Shown: piece by piece, positions 1-41,432 of the stretch
Layout: the number at the start of each line of letters is the position of its first letter
Position numbering within the stretch: position 1 is the stretch's first letter
Assembly (NCBI GenBank): GCA_002269645.1
Contig: NIVC01004577.1
Span: 1-41,432 of the forward strand
Reading direction: 5' to 3'
Source of the DNA: Macrostomum lignano
Taxonomy: Eukaryota
DNA: 41,432 nt
The notes under the pieces: model-generated
Seen by the model: only the letters and a program-made list of their open reading frames with translations
Databases searched by the model: none
Told to the model about the DNA's origin: nothing
Translations under genes and position numbers: made by a program

Positions 1-189
1 GATCACGAAGTCAACCATTTAGAACTGAAAACTGCATACAAGCGTTTTGACGATATGTATCGAAAGTAATTTCAACAGATCATCGAAGTTAATCATTTTG
101 ACTGACAAACTTGCATATGGACGATATAAATCGAAATTAAGTTTTCAAGTCAGATATTAGCGATAGTTCAATTTAGCATCCAAACTTAC

Positions 190-628
190 CTGGCAATTTT
201 CAGCGCCACTTCGCACTGCAGCTGCGGCTTGTCGGCGCCGCCGTACAGCAGGAAGGCAGTCCTGTAGGCCTCCTGGGCGGCCTCGGCGTTGCCAAGGCGA
301 TCGTGCGCCACGGCCAGGTTAAAGTGCACGTCGGCCACATAGGGCACGGGCGGCTCGTCCCGCTCGGAGGGCAGCACCAGTTGCAGATAGTTCACCGCTT
401 TGTCGTAGTCGCCGCGAGCCACAAGGCAGGCGCCTAAATTGAAGGCGCATGCGCGGATCAGTTTGGCGTCGGCGAGGCGCAGGGCCAGTCGGTAGGCGCG
501 CTGGTAGCTGTCCAGCGCCTCGAGGATTGCTTGGCGCGCAGGCGCTGGCCTCCCAGCCGCAGGTGGCTATCAATCTCTCTCACCCATTGCTGTTGATTCA
601 GTCTGGACAGCTGCTGCTGGCGATTCAT
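190..628 (-). CDS. First coding exon of a TPR-repeat protein (TTC24-like); needs a +1 correction near 524; gene continues left of the exon
   Basis: ATG at 628 gives MNRQQQLSRLNQQQWVREIDSHLRLGGQRLRAKQS. After a 1-nt shift it reads LEALDSYQRAYRLALRLADAKLIRACAFNLGACLVARGDYDKAVNYL...VADVHFNLAVAHDRLGNAEAAQEAYRTAF. The RACAFNLGA and FNLAVA helices resemble TTC24-type TPRs (from memory). Donor AG|GTAAGT at 190/189, phase 2. Confidence 0.7.
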
Positions 629-1255
629 CCAGTCGCCATGAAGAAAAAATTTGTTATTATTTAATTTTATCACAAATTAGTTATGATTATGTATGTATAA
701 GGATACAAAATTTGAATAAAAATAGTTGTCTTAAACAAAAACTTCAATTCTAAACTAGCAAAGCAGCAATACAATAATGCTTTATTAACTAAAATTATTA
801 ACTTAAAAATCTATTAACTAGCACATAAAAGCAAAAAATATATAAAGGCAAAGTTACACATGAAGATCCCAACTTAACATAGACATATATTTAAAATATA
901 TTATACATTTTTTTAATTCTAATAATTTTCTAGAAATAAACAAGAAATTTTCTGAAAATTCAGACTAGACCATTTGGATGTAGGCTAAGATCATTCCAGT
1001 CCAACCAGGCTGTAGCCTACTGGTATATCTGGCCTTTAACCTATTATTTAGTATTTTGCTAAAAAATAATATAGAAATTTCAAGCTTTATTGTCTGTCTA
1101 CCTAAGAAAACCAGTGATTTGCAAAATTAAATATTTAATTTTGAAACAAAAAGTTGTTCTTATATTTCTCTAGCAGTAAAAATACTAAAAGCCAAATAAA
1201 ATGCAAAAAATTAACAGATATCATGCCCGCGAAAAAAGTAGTAATTGGGAACTGG

Positions 1256-1306
1256 TGAATTGAATTGAACTGAACTGAACTGAACTTCATTGAACTGAAT
1301 TGAATT
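1256..1306. repeat. Pentanucleotide microsatellite (GAACT/GAATT)n
   Basis: tgaattgaattgaactgaactgaactgaac... read directly. Confidence 0.8.
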
Positions 1307-2965
1307 TTCGATGTTTCAAAAAACTTGAAGAAAAGTGCTGATAATTACTCTCAAACGATTGTCGGCGTTTAGGCTACAGTTCGTTTTGCATAAGTGGCCG
1401 CTCTTGGCTCGAATGGATCGAGCTCGCGATCATCATGAAAAGCCTCATTGAATAGGCGGGATGATATATTTGGTTGACAACAATCTTTTGTATATTAAGA
1501 GCAAAAATTTGCTTTTCTGTAAATTTATTATGTAAAACTAATACATATCTGGCGAAAGCATATGTATATCAGCGTTTTCCATTAAACTTAGGAGAAAACT
1601 TGTTTTAATAGTTAACAGTTTATTGTAATTTAAATTATAAATAGAACGCAAAACGAAACTCACCTTTGTGGCAAAGTCTAAAAATGTATTTTGCTTACTT
1701 CTGGATTTGCTTCATATAAAGCTTGCTCCTCGTGAAGCTTTTTGGATTAAAATAGTATCATGCAAAGGCTCAGTCGAAATTGTGTGACGCGATAGACCCA
1801 ATTTTTCAGCCTGCAAACAACTAGTTTTCTTGTCCACCTCGACATCATCACACAGTTGCGCCCAAAAATGGACGAAATAGCGTTGTGTTGAGCGATACAT
1901 ATACATGTAAAACAATGTTTTACTCGCCTATATTCACAAGTCGGTGTCCAGCTTGCCAAAACTATGTATGTTCAAATGTTCAATGTTCACATGTGCACAT
2001 GTGTGCAGTACACAGTACCCAAATACACAGTAGCCTACATGTATAGTATGAAACCAAGCTCCCTTTCTCCAAAAATGCTTTTTCTGGACATATTTTCTGA
2101 TATAAAGTAAACATATAGATTTGAAGATATAGAAATGTATACTTTTACGCTCGCGCGTACTGTATTATAAATTTGGAATTGAAGGTACATGTATTATATG
2201 TATGTACCTGTACCTACAGCTCGTATAATTTGCAAAGTGAACGCGTCTCCGTCTTCGAGTTGAACGGCAGTGGGCTTTTGGACTCCACTTGTTCAGTGGA
2301 GTCCATGCACAGTTCTTCCTTCACTTGTTCCAATTTTCGGATTTCATGTACGAGCTAAACATGTATGATATTTCGGTTTATGATGGCCCCTTCTATTATT
2401 TTGGCTATGAATAAATCGAGCTCTTGGGCTTCTAAGTAAAAAAATGTTTAGGGTAAACAAACATACACCCAACGGTTTAAATTGAAAGAGGACAAAAAAG
2501 TGTCTGCACAAAAAAAGTGTCAGCGGGAAGAGGGAGAGCTGGAAAAGGAATATTGACGATTAGAGAGCAGCACATTGCACGAAGAGAACTGAAGAAACGC
2601 TGCAAAAAACACTTTTCACTACAGCTGAGGCGGACTTGGCCAACGCAGCCTAGCTCAGATCAGCTTAACGCTTAAGAGAATACCAACACCCGTCCCCCAT
2701 TGCCACGACTGTATAGTCTTTATCTCTTTTCTATCCCTCTCGCTCCCGTCCTCTCTCGCTTTCTCACATGTTTCTCTCTGTCAGTTTGTTTCTCAAAGTC
2801 TCCATGGAAACATTAGCCAGGCCCCAAGACAATAGACTTTCCTACTAAAGCAGAGTTTGACTGCATCGGCTCTGCGCCACTTCCCCAGTTTGTTGAGATT
2901 CTCAAGCTCACAGCCTCTCACTCGGTGCTGCCTTCTCATTCCTACTTACTGGACGGCCTTCCAAA

Positions 2966-4115
2966 ATGTCCTTATCGAGCATTGCCGTCATCGTGGCCAT
3001 CTGGAGCTCTCGAGCTGCCGGTGAGACCTTCGTCTTCGACAAGAGGCCGGACCTGTGCTTCGCGGAGGCGGCCCCGGCTGCTGGCGACCAGCGCAAAGTG
3101 CTCGGAGTTGTTGACTCTCGAGTGTGCGCGGTTGAGTGCGCGGTCAACACCAGCGTGTGTTCCGTGTACCAATACCTGCCTGGCAACAAATCCTGCGTCC
3201 TTGGCAACAGCTGCGACCTGCTGCTGAAGTGGCAGAGTACTGGCGGGCCGGCGTGCGACACGCAGACGCTTCGAGATCGGGCAGCGTGCGGGACCACGAG
3301 CGACACTGCAGCCACAACTGCAGCCTCGACTGGAGCAGTTGCTACTACAACTACAACACCCACTACAACACCCACTACAACACCAACTACAACTACAACT
3401 ACAACACCAACTACAACACCAACTACAACACCAACTACAACACCCACTACAACTACAACACCCACTACAACTACAACTACAACTACAACACCAACTACAA
3501 CACCAACTACAACTACAATGCCAACTACAACTACAACACCGACTACAACTACAACACCCACTACAACTACAACTACAACTACAACACCAACTACAACACC
3601 AACTACTACTACAATGCCAACTACAACTACAACACCGACTACAACTACAACACCAACTACAACTACAACACCAACTACAACACCAACTACAACTACAACA
3701 CCAACTACAACTACAACACCAACTACAACACCAACTACAACTATAACACCAACTACAACTATAACACCAACTACAACTACAGCTCCAGCTACAACACCAA
3801 CTACAACACCAACTACAACTATAACACCAACTACAACTACAGCTCCAGCTACAACACCAACTACAACACCAACTACAACTATAACACCAACTACAACTAC
3901 AGCACCAGCTACAACACCAACTACAACTACAACACCAACTACAACACCAACTACAACACCAACTACAACTACAACACCAACTACAACTACATCACCAACT
4001 ACAACTACAACACCAACACCAACTACAACACCAACTACAACACCAACTACAACTACAACACCAACTACAACTACAGCACCAGCTACAACACTCAGTGCGC
4101 CATCTGCATTCAATG
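2966..4115 (+). CDS. Exon 1 of a secreted protein: signal peptide, PAN/Apple-like Cys domain, Thr/Pro-rich mucin stalk
   Basis: MSLSSIAVIVAIWSSRAAG is signal-like. CAVECAVNTSVCSVYQYLPGNKSCVLG fits the PAN C-x3-C-x5/6-C-x2-[FY]-x-Y-x6-C-x-L pattern. About 250 aa of TTTTP/ATTP follow. Strong donor AATG|GTAAGT at 4115/4116 (phase 1). Confidence 0.8.
3345..4090 (+). repeat. Coding low-complexity repeat (ACTACA/ACACCA units) encoding the poly-Thr-Pro mucin stalk
   Basis: In frame between the PAN domain and the splice donor. Confidence 0.9.
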
Positions 4116-4719
4116 GTAAGTGCGCATGAGAATTAAAAAACCAAATGCCGGGTTCTGGATGCTATTATAGATAACAGTGTAACAGTTTATAGCGATATAT
4201 AAAGTCGAACCACTGTAGTATAACAAGACGTAGAACTCATCTTTTGGAGGCCAATTTACTAAAAGAACACTGCGAAAAAATTATTTCTTCATCACAAAAG
4301 CAATGCTGGCATTTGATCTGGGGCAGTAAAAATTACTTATTCGTATAATATCAAACATGCACAACATATGTTACTCTGTTGTATTTTATACAGTTGTGTA
4401 GTGAAAGTTTCATATTGTTTTCTTTTTATTTGAGAAGCCCAAGGTTGTAAACACTCATAAGTGGCACTATATCTGAAATTTTTGTTTTGCTCCTTCTCAA
4501 ATCAAATATATTTGTAATAAAATGTGGCAAGCAGGTACTCTAGGTACTCTAAGCCAATATTGTAGGTATAATGATCCATTTCAATGCATATTAGTTCCTA
4601 GATACATTACATACATGCATACACAGTTTGTGCATACAACTTTGGGCTTATTAAATGAAAAAAAGACAATATAAAAATGAAACTTTCTCTACACAGGTAT
4701 ATCATACAATAGAGTAACC

Positions 4720-5327
4720 AAGGACTACTAAAGTAACATATATATAGGACGCAACACTCGAAATCTATGGTAAATGTTTTAAAGGCAACTTTTCGCCGAA
4801 AAATACACTACAGAGATAGGAAATTTCACGATTTTCAACACTAAAACAGTGATTGGGTCTCTTAACAGTGTCAGAGAATGTTCTAATCACACAATTTTGT
4901 GCTTCACATGCTGCTCTAACGACGCATTAATCGATCCATTATTTTAAACGTTTTTTTCAAGTGACAGACCAATTAAACATGAAAAACAATTAATGCGTGG
5001 TTAGAGCAGCATGTGAGGCACAAAATTGTGTGATTAGAACTTTCTCTGACACTGTTAAGAGACCCAATCACTGTTTTAGTGTTGAAAATCGTGAAATTTC
5101 CTACCTCCGTAGTGTATTTTTCCGGTGAAACCTGCCTTTACATCTATTTCTGAACGAAAAGCTTTATGAATATCGATAGAGCAATAAGAAAGGCACAACA
5201 TATCAAAAGATGAACACTGGATCTGCCTATCTCTCCTATCTCTGTAGTGTATTTTTCGGCGAGAAGTTGCCTTCAAAACATTTACCATAGATTTCGAGTG
5301 TAGCGTCCTTCTACTTAAGTTGTCCTT
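4720..5327. mobile_element. Foldback/MITE-like element with long inverted arms, in the intron
   Basis: 4746-4931 (aggacgcaacactcgaaatctatggtaaatg...gctctaacgacgcattaat) is the near-perfect reverse complement of 4990-~5140 plus ~5232-5309. The outer aaggactactaaagta / tacttaagttgtcctt also pair. Confidence 0.75.
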
Positions 5328-6519
5328 GAGAGTAACATGCTGTGCATGCTAAATTAAAAGAATGGTAATCATCACTGCCCCAGAGCTGGCATCGATGCAA
5401 CGAAATTCAATTTATTATTTGATGAAAAAAATGTTTTCTTTCATCCATCTTCTAACCCGAGTAAATTAGCCGGTCTCTGACTGTTTTTACCATGGCTGCC
5501 TTCTGGCGGCATTTCTCGGGTTGTGGGCAATCCAATTGACCTACCCTTAAGGTAGCTCAATCCTAAAGTGTCCTCACGGGAGGTAGATGTGCATTCCAAA
5601 AATCTAAATATACTAAATCTCTAATATTTGTTTGTTTGTCCATAACGCTCTAGAGAGAGCAATTCTTGTAACAATTCTCTAAGTTTCTGCCCTGCCTTGG
5701 TTTAGGGGGGTTGTACCTGGAGTGATTGTGACTCTGGACTGCAGTGTGGCTGAGCCTCCGGGTCGTAGTACCCACCCTGCAGGAAAGACGATCATTCACA
5801 AAAGTGTACGGTAGAGCCCAGTTGATGCCAGCCCTGAGGCTGAGCCCCTAGTGATCCTCCTCCATTATTGATTTTATCCCTGTCTTTGTGCTTTGTGTTT
5901 TATCCCTTGCTTTTAGCTTTTGATCCATGGACAACTAGAGTAGTCTACTCTAGTTGTTCATGTTTTGGTCATGATCGAGCCAACCCAAAATTTAGGAGCT
6001 AAGATCTCGCCTCTGTGAATTCCATCGGCTCCCTCGGCCCATCTGCTGTCTCCTCTGGCTGTCTCCCTGCTTATTGTGTCTCGGCTATCATCACTGACAG
6101 TGGATTGGTGTCCTGGAGAATGAGTTCGTCCCGAATCGGAGAATACTGGCTGAGTGCCCTTTTGCTCTGTGCTGCTCCTCTCCAACCCCTTGGCTTGGGC
6201 TTATTAGAGCTGGGTACTGAAAAAGCCTTGTGGCTTGCAGCCCTATTGGAGGTTTTATCCTAAAGGCCTACCTGACAGGAGACTCGCTCCTGATAAATAA
6301 GCTGCCCACACTCTTTGCCCACAAGCTAGTAGCAGCTCAGCTAGGGCAAGTCCCCGGCCTCCAATACTGGCGTCTCGGGCTTATGCCCCTAGTAGTGTCG
6401 CCCTACAAAATCGCTGCGGCAGAGCCCTTCCCTGGACTGATCCGCGCTAGGCTAAGCTTGGCACTTCGTTTAACAACAACAACAAAATTAACCTTCAAAA
6501 TAATTACACGTTCTCAGAG

Positions 6520-7370
6520 TTTTACACCAGCTGTTGTACGACAATGGTCCTTGCAATAAAAACTCAAATTCCATCGAACTCCCTCCAGCTCCTCCGTCGG
6601 ACTCGAGCAACCAAACTGGATCGGTGCAGACTTTCACTCCGCCGACCGACGGCTGCTATCGAATCTCGGCTTGGGGCGCCAGAGGCGGCAAGTCATCCGC
6701 TAACGCGAACGGCGGCAGAGGCGCATTCAAGAGCGCCAATTTCATGCTGACCACGTCGCAAACTCTCACGCTTGTTGTTGGCAAGCCGGGAAACAGAGGC
6801 AGCAGCGGCGGAGGAGGCGGAGGAGGCGGCAGCTTTGTGTACACAACCGGCCCCAGCACGCTGCTACTGGTGGCCGGTGGCGGAGGAGGCGGCGGCGCCG
6901 CATCTTCTTCGACGATCGGTAAGGACGGAACAAGCAGCACCGGAGGCTCTTGCGACACATCCGACGGACAAGGCGGTGACGGTGAAAGCTTTAGAAACTC
7001 TGGCGCGGGCGGAGCTGGTTGGAGCTCAGATGGAACAGCCCTGGCCACTGACAAAAACGGAGGCCACGGTGGAAGAAGCATCAGCGGCAACTGGGCCGGA
7101 GGCAACGGAGGGCCGGGCAGCAACGGCTTCGGCGGCTACGGTGGAGGCGGCGGAGGCGGCAACAACAATGATGAAGATGGAGGCGGCGGCGGAGGAGGCG
7201 GCTACTCTGGCGGCTGCGGAGGACCCGGCGACAGCAGTAACGGCTACGGAGGCGGCGGTGGCAGCTACGCGAGCTCATCCGGCAAGCAGGCCACGGGAAC
7301 GACAGGCGGCAACGGTGAAGTCTTCGGCAAGGTGAGCATCGCTCAGGTGGACGGCTCTCTGTGCAGTTAA
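6520..7370 (+). CDS. Terminal exon encoding an ALK/LTK-type glycine-rich domain (GRD, Gly_rich-type); probably exon 2 of the PAN-mucin gene
   Basis: TGSVQTFTPPTDGCYRISAWGARGG...GGRGAFKSANFMLTTSQTLTLVVGKPG...GGGGGGGSFVY...LLLVAGGGGGG...GGYGGGGG...GGGGGGYSGG...GGGGSY matches ALK/LTK GRD motifs. There is no ATG at the 5' end and an in-frame stop at 6501, so it must be spliced. Acceptors at 6517/6519; TAA at 7368-7370. Confidence 0.8.
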
Positions 7371-7513
7371 CATGAGCAAAATATTTCAAAGAATATTCAT
7401 ACGTATGCTGTATAAATTACATTATTGAGTGTAACGATAGCTACCTTAAGCATAGCTAGGACATAATGTTAATAAGACTCTTGGTTTTTTATTTGCAGTG
7501 ATCGTAAGTTTGA

Positions 7514-7519
7514 AATAAA
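7514..7519 (+). promoter_or_regulatory. Candidate polyadenylation signal AATAAA
   Basis: About 145 nt downstream of the GRD stop codon, in an AT-rich 3' UTR-like region. Confidence 0.45.
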
Positions 7520-8051
7520 TATTTTTGTAGCTATGCAATATATTTAAATTTTTTACTGTTCAAATTATTTTTAACAAAATTTAGAAAACATAACTCCTCT
7601 GGATGCTTGCAAGTAATAGGTTTTCTTCTAATGTTTCAAATTTTAAATGATAATTTCTGAACAAATATACTAAGAACTCCTCATCCCTTTAAACAAATAG
7701 AATTTCTGTGAAAGCCAATTCCCACACCTTAGCATTGTTTGAGTCTTTTTGAGATTGAGTTAAAACATAAACACTCTAGTCAAGAGTAATCAAAGAAAGG
7801 GAATGAGTTACGACTAAATCATGGCCGTCAGCTGTCAATATTTTACATTTCTCTGTCCACGACCTCCTTCTTACGCAGGTCCTTCCTCACCTCAATCCAT
7901 AAACCCGCTCCTTGCCATTGGCCATATGAATTCCCGACAAATCTGTTTTGGATTGATGAAAGCACAGATATTATGCGCTCGTAAAAACGAGTTATGAAAA
8001 TCGATGTGTTGTGGAAGTCTGGAGACTGAAATTTGGTGATAGTGGAGTCTC

Positions 8052-9567
8052 GGGATTGTTCAAGTTTGCAGATTGTGAAGTTTGAGAATTGGGAAGTTTG
8101 AGGATTGTGAAGCTTGAGGATTGTGAAGCTTGGGGATTGTGAAGCTTGGGGATTGTGAAGCTTGGGGATTGTGAAGCTGGGGGATTGTGAAGCTTGAGGA
8201 TTGGGAAGCTTGGGGATTGTGAAGCTTGAGAATTGTGAAGCTTGAGGATTGGGAAGCTTGAGAATTGTGAAGCTTGGGGATTGTGAAGCTTGAGAATTGT
8301 GAAGCTTGAGGATTGGGAAGCTTGGGGATTGTGAAGCTTGGGGATTGTGAAGCTTGGGGATTGTGAAGCTTGAGGATTGTGAAGCTTGAGGATTGTGAAG
8401 CTTGGGGATTGTGAAGCTTGAGAATTGTGAAGCTTGAGGATTGTGAAGCTTGAGAATTGTGAAGCTTGAGGATTGTGAAGCTTGAGAATTGTGAAGCTTG
8501 AGGATTGGGAAGCTTGGGGATTGTGAAGCTTGAGGATTGTGAAGCTTGGGGATTGTGAAGCTTGAGGATTGTGAAGCTTGAGGATTGTGAAGCTTGGGGA
8601 TTGTAAAGCTTGGGGATTGTGAAGCTTGGGGATTGTGAAGCTTGAGGATTGTGAAGCTTGAGGATTGTGAAGCTTGGGGATTGTGAAGCTTGAAGATTGT
8701 GAAGCTTGGGATTGTGAAGCTTGAGGATTGTGAAGCTTGAGGATTGTGAAGCTTGGGGATTGTGAAGCTTGGGGATTGTGAAGCTTGGGGATTGTGAAGC
8801 TTGGGGATTGTGAAGCTTGGGGATTGTGAAGCTTGGGGATTGTGAAGCTTGAGAATTGTGAAGCTTGAGGATTGGGAAGCTTGAGGATTGTGAAGCTTGG
8901 GGATTGTGAAGCTTGGGGATCGTGAAGCTTGAGGATTGTGAAGCTTGAGGATTGTGAAGCTTGGGGATTGTGAAGCTTGGGGATTGTGAAGCTTGAGGAT
9001 TGTGAAGCTTGAGGATTGGGAAGCTTGGAGATTGTGAAGCTTGGGGATTGCGAAGCTTGAGGATTGTGAAGCTTGAGGATTGTGAAGCTTGAGGATTGTG
9101 AAGCTTGAGGATTGTGAAGCTTGGGGATTGGGAAGTTTGAGGATTGTGAAGCTTGAGGATTGTGAAGCTTGAGGATTGTGAAGCTTGGGGATTGTGAAGC
9201 TTGAAGATTGTGAAGCTTGAGGATTGTGAAGCTTGAGGATTGTGAAGCTTGGGGATTGTGAAGTTCGGGGATTGTGAAGCTTGAGGGTTGTGAAGCTTGA
9301 GGATTGTGAAGCTTGGAGATTGTGAAGCTTGAGGATTGTGAAGCTTGGAGATTGTGAAGCTTGAGGATTGTGAAGCTTGAGGATTGTGAAACTTAGGGTT
9401 TGTGAAGCTTGAGGATTGGGAAGCTTGAGGATTGTGAAGCTTGAGAATTGAAAAGTTTGGGGATTGTGAAGCTTGAGGATTTTGAAACTTAGGGTTTGTG
9501 AAGCTTGAGGATTGGGAAGCTTGAGGATTGTGAAGCTTGAGAATTGAAAAGTTTGGGGATTGTGAAG
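8052..9567. repeat. 16-bp minisatellite (TTGTGAAGCTTG[A/G]GGA)n, block 1
   Basis: Roughly 90 copies, HindIII site in most units, degenerate edges. The long ORFs here are artefacts of a 48-nt/16-aa period. Confidence 0.95.
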
Positions 9568-10060
9568 ATGCATGCGCCATCGCTTCGTTGCCGCAGCTAA
9601 GTTTAGCTCTCTGAACTTCTTTCAATCCGGCATCCAAACCAGATCCTCATGCGCACTGTCAACTCAAGCAGTGCCTCTAGCGTGTTTGTCTCTCAGACTC
9701 AAGTAGATAACTAGCAGAAACACTCAACTTTCTCTTTTGTAAGTTCTCTTCATTCCACTTCAAGGCTGTTCTGTTTAGTTGGTCCTTGCATAATATTTTT
9801 TTTCACGTCTCCAGCACTGCATGGACGTCTTCCCTGCCCTGCGCATCTGCACTTCATGAAACAGCTTAAGATGCATCCGCTGACGTATGGCCCCAACACG
9901 TGATGATGGACTTGCTCCCCATGACCTTGCCGCAGCCTCCTCAAGGCCACTTTTCTCTCTCCCGTCTCCCCGGCTCTTTGCATGCTGGATCCAGTTCTTT
10001 CTGCACTTGATCTTCTGTCTTTTGTCTTTTGTCAACCCCCCCCCCCTCGGTAATTTGCTC

Positions 10061-10116
10061 CATTGTTGTTTTACACCCTATTTGAGGCGCCCTTGGCAGT
10101 TGCTCCAAGGATTCTT
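10061..10116 (+). repeat. 56-bp direct repeat, copy 1 (copy 2 at 10730-10785)
   Basis: cattgttgttttacaccctattt[g/a]aggcgcccttggcagttgctccaaggattctt; one mismatch between copies. Confidence 0.9.
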
Positions 10117-10722
10117 GAGGATTGTGAAGCTTGAGGATTGGGAAGCTTGAGGATTGTGAAGCTTGGGGATTGTGAAGCTTGGGGATTGTGAAGCCTGGGG
10201 ATTGTGAAGCTTGAGGATTGTGAAGCTTGAGGATTGTGAAGCTTGGGGATTGTGAAGCTTGGGGATTGTGAAGCTTGGGGATTGTGAAGCTTGGGGATTG
10301 TGAAGCTTGGGGATTGTGAAGCTTGGGGATTGTGAAGCTTGAGGATTGGGAAGCTTGAGGATTGTGAAGCTTGGGGATTGTGAAGCTTGGGGATTGTGAA
10401 GCTTGGGGATTGTGAAGCTTGGGGATTGTGAAGCTTGAGGATTGGGAAGCTTGAGGATTGTGAAGCTTGGGGATTGTGAAGCTTGGGGATTGTGAAGCTT
10501 GAGGATTGTGAAGCTTGAAGATTGTGAAGCTTGAGGATTGTGAAGCTTGAGGATTGGGAAGCTTGAGGATTGTGAAGCTTGAGGATTGTGAAGCTTGAAG
10601 ATTGTGAAGCTTGGGGATTGTGAAGCTTGAAGATTGTGAAGCTTGAGGATTGTGAAGCTTGAGGATTGTGAAGCTTGAGGATTGTGACGTTTTTGGATTG
10701 TGAAGCTTGGCGATTGTGAAGT
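10117..10722. repeat. 16-bp minisatellite, block 2
   Basis: Same unit as 8052-9567; bracketed by the 56-bp duplication. Confidence 0.95.
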
Positions 10723-11629
10723 TGTTTTACATTGTTGTTTTACACCCTATTTAAGGCGCCCTTGGCAGTTGCTCCAAGGATTCTTCCAACAAGAGCTACA
10801 CGTACATCCAGTACAAGCCCAGGGCTGGCAATTTTGCCCATAGTCTTAAGCAATTTTCTCAATACGGGCGTACTGGGACAATACTTTCTAGGAGAATTGG
10901 AGCGATTCTTATGTATGATCGGTGTGATTTTGAAGGCGAATGAGGGTGATTCTCTTTCAGACTTGTAAGTTTTCAATGTATAGGTTGATACAATGTATAT
11001 AAAAGTGACTCTGAATTTCTCTCTCTAGTTTCACTGACCAAGCCTCGATAGGACATGGTTGAAACTGTTACCTGCTATCGATGCCACTTTTGTCTATACT
11101 TTTGCATACATTTTCAAAAAAGCCTATAATATTAAAACGACATCAAAAAAACAATATTGAATACCTATAGACTCCAAGTTATTTTTTGGAAATTTTTTGT
11201 CTAAGTTCGTCTTTTGACTCTAGAAAACAGGTTAAATGTCCGCTCCACAGTGACAATGAACAGCTTGTACCGAAGCATCATTTAAAGTAAGTGCTATATC
11301 AAAATGAAGAGTCACTTTTACATTTTGTGCCATAAATGTCGCATATCAAAATTCACCAGACAAAACTAGTAGTTTTCGACGCATGAAACTACGCTCGTAA
11401 TTTCAAAGATTTCTGCATCGCGTAAACAATACATTGAAAATCTTACATAAATGAGGACTAAATTATGTGCATCCCTGTGAAAAAACTAAACTTTGGCGAG
11501 TTTCTGGAGCCGGGCCGCATAAAATTGAATAATCAGCCTCCAAAAAAAATTGCACGTTTTGTGCGTGTCGCCGTCTTTTACGAGTACTTATAAGTACATG
11601 TAGCCCGTGATACCATTTTTAGCGAACTG

Positions 11630-14175
<2,546 letters not shown>

Positions 14176-14504
14176 AAGCCCCCCCCCCTGATCCGAATCG
14201 GGCACCTCCAAATCAGGCAACGCATCATCCGCAAGGATCACTGGGACCAACAGCCATGTAAGGCAATAAGACTTGGGGCCCGATCATAACAAGAAAGCAA
14301 TCACTCAATTCTGAGACTGTGAGACTACACATTAATTCACATTACACATTAATTCGCTTACTTTTGGATCTCCCAATGAACTGGGAAATATATAAGCCAG
14401 AATTATCGTCCAGCAGGTCTTTTATTTGCTCAAAACTTGGCTCGCTGGAGATTCCCGTTTAAATTTGCGTGTCTTCATTCGCAAATCAGAAATCAAACAT
14501 CTCA

Positions 14505-15889
14505 ATCAAATCTGCCCCTTTCAAAGTACTTCTCCCGGAGCCGAACAACAACAACGACAACAACAGAGTACGCTGCCAGTTCGCAAAAGCAGCGTCAGAT
14601 GGCGCGCTTCGAAGCTTGGGCGCGAACAAAGGCCGCACCGCCGGCAGAGTCCGGGGCGCCGGCGTCAGCCAGCAGACAGTCGACGTAGCGCCGAGTCCTC
14701 GCCTGTCCCCGCCGGTAGGGTGCCTGCAACGTAAGTAGCAGCACCTCCTGCACCGGCTCCGGACAGTAGGCCTCGGCGCGGATGACGTGGCCTGCCAGCT
14801 GGAGTCGCCGACGGCGCAGCAGATCGCTAGGACGGGCCAGGCCGGCGCGATAGAGAGCGCCGTGTTGGTGACTCGCTCGTTGCCGATCTTGAAGGCGGCG
14901 CGCAGCAGGCCAGCGTGCGCCGCGTCGACTTGAGCTCGAGCGAGTCTATCAGCGTCCAGGTCTCGGCGTTGTATAACAGGACGGTCTCGATCACCGCCTG
15001 GAACAGCGCCGCCCTCTGGCGGTCCGGTAGGGCCTCGGACTGCAGGACTGACCTTATAGACCTCCGTCCTGCAGGACGGAGCCGAACGCACTCGTCCATT
15101 CTTCTGCGCCAGGCCTCCATGCAGCCCTCGAAGGCTTGGGAATACCTACTAGCAGTTTCGTCGTCGTGGCCCTTCTGAAGGTATCAACATCAGGAAATTG
15201 AGTTTGAAACCTCCTTGAGCTTGGGAAATAGGAAAAAATCGCACGGAACTAGATTGGAAGAATATCGAAGCTGGTCTAGCACTGTGACATTCCTATTCGC
15301 GAGATACTCCCTGACACTTGGAGCATTGTGAGCTGGCTCATTGTCCTGATGAAGGAACCACGAGGTTGCTTCCCACAAATCGTGTCTCTTGTCTCGCACT
15401 GAGGGAAGCAGTTGCTGCAGGATCCCTTTGTACACATGCTGATTGATGGTTTGACCTTGGCGTAGAAACTCCATGTGAAAAACGCCTCTGACATCTGACA
15501 TTGAAGGTCTTCCACTCCTGGTGTCGTCCTCGACCTCCTCCCGCCCTCCTTAAATCGTTTGTGCCACTCAAAACTCGGGAGCGAGATACTCGTAGCATTA
15601 ACTCCATACACTTTCCGCAACAGTGCAAGTGCTTCCGAGGGCGGTTTATTGAATCGGACCAAAAACTTTAGATTGGTTCGTTGCTTGGTGCTCATTGGCA
15701 CGACGATTGTTAAAAAACTTACTGAACGTTACTAATAGCACATATTGGCACAAAACTGATGATCAGCTGAAATTGCAGGACAGAGCTCCTGTTATATGCT
15801 GCTACAGCCTGCAATATGTCGCAAATTGATAGTGCATACAGAAGCTGTGCTGTAGGCACAGTCCTGGAACTTTTCTGACGCACCTCGTA
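14505..15889 (-). mobile_element. Internally deleted, frameshifted mariner (Tc1/mariner) transposon with one TIR; interrupted by a LINE
   Basis: TIR TACGAGGTGCGTCAGAAAAGTTCCAGGAC ends at TA 15888-9. Transposase pieces: KQRTNLKFLVRFNKPPSEALALLRKVYG..FEWHKRFKEG; VFHMEFLRQGQTIN..WFLHQDNEPAH..YSSNLVPCDFFLFPKLKE; AFEGCMEAWRRRMDECVRL|REKYFE. Second TIR not found. Confidence 0.85.
14547..15076 (-). mobile_element. 5'-truncated RTE-clade LINE with (GTT)n tail and 11-bp TSD, inserted in the mariner transposase
   Basis: VLQSEALPDRQRAALFQAVIETVLLYNAETWTL..VDAAHAGLLRAAFKIGNERVTN..LRRRRLQLAGHVIRAEAYCPEPVQEVLLLTLQAPYRRGQARTRRYVDCLLADAGAPD; stop at 14595-7. TSD cggagccgaac at 14536-14546 and 15077-15087. 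Confidence 0.9.
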
Positions 15890-17279
15890 TTTGCACCACT
15901 TCAACAACGAGAGCGACATGTCGCGAGAGCGACTATACAAGCACGGAAACTATAGTTAAGTAGATTACCTGACACATAAACAGGGTTTACATTGGCAAGT
16001 GTCCCGATTTGAGCTCAGAGTGGTCTCACAGTCGGTCGAGAGTTCCAAAGCACTCAACCTGTCCTCGAATTAAGCCCATGCAGCCCGCATACTCGAGCAT
16101 TTTTGCACACTTCAACTATTCCTGCAACGGCATTTAGCGAGCGGCTTCTCAAAGCTTTCTGAGGGGGGGATCGGATTATTTAAGAATATCCCACGGGACT
16201 CTCCGCTTGATGCTTGCGAGCTGAAATCAAAACCGATTGTTGCAAATCTCTCTCGTATCCTCCATCAGCTGGGATTTCATATTTCAGCTATAGAAAATTT
16301 TCCAGCAGTTTCAGTTCCACATGCCCAGGCTAGAAAAGATAGTTTAAAAAATTGAAATTCGCTCGCTTTTCAAATGTTTTGTTCAAAAAAGCGCCTCCAG
16401 GACTTACCATGCCAACAGCCAGCGATTCTCTCCAGCAAAATAGCAGCTGAATGCCTCATAGAAACAGAACAACAGAAGCTGGCTTTCAAGGATTGAATAG
16501 TCTCAGTGCCTGCAGTCGACTCCACATTAAAATAATACTTCAATATTTAGATCGGCGGGGCTGATTGTGGCGTGCAGCCTCTATTCAACGGTTGCGTGCG
16601 TCATACAGGCAAATTTGCATACAGAAAAGCAGAGATCAATTGCCGTCAATTTTGCCTGGCTTTCAGTTACCTATTCAGCTTTGTGCATTTTTTTTCATCT
16701 GCGCTCGCAGTTACGCCTCATCGCTATAATTAAAAGGAATGAATGATAGCTCAACTAAAATACAACATCTCGCTCGGCTATTACTCTCTCCTAATCGCTG
16801 GCTTCAAAATATTGCTTCAAAGCTAAACGTTTCTTCAAAAATTGTATTTTTCAAATCGTCACTTAATTGATCCGATAATTGGCGAGAAAGCCTTTGAGAT
16901 GACAGGGTCTTCATCCACAGCATTTTTTTGTCAATGGGCTTCAAAATGATACTAAATTTTCGTACGTTATAGCCCGTATCTCATAAAAAACTTGGCGAAA
17001 ATCAGTGCTGTGCATTGCAGACTAAATAAAGCTGGAAAACTTAACTGCACACTTTTAAACTTGGAGGTAAAAGCTGTTATCGGTAAAGATCAAGAAAATT
17101 AATTTGTACCGACGAATGCAAGCTGCGTTTACTAATGTGCACCGACTAAAACAGCCGTCGGGACTGCACAGACCTCTGCATAAAAGTATATTTTCGTCAC
17201 ATTTGATTGATGATTGACAGAGAGCGGCCAATAAGACTCTAACAGTTTAACTTCGCAAAAAGGTGTTATCTGAGTTAAT

Positions 17280-17641
17280 TCAGTCATTCTCGACCTCACC
17301 ATCCAGTATTGGCGACCTTTTGCCCCAACGAAATACTCCACTTTGCCGCTTGCCCCAACGGAATACACCACTGGGCCGCTTGCCCCAACGGAATACTCCA
17401 CTGGGCCGCTTGCCCCAACGGAATACTCCACTGGGCCGCTTACCCCAACGGAATACTCCACTGGGCCGCTTGCCCCAACGGAATACTCCACTGGGCCGCT
17501 TTCCCCAACGGAATACACCACTTTGCCGCTTGCCCCAACGGAATGTAGTACCCCGTTTGGCGGTTGAACTCGGCAAAAACGTGTCCTCCTCCATTGAGCC
17601 GTCGCGAGCCGTGCTCAACAGATCCGCAACGTCGTCATCGT
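17280..17641 (-). CDS. Neuropeptide precursor exon 2: eight FRWamide peptides (GTTFRWa x1, QSGVFRWa x2, PSGVFRWa x5)
   Basis: Acceptor tttgtaattgcag|AC (phase 1). Acidic spacer DDDDVADLL..SSTA-KR, then eight peptide-G-KR units (amidation plus dibasic cleavage), acidic tail SPILDGEVEND, TGA. Variation between units is almost all synonymous. Confidence 0.92.
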
Positions 17642-17751
17642 CTGCAATTACAAATCAGCGATTAAGACGTCTTTGTCAAATTAGCATCGAAGAGCTGGAA
17701 TAGATTCTAAGGCCTGTCAGATTGGCACAACGCACGAGAGCTTAGACCTAC

Positions 17752-17839
17752 CGATCTCAGACTCGGCTTGAACAATGGCAGTTGAACAGAAGAGCAGCGC
17801 GAGAAGCGCAAGCTGCATCAGCGGGCTTCGGTTTGACAT
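17752..17839 (-). CDS. Neuropeptide precursor exon 1 (signal peptide)
   Basis: ATG at 17839: MSNRSPLMQLALLALLFCSTAIVQA|ESEI. Phase-1 donor G|GTAGGT at 17752/17751 joins exon 2 in frame across a 110-nt intron, giving 149 aa. Confidence 0.9.
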
Positions 17840-20800
17840 CTCAAGGCGGTAGTTCGATGCAAGTTCGCACACAGTATTGGACACGCGCTTGTACCTAAGT
17901 GAGGGCGATAAAGTGACAAGGAGTTACATGCCAATGCTTTCGATCGATACCGGAAATAACATCACTGAAAAGCGACTTAAAATGTACCTGGTTCTTCAAA
18001 AGCAGGCGCTCAAGTCCTCAAGACACTTAAATATGCCTAAGATACCTCAAGAAACTTACGGATCTAAACAATTATAATACGAGCTAGTTATTCAAATGCC
18101 TGGTGCGAGAGCAAACGCTACAAGGGAAAAAGCGTGATTGCCTTTTAAGGTTGAACAAATCGTCGACCATTTCTGGCCACAGCGGGTTGGGGCGCGCTCG
18201 AGGCTGGTTGGATGGCCAGCCAACCGAAAGCTGTGCTCTTGCTATCTCCATCCCTTTCTCTCTTTTTGTGTGCATTTATTCCCTGAAAATATCGTCCTCC
18301 AATAGTAGATCGGAAGGCTGGTAATTGTACTCGTAATTGGCAACCTTTTGCCAACTGGCCATAGACGGCGAGAGTTTCGTGTGCATGCGCGCTCACGCAC
18401 ACACACACACAACAGACACTAAAAGTAATTGTCCTACACTCGCGAATAACAAGCTACATGTATTAGCTGGCGTTCAAGAGTGGTCTGTTCCAAAGCTCTA
18501 GCTGCTTCCTTCCTGATTGGCGATTAGAGTGGAGTCCGGACAGCCCATGCATCCTCACTCAGTGATTTTTGCTGTCGGACTTTTATAAGTTTATAAATCG
18601 CATAAGCATCAGAGAGAGGGACATCCCGGGCTTGTCAATCAAAGCTTTTTGACGCCTAATTCGACAACAATGAGACTAGTAGCAAATTTTTTGTAAGAGC
18701 CGTGGATTAATGTGGCCGCATGGGACTCTACTCAGCTGGAAAGCTTCGGATCAAGCATGAGAAGTGACGTCTCATTTTTAACTGTAGCTAACTTTTTGCA
18801 GCCAATTTACTTAATAAAATTTTTTGAATTCTGAAGCCAAAAAATCGAACTCATACAGGGAAATTCTGTCACGGGGTTCACGCTGACCTCAAGCAATTGC
18901 TTCATTCTTCGACGTACAGGAAGTTCGCTTCTTCATCGGCAGTTTCAAAACTTGTCAGGGTAACGTCTTCAGACGATGCACTGGAGACGCTCCTGTAACA
19001 GATTAGTAGTTGTCATGAGAGGCTTTCAGGATAAAATTTTCTACAGCCTTAATAATCTTATTAATTACATATTCATTATTCAGCAACATCTTTAAAACGT
19101 GTCAACTTACTACTTTTTCCTTACCCATTTTCGATACGCATTATTTAAAACTCATTCAATTAATTCGCTGACCAAAACAAGATCCCAGCAACTTTCGACC
19201 GTCTTAAAAAAATATACAAACTTAAAGTGTGCAGCGATACTACTCGTAGTTGTATACAAAAAAATTAACTATAATGGCGTATATCGTTAATCGCGGTTTT
19301 AGAAAGTTTTAATGAAGATTTATTAATTCATGAGCTATCCTCAGATCGGCAACACTTAAAACAGAAAGTGAACTTCACTTTCTACCCCCGCATGGAACTT
19401 TGAGCAGGTCCTGTTCTCGTAAGGGATCTTTGGTCTCGCAGTCCTTGAGTCGCAGGCCAGTTTATGGTTTGCTAATCTAATTTGTGACGGGGTGCGCTTT
19501 AATTCTGGATGAAAAATTTCCAAGTCGTATTTTCAGTTGAGCATGCAGTACCATTTGAAGCTGTAGTAAAAGTGACTCACCTTCGCAGAGTTAACTGCAA
19601 TGCCAATTTCACCGTAAACTGGGTCTTCGACTAGTGTCAAGATGATGGATTATTGAGCGATTTGCTAGTGAGGCCCGGCACTGGCACAATACGAGCATAA
19701 TTCATTTTTGGATGTTTTGTATAATAAAGCCAGTCCTGCCTACCGGTAGCTCTGAGCAGGCTCAATTACTGGCAGTATTTCATGACTAACTTGGATAATC
19801 AGGCAGTAATTATTGGCAAAGAAGTAAGAGTATAATATCAAATATCTCGCTTGTCTTTAGCCACTTCATGTTATACCGGAGCAGCATCACCTCTGAATGT
19901 CTGGTTGCGCCAAAGATGTTTATCGAGCTGGGTTTCACCGGCGATTCGTCCCACGATTTTCCAGCATATTGCAAATCCGCTTCATCAGGCGACTTGAAAG
20001 GGCGGGCAGTTTCGGTGGACAACGGGGGAGTGCGAAGTGGCTGGCTGAAGTCAGCTCTCTCGGCGCCTCCCGAAACTACTTGGCATCAGCAGGTGAAGTC
20101 TCGTCTTATAGCAACTAGAAGCCGTTACAAGGGCTGTTGAACACAGAAGAGCACGAAGGCTGCATGGCCAGAGGAATCACTTTAACTTGGAAGAGATCAA
20201 CTTCAAGCCGCTTTTACGCTAGCCAACAGTCCTGATGATCCGCGGCAGACCTGGACGAACCTGTCTGAGGCCTCGTCGCCCAGTTAATTCTGCGTTTTAA
20301 AAATCATCTTTCAACCTTCAATTTAGGGATGGACTGATTGATGTAAATGGCATCAGTTTCTCTCTTGCGTGCACTTGGGCATTTCATGCATCGCAGTATC
20401 AAATATTAAATTTCTCGCTTGGCTTTCTCGGACTAAGAGTAGCTTAAACCTCGCCTTCTAGTTTACAATATTCAATATATTCGGCAAATCTAAAGGTAAA
20501 TAATAAGGCAGAGAGCAGAGGGTCATCTACGATGCGGCAATACACTCGTATTTCATTTTGATAACAAAAATTAATTAAGGCTTCATCATATCATCAGCTG
20601 CAGGATTTGAGTATAAATTTGAGTCCACACAGTGACCTCTCGGTGCTGCATGCTCTACCTCGGCAAACCGAAGTTTTAGGCTTCCGTGTATGAAACAAGC
20701 AATTTGGTAAAGCTATTGCGATATATATAATTCCACTAAAACATGGTCGGCATTGACAGACAGTCTGCCTGTCAATCAAGAGATGCAGAGCCATAGCGTG

Positions 20801-21490
20801 CCCGAGCTACTAAAATTAGATGAAGAAACATTACCGCTGCATGCAGGCCCTGATGGAGTAAGAGTATCAGATTTCGTAAGGGAAATATTCACATGCAGAT
20901 CTGCAGCATCTGGTTGTGAGGAAAATATCTCTAAAAGACTAGTTTGGCAGCAATTTTTTGTCCGAGAGCCATACAGTTAGCTCGACTAAACTCGTCCAAC
21001 AATGCATGCACTGTGAGCGCCCAGCAGCCTACTCCATGTTTCACTGGTTTTGGCCGTGACAATTTGTATAAAAATCTACAAAAAGTCTGAAATTTACACA
21101 GCAGCCGGAAATTTTCGTGCCAAAAACGCCTCGTTTTTTGTTAGAATTGTAAATAATTCCTCATACAGGTGTCCCTCCTATACCTTGCATTTTTTAGCTA
21201 ATGCATCTGGGCAAGTCAGTCCAAAGATTCACTTAGCCGCACAGCACAGATAAGATTGCAATAACAATCCCTCCATGCTGTATTGAGCGCACAAGGTTTG
21301 TGCTTTTTCCATTAGCAGATGTTTCTCATCCAGTTTTAAATTTATCGGCACCTAAAAGTACAAAAATTATACGAAACGAGCTTTCATTTGTACAAAAACA
21401 ACTCCAAAGATAAGGCTAGATCATGAAAAAGAATCGAAATCGAAAATGGAGTCCACCTTGTTTTGAGATGGGGAATCACTTGGCGTTTTG

Positions 21491-21807
21491 ATAATAATAA
21501 TAATGGCATAAATTTAATACACCTACCCTAATGTGCAGATCAGCAACCCACAGCTCAGCCGCAACTATTGCGCGGCGCATCTGAAGGCTGCGTACGGCTG
21601 TTCAGTCCAAGGACTGGGGGGTCGCCACACACAGCCTCAATTACCCCAGCTAATGCTGGCACCCATTTTACAGCTGGGTGAACTGAAGCAATGCAGAGTA
21701 AAGTGTCTTGCTCAAGGACACAAATTGTTACAAGTAGGATCGGGAATCGAACCTTCGAGACCTTCAAGTAGTGAGTCTGACGCTCTAACCACTGGGCTAC
21801 AACCCTC
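21491..21807 (-). mobile_element. tRNA-derived CORE-type SINE
   Basis: Minus strand: A box TAGCCCAGTGGTTAGAGCG, B box GGTTCGATTCCC, CORE-like GTGTCCTTGAGCAAGACACTTTACTC...CAGTTCACCCAGCTGTAAAATGGG, (TTA)n tail. Confidence 0.8.
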
Positions 21808-21819
21808 TTGAGATTCTAG

Positions 21820-22630
21820 ACGTGGAAAATGAGTCCCATCAGTTTTGAGACGTGGAAAATGAGTCAATAAGTTTTGAGTGGAAAATGAGTCCCAACTACA
21901 ATAGTTTTGAGATGTGGAAATGAGTCCCATCAGTTTTGAGATGTGGAAATGAGTTCCATTAGTTTTGAGATGTGGAAATGAGTCCCATCAGTTTTGAGAT
22001 GTGGAAATGAGTCCCATCAGTTTTGAGATGTGGAAATGAGTCATGTCAGTTTTGAGATGTGGAAATGAGTCCCATCAGTTTTGAGATGTGGAAATGAGTC
22101 CCATCAGTTTTGAGATGTGGAAATGAGTCCCATCAGTTTTGAGATGTGGAAATGAGTCCCATCAGTTTTGAGATGTGGAAATGAGTCCCATCAGTTTTGA
22201 GATGTGGAAATGAGTCCCATTAGTTTTGAGATGTGGAAATGAGTTCCATCAGTTTTGAGGTGTGGAAATGAGTCCCATCAGTTTTGAGATGTGGAAATGA
22301 GTCCCATTAGTTTTGAGATGTGGAAATGAGTCCCATCAGTTTTGAGATGTGGAAATGAGTCCCATCAGTTTTGAGATGTGGAAATGAGTCCCATTAGTTT
22401 TGAGATGTGGAAATGAGTCCCATCAGTTTTGAGATGTGGAAATGAGTTCCATCAGTTTTGAGGTGTGGAAATGAGTCCCATCAGTTTTGAGATGTGGAAA
22501 TGAGTCCCATCAGTTTTGAGATGTGGAAATGAGTCCCATCAGTTTTGAGATGTGCGAAATGAGTCCCATCAGTTTTGAGATGTGCAAAATGAGTCCCAAC
22601 TACAATTGTTTTAAGATGTGGAAAATGAGT
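21820..22630. repeat. 29-bp minisatellite (GATGTGGAAATGAGTCCCATCAGTTTTGA)n
   Basis: About 27 head-to-tail copies, no spacers. Confidence 0.95.
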
Positions 22631-23202
22631 TCAGCTGCCCTAAGTCTTTTAAAAGCACATCTACTATTATTAATCTCACAGGCGTGGCCGCATCAACTAT
22701 TTCCGTTCGCATTGCATATCTAGATAAATATGAATATTAATGTAAATCGAAACTCAAAAATTTAAGCTCTAAAGAGATTATAACCATATCAAAGCCAAAG
22801 TGGCAGCCATAAAAAATAATTAGAAGGCATTTTAAATGAAAGTTCAAAATACCCTCTCTGATCTCTGCCTCATACACATAAAAAGTATTTGCTACCCCCA
22901 AATTATGATTATGAAAACTGAAAGCCAAAGGCTCCAGGGACACTAAATCATTTCCCAACAACCCCCCCCCGCCCCCAACTGGTTGCCTGCACTCGGAAAT
23001 ATGAACTTCATCAGCATATATCTAAAACTTATTCAGAATCTCGTTGCTATATACTTGTAGGATATATAAGACTGCGGTTAAGTGCAGAGAGTGAGATTAG
23101 GCACAGCTGTTAAGGGACTAACAAGAACAGGGGCTTTTAAAGTAACAAACACAGAGACACTCGCTAATCCCCTCTAGTGAGGTTATGCGACACCTATCTA
23201 AT

Positions 23203-26200
23203 GTAGATCTGTTGCTAACTGATAGAAGCGATGCGTGATTAGATCCATGAGTAGATCTGTTGCTAACTGATAGAAGCGTGATTAGATCCACGAGTAGATC
23301 TGTTGCTAACTGATAGAAGCGTGATTAGATCCACGAGTAGATCTGTTGCTAACTGATAGAAGCGATGCGTGATTAGATCCACGAGTAGATCTGTTGCTAA
23401 CTGATAGTTGCGTGATTAGATCCACGAGTAGATCTGTTGCTAACTGATAGAAGCGTGATGAGATCCACGAGTAGATCTGTTGCTAACTGATAGAAGCGTG
23501 ATTAGATCCACGAGTAGATCTGTTGCTAACTGATAGAAGCGTGATTAGATCCACGAGTAGATCTGTTGCTAACTGATAGAAGCGATGCGTGATTAGATCC
23601 ACGAGTAGATCTGTTGCTAACTGATAGTTGCGTGATTAGATCCACGAGTAGATCTGTTGCTAACTGATAGAAGCGTGATGAGATCCACGAGTAGATCTGT
23701 TGCTAACTGATAGAAGCGTGATTAGATCCACGAGTAGATCTGTTGCTAACTGATAGAAGCGTGATTAGATCCACGAGTAGATCTGTTGCTAATTGATAGA
23801 TGCGTGATTAGATCCACGAGTAGATCTGTTGCTAATTGATAGATGCGTGATTAGATCCACGAGTAGATCTGTTGCTAATTGATAGAAGCGTGATTAGATT
23901 CACGAGTAGATCTGTTGCTAACTGATAGAAGCGATGCGTGATTAGATCCATGAGTAGATCTGTTGCTAACTGATAGAAGCGTGATTAGATCCACGAGTAG
24001 ATCTGTTGCTAACTGATAGAAGCGTGATTAGATCCACGAGTAGATCTGTTGCTAACTGATAGAAGCGATGCGTGATTAGATCCACGAGTAGATCTGTTGC
24101 TAACTGATAGTTGCGTGATTAGATCCACGAGTAGATCTGTTGCTAACTGATAGAAGCGTGATTAGATCCACGAGTAGATCTGTTGCTAACTGATAGAAGC
24201 GTGATTAGATCCACGAGTAGATCTGTTGCTAACTGATAGAAGCGTGATTAGATCCACGAGTAGATCTGTTGCTAACTGATAGAAGCGATGCGTGATTAGA
24301 TCCACGAGTAGATCTGTTGCTAACTGATAGTTGCGTGATTAGATCCACGAGTAGATCTGTTGCTAACTGATAGAAGCGTGATGAGATCCACGAGTAGATC
24401 TGTTGCTAACTGATAGAAGCGTGATTAGATCCACGAGTAGATCTGTTGCTAACTGATAGAAGCGTGATTAGATCCACGAGTAGATCTGTTGCTAATTGAT
24501 AGATGCGTGATTAGATCCACGAGTAGATCTGTTGCTAATTGATAGATGCGTGATTAGATCCACGAGTAGATCTGTTGCTAATTGATAGAAGCGTGATTAG
24601 ATCACGAGTAGATCTGTTGCTAACTGATAGAAGCGATGCGTGATTAGATCCACGGGTAGATCTGTTGCTAACTGATAGAAGCGTGATTAGATCCACGAGT
24701 AGATCTGTTGCTAATTGATAGAAGCGTGATTAGATCCACGAGTAGATCTGTTGCTAACTGATAGATGCGTGATTAGATCCACGAGTAGATCTGTTGCTAA
24801 TTGATAGAAGCGTGATTAGATCCACGAGTAGATCTGTTGCTAACTGATAGATGCGTGATTAGATCCACGAGTAGATCTGTTGCTAACTGATAGAAGCGTG
24901 ATTAGATCCACGAGTAGATCTGTTGCTAACTGATAGAAGCGATGCGTGATTAGATCCACGAGTAGATCTGTTGCTAACTGATAGATGCGTGATTAGATCC
25001 ACGAGTAGATCTGTTGCTAACTGATAGAAGCGATGCGTGATTAGATCCACGAGTAGATCTGTTGCTAACTGATAGAAGCGTGATTAGATCCACGAGTAGA
25101 TCTGTTGCTAACTGATAGATGCGTGATTAGATCCACGAGTAGATCTGTTGCTAACTGATAGAAGCGTGATCAGATCCACGAGTAGATCTGTTGCTAACTG
25201 ATAGAAGCGATGCGTGATTAGATCCACGAGTAGATCTGTTGCTAACTGATAGATGCGTGATTAGATCCACGAGTAGATCTGTTGCTAACTGATAGAAGCG
25301 ATGCGTGATTAGATCCACGAGTAGATCTGTTGCTAATTGATAGAAGCGTGATTAGATCCACGAGTAGATCTGTTGCTAACTGATAGAAGCGATGCGTGAT
25401 TAGATCCACGGGTAGATCTGTTGCTAACTGATAGAAGCGTGATTAGATCCACGAGTAGATCTGTTGCTAATTGATAGAAGCGTGATTAGATCCACGAGTA
25501 GATCTGTTGCTAACTGATAGAAGCGATGCGTGATTAGATCCACGGTAGATCTGTTGCTAACTGATAGAAGCGTGATTAGATCCACGAGTAGATCTGTTGC
25601 TAATTGATAGATGCGTGATTAGATCCACGAGTAGATCTGTTGCTAATTGATAGAAGCGTGATTAGATCCACGAGTAGATCTGTTGCTAATTGATAGAAGC
25701 GTGATTAGATCCACGAGTAGATCTGTTGCTAACTGATAGAAGCGTGATTAGATCCATGAGTAGATCTGTTGCTAATTGATAGAAGCGTGATTAGATCCAC
25801 GAGTAGATCTGTTGCTAACTGATAGAAGCGTGATTAGATCCACGAGTAGATCTGTTGCTAACTGATAGAAGCGTGATTAGATCCACGAGTAGATCTGTTG
25901 CTAACTGATAGAAGCGATGCGTGATTAGATCCACGAGTAGATCTGTTGCTAACTGATAGTTGCGTGATTAGATCCACGAGTAGATCTGTTGCTAACTGAT
26001 AGAAGCGATGCGTGATTAGATCCACGGGTAGATCTGTTGCTAACTGATAGAAGCGTGATTAGATCCACGAGTAGATCTGTTGCTAATTGATAGATGCGTG
26101 ATTAGATCCACGAGTAGATCTGTTGCTAATTGATAGAAGCGTGATTAGATCCATGAGTAGATCTGTTGCTAATTGATAGAAGCGTGATTAGATCCACGAG

Positions 26201-26347
26201 TAGATCTGTTGCTAACTGATAGAAGCGTGATTAGATCCACGAGTAGATCTGTTGCTAACTGATAGAAGCGTGATTAGATCCACGAGTAGATCTGTTGCTA
26301 ACTGATAGAAGCGTGATTAGATCCACGAGTAGATCTGTTGCTAACTG
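23203..26347. repeat. 43-bp satellite (GTAGATCTGTTGCTAACTGATAGAAGCGTGATTAGATCCACGA)n with 42- and 48-bp variants
   Basis: About 70 tandem copies; resumes at 28094-28183 beyond the gypsy element. Confidence 0.95.
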
Positions 26348-27903
26348 CCGCGCCATGCCAGGCCACCAGAATTTCCCCCGCAGCCGGTCGATGGCCTTCC
26401 TCCTGCCAAATTGACCCTGGTGGGCCCAACTGACGGTCTGCTGCTGAAGCGCTGCGGGTACAACGATTTTGTTGCCCCTGAGCAGCACGCCGTCACGCAC
26501 CTGAAGCTCCCCCTTGAGCGAGTGGAAGCTGCCGGCCTGGTCTGTAGCGCCGGAGCGCCAGTTGCCAACGCCTGCATGACGAAGGTCAGAGCCGGGTCCC
26601 CAGCTGTGGCATCGCGGACGCTCTTGATGGTCGGGCCTTCCGGTGCAGACTTGACAGAGTTGAGCTGCTGCAGCAGTACGTTGTCCTGGACTGGTTGCGC
26701 GTTTAGAGAATCGCTCAGACTTGTTGTCTCTCTGGCCGGTGCGCGGTCCTGCGTCCCCAGACTCAGCAGCTGCAGAGATGTCGAGGTTGCACGGCCGAGC
26801 ACGCTGGTGCCGGTCCCTGGGACGATGATGAAGCTGGCGCGCCGGACCATTGAGCCAACCGAAACCTGCAGGCTGCAGGCTCCCACAGTGCGCAGAGGTT
26901 TAGCTGATTGAAATGAAAAAATCTTCTTTGTCGTCGGCTGCAGGCCTGGGGGTCCCGGGAGCTCTCGCCAGGCTGCCTCGGTGAGGATGTTACAGTCGGC
27001 TCCGCTGTCCACCAGCACCTGCACTGGAGTCGCTTCTACCAGCACCGTGGCAAGAGCCGCTGTTGCGTTCGTGTCGGAGGCCATCACGGTCAGGCAGAAG
27101 ACGTCGTCCTCTTCGCCCGAACTGTCGCTGCCGACCCGCAGAGCTCGCACGTCCTCCGGCCGGGACAGACAGGCCTTGGCGAGGTGATTCGGCTTGCCGC
27201 ATCGGTTGCAGGTCTTGCCTACCGCTGCGCTGCAGCTGCGGTGGCCGAAGTTGCCGCAGCGGATGCACTTTGGCTGCGTGCGATCGACTGTCTGAGTGGC
27301 TGATCTCTGCGGCTGCCCTGGCGGGCTGGACTCGCGCTTCCGCAACCGCTGCACGGTCACTGCGCTGGTCTCCATGAGGCTGGCCTGCGCCTCCGCTGCC
27401 TCCATGGCCCTGGCCACCCGGACCGCCTGGCCCAGGTCCACGTTGTCCATGGCCAGCAGCTTCCTGCGGAGCTTCTCGGAGCTGCAGCCGGCGATCAGCT
27501 GGTCGCGGATCAGCGAGTCCCGGAGGCCTTCGAATTTGCAACAGTCCGCGGTGTTGTTGAGCCGCCGCAGCCAGTCGTCCAGGGACTCTCCGGTCTGCTG
27601 GGTGCACAGCCGGAACTGGTAGCGGGTGAAGGGCAGGTTGAGCTGGCTGGTGAAGTGCTCATTGAGAGCCTTGATTAGCTTGTCGACGTCATCATCGGTG
27701 TCGGCGAGTCCGGCTGCAACGGCTTGCAGGTCCTCGCCCGCTATGTATAGGAGTTGGCGAAGTCGCTTCTTGTCAGAGATGTCAGCAGCCGCGGCGAACA
27801 GCTGGAACTGAGCCAGCCACTTGCTCCACTTCGTATGTGCCGCATGGGGCTCCTCGCGCAAGTTCAATGTGGCCGGTATGGGTAGGCTTGCTTGCGACGC
27901 CAT
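26348..27903 (-). CDS. gag-protease-(deleted RT/RH)-integrase N-terminus ORF of the gypsy element; frameshift near 26540
   Basis: Open from MASQASLPIPATLNL through WSKWLAQFQLFAAAAD (gag) and the DSG protease. The integrase zinc-binding region is in a shifted frame. Confidence 0.75.
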
Positions 27904-28093
27904 TGTAGTGCGCTTGTGTGCTGAGAAAATCATGGTCTCATGGACCGTATATTTGAGCTACTATATAGTATCACTGCCGACGTGCGGCTACAATGTTACG
28001 CAATAGTTGAGGGACAAGTCAGTGCACGTTGGTCGAGAGGGCTATAGTTAGTCATCACAGAAGAGTAAAGGCATAGACTGGGCGTACACTACA
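26348..28093 (-). mobile_element. Truncated Ty3/gypsy (Mag/K02A2.6-like) LTR retrotransposon: 5' LTR, PBS, gag, protease, integrase N-terminus; RT/RNaseH absent
   Basis: 190-bp LTR 27904-28093 (TGTAGTG...CACTACA), followed directly by PBS-like TGGCGTCGCAAGC overlapping the gag ATG. Two Zn knuckles (CIRCGNFGHRSC; CNRCGKPNHLAKAC), protease LVDSGADCNIL, integrase-adjacent ELQVRDGVLLRGNKIVVP..WAHQGQFG..FWWPGM. Confidence 0.9.
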
Positions 28094-28183
28094 GATCCAT
28101 AAGTAGATCTGTTGCTAATTGATAGATGCGTGATTAGATCCATGAGTAGATCTGTTGCTAATTGATAGAAGCGTGATTAGATT
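28094..28183. repeat. Remnant of the 43-bp satellite to the right of the LTR
   Basis: gatccataagtagatctgttgctaattgatagatgcgtgattagatcc... Confidence 0.9.
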
Positions 28184-28710
28184 CTAGATGGATTTACCAT
28201 CGATGATAAATATGACGCTTAACTTTACACCAACAGGGTAGGTAAATATGTGGGTAAGTACATGTAACTGTGTTAAAAAACTACTTGAATTAAAAGCATT
28301 GTCGTGAAAAAATTGCTTGTCATTGTCTAAAAGTTGTACTAAACAGAATGCTAGATAGTGGATGCTTAAAAACTTTTTTACTTGAAGTAAATCATTGTTC
28401 AATACAATTTAGAAATAAATACATACACAATAGAGCTTAAGGGGCATTGACTAAGCAGAAAAGACTACAAGCTACAAGTACACAATAACTATGGGAGCAA
28501 TTCTTAGACTTGGCCAAAATAGTTTTTTCAATCAGAAAATGCTGTACCTAGTAAAGACAAAGCCAGTAACAGTTCAAGTCAATAGTGGATACAGTAACTG
28601 TTTAGACAATTTTAAAAATGCTTAACAAAAACAAACAAAAAATTTACGCCATTCAAACATGGGTTTTCCCATGGGTCAGGCCTCACACAGAGGCCGTGTT
28701 GGGACCGGGA

Positions 28711-29225
28711 CTTACAGAGGTCATGTGGGGTCAGGATTCTCAGACACAGGTCATGTGGGGTCAGGATTCTTAGACACAGGTCATGTGGGGTCAGGATTCT
28801 CAGACACAGGTCATGTGGGGTCAGGATTCTCAGACACAGGTCATGTGGGGTCAGGATTCTCAGACACAGGTCATGTGGGGTCAGGATTCTCAGACACAGG
28901 TCATGTGGGGTCAGGATTCTCAGACACAGGTCATGTGGGGTCAGGATTCTTAGACACAGGTCATGTGGGGTCAGGATTCTCAGACACAGGTCATGTGGGG
29001 TCAGGATTCTCAGACACAGGTCATGTGGGGTCAGGATTCTCAGACACAGGTCATGTGGGGTCAGGATTCTCAGACACAGGTCATGTGGGGTCAGGATTCT
29101 TAGACACAGGTCATGTGGGGTCAGGATTCTCAGACACAGGTCATGTGGGGTCAGGATTCTCAGACACAGGTCATGTGGGGTCAGGATTCTCAGACACAGG
29201 TCATGCGGGGTCAGGATTCTTAGAC
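28711..29225. repeat. 30-bp minisatellite (ACAGGTCATGTGGGGTCAGGATTCTCAGAC)n in the presumed 3' UTR of the RRM-Tudor gene
   Basis: About 17 near-identical copies starting 25 nt past the stop codon at 29251. Confidence 0.95.
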
Positions 29226-29250
29226 GGCACCCCACAGCAAACATTCTCCA

Positions 29251-29776
29251 TCATACTACAAGCGGCTTAGCCAGTCTCCGGGACACTAGCAAATCGGAGC
29301 ACATCACCCCGTCCAGGTGAGGCCGCTGTCCAGACTTCAAACGAAAATTGACTCGCCTGATCCCGTCAGGATCCGCCGCAGTGGAAGCCGAAGCGGCCGG
29401 CGCCACAAACACCTCCAGTGGAGTGTCAATAAATGCGTCTTTCAAACAGCCGATCGCCGCCTCGGACCAGAGCTCGGCGCTGTCCATAACCTGAGCCAGA
29501 CGGACTGGCACGACGAGAGGCGGCAGCGAGGCGAAGTCGATGCCGTCATTAGCAGCAGCAGCAGCAGCAGCGGTCGACATGTCGAACGGGACAAACCGGT
29601 TAGTGCAGTCTAGGGCCAAGGTGTCGCCGCGATCCGGCAGGTAAACAATGGCGCCTTCCAGACAGACGCCGCGCAACAGGCGGCCGGTTTTAGAAGACTG
29701 CAACAGCAGGGGGTGCCGGCCTGCGGCAGTTGAGTCAAACGGCTCGACTGCGGCAGCTTGACACGGGATAGCCGGT
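29251..29776 (-). CDS. RRM-Tudor protein exon 5 (last; extended Tudor-like domain)
   Basis: Acceptor ttccag|A (phase 2). LPAIPCQA..VYLPDRGD..FASLPPLVVPVRLAQV..WSEAAIGCLKDAF..DLLVSRRLAK is an extended-Tudor pattern. TGA at 29251-3. Confidence 0.8.
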
Positions 29777-30103
29777 CTGGAATTATTTAAAGTAATAAAC
29801 AAATTATAGCGAGACCGATTGACTACTGATAGGTAGGAAGGGAAGATTATTTACCATAGTGTAAATAAAAAATTAAGTAATGAGCGCTTTTAATATTTAA
29901 TAAATCGACCTAATGGGCCCCATTTTATGGGGCTGTCGCATCCATGTCTCCAGTGCCACAACTACACTATCACCTGCTACTGTAACTGCAACTACTTCTC
30001 TTATTTCTACTCGTACTAGTAGTTAATAAGTACTGCTACCACTACTACTACTACTACTACCACTAATACTACTTACTAAATAAAGCACACCGAAAGACCT
30101 CAC

Positions 30104-30855
30104 AAACCTTCCAGCTGTTGCACTTTAGACTGCCCAGCGGGCCCAATTTCGGTCACGTGTAACAGCCGCCTATTAGTTGTTATCCCGCACAGCTGACCAT
30201 CAAAAGCGCCCGGCAGGCTGGCTAAGAGCTTTGATTGGCCAGTTATTCGCAGCAACTCTGCAGTAGTCAGCGAATTTGAAGCTTTCAACGCCATAGAAGC
30301 TCGACTCGGTGCCTGATTCGGTGCTCGAGTCGGTTGCTGTTTCGGTGCCTGGGTCGGCGCTCGAGTCGGTGTCTGATTCGGTGCCTGAGTCGGTGCCCGA
30401 TTCGGTGCCCGATTCGGTGTCTGACTCGGTGCTCGAGTCGGTGCCTGATTCGGTGCCTGAGTCGGTTGCTGATTCGGTGCCTGAGTCGGTGCCTGAGTCT
30501 GTGAGTGAGTCGGTGCCTGAGTCGGTTGCTGATTCGGTGCCTGAGTCTGTGAGTGAGTCGGTGCCTGAGTCTGTGAGTGAGTCGGTGCCTGAGTCGGTGC
30601 CTGAGTCGGCGCCTGAGTCGGCGCCTTTGATGCCTGAATCGACGGCGTGGGCTGCAGAGATTTGCCAGTGACAGATGGGGATTCCTGATCGGCCTCGAGC
30701 ACGTCCACAGGGATAAGCATGAATCCGTCGCAGGCGCGACTTTTGCCGCAGCGACGAATAGTTAATAAGCCATTGTGCAGTTCGGCAAGCCGGAGCAGCT
30801 GGGCTGTGGCATCGGCCAAGCCAGGATCGTCATCCTTCAGGCCACGGAATGACAC
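30104..30855 (-). CDS. RRM-Tudor protein exon 4 (end of Tudor 1, Q-A-P repeat linker)
   Basis: Acceptor ccccatgacag|GTG (phase 0); donor TT|GTGAGG (phase 2), which matches exon 5. Contains TQAP/NQAP/SQTP repeats. Confidence 0.8.
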
Positions 30856-30929
30856 CTGTCATGGGGGGGGGGAGGGCGAACCGGTGAGATTAAGAGATTT
30901 ACGAGCTATTACACACATCCTCAAAACCC

Positions 30930-31230
30930 ATTATCAATCCCAGATCCTCCAATGATGCCTTAATCAATCCCAGATCCCAAAATCCCCTAATCAATCCCAG
31001 ATCCCAAAATCCCCTAATCAATCCCAGATCCCAAAATCCCCTAATCAATCCCAGATCCCAAAATCCCCTAATCAATCCCAGATCCTCAAATTCTTCAACC
31101 AATCACAGATCCTCTAATCCCCTAGTCAATCCCAAATCCTCAAATCCCCTAATCAATCCCAGATCCCAAAATCCTCTAATCAATCCTAGATCTCCAAATC
31201 CCAGATCCTCAAATACCCTAATCAACCACA
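30930..31230. repeat. 27-bp intronic minisatellite (TAATCAATCCCAGATCCCAAAATCCCC)n
   Basis: About 5 good copies plus degenerate flanks. Confidence 0.85.
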
Positions 31231-31348
31231 AATCTTTAAATCTCCTTCCAATTTCATATTCTCAAAAAATCCCAACCCTTAAAAAATCGTTATATTAATT
31301 TCATTCCCACAAGCAGCCTCAGTTACCATAGCAACTATAAATTCTCAC

Positions 31349-31742
31349 TTGCAAGGCCCGGCACGGTGGCACGGCCAGACTAGCTGGCAGCGACCTCAAT
31401 TCCGCTGCCTCTACCCGCCTTTCGACGCCAATGTCGACTAGAAATGCCCGAAACAGATTGACGCTGAGCGACTCAATGAGTTGAACTCGGCAAGCCAAAC
31501 CATCGATGCATGCTATCAGGCCGCCGCTAGTACCAACGTTGTCCCTGGCAACCGATGCAGATATTTTCGATGCCGGATTAGACGCCCACGAGTCCAGTTC
31601 GGTCTGAAAATCCGGCTCGCCCGGGTTACTAGGCGGGAGTGCGCTAACCCAGAATTTGGCTGCACTGCGAAACTGCTTAGCGTCCAAATAAATACTTAGC
31701 ATGGCCGTTTGGTCCAGCCTCAGCCAGTCTAACCGCCTGCGC
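31349..31742 (-). CDS. RRM-Tudor protein exon 3 (Tudor domain 1)
   Basis: Acceptor aatttcag|G (phase 2), donor CAA|GTGAGA (phase 0). AAKFWV..GGLIACIDG..CRVQLIE..RAFLVDIGVERRVEAAELRSLPASLAVPPCRAL is a Tudor pattern. Confidence 0.82.
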
Positions 31743-31802
31743 CTGAAATTTTTAGCATTGCGGTTACAGGCAGTGACGTAAGGCCTCCACCCCTTATGGC
31801 CT

Positions 31803-32634
31803 ACACCCGCTGCTATGATCTTCGCTCCCTCCTCACACCCGCTGCTTCTATGACCTTCGCTCCCTTCTCACACCTGCTCCTTCTATGACCTTCGCTCCCT
31901 CTATGACCTTCGCTCCCTCCTCACACCCGCTGCTTCTTTGACCTTCGCTCCCTCCTCACACCCGCTGCTTCTTTGACCTTCGCTCCCTCCTCACACCCGC
32001 AGCTTCTTTGACCTTCGCTCCCTTCTCACACCCGCTCCTTCTATGACCTTCGCTCACTTCTCACACCCGCTGCTTCTATGACCTTCGCTGACTTCTCACA
32101 CCCACTCCTTCTATGACCTTCGCTCACTTCTCACACCCGCTCCTTCTATAACCTTCGCTCACTTCTCACACCCGCTCCTTCTATGATCTTCGCTCACTTC
32201 TCACACCCGCTCCTTCTATGACCTTCGCTGACTTCTCACACCCGCTCCTTCTATGACCTTCGCTGACTTCTCACACCCGCTCCTTCTATGACCTTCGCTC
32301 ACTTCTCACACCCGCTCCTTCTATGATCTTCGCTCCCTCCTCACACCCGCTGCTTCTTTGACCTTCGCTCCCTTCTCACACCCGCTCCTTCTATGACCTT
32401 CGCTCACTTCTCACACCCGCTGCTTCTATGACCTTCGCTCACTTCTCACACCCGCTGCTTCTATGACCTTCGCTCACTTCTCACACCCGCTCCTTCTATG
32501 ACCTTCGCTGACTTCTCACACCCGCTCCTTCTATGACCTTCGCTCCCTTCTCACACCCGCTCCTTCTATGACCTTCGCTGACTTCTCACACCCGCTCCTT
32601 CTATGACCTTCGCTCCCTTCTCACACCCGCTCCT
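31803..32634. repeat. 35-bp intronic minisatellite (CTTCTATGACCTTCGCTCACTTCTCACACCCGCTC)n
   Basis: About 23 copies filling the intron between exons 2 and 3. Confidence 0.95.
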
Positions 32635-32655
32635 ATACTCCCGCTGCCAGCTTAC

Positions 32656-33068
32656 ACAGCAGCGGGCGGCGAACTGCAGGGAACATTGTTATGCAACGGT
32701 TGTGGCGGCGGTGGCACAGCGGCGGCGGCACCAGCGGTAGGTGCCGGCAGAGACGACAACAGTGGCAAAATTGGCAAACTGTCGTTGGAAGCAATCGACG
32801 ATCTAGCTGGTTGGCTAAGACTATCATTCGAACTACGGTTTGCCGTGTTATTATTGCGCTGATTATAACTATTTCGATTAGTCTTGTGCCGTACAGTTAG
32901 TTTAACATTGGGCTCGACAGCATAGCCATTGAACTGATTGACAGCCTGCTCTGCTCCAGACCAATCGCGCATGTTCACAAAGCCTTGCAGAGTGCCATTG
33001 TCGAAGTGCTGTTTAATGAAAACTGATTCCACAGGTCCGCAGGTCTCAAACATGCTCCATATTCTCCC
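32656..33068 (-). CDS. RRM-Tudor protein exon 2 (RRM body with RNP1, N/S/P-rich linker)
   Basis: Acceptor ctatag|GGG (phase 0). IWSMFETCGPVESVFIK..LQGFVNMRDWSGAEQAVNQFNGYAVEPNVKLTVR. Donor GT|GTAAGC (phase 2). Confidence 0.85.
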
Positions 33069-33148
33069 CTATAGAGGTTGCATTTTTAATGGTTAGAGCA
33101 ATATTGAAGCATAACAGTTAAAGTGAAGAAGTTCTAGTTAGTAATTAC

Positions 33149-33199
33149 CTCTGCATAGTAGCTGGGCATCCCCGCTAAGTAGAGTGAGTAAAAACTCAT
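33149..33199 (-). CDS. RRM-Tudor protein exon 1 (start codon, RNP2)
   Basis: MSFYSLYLAGMPSYYAE, where LYLAGM fits RNP2. Donor GAG|GTAATT (phase 0). The five exons sum to 2136 nt (711 aa plus stop) with all phases compatible. Confidence 0.8.
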
Positions 33200-33304
33200 T
33201 CTTAGCTGAAAATTCATTAACGATACTTTCCATTAATATGCTTTTTAGCTTTAAGACAATTTCTGCTAAAAGCTTACCTTGTTAGTTTTTTTCTAGGGAA
33301 TACC

Positions 33305-33720
33305 AAAGTCATAAAAACTCAAAACAGGGAATTTCAAAATCATGAAGACTCAGAATAGGGAATTTCAAAGTCATGAAGACTCAGAATAGGGAATTTTGAA
33401 ATCATGAAGACTCAGAATATGGAATTTCAAAATCATGAAGACTCAGAATAGGGAATTTCGAAATCATCAAGACTCACTCAGAAAAGGGAATTTCAAAGTC
33501 ATGAAGACTTAGAATAAGGAATTTTGAAATCATCAAGACTCAGAATAGGGAATTTCAAAATCATGAAGACTCAGAATAGGGAATTTTGAAATCATGAAGA
33601 CTGAGAATAGAGAATAGGCCTTCCAAAGTTGTAATACTCAGAATAGGGAATACTAAGGTTGTAAAGAATCAGAAAAGGGAATACCAAAGTTGTGAAAACT
33701 TAGAATAAGGAATAACAAAT
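33305..33720. repeat. ~31-bp minisatellite (TCATGAAGACTCAGAATAGGGAATTTCAAAA)n, degenerate
   Basis: About 12 copies upstream of the RRM-Tudor start. Confidence 0.85.
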
Positions 33721-34280
33721 TTGTATAAACTTAGGTAGGGAGATTAAATCCATGGAGGCAGAGATTTGGCACTAGGAATTAGGCATTAGCTGAGAGGCAT
33801 TAAGATAAAGAAACTAGGCCCCTATGAATGTGTCAATAGATTAAGAGTCTATTACTAAACATCTTTGGTCCTAGGAAATGCTATAACTTTCTAGACTTAA
33901 TTAAATATAGAATTTTGCCACTTACATATTGATTTAAACAAGAAAGATTTTAAGAAAAGGAATAGATCTAGAGACTAAATAATTAATAGAACCAAAAGAG
34001 CTAGAACAATATAGTATTATCACTTATTATTAGGGATAGACAAACTATATACATTTGTAATACAAATAAAAAATTAAAAATATACTTTATTCAGCTTTAA
34101 AAAGTTAATACTCAAAATTTATAATAAAAACCAATAAATTATAAATATTTGCTAAAGCTTTTTGCCAAAATGACTTTCCACTAAAATATATTTTGCCAAA
34201 ATGACTTTTCATTAAAATGGCTTAAACCTATGTATTGTGCCCTTTTTATTCTCTTATATGCAATGGCTTTCTTCATACGT

Positions 34281-34435
34281 GCGCAACCTTGGGATTTACT
34301 TGGCTGTTTCTATTGGCAACACACACATGTAAGTCACTATTGGCTGAGAGCAGTCACATGACTACTATTCTGTCCAATAGCGACTTACATGTGTGTGTTG
34401 CCAATAGAAATGGCCGAGTGATTCCAAGGTTGTGC
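34281..34435. repeat. Hairpin/inverted repeat with ~63-bp arms and ~30-bp loop
   Basis: gcgcaaccttgg...ctattggcaacacacacatgtaagtcactattgg pairs with ccaatagcgacttacatgtgtgtgttgccaatag...ccaaggttgtgc. Confidence 0.85.
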
Positions 34436-35354
34436 CCAAGCATGGCTTATTTACTTTAATGCCTACATTCTAGAAAATATTATTCTTTCGAGAACTTTTT
34501 AATATGCATTTCGCTTGGTAAACATCAAATGTTCTATGTCTATAAGAATAAAAAACCAACTATCAACATTTTTAAGTTGATGCATTTTGCACTCCGTGGT
34601 GTATCTTCAGGTTTATTTTATTAGAACAAACAAAAAGCTGAGGCTAACAATAATAAATATTTGTGTGAGGCAAAAAAAAGATTTTTTTAAATGCATTGCA
34701 TCAAAGAAGGCCTACAAAATTTGTCAACTTACAAATATAACAAATGTTGATAGTTGGCTTTTTATTCTTATTATTTACAAAGCGAGCAACTTTATCTGAT
34801 TTCTATGTCTATGCATTAAGTTCTGATATGTTTTTTATACAAAATCTTTAAAATATTGATCCACAAAATAATACTCTACTCTACCTACTTAAGGTTTTAT
34901 CATATATCCATGCCTTGATTTGAGCAATAGCTCCTATAGGCCTAAACCTATCTTAGGGCCTACTCTACCCAGCTTATTAGCTTTTATCAATATGTTTCTT
35001 TGTAGGCCTATTTATTGAAATATTGATACAATGTTTCAAGGCTATTCTCAAGAATAACTAAATATATAGGATCATAGCCCTAATTCTAAAAATTATGCAA
35101 AATGCAGATACCTGTTAAGCATCAAGCAAACATATCCCAAGGGGTCAGTCTCTAATAATACATAGGCCAGTCAACCTTACAAAAAAACCTGCCATGTATG
35201 CTACAGGGTCATTTTGAAAATGCGCTGGATAGCTATTCAATATTTAGCTAGTAACTTTTTCCAATATGGAATAAGGGAGGCTATTGCTTCGCTTGTGTTC
35301 CTTCTTAACTGGGTTCTTATATTGTGTTCCTCTCTAGACTAGGCCTAGGCCTAG

Positions 35355-35550
35355 GGGGTGCAGGTGCAAGTTGTTTCGTCTGCTGATAGTTCGTCTGATG
35401 AGCAGACGAAAAGTTTTCTCTTTTTAAAACTGTTCGTCTGCCGGGAAATGGGGGTGGGGCCGGGCGATGTGGAGTGGGGTGGGGAGCTGCCCAACCCACA
35501 ACCTCTTTATTAACTTTGTTAAATTTCTGTAGGGACGGATTGGTCTTTTC
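35355..35550 (+). repeat. Left copy of a diverged ~200-bp inverted-repeat pair (right copy 38712-38931), possible MULE TIR
   Basis: Shared ttcgtctg motifs, aaaactgttcgtctgc[c/t]gggaaatgggg and ggggagctgcc, in opposite orientation. Confidence 0.65.
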
Positions 35551-36169
35551 AAAATGAATCTTCAAAATATGTCATCCGTGCATAGAACGAAATGCAAGTT
35601 CATCGTTCATCAAATGCAAGGATTTGCATTTTCAATCGTTACACACAATTAGCCAACCATTGGAGTAATTTTTCAATTTTGGCCTACAGCTGATACGATT
35701 GAAAGTCATAAATACCTGGGCTAAATAACTGACTGGCTTGTATTGTGATAAAAATCTATTTAAAACAGCTCACCTCAAAAGTCACATATCGTTATCTTTT
35801 TCTGTAATCTTTTTCAGTTCCAACTTTTAGCCTATTGCTAGGGTTTGTATAGCGATAACTACGTACGTAGCACGTAAATAACTCACTATAATGACTTAGC
35901 TTGTAAATTAGATTCAATATATTCAGCAACATTGAAAATTCGTATCACAGAAGATTCCGAGAGTGCAGGTAAAGTCTCTCAATCTTTGCGAGTGACGCAA
36001 CTTAGCTATGCCGCGGCAGACTTGAGTTGAAGAATGATCGAAGTGGGGGGAGCTGTGTGCGAGCTAGGGTTCGACGGATTAAACTATCCCACGCTCTCAC
36101 ACTCTCTCACTCGCTCAAACTCTCAAAATCTCATTCATTCACTCTCTCATTTATTCACACTCTCACTTA

Positions 36170-36294
36170 TTCTCTCCCTCTCTCACTCACTCACTCACAC
36201 TAACTCACTCACTCACTCACTCACTCACTCACTCACTCACTCACTCACTCACTCACTCACTCACTCACTCACTCACTCACACACACACACACAC

Positions 36295-36334
<40 letters not shown>

Positions 36335-37112
36335 ATGAGTGAGTGAGAAGATGAGCTAGAGAGAGAAGAGAGGAGAGAAGAAAGGGGAGAGAGGAGTGGA
36401 GGGAAGATTAGAGGAGAGAGGTGAGGAGATGAAAGGAGAGAGAGGAGATGAGAAGAGGGGAGAGGAGAGATGAGAGGAGAGTGAGCTGAGAGTGGAGATC
36501 GGAGAGAGGCTGACAGTGGAGAGAGACTGAGAGTGAGCTGAGAGTGGAGATTGATGGAGAGGCTGAGAGTGGCCGAGAGAGGCTGAGAGTGAGCTGAGAG
36601 TGGAGATTGGAGAGAGGCTGAGAGTGAGATTGGAGAGAGGCTGAGAGTGGAGATTGGAGAGAGGCTGAGAGTGGAGATTGGAGAGAGGCTGAGAGTGGAG
36701 AGAGGCTGAGAGTGGAGAGAGGCTGAGAGTGGAGAGAGGCTGAGAGTGGAGATTGGAGAGAGGCTGAGATTGGAGAGAGGCTGAGAGTGGAGAGAGGCTG
36801 AGAGTGGAGATTGGAGAGAGGGTGAGAGTGAGAGAGGCTGAGAGTGGAGAGAGGCTGAGAGTGGAGATTGGAGAGAGGCTGAGAGTGAGCTGAGAGTAGA
36901 GATTGGAGAGAAAGTGAATTGAGTGCTGGGTGAAAGTGAATTAAGTGGGTGAGTGGCTGGGTGAAAGTGAATTAAGTGTGTGAGTGGCTGGCGTGAAAGT
37001 GAATTGAGTGGGTGAGTGGCTCTGAATTGAAGTGGGTGAGTGGCTGGGTGAAAGTGAATTAAGTGGGTGAGTGGCTGGGTGAAAGTGAATTAAGTGGGTG
37101 AGTGGCTGGGTG
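36170..37112. repeat. Compound microsatellite/minisatellite: (TCAC)n, (CA)n, (TC)n, GA-rich units, ~31-bp GTGAATTAAGTGGGTGAGTGGCTGGGTGAAA
   Basis: Read directly. Confidence 0.9.
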
Positions 37113-37114
37113 AA

Positions 37115-38245
37115 AGAAAAACTTCCAGCTCGAAATCTATTCGCATTTCTGGCCAGCTGCTCAGCAGTTGAGGATTTACTCCTAAAAATCATCGCGCAGA
37201 GAGTCGGCAATCAAAGCACCTTCAGCTATTTCTGCTGCTGGCTCGAATCGGCATCGCTTCGCCTCGTTTTTACTTCCCAATGCATCTCTCTTAATTCCAG
37301 CTGCTTTGTCAGCATGACAGATCTGTGTGGCCGCTCACATGGAAAACACCATCAGCAGTCTGCCTCACTGAGCCATTGCACTTCAAGTCTTCATTGCGGA
37401 CGATGCACTTCCAATAATTGCAGCCAGCTTTGCCTCCGTTCCGCCCTAGAAGATATCCAAACGAGGATACAAGGAGATCACCACCGCGTTTACTAATACC
37501 GCGTTTCAGCTCAAAATGTTCTTGCTGCGACTCAAGCTGCACTTCAACGAGTGGCGTCGGATCCTGTAGTCCATCGTAATTTCGATCCGCGGCAGCACCG
37601 GCGTGGACAGCTGCAGGTGGATCGGCGGCAGCACCGGCGGGAAAGCTGCAGGTTGGATCGGCGGCAGCACCGGCGTGGACAGCTGCAGGTTGGATCGGCG
37701 GCAGCACCGGCGTGGACAGCTGCAGGTGGATCGGCGGCAGCACCGGCGTGGACAGCTGCAGGTGGATCGGCGGCAGCACACCGGCGTGGACAGCTGCAGG
37801 TGGATCGGCGGCAGCACCGGCGTGGACAGCTGCAGGTGGATCGGCGGCAGCACCGGCGTGGACAGCTGCAGGTGGATCGGCGGCAGCACCGGCGTGGACA
37901 GCTGCAGGTGGGATCGGCGGCAGCACCGGCGTGGACAGCTGCAGGTGGCATCGGCGGCAGCACCGGCGTGGACAGCTGCAGGTTGGATCGGCGGCAGCAC
38001 CGGCGTGGAAAGCTGCAGGTTGGATCGGCGGCAGCACCGGCGTGGACAGCTGCAGGTGGATCGGCGGCAGCACCGGCGTGGACAGCTGCAGGTGGATCGG
38101 CGGCAGCACCGGCGTGGACAGCTGCAGGTTGGATCGGCGGCAGCACCGGCGTGGACAGCTGCAAGTGGATCGCGGCAGCACCGGCGTGGACAGCTGCAGG
38201 TGGATCGGCGGCAGCACCGGCGTGCATGGGCTGCTGGTAGATTGG
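37115..38245 (-). pseudogene. Degenerate Mutator-like (MULE) transposase fragment with FLYWCH zinc finger; DDE domain absent
   Basis: FELKRGISKRGGDLLVSSFGYLLG..NYWKCIVRNEDLKCNGSVRQ..HVSGH (FLYWCH). Then, across frameshifts and stops, CHADKAAG..RFEPAAEIAE..TAEQLARNANRFRA, similar to the LARxANRxR motif of invertebrate MULEs. Confidence 0.7.
37588..38225. repeat. 36/37-bp GC-rich minisatellite (GCAGCACCGGCGTGGACAGCTGCAGGTGGATCGGCG)n
   Basis: About 17 copies; the minus strand can read PPAAVHAGAAAD, directly upstream of the FLYWCH domain. Confidence 0.95.
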
Positions 38246-38711
38246 CGGCGGCTGTCGGCACCTACCAAGTTTGGTATCATGTATTTCATTTCGACAATTT
38301 TTTCACTGACATACACATACACTGCATATATATGCCTTTTCTTAAAAAGGATTGAAATAACGATAATTATCAATTACTTTGCATACCTTTTCCCATTACA
38401 GCGGGAGCAAATCCAGATATATGAAGCGTCGTCTTCTAGAATCTGACGATACTCCTTTTGGCTTATGCCTGAACCAATATTTGGTGCTGCCTGACTGCAA
38501 TCATCACATTGCAAAGCTTGCTGTCGAGTGCTCACACACTTTCTACAAATGACAACAGATGCAGGTCTTGCATCAGAGAAATTTTGAATGAGAATAACTA
38601 TTCACCGTTTTTTTTCTTTATCAAATTTTTAACAGCTTCCGTTCCATGCCACTGTTTTTAGTTAAGCTTTCTCATTTTAGGTGTATATTGTAAAATAGTT
38701 TGTTAAAATGA

Positions 38712-38931
38712 TGAAAGACCCATATACATGCAGCGCTTTATTATAACAAATGTTAATTCGGACAGAGAAGTTGTCCATACAGAGGCAGCTCCCCAGTCCC
38801 CAGCTCCCCTAGTCCCCACCCCACTCCTCATCCCCACCCCATTTCCCAGCAGACGAACAGTTTTAGAAGGAAAGGGCGTTTCGTCTACTCAGCAGACGAA
38901 CTGTCGGCAGACGAATGAACTGCAGGAAACC
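38712..38931 (-). repeat. Right copy of the inverted-repeat pair
   Basis: Reverse complement aligns by eye to 35355-35550. Confidence 0.65.
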
Positions 38932-40054
38932 GGCCTCGGTAGGCATACTAAATCAGTAAATGTATACTAAACTATATATAGTATACTAAACAACGTCAAC
39001 TGCCTCACGGACACGGTATCGTCCAACTCTTTAGTTGGCGTCGGCGATAGTGACAGCTCGTGGTCTCGTGACGGGCGGGCATGGCCGTGCACTTTTAAGG
39101 GGCCACATTTTTAAATACTTTTTCACTGCAACAGACGTTTTATTATCTCTTTTTAGGGTGTTTGCAGTCAAAAATTTTTAGCACGTTACAGAAATTTTTG
39201 TAGATTAAATCACATATTTTTGGATTAAAAGCAAAACATGTGTTAAAAATAGACTGGAAACAGTGTAAATTTAAATATCCGATTACAATGTTCAAGCTAG
39301 CTATAATCTATATATCCGATCGATCGAATTGCGTTCAAGTTACAAGTTACAAAGTTGTTTGTTACCACCCTACCGTGATCGACTAGAAGGGATAATATCA
39401 TAATATGTACCCTACCGCTCTTCTCTAAGACATCTAGTGCATCATTCAATGCGCTTTACAAAAACGGCAATTTAAATTATCTTTCATTTGTCTTTGGCTT
39501 AGGGTTTGTAGCTTCAACCTTCAATAGGCCTAATAAATAACATTTTTGCAATTTTATAATATAGGACCTTTTTGGACGCCACGCCAATAGCATTTTGCAT
39601 ACAAAAACTTTGTTTATGTGTCACAAGTAAAATTCCTAAAAATTTTCAAATAAATCATAATAACTTCCAGTTTTTTCATTACACAAGATTCTTTCTTATA
39701 AAAAGTCTACACAATTATAAATTATACTTGTTTATTAACTATATGTGCCCAAGTATGCCCACACTCCAAGATCATGTAGTATATGTATATGCCCAAAAAT
39801 TTGGGCATACATTTACCATGCACACCAAAATTTGGTATGCACAATTGGTATACATCACTTCTAAGAAAATATACCTAGCGTGCACTTTATAGCATCATGC
39901 AGAAGAGTTATTGTAAAGTAAAAAAAGGTTAAGAAGTTCATTTTCAAATGTAAATGTCCCACTTTTCAGGTTTTTAAGCTTGTAATAAGGCATTTAAACA
40001 AATTTTTGCATGTATCAATTTTCCACAATAAATATTTTTATTTTTAGTTTAAAA

Positions 40055-40090
40055 CTAGCAATCTAGTGTGGCCCCCCTTCGGGGCGCCCA
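40055..40090 (-). mobile_element. Possible Helitron-type 3' terminus
   Basis: Minus strand: GC hairpin gccccgaaggggggc followed about 12 nt later by CTAG|T. Confidence 0.35.
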
Positions 40091-40339
40091 ATAAGAAAGG
40101 AGCAAAAATAGTTCATGGAAAACAATAAAAAAACATTTTCTTAAACACCAATTCCTTTTTCACATTTTAAAAATCACCTTATTCGTGTAAAATTGTCATG
40201 GACTAAGATGTTTGCAAAATTAAAAAATCACTTTTTCTCTAAAATTAACAAACAGTCAACAAAATATCGTTTCCCTAAATAGAAAATATTCCCAAAACAG
40301 CAAGCAACCCCCTCCAAAAGTGAACAATCGCAGATAGCA

Positions 40340-40680
40340 AGCATCCTCTAATGCTCATAGCAAGAATCACCACAGATAGCAAGCATCTGCAGATTAGCAA
40401 GCACCCCAGATATTATAAAAGCATCCACCCAGATAGCAAGCATTCTGCAAATAGCAAGCACCCCCCAGATATTATAGAAGCATCCTGCACATAGCAAGCA
40501 CCCCCCAGATATTATAGAAGCATCCACCCAGATAGCAAGCATCCTGCAGATAGCAAGAATCCCTAAATAGCAAGCATCCCTGGATAGAAAGAATCCCATG
40601 CATGTAGCCAGTACCCCCTCTCCCAAATAGCAAGTATCCCCCCTCGAGAGCAAGCATCCACAAGACAGCAAGTAGCTAAT
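40340..40680. repeat. Degenerate tandem repeat built on GATAGCAAGCATCC / CAGATATTATAGAAGCATCC
   Basis: Read directly. Confidence 0.75.
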
Positions 40681-40789
40681 GCAAATAATATTTCCGCTAA
40701 TGCAATAATCGCTTTCTCAGGTTGTGCAACAATCCACGTCTCAGCAAGCACAATAATCTCTTTTTTAGACAGCGCAGTAATCAGCTTCT

Positions 40790-41432
40790 CAGCTAGTGCA
40801 ATAATCCTTGGTTTATTAATAGCAATAATCCTTGATTAATCAAGTGCAATAATCCTTGGTTTATCAAGTGCAATAATCCTTGGTTTATCAAGTGCAGTAA
40901 TCTTTGGCTTATCAAGTGCAATAATCCTTGGTTTATCAAGTGCAATAATCCTTTGTTTATCAAGTGCAATAATCCTTGGTTTATCAAGTGCAATAATCCT
41001 TGGTTTATCAAGTGCAATAATCCTTGGTTTATCAAGCGCAGTAATCTTTGGCCTATCAAGTGCAATAATCCTTGGTTTATCAAGTGCAATAATCCTTGGT
41101 TTATCAAGTGCAATAATCCTTGGTTTATCTAGCGCAGTAATCCTTGCTTATCAAGTGCAATAATCATTGGTTTATCAAGTGCAATATTTGTTTATCAAGT
41201 GCAATAATCCTTGGTTTATCAAGTGAAATAATCCTTGTTTATCAAGTGCAATAGTCCTTGGCTTATCAACTGCAATAATCCTTGTTTATCAAGTGCAATA
41301 ATCCTTGGTTTATCAAGCACAGTAATCCTTGGCCTATCAAGTGCAATATTTGTTTATCAAGTGCAATAATCCTTGGCTTATCAACTGCAATAATCCTTGG
41401 TTTATCAAGTGCAATAATCCTTGTTTATCAAG
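40790..41432. repeat. 24-bp minisatellite (TATCAAGTGCAATAATCCTTGGTT)n running off the window end
   Basis: More than 25 copies. Confidence 0.95.

Follow-up and report, generated by a model that had tools for sequence, protein, structure and literature searches.

The segment at 2966-7370 of the DNA analysed here, a 41,432-base stretch from Macrostomum lignano that we refer to as the window, raises the question of whether a glycine-rich domain (GRD) of the ALK/LTK type can form part of a soluble secreted protein, and of what such a protein would do. Functionally, this domain is, to our knowledge, understood solely as the part of ALK/LTK (both cancer drug targets) that binds cytokines. A preliminary description of the segment had listed a signal peptide, a PAN-like Cys domain and a Thr-rich stalk ending in a strong donor, then a GRD exon devoid of an ATG and a downstream AATAAA, and all of these were found where it had placed them. 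On the basis of sequence comparison, we consider it rather likely that 2966-7370 (+) is a two-exon gene of a Macrostomum-type flatworm; the predicted product of the joined exons is a glycoprotein that would be secreted in soluble form. This product, of ~640-670 aa, would begin with a signal peptide, followed by the PAN/Apple-like head with its 8 Cys, a Thr/Pro stalk of ~270 aa, a short Cys-containing linker and a complete ALK/LTK-type GRD, and is predicted to terminate just past a conserved C-terminal Cys. All features described below lie on the + strand. A single PAN-coding segment and a single GRD-coding segment occur in the window, on the same strand and in the expected order, and further PAN or GRD paralogues are absent from its 41,432 bases. 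For comparison with paralogues encoded elsewhere in M. lignano we use the handles P0139, P0153, P0160, P0162 and P0166, which stand for PAA61162.1, PAA57358.1, A0A1I8IMG2, A0A1I8J935 and A0A1I8GWL7, respectively.

Exon 1 (2966-4115) was delimited as the open reading frame from an ATG to a donor site. The ATG at 2966 is the first start codon downstream of an in-frame stop, and the frame reads MSLSSIAVIVAIWSSRAA|GE... before entering a region with eight Cys residues. The start codon and signal peptide (MSLSSIAVIVAIWSSRAAG) occupy 2966-3022; the signal peptide contains the sole hydrophobic 19-mer of the protein (KD 1.44), and the N-terminal pattern MSLS.IA is common to the window protein and P0139. 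The 8-Cys region (3023-3295, residues about 20-110) was assigned as a PAN/Apple-like domain using Pfam PAN_1, a family profile and tblastn. More specifically, the match to PF00024 PAN_1 was marginal at 22.0 bits, 0.6 bits over the 21.4 cut-off (E 1.5e-4), and the M. lignano paralogues, which are named "Apple domain-containing" in UniProt, fall below this cut-off. The region aligned with P0139 and P0160 by tblastn at 31-36% identity (E 4e-10 to 2e-16), and a profile built from four paralogues gave as its best matches in the PDB the plasminogen PAN domain (E 0.018) and the MIC4 apple domains (E 0.069), followed by other PAN proteins. The AlphaFold model of the head was poor (pLDDT 55), with core residues 41-88 alone reaching about 70-78, and a Foldseek search with this low-confidence model gave no match at E<1, the PAN-containing 6ryw and plasminogen 4dur appearing weakly.

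The head is followed at 3296-4115 by a stalk of 273 aa, identified by its composition (71% T, 17% P) and its tandem repeats, which form TRF arrays at 3344-4091 with periods of 18, 48 and 60 nt. As a long Thr/Pro tandem-repeat region in a protein that carries a signal peptide, the stalk is of the mucin PTS type. Its composition predicts that it would be heavily O-glycosylatable.

The reading frame of the GRD opens at 6504 after a TAA and closes at the TAA at 7368-7370, with no ATG ahead of the domain. phmmer, AlphaFold2 and Foldseek placed at 6606-7367 a complete ALK/LTK-type GRD composed of a TNF-like beta-sandwich and a polyglycine-II region and ending in a conserved terminal Cys; the ORF is intact and retains every Gly, Tyr, Cys and terminal-strand position that is invariant across the family. 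The GRD fold anticipated by the preliminary description was borne out at the level of structure prediction. The domain matched LTK (7nx0) at 42 bits (phmmer, E 7.4e-10), its AlphaFold2 model reached a pLDDT of 88.2 and a pTM of 0.88, and each of the best 21 Foldseek matches of this model in the PDB, at E 1.6e-13 to 2.6e-7, was an LTK or ALK GRD. LTK/ALK structures were matched with a Foldseek probability of 1.0 at TM 0.62-0.67 and 24-30% identity (E 1.6e-13 to 1e-9), and the invertebrate ALK GRD (7lir) was the worst structural match of the ALK set, at TM 0.45. A weak Foldseek match to the Bxb1 tail tip was also observed. Pfam verification of the two domains, which the preliminary description had called for, succeeded for PAN_1 and failed for PF12810 ALK_LTK_GRD, which scored 12.6 bits (E 0.14), below its cut-off of 24.5; paralogues scored 19-34 bits, and many GRD relatives carry a precomputed PF12810 match. 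The assignment as a GRD therefore rests on pairwise, family and fold evidence and not on the Pfam ALK_LTK_GRD model. A clustered representative protein library contained 3355 relatives of the domain at E<=0.001.

The product of this gene is not a receptor: EGF-like module, transmembrane helix and kinase are all missing from it. Pfam returned no EGF-like domain in the product, no transmembrane segment was predicted outside the signal peptide (highest 19-residue hydropathy 1.08), and a motif-level test for HRDxxxxN, DFG, GxGxxG and APE-type kinase motifs was negative in all six frames of the window. These results uphold the earlier view of a soluble secreted protein devoid of transmembrane and kinase parts. 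That view would have been undermined by splicing from a donor-like GTGAGC at 7332-7337 (PWM 10.8), which lies within the last beta-strand codons, to downstream receptor exons. Read-through past 7332 encodes the terminal strand G[KR]V.I, a Cys and the stop, a C-terminus conserved in P0139, P0153 and P0160, and we therefore judge that the site is not used. Terminal strand residues 271-277 were modelled at pLDDT >90. The C-terminus is thus complete, with the TAA at 7368-7370 standing 12 codons beyond the 7332 site and an AATAAA polyadenylation signal at 7514-7519, 144 nt after the stop.

Neither the joined protein nor the exon-1 ORF nor either of two versions of the exon-2 ORF had an exact match in a collection of 15 billion proteins, and a query made of the PAN domain, junction and GRD N-terminus gave no match at E<=0.01 in a word-indexed search; relatives of the PAN plus GRD protein were recovered afterwards with a family profile. 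A count of paralogues, as the preliminary description had recommended, found in M. lignano at least 25 database clusters of proteins combining a signal peptide, a PAN-like domain and a GRD, which are divergent and fall into two subfamilies. PAN-like head and GRD share a single chain in P0139, P0153 and P0160 and also in over 20 other UniRef clusters. The automatic names of these paralogues are "Apple domain-containing" or "receptor protein-tyrosine kinase". The names "Jacalin", "PPC" and "Fascin" were considered as a sign of different heads and rejected, the sequences being near-identical fragments of one subfamily. Among 271 GRD relatives a local PAN HMM matched Macrostomum proteins only, and sequence comparison indicates that the signal peptide-PAN-GRD family is lineage-specific, multi-copy and otherwise known from Macrostomum lignano only. 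In alignments the window protein fits this family in its signal peptide, 8-Cys PAN-like head, invariant GCY/F motif, G[KR]V.I strand, Cys and stop. The PAN/Apple-mucin-GRD architecture had been described as unrecognised; it indeed corresponds to no named family, but it is not unique, as the protein belongs to an unnamed, uncharacterised M. lignano family with many signal peptide-PAN-GRD members. Literature searches on Macrostomum Apple-domain, glycine-rich or ALK proteins and on Mlig019850 and Mlig028980 returned no relevant paper.

The donor at the end of exon 1 (ATG|GTAAGT, phase 1) scored 10.5 bits at 4116 with a generic PWM, and a join at 6520 predicts an intron of 2404 nt (4116-6519). At the other end of the intron lies a tandem AGAG acceptor (6516-6519), of whose two sites the GAG at 6518-19 continues the frame of exon 1, whereas the CAG at 6516-17 does not. 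The join at 6520 proposed by the preliminary description thus keeps the frame, but it relies on a weak acceptor with G at -3 while the better CAG sits two bases upstream. Use of that CAG would give a frameshifted tail of 78 codons. Reading exon 1 in an alternative "NYN" frame to suit the CAG acceptor was rejected, as the junction codon turns into TGA. A further in-frame acceptor, CCAG at 6587-88, would make bases 6520-6588 intronic, and the 23 aa that would separate it from the GCYRI motif are in line with the distances in P0139 (21), P0153 (18) and P0160 (23). We did not settle on this site alone, since in tblastn the HSPs of P0162 and P0153 extend upstream to 6537 and 6531, respectively, covering a shared Cys. 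Under the join at 6520, exon 2 starts with a linker (VLHQLLYDNGPCNKNSNSIELPPAPPSDS) at 6520-6605, which lies in the frame open from 6504, contains one extra Cys and was modelled at low pLDDT.

The best support for both exons belonging to one protein is comparative. A single HSP of P0166 (42% identity, E 7e-15) starts at the end of the PAN domain, crosses the junction and continues into the GRD. The genes of P0139 and P0153 each carry a phase-1 intron within the PAN-GRD linker, and the donor context AAT G|GT of P0139 is identical to that at 4116; for P0162 and P0166, the closest fragments, look-ups yielded no encoding contig. These observations bear on a rival reading, in which the two exons do not make one functional mRNA and the segment is instead a stand-alone PAN-mucin gene next to a GRD exon of another transcript or a decaying relic, or else a frameshifted pseudogene. 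We regard this as unlikely. It draws on the out-of-frame position of the canonical CAG with its junk tail, on an in-frame stop at 4127-4129 and a poly(A)-like ATTAAA at 4132 directly behind the donor, which make an unspliced PAN-mucin-only product possible, on the 2.4-kb length of an intron full of inverted-repeat elements (nested repeats I1/I2 at 4746-5309), and on there being no transcript or identical protein on record. It is hard to reconcile with a GRD ORF that has kept its invariant positions and a confident fold and yet lacks both its own ATG and its own signal peptide, with exon 1 being the sole PAN exon in the window, with two in-frame acceptors, and with the joining of PAN and GRD in every M. 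lignano family member. We retain the two-exon gene as the preferred model.

Our best guess at the function of the two-exon product, drawn from its domain content, is that of a secreted mucus or matrix binding protein. Outside the cell, the protein would serve for bridging or adhesion as a constituent of mucus, a gland secretion or the matrix. Both its PAN head and its GRD would have a binding partner (a glycan, a protein or a microbial surface), and the rigid, hydrated stalk would keep the two domains apart. The odd, 13th Cys might permit disulfide-linked multimers. Should the protein prove to belong to mucus, to an adhesive or to the immune system, invertebrate secreted materials would gain a new building block, a polyglycine-II bundle carried by a mucin stalk. 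The same gene could instead encode a secreted pattern-recognition molecule or agglutinin of mucosal immunity, with the GRD or PAN domain binding microbes, the stalk anchoring the molecule in mucus and the divergence of paralogues reflecting an arms race, a role to which we assign a low probability. The size and divergence of the family, with its two subfamilies, would suit such a role but are equally expected of reproductive or adhesive secretions. Also in keeping with it, the window GRD resembles bacterial cell-surface GRDs (75-95 bits) as much as its own paralogues, and the bacterial relatives bear PEP-CTERM, T9SS, PKD and fn3 surface modules. Polyglycine-II domains are moreover the receptor-binding tips of phage fibres (PMC13243192), and the weak match to the Bxb1 tail tip points in the same direction.

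The preliminary description had also offered an ALK-ligand decoy as a possible function, with a free GRD that would sequester an invertebrate ALK ligand of the Jeb/HEN-1 type or otherwise modulate ALK signalling. ALK/LTK bind their ligands through the GRD (PDB 7nx0, 7n00), whose fold is conserved here, but we consider this proposal highly improbable because homologues of the ALKAL/Augmentor ligands do not occur outside vertebrates, Jeb/HEN-1 being LDLa proteins unrelated to them (PMC10605310). The GRD is also nearer to bacterial or metagenomic GRDs (75-95 bits) and to coral stand-alone GRDs than to LTK/ALK (42 bits, 24-30% identity), the invertebrate ALK GRD is the one that fits worst, and dozens of paralogues are hard to square with a dedicated decoy. 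That the flatworm GRDs resemble those of bacterial surfaces as closely as they resemble one another hints at an ancestral or horizontally exchanged binding role. We put forward, only tentatively, the wider proposition that the ALK-type GRD is primarily a free secreted binding module with a surface, glycan or microbe role and was later recruited into ALK. If so, its expansion in Macrostomum flatworms would have yielded dozens of soluble proteins with a PAN head, some of them mucin-stalked. RNAi, in situ hybridisation and transgenesis are available in M. lignano, and the soluble GRD family offers a tractable system for studying the role of the GRD outside receptor signalling and the origin of the ALK ectodomain.

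Comparison with known systems places the window protein between several of them. With the ALK/LTK receptor kinases (PDB 7nx1, 7n00, 7lrz) it has in common the whole GRD fold, i.e. the TNF-like and glycine-rich "TG" supradomain; unlike them it is soluble and has no EGF-like, transmembrane, kinase, MAM or LDLa parts. Secreted mucins and PAN adhesins, such as the plasminogen N-terminal PAN and the apicomplexan MIC4 apple domains, share with it a Cys-knotted PAN core motif (C-x3-C...C...C) and a PTS-type stalk, whereas the window protein has a weak PAN match and none of the VWD, CK and SEA modules of gel-forming or membrane mucins. Closer in the GRD, at 34-50% identity, are the stand-alone secreted GRD proteins (PF12810 "glycine rich protein"), which are common in bacteria, in corals (Acropora, for instance) and in some fungi. 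In these the GRD comes right after the signal peptide or a surface-anchoring module and, as in the window protein, there is no kinase, but they do not have its PAN head and mucin stalk; in bacteria, giant versions with several GRDs are frequent, as are ones with PEP-CTERM, T9SS, PKD or fn3 modules. The PF12810 stand-alone glycine-rich proteins have been described as giving "no hint of a function" (PMC4859500). Lastly, the M. lignano paralogues share with the window protein the signal peptide, the 8-Cys PAN-like head, the phase-1 linker intron, a complete GRD and a conserved Cys one to three residues ahead of the stop; their GRDs are 43-54% identical to that of the window protein, and their PAN domains 31-36%. 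Annotated full-length members measure 373-504 aa with a linker of 20-40 aa, whereas the window copy has the 273-aa Thr/Pro stalk and an extra Cys. The signal peptide-PAN-GRD plan itself is already present in UniProt/NCBI entries; the window copy is set apart by the long mucin spacer that separates its two globular domains.

The candidate gene at 2966-7370 on the forward strand comprises two exons that would encode a signal peptide, a PAN/Apple-like head, a mucin stalk and an ALK/LTK-type glycine-rich domain (GRD). Neither the joined protein nor three alternative ORF versions were present in a collection of 15 billion proteins. An exhaustive search revealed both parts in one chain in the M. lignano proteins PAA61162.1 (P0139, 403 aa, named ‘Apple domain-containing protein’), PAA57358.1 (P0153, 373 aa) and A0A1I8IMG2 (P0160, 504 aa) and in the fragments P0162, P0166, P0191 and P0270. 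A profile of the PAN-to-GRD junction recovered around 20 further M. lignano UniRef clusters and otherwise nothing above bacterial background, and of 271 GRD relatives a local PAN-head HMM matched only those from Macrostomum. M. lignano proteins, at 31-59% identity, were the sole animal relatives with the same architecture for both domains, and given these paralogues the architecture, which the preliminary description did not recognise as a named family, is not unique. P0139 has the N-terminus MSLS.IA in common with the window protein and showed identities of 36% in the PAN domain and 46% in the GRD (tblastn). P0166 gave a single HSP (42% identity, E 7e-15) that begins at the end of the PAN domain and continues through the linker as far as the GRD. 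Across the whole window, PAN and GRD are each encoded just once, by segments that share a strand and stand in the right order. Gene structures were read from GCA_002269645.1 (loci L001-L003). The P0139 gene has a single intron, of phase 1, in the PAN-GRD linker, with the donor context GAG AAT G|GTGAGA, where the window has TTC AAT G|GTAAGT. P0153 likewise has a phase-1 last intron, approximately 18 residues ahead of its GCYRL motif. No repeats common to the window and 28 kb of M. lignano DNA were found, and the window was read either as an unannotated paralogue locus or as DNA of a related species. Overall, sequence comparison makes a strong case for the predicted PAN-mucin-GRD architecture, and the proposed order of signal peptide, PAN, mucin and GRD is supported, its features lying at the stated coordinates.

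Exon 1 starts at the first ATG following an in-frame stop (2966) and its ORF extends to 4129 when left unspliced. The first 18-19 residues, MSLSSIAVIVAIWSSRAA|GE, were assigned as a signal peptide and form the sole hydrophobic segment of the whole protein (Kyte-Doolittle 19-mer maximum of 1.44, the rest being ≤1.08). Residues ~20-110, with eight Cys, matched Pfam PAN_1 at 22.0 bits (E 1.5e-4; gathering score 21.4). They are followed by a 273-aa Thr/Pro mucin stalk (residues 111-383; 71% Thr, 17% Pro), whose coding DNA consists, at 3344-4091, of tandem arrays (periods 18, 48 and 60 nt). The donor ATG|GTAAGT at 4116 (10.5 bits with a generic metazoan matrix) leaves one codon base, hence an intron of phase 1. 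Unspliced exon 1 meets an in-frame TGA at 4127-4129, four codons past the donor, and then ATTAAA at 4132. If the intron were retained, or the transcript polyadenylated early, at 4127-4137, a secreted PAN-mucin-only isoform would result. A donor-like CCG|GTGAGA (8.7 bits) at 3021-3026 falls exactly on the predicted signal-peptide cleavage site and is of phase 1, matching the GRD-exon acceptors. Joined to 6520 or 6589, it would produce a small coral-like signal peptide-GRD protein, but the site may be there by chance. The first 14 residues and the Asp/Tyr/Asn-rich linker of P0166 align to 3190-3945 in an alternative forward frame, in which the Thr-repeat DNA translates as NYNTNYN. Either assembly indels may have put frameshifts into the old gene models of M. 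lignano, or the low-complexity linker may have shifted frame in evolution from Thr-rich to Asp/Tyr-rich.

The GRD is coded by a frame read from 6519, open from 6504 (a TAA directly precedes it) and ending in TAA at 7368-7370, with AATAAA downstream at 7514; this frame has neither an ATG ahead of the GRD nor a signal peptide of its own. The intron ends ...GTTCTCAGAG|TT, with a tandem AG before 6520. Were the canonical CAG (6516-17) used, exon 2 would begin at 6518, in what is the wrong frame for the phase-1 donor, and would meet a stop after 78 codons. The join originally proposed, at 6520, holds as to frame but depends on the second AG, a poor acceptor with G at position -3. Another in-frame acceptor, CTCCCTCCAG| at 6587-88 (exon from 6589), has a better tract and places the invariant GCYRI motif 23 residues away, the distances being 21 in P0139, 18 in P0153 and 23 in P0160. 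The 23 codons that it would remove are open in frame, and the closest relatives align to them in tblastn, P0162 with an HSP from 6537 (YDLNDCN opposite YDNGPCN) and P0153 with one from 6531. We give a start at 6520 an even chance and consider one at 6589 plausible though less probable; any other case, be it a micro-exon, a splice that is non-productive or an assembly error of one base within the T-run 6520-6523, is rather unlikely. With any productive acceptor, PAN-mucin and GRD are predicted to stay part of a single secreted protein. The observation is confirmed, with the acceptor as a caveat.

Pfam ALK_LTK_GRD scored under its cut-off on the window GRD (12.6 bits). A phmmer search of PDB sequences ranked LTK (7nx0, E 7.4e-10) first and seven ALK ectodomain entries next. 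An AlphaFold2 model built with 87 relatives as input (mean pLDDT 88.2, pTM 0.88) showed β-strands at either end and a long Gly-rich middle that is neither helix nor strand. The first 21 Foldseek hits in the PDB were LTK/ALK GRD structures only (E 1.6e-13 to 2.6e-7, probability 1.0), with TM scores of 0.62-0.67 to vertebrate LTK/ALK GRDs, and no significant match to the model was found in the PDB beyond LTK/ALK entries. On sequence, family and structural evidence the GRD is real and complete, and the proposed GRD fold is upheld by the Foldseek matches. Hits 22-25 were glycine-rich phage tail proteins, namely the tail tip of mycobacteriophage Bxb1 (9d93, E 9e-3) and the fibre of cyanophage Pam3.

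At 7332, a donor-like AAG|GTGAGC equals the real donor (4116) in score. Read-through encodes G-K-V-S-I-A-Q-V...C-S-stop, an ending shared by M. lignano relatives (GRVKIEVIGTVNHTACTG, GRVDIRLLGPASTCA, GRVKIELLGTASSDLCA), and the terminal strand (model residues 271-277) belongs to the confidently modelled sandwich. A 19-residue hydropathy scan found no hydrophobic segment after the GRD, and no kinase signature motifs were found in six frames of the whole window. The preliminary description of a protein lacking transmembrane and kinase regions agrees with these empty scans, and the strand, Cys and stop common to relatives argue against splicing from this site (there 7331) to downstream transmembrane or kinase exons. 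The protein is therefore predicted not to be a receptor.

From its domains, we propose that the protein is secreted and O-glycosylated and has a bridging or adhesive function, with two globular binding modules that would sit at opposite ends of an extended mucin rod. Eight Cys in PAN and five in exon 2 make 13, so one may stay unpaired and available for disulfides between molecules. Binding of microbes, or an immune function, is a reasonable alternative: the family is expanded and divergent, the GRD scores 75-95 bits against bacterial or metagenomic surface proteins vs 77-108 against its own paralogues and 42 against LTK, and polyglycine-II domains act as receptor-binding tips in phage fibres (PMC13243192). 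A soluble decoy for ALK ligands, as suggested earlier on, is the least likely role and was not borne out, as ALKAL/Augmentor ligands have no homologues outside vertebrates, Jeb and HEN-1, which serve as ligands in invertebrates, are not related (PMC10605310), and the invertebrate ALK GRD (7lir) was the worst Foldseek match of the ALK set (TM 0.45).

Nested inverted repeats lie inside the intron at 4746-5309. The inner pair (4780-4931/4989-5140; 152-nt arms, 93% identity) is flanked by an outer one (4746-4821/5234-5309; 76-nt arms, 96% identity), consistent with a MITE-like or foldback element. Long tandem arrays are unusually abundant in the window (8071-9567, 10114-10721, 21818-22598, 23203-26347, 28714-29225, 31893-32634, 37584-38224 and 40795-41432); these eight have units of 16, 29, 43, 30, 35, 36 and 24 nt at 87-98% identity and result in long spurious ORFs on both strands. 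On the reverse strand, a 530-aa ORF (26341-27933) with PNMA/gag-like, CCHC zinc-knuckle and retroviral aspartyl-protease matches appears to be the gag-protease portion of an LTR retrotransposon. The same strand carries a Mos1-type HTH remnant (15276-15701) and ORF fragments with Tudor (28 bits) and RRM (22 bits) matches at 31319-31702 and 32652-33053, which probably belong as exons to a Tudor/RRM gene next to the locus.

Searching the whole of a clustered representative protein library with HMMER gave 3355 relatives of the GRD at E≤0.001. The best-scoring overall (P0121-P0131) are giants of 1,600-3,100 aa with 5-7 tandem GRDs, mostly from metagenomes or assemblies, with 41-45% identity per repeat to the flatworm GRD. 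Named relatives point to bacteria, e.g. the giant P0125 (TIGR02145-family) and the shorter P0133 (T9SS sorting domain) and P0135 (Archangium gephyra). The window protein falls within PF12810, the broad ‘glycine rich protein’ superfamily of coral, fungal and many bacterial proteins, which is uncharacterised, its fungal members giving ‘no hint of a function’ (PMC4859500). Its GRD structurally resembles the ALK/LTK ectodomain core, but the protein does not show three of the four features by which that receptor family is defined. It also belongs to the Macrostomum signal peptide-PAN-GRD family, which is unnamed, consists of automatic database entries only, and for which we found no experimental study in the literature. 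The new element here is the 273-aa mucin stalk predicted to separate the two heads; in those full-length M. lignano members that are annotated, the linker is short.

What the first reader, a model, noticed from the sequence alone, without database searches (positions are those of the whole stretch)
17280..17839. Complete FRWamide neuropeptide precursor hidden in an apparent 30-bp satellite
Seen in sequence: two exons joined by a phase-compatible 110-nt GT-AG intron give signal peptide, acidic spacer, eight [peptide]-G-KR units and an acidic tail (149 aa). Nearly all inter-unit variation is at synonymous positions (Gly GGC/GGT/GGA, Phe TTC/TTT, KR AAGCGG/AAAAGG), unlike every other array in the window. 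Established: G-KR is the prohormone-convertase/PAM amidation signal, and N-terminal Gln can cyclise to pyroGlu. Predicted products: GTTFRWa, pQSGVFRWa x2, PSGVFRWa x5. The F-R-W-amide end is an unusual Trp variant of FMRFamide-like/flatworm xVFRFamide peptides and recalls RWamides (cnidarian Antho-RWamides, ambulacrarian luqin-type). Whether this precursor is already catalogued is unknown to me; repeat masking could easily hide it.
Basis: partly seen in the sequence, partly recalled or inferred. Interest (0 to 1): 0.85.

Follow-up and report, generated by a model that had tools for sequence, protein, structure and literature searches.

The report
Flatworm VFRWamide neuropeptide precursor gene
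The apparent 30-bp satellite is the peptide-coding exon of a real two-exon gene of the flatworm Macrostomum lignano that should yield eight small amidated "…FRW-amide" signalling peptides. The gene is already in GenBank as an unnamed hypothetical protein, modelled two copies too short, and it looks like an extra copy of the well-known short-neuropeptide-F / LFRFamide family.

Summary
On the minus strand, exon 1 (17839-17752), a 110-nt GT-AG phase-1 intron and exon 2 (17641-17280) give a 149-aa protein. It has a signal-like N-terminus, an acidic spacer, eight x-FRW-G-KR units and an acidic tail. Variation between units is almost all synonymous (7 of 8 variants, p≈3e-4).

The window is contig NIVC01004577.1 of Macrostomum lignano. 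GenBank already annotates a gene at exactly 17280-17839 from RNA-seq (BOX15_Mlig026077g1/g2, "hypothetical protein"). Its product is 129 aa, two units short, which is most likely a repeat-collapse artefact.

It is not luqin-type: it has eight copies, no WRPQ motif and no Cys pair. It also lacks the Cys motif and the intronless structure of annelid FRWamide precursors (Urechis, Capitella). Its gene structure (an ~85-nt signal-peptide exon, a phase-1 intron, then one exon carrying all peptides) matches the mollusc LFRFamide gene, the annelid sNPF/"RYamide" gene and a second M. lignano gene. That gene, Mlig013963, encodes NVFRWamide ×3 plus the family's C-terminal HxPFRFG peptide.

Best reading: a lineage-specific, multi-copy paralogue of the spiralian sNPF/LFRFamide family. 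It is a new member of a known kind. No peptide, expression or receptor data exist.

The parts
17752..17839 (-). Coding exon 1 (88 nt): ATG at 17839, signal-peptide-like N-terminus, ends one base into an Asp codon
   Evidence: Same junction in GenBank product P0001 and paralogue P0002
17765..17839 (-). Predicted signal peptide, residues 1-25 (MSNRSPLMQLALLALLFCSTAIVQA|E). It has a basic n-region (R4), a hydrophobic core at residues 7-17 and V/A at positions -3/-1
   Evidence: Hydropathy scan. By inspection only; no SignalP was run
17642..17751 (-). 110-nt phase-1 intron, GTAGGT...TTGTAATTGCAG
   Evidence: Unspliced read-through hits a stop. Position and phase match Mlig013963, Owenia sNPF-type and Candidula LFRFamide genes
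17280..17641 (-). Coding exon 2: acidic spacer, peptide array, acidic tail, TGA stop (17282-17280)
17559..17641 (-). Exon-2 part of the acidic spacer, precursor residues 30-57 (DDDDVADLLSTARDGSMEEDTFLPSSTA). The full spacer (residues 26-57) has 11 D/E and 1 K/R
17316..17558 (-). Peptide array: KR, then eight [peptide]-Gly-Lys-Arg units. GTTFRW is at 17552-17535. The seven 30-nt units are at 17525-17496, 17495-17466, 17465-17436, 17435-17406, 17405-17376, 17375-17346 and 17345-17316. Predicted products are GTTFRWamide, (p)QSGVFRWamide x2 and PSGVFRWamide x5
17283..17315 (-). Acidic C-terminal tail SPILDGEVEND. It has no HxPFRFG peptide and no Cys

Best explanation
This is a genuine, transcribed two-exon gene of Macrostomum lignano (GenBank locus tags BOX15_Mlig026077g1/g2) encoding a 149-aa preproneuropeptide.

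Inferred mechanism, from the established secretory-peptide pathway:
- The signal peptide is removed in the ER.
- A prohormone convertase cuts after each Lys-Arg, and a carboxypeptidase trims the basic residues.
- Peptidylglycine alpha-amidating enzymes convert the exposed Gly into a C-terminal amide.
- N-terminal Gln may cyclise.

The products would be one GTTFRWamide, two (p)QSGVFRWamide and five PSGVFRWamide per precursor. They would be released from neurons or neurosecretory cells and most likely act on a GPCR of the protostome RF/RY/RW-amide receptor group.

Evolutionarily it is best read as a lineage-specific, copy-amplified paralogue of the spiralian sNPF / LFRFamide / 'RYamide' family. 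The conventional M. lignano member of that family is Mlig013963 (NVFRWamide x3 plus the C-terminal HMPFRFG peptide).

Shown: the sequence anatomy, the coding-type variation, the public RNA-based gene model and the shared gene structure. Inferred: processing, amidation, neuronal expression, the receptor and paralogy.
For: Anatomy and frame.

All 8 units end in the exact Gly-Lys-Arg signal, and variation is synonymous.

The window is NIVC01004577.1, with a gene called at exactly 17280-17839 and a product reading across the same splice junction. That annotation derives from RNA-seq and transcriptome assemblies (PMC5730564). An identical second copy lies on NIVC01001908.1, as expected for the DV1 line's duplicated chromosome.

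An exhaustive phmmer search found that the only proteins with the same peptide ending are neuropeptide precursors: Urechis 'FRWamide', the Capitella homologue, annelid sNPF/'RYamide' precursors with LFRWGKR, mollusc LFRFamide and nematode FLP-18-like.

M. lignano Mlig013963 encodes APNVFRW-GKR and ANVFRW-GKR x2, followed by VHMPFRFG. That is the hallmark layout of annelid sNPF-type precursors (...[LI]FRWGKR x2 ... PHVPFRFG).

Gene structure is shared. The first coding exon and intron phase are 88 nt/phase 1 here, 85 nt/phase 1 in Mlig013963, 85 nt/phase 1 in Owenia sNPF-type (also splitting an Asp codon before an acidic run...NI|DDDIS versus ...EI|DDDDV) and 82 nt/phase 1 in Candidula LFRFamide-1.

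The literature equates annelid LFRWamide/'RYamide' precursors with mollusc LFRFamide = sNPF-type.
Against: There is no direct evidence for the peptides, their amidation, the tissue of expression or a receptor. No signal-peptide predictor was run.

The precursor lacks the family's conserved C-terminal HxPFRFG peptide.

Similarity to any other precursor outside the 7-residue peptide plus GKR is negligible. Bit scores in repeat-rich precursors track repeat number rather than ancestry: unrelated myomodulin PMSMLRLGKR arrays score highest.

A phase-1 intron just after a signal peptide is common in genes for secreted proteins (from my own knowledge), so the shared structure is supportive but not decisive.

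No orthologue from another flatworm was found.

The RNA-based public model has 6 units, so RNA support for all 8 is lacking.
Confidence: 0.8

Rival explanations
1. It is the flatworm orthologue of the annelid 'FRWamide' precursor family (Urechis unicinctus FRWamide QUP52037.1, Capitella ELT90794.1, a Paralvinella homologue), not an sNPF-type paralogue.
For: The mature peptides are nearly the same: annelid ...P[SV]VFRWamide / GPSVFRWamide versus PSGVFRWamide. Both have 5-8 copies, all ending FRW-GKR.
Against: All seven annelid-type members share invariant Cys residues (C-x3-C ... C-x-C) between the signal peptide and the first peptide. This protein has no Cys after the signal peptide. Annelid-type genes carry the signal peptide, Cys motif and peptides in one exon (the Paralvinella gene and P0038 translate directly; Capitella up to residue 148). 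This gene has the phase-1 intron typical of sNPF-type genes. Copies are separated by variable spacers in annelids and are strictly tandem here.
Confidence: 0.15
2. It is a secreted multi-copy amidated peptide made by non-neural cells (gland secretion, pheromone, antimicrobial or adhesive-related peptide) rather than a neuropeptide.
For: Nothing here shows the tissue of expression. Multi-copy KR-flanked peptide precursors also occur in exocrine and venom glands (from my own knowledge).
Against: The peptide ending is that of known neuronal peptide families. A sibling gene, Mlig013963, has the canonical sNPF-type layout.
Confidence: 0.08
3. It is a luqin / RYamide-type (ambulacrarian RWamide-like) precursor.
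For: Only the C-terminal RWamide, which is shared with ambulacrarian luqins.
Against: Luqin precursors have one or two peptides next to the signal peptide, a WRPQ/WRPH motif in spiralians and flatworms, and usually a C-terminal Cys-x10-Cys. Here there are eight copies after a 32-aa spacer, with no WRPQ and no Cys.
Confidence: 0.02
4. It is a non-coding minisatellite that is open by chance, and the gene model is an annotation artefact.
For: Five of the six frames of the array are open. The window is full of satellites. The public model is visibly imperfect, with 6 of 8 units.
Against: ATG, signal peptide, GT-AG intron and an exact G-K-R in 8/8 units. Synonymous-biased variation. An RNA-derived annotation that passed a filter against repeat-overlapping transcripts. 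Close peptide identity with characterised neuropeptide families.
Confidence: 0.02

Closest known systems
Spiralian sNPF-type precursors: mollusc LFRFamide (e.g. Candidula LFRFamide-1, A0A8S3ZGN4) and annelid 'RYamide'/LFRWamide precursors (Platynereis F8UKT9, Owenia, Paralvinella)
   Same: Signal peptide, acidic spacer and multiple short peptides ending [LVI]-F-R-[FYW]-Gly-Lys-Arg. The annelid members themselves contain [LI]FRWamide copies. Gene structure is the same: an 82-88-nt first coding exon, a phase-1 intron and all peptides in the last exon.
   Different: It lacks the conserved C-terminal PH[VT]PFRFG peptide. All copies are Trp-amide and nearly identical, in strict 30-nt tandem without spacers. 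The receptor is untested.
M. lignano BOX15_Mlig013963g1 (P0181; genome encodes 117 aa)
   Same: Same species, same 2-exon phase-1 structure, same VFRW-GKR peptide core in tandem copies.
   Different: Mlig013963 has 3 copies (NVFRWamide) plus the family-defining C-terminal VHMPFRFG peptide. The gene studied here has 8 copies (SGVFRWamide) and no such peptide. Signal peptides and spacers are not alignable.
Annelid FRWamide precursors (Urechis unicinctus FRWamide, GenBank MT162138/QUP52037.1; Capitella ELT90794.1)
   Same: 5-7 copies of x[VIL]FRWamide. In Urechis the gene is expressed in larval apical organ and ciliary-band neurons.
   Different: The annelid family has an invariant N-terminal Cys motif, variable spacers and no intron between signal peptide and peptides. 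None of these holds here.
Macrostomum propeptide Mlig032062.g1 (GRTNNKNVFRWamide and AYGSMPWamide; Dandamudi et al. 2022, PMC9234716)
   Same: Same species, same ...VFRWamide ending. This shows that VFRWamide peptides of M. lignano were already noticed and synthesised.
   Different: A different gene, a longer peptide and a mixed precursor. I could not retrieve its sequence.
Nematode FLP-18-type precursors (xPGVLRFamide arrays; e.g. Ditylenchus KAI1723125.1)
   Same: Multi-copy P-G-V-x-R-aromatic-amide peptides. The sNPF review cited here discusses FLP-18 in its C. elegans section; that FLP-18 counts as sNPF-like is from my own knowledge.
   Different: RFamide rather than RWamide, in a different phylum. 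The similarity may be convergent or very deep.
Luqin / RYamide / ambulacrarian RWamide family
   Same: The C-terminal Arg-Trp-amide only.
   Different: It differs in copy number, position in the precursor, the WRPQ motif and the C-terminal Cys pair.

Membership tests
Spiralian sNPF / LFRFamide / 'RYamide' precursors | N-terminal signal peptide followed by an acidic spacer | tested here: met
   Hydrophobic core at residues 7-17, V-Q-A|E cleavage context, spacer with 11 D/E and 1 K/R. By inspection, not by SignalP.
Spiralian sNPF / LFRFamide / 'RYamide' precursors | Several short peptides ending [LVIM]-[FLM]-R-[FYW] followed by Gly and a basic cleavage site | tested here: met
   8/8 units are x-[VT]-F-R-W-G-K-R. 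Compare family members.
Spiralian sNPF / LFRFamide / 'RYamide' precursors | Conserved last peptide ...H-x-P-F-R-F-G at the C-terminus of the precursor | tested here: not met
   The tail is SPILDGEVEND, and no PFRF is encoded anywhere in the window in six frames. It is present in Mlig013963 and in the annelid members I read; mollusc C-termini were not examined for it.
Spiralian sNPF / LFRFamide / 'RYamide' precursors | Gene structure: ~82-88-nt first coding exon, phase-1 intron, single exon for all peptides | tested here: met
   88 nt/phase 1 here. 85/1 in Mlig013963, 85/1 in Owenia, 82/1 in Candidula. Caveat: phase-1 introns after signal peptides are common.
Spiralian sNPF / LFRFamide / 'RYamide' precursors | Peptides activate an sNPF-type GPCR | not testable with these tools
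   Needs receptor expression assays.
Annelid FRWamide precursors (Urechis type) | Multiple x[VIL]FRWamide copies | tested here: met
Annelid FRWamide precursors (Urechis type) | Invariant Cys motif (C-x3-C ... C-x-C) between signal peptide and first peptide | tested here: not met
   Invariant C37/C51/C53 in alignment A2. Zero Cys after residue 25 here.
Annelid FRWamide precursors (Urechis type) | Signal peptide and peptides encoded in one exon | tested here: not met
   The Paralvinella gene and P0038 translate directly, and Capitella is uninterrupted to residue 148. Here an intron follows the signal peptide.
Luqin / RYamide-type precursors | One or two peptides adjacent to the signal peptide, with a WRPQ/WRPH-type motif in spiralians and flatworms | tested here: not met
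   Eight copies after a 32-aa spacer and no WRP motif. Family features from PMC7041311.
Luqin / RYamide-type precursors | C-terminal pair of Cys separated by ~10 residues | tested here: not met
   No Cys after the signal peptide. Note that some flatworm luqin precursors also lack it.
FMRFamide-related peptides (Pfam FARP) / flatworm FLPs | Peptides ending Arg-Phe-amide; match to the Pfam model | tested here: not met
   The peptides end Arg-Trp. No Pfam family matched at E<=1 except a chance ACAS_N hit.
Amidated neuropeptide precursor (generic) | Mature amidated peptides detectable; expression in neurons | not testable with these tools
   Needs peptidomics and in situ hybridisation.

The most novel reading that the evidence does not exclude
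M. lignano has turned the sNPF/LFRFamide system into a small VFRWamide gene family: at least Mlig013963, Mlig032062 and this 8-copy gene. This gene would be a recently amplified 'high-output' paralogue that has shed the ancestral HxPFRFG peptide and may have acquired its own receptor or role. More broadly, the annelid 'FRWamide' family, reported as Urechis-specific, and this flatworm gene might both descend from an ancient spiralian duplication of the sNPF-type gene. That would define a second, unrecognised spiralian RWamide signalling system.
Probability: 0.2. Interest if true: 0.45.

Novelty: new member of a known kind. Interest (0 to 1): 0.3.

Why it matters
M. lignano is a transgenic, RNAi-amenable flatworm model, but I found no published neuropeptide catalogue naming this gene. 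The work gives three things:
- A functional name and a corrected 149-aa product for two GenBank 'hypothetical proteins'.
- A likely flatworm sNPF-type gene pair, and therefore ligands for deorphanising flatworm RF/RW-amide GPCRs, which are considered anthelmintic targets.
- A warning that transcript-based models in this assembly lose repeat units in peptide arrays. Two of the two arrays examined were affected.

It is useful curation and a modest evolutionary data point, not a surprise to specialists.

Tried and rejected
- Literature. No held paper contains GVFRW, VFRWamide or Mlig026077. Planarian and schistosome prohormone lists (Collins 2010, text and supplements) contain no RWamide precursor. 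McVeigh 2009 and Koziol 2016, the main flatworm neuropeptide catalogues, could not be opened, so prior naming there cannot be excluded.
- Mlig032062.g1 could not be retrieved. A concatenated-peptide query gave no hit (two searches were rejected for parameters), and the paper's supplement lacks the sequence.
- A degenerate DNA pattern for two tandem VFRWGKR units found nothing in JGI metagenome contigs.
- Pfam gives nothing for the precursor.
- The two genomic copies were compared as an evolutionary test, but they are identical over window 16915-17920 and differ once over 15953-16917. The identity extends far beyond the CDS and says nothing about coding constraint. The apparent differences were a MAFFT repeat-register artefact.
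- phmmer scores are not a guide to homology here. Myomodulin-type PMSMLRLGKR arrays outrank true FRWamide precursors.
- I tested whether the 60 nt missing from the GenBank product could be a real GT-AG intron. None of the 119 possible 60-nt deletions has GT...AG ends.
- Structure prediction and RNA-family tools were judged irrelevant and were not used.

Full report
**What is in the sequence**

TRF reports a 30-bp array at 17320-17544 (7.5 copies, 93% matches, no indels) in a window crowded with satellites. Read on the minus strand, an ATG at 17839 opens an 88-nt exon. It is followed by GTAGGT, and 110 nt later TTGTAATTGCAG precedes a second exon that runs to a TGA ending at 17280. The intron is phase 1.

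The spliced product has 149 residues. It begins MSNRSPLMQLALLALLFCSTAIVQA|ESEI, with one basic residue, an 11-residue hydrophobic core and V-x-A before the likely cleavage site. Next come a 32-residue spacer with 11 acidic and 1 basic residue, a Lys-Arg, and eight units. The units are GTTFRW-GKR, QSGVFRW-GKR, five PSGVFRW-GKR and QSGVFRW-GKR. The tail is SPILDGEVEND. Unspliced, the frame terminates after 40 codons.

**Is it more than chance?**

An open frame alone means little, because five of the six frames of the array are open. The pattern of variation is informative. Among the seven 30-nt units, 7 of 8 distinct nucleotide variants are synonymous in this frame, against 24% expected from the consensus (p=3e-4). 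The only amino-acid difference is Pro/Gln at peptide position 1. The antisense frame that shares third positions shows a similar excess, so this test argues for coding but does not pick the strand. The strand is fixed by the ATG, the signal peptide, the intron and the external evidence below.

However, the 3344-4091 array lies in an ATG-initiated Thr/Pro-rich ORF with a near-threshold PAN-domain hit and may also be coding, and the 28714-29225 array has too few variants to judge.

**Where it comes from, and what is already public**

A search of 5.8 billion protein clusters returned a 129-aa 'hypothetical protein BOX15_Mlig026077g1 [Macrostomum lignano]'. It is identical to my translation except for two missing PSGVFRWGKR units. 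The search also returned a diverged 83-aa M. lignano paralogue.

The contig look-up shows that the window is NIVC01004577.1 (41,432 bp) of assembly GCA_002269645.1. It also shows that the 129-aa product is annotated at exactly 17280-17839. The accessions are PAA47094.1 and PAA62704.1 (locus tags ...g1 and ...g2) and UniProt A0A267ENZ8. The exact 149-aa sequence is in no source.

The genome paper states that the GenBank annotation was made from a genome-guided transcriptome (RNA-seq plus BLAT-mapped de novo transcripts), after excluding transcripts overlapping repeat annotations. It also states that the sequenced DV1 line carries duplicated chromosomes. So the gene is not hidden. It has RNA-derived support, and the product reads across the same exon junction (...AESEI|DDDDV...).

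A second copy on NIVC01001908.1 is identical throughout the gene. The two contigs are about 97% identical homeologues overall, but nearly identical from 15953 to 17920. That comparison therefore carries no information on coding constraint.

**The 129- versus 149-aa discrepancy**

The annotated span (560 nt) minus the CDS (390 nt) leaves 170 nt, which is the 110-nt intron plus 60 nt, or two units. None of the 119 possible 60-nt deletions that reproduce the GenBank protein has GT...AG ends. The gap is therefore most likely a collapse of identical repeats in the short-read transcript that was mapped back.

The same thing happens in a second M. lignano peptide gene, Mlig013963. The genome encodes three NVFRWGKR units (117 aa) at both loci, while the deposited protein has two (108 aa). 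I cannot exclude a real 6-unit allele or isoform.

**What family is it?**

An exhaustive phmmer scan of 1.84 billion representatives gave 291 hits. The top scores are mollusc myomodulin-like PMSMLRLGKR arrays. This shows that scores here follow repeat number and the P-x5-R-x-GKR rhythm rather than ancestry. Proteins that share the actual peptide ending fall into three groups.

(a) Annelid 'FRWamide' precursors. These include the named Urechis unicinctus FRWamide (QUP52037.1), described as Urechis-specific and expressed in larval apical-organ and ciliary-band cells. They also include Capitella ELT90794.1, a Paralvinella protein and several unnamed environmental sequences. All share invariant Cys residues before the first peptide.

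(b) Annelid sNPF-type precursors, originally called 'RYamide' (Platynereis F8UKT9, Owenia, Paralvinella). These carry xFRYGKR copies, two [LI]FRWGKR copies and a terminal PHVPFRFG. Their mollusc counterparts are the LFRFamide precursors. The literature treats these as one sNPF-type family.

(c) Arthropod PLRWamide sNPF-like and nematode FLP-18-like PGVLRFamide arrays.

A profile of group (a) also pulled out M. lignano BOX15_Mlig013963g1. Its sequence (...KR APNVFRWGKR ANVFRWGKR [ANVFRWGKR] DDTVHMPFRFGR...) has the group (b) layout. I take it to be the conventional sNPF-type gene of this flatworm.

**Discriminating test: gene structure**

| Gene | First coding exon | Intron phase |
|---|---|---|
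| Gene studied here | 88 nt | 1 |
| M. lignano Mlig013963 | 85 nt | 1 |
| Owenia sNPF-type | 85 nt | 1 |
| Candidula LFRFamide-1 | 82 nt | 1 |

In all four genes a single exon holds every peptide. In Owenia the intron also splits an Asp codon before an acidic run (...NI|DDDIS versus ...EI|DDDDV here).

In contrast, three Cys-motif FRWamide-type genes have no intron between the signal peptide and the peptides. Paralvinella and the environmental P0038 translate directly, and Capitella is uninterrupted to residue 148, after which its model looks mispredicted. The gene studied here also has no Cys after the signal peptide.

This favours a paralogue of the sNPF/LFRFamide family over an orthologue of the annelid FRWamide family. 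Two reservations remain. It lacks the family's terminal HxPFRFG peptide. And phase-1 introns after signal peptides are common in secreted-protein genes generally (from my own knowledge).

Luqin-type membership is excluded by architecture. Luqin precursors have one or two peptides next to the signal peptide, WRPQ/WRPH motifs in spiralians and flatworms, and usually a Cys-x10-Cys tail. None of these is present.

**How it most likely works (inferred from the established pathway)**

The steps are signal-peptide removal, prohormone-convertase cleavage at the nine Lys-Arg sites, carboxypeptidase trimming and conversion of the C-terminal Gly to an amide. The two Gln-initial peptides may also form pyroglutamate. 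One precursor would give eight near-identical heptapeptide (or hexapeptide) amides.

By analogy with sNPF/LFRFamide/FLP-type peptides, these would act on rhodopsin-type GPCRs of neurons or muscle. A related Macrostomum peptide (GRTNNKNVFRWamide, from Mlig032062.g1) did not gate three M. lignano DEG/ENaC channels. None of these steps is shown for this gene.

**Novelty**

The gene model exists publicly but is unnamed and two units short. I found no paper naming it or its peptides. VFRWamide peptides of Macrostomum and FRWamide/LFRWamide peptides of annelids are already in the literature. The two main flatworm neuropeptide catalogues could not be read.

I therefore rate it a new member of a known kind. 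Its value is in curation and modest evolutionary insight: a probable flatworm sNPF-type gene pair, and a wider distribution of the 'Urechis-specific' FRWamide family among annelids.

Noticed in passing
window 17280-17839; L004/L005 3001-3611: GenBank protein models of M. lignano peptide arrays lose repeat units: 129 versus 149 aa here, and 108 versus 117 aa for Mlig013963. The missing 60 nt here cannot be a GT-AG intron. This may be a systematic collapse in the transcript-based annotation.
   Followed up: yes
L004 and L005, 3001-3611 (NIVC01000606.1, NIVC01000197.1): BOX15_Mlig013963g1 is an unnamed M. lignano gene with the canonical spiralian sNPF/'RYamide' layout: NVFRWamide x3 plus C-terminal VHMPFRFG, an 85-nt exon 1 and a phase-1 257-nt intron. 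The two homeologues differ at 4 sites, 2 intronic and 2 synonymous.
   Followed up: yes
P0040, P0063, P0168, P0038, P0068, P0078, P0090, P0128, P0161 (alignment A2); L006, L007, L003: The 'FRWamide' precursor reported as unique to Urechis has clear homologues in Capitella, Paralvinella and several unnamed assemblies. They share an invariant Cys motif and an intronless peptide region. The 3' end of the Capitella model (ELT90794.1, after residue 148) looks mispredicted, and UniRef labels it as C-type-lectin-containing.
   Followed up: partly
window 26341-27933 (-): A 530-aa ORF in the GC-rich block has gag-like (PNMA, zinc knuckle) and retroviral aspartyl-protease hits. It is a fragment of an LTR retrotransposon next to the 43-bp satellite.
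   Followed up: partly
window 2966-4129 (+), array 3344-4091: An ATG-initiated 387-aa ORF has a near-threshold PAN/Apple domain hit followed by a Thr/Pro-rich repeat encoded by the 18/48/60-bp array. About 40% of inter-unit codon differences are synonymous in that frame. It is possibly a mucin-like coding exon rather than a plain satellite.
   Followed up: partly
window 15953-22570 vs NIVC01001908.1 (L002): The window is one of two homeologous copies about 97% identical, including the 43-bp satellite. The block 15953-17920 is almost identical (1 difference in about 1970 nt). That reaches about 1.3 kb beyond the 3' end of the gene (lower window coordinates), which suggests recent gene conversion or assembly redundancy rather than selection on the CDS.
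   Followed up: partly
P0002 (A0A1I8J6K9) and P0159 (A0A1I8HF14): A diverged paralogue has an almost identical signal peptide but no FRW array. In an older M. lignano gene set it is embedded in a 1150-aa model with retroelement (Peptidase A2) sequence. It is possibly a paralogue disrupted by a retroelement, or a chimeric model.
   Followed up: no
window 15276-15701 (-): A 141-aa ORF has a weak, sub-threshold hit to the HTH domain of Mos1-type transposases (E=0.005).
   Followed up: no
window 17263-17703 (+): An antisense 146-aa ORF (GTG start) runs through the array (LPQRNTPLGR repeats) and shows a synonymous excess of its own, because its third positions coincide with those of the sense frame. 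Nothing else supports it as coding.
   Followed up: partly
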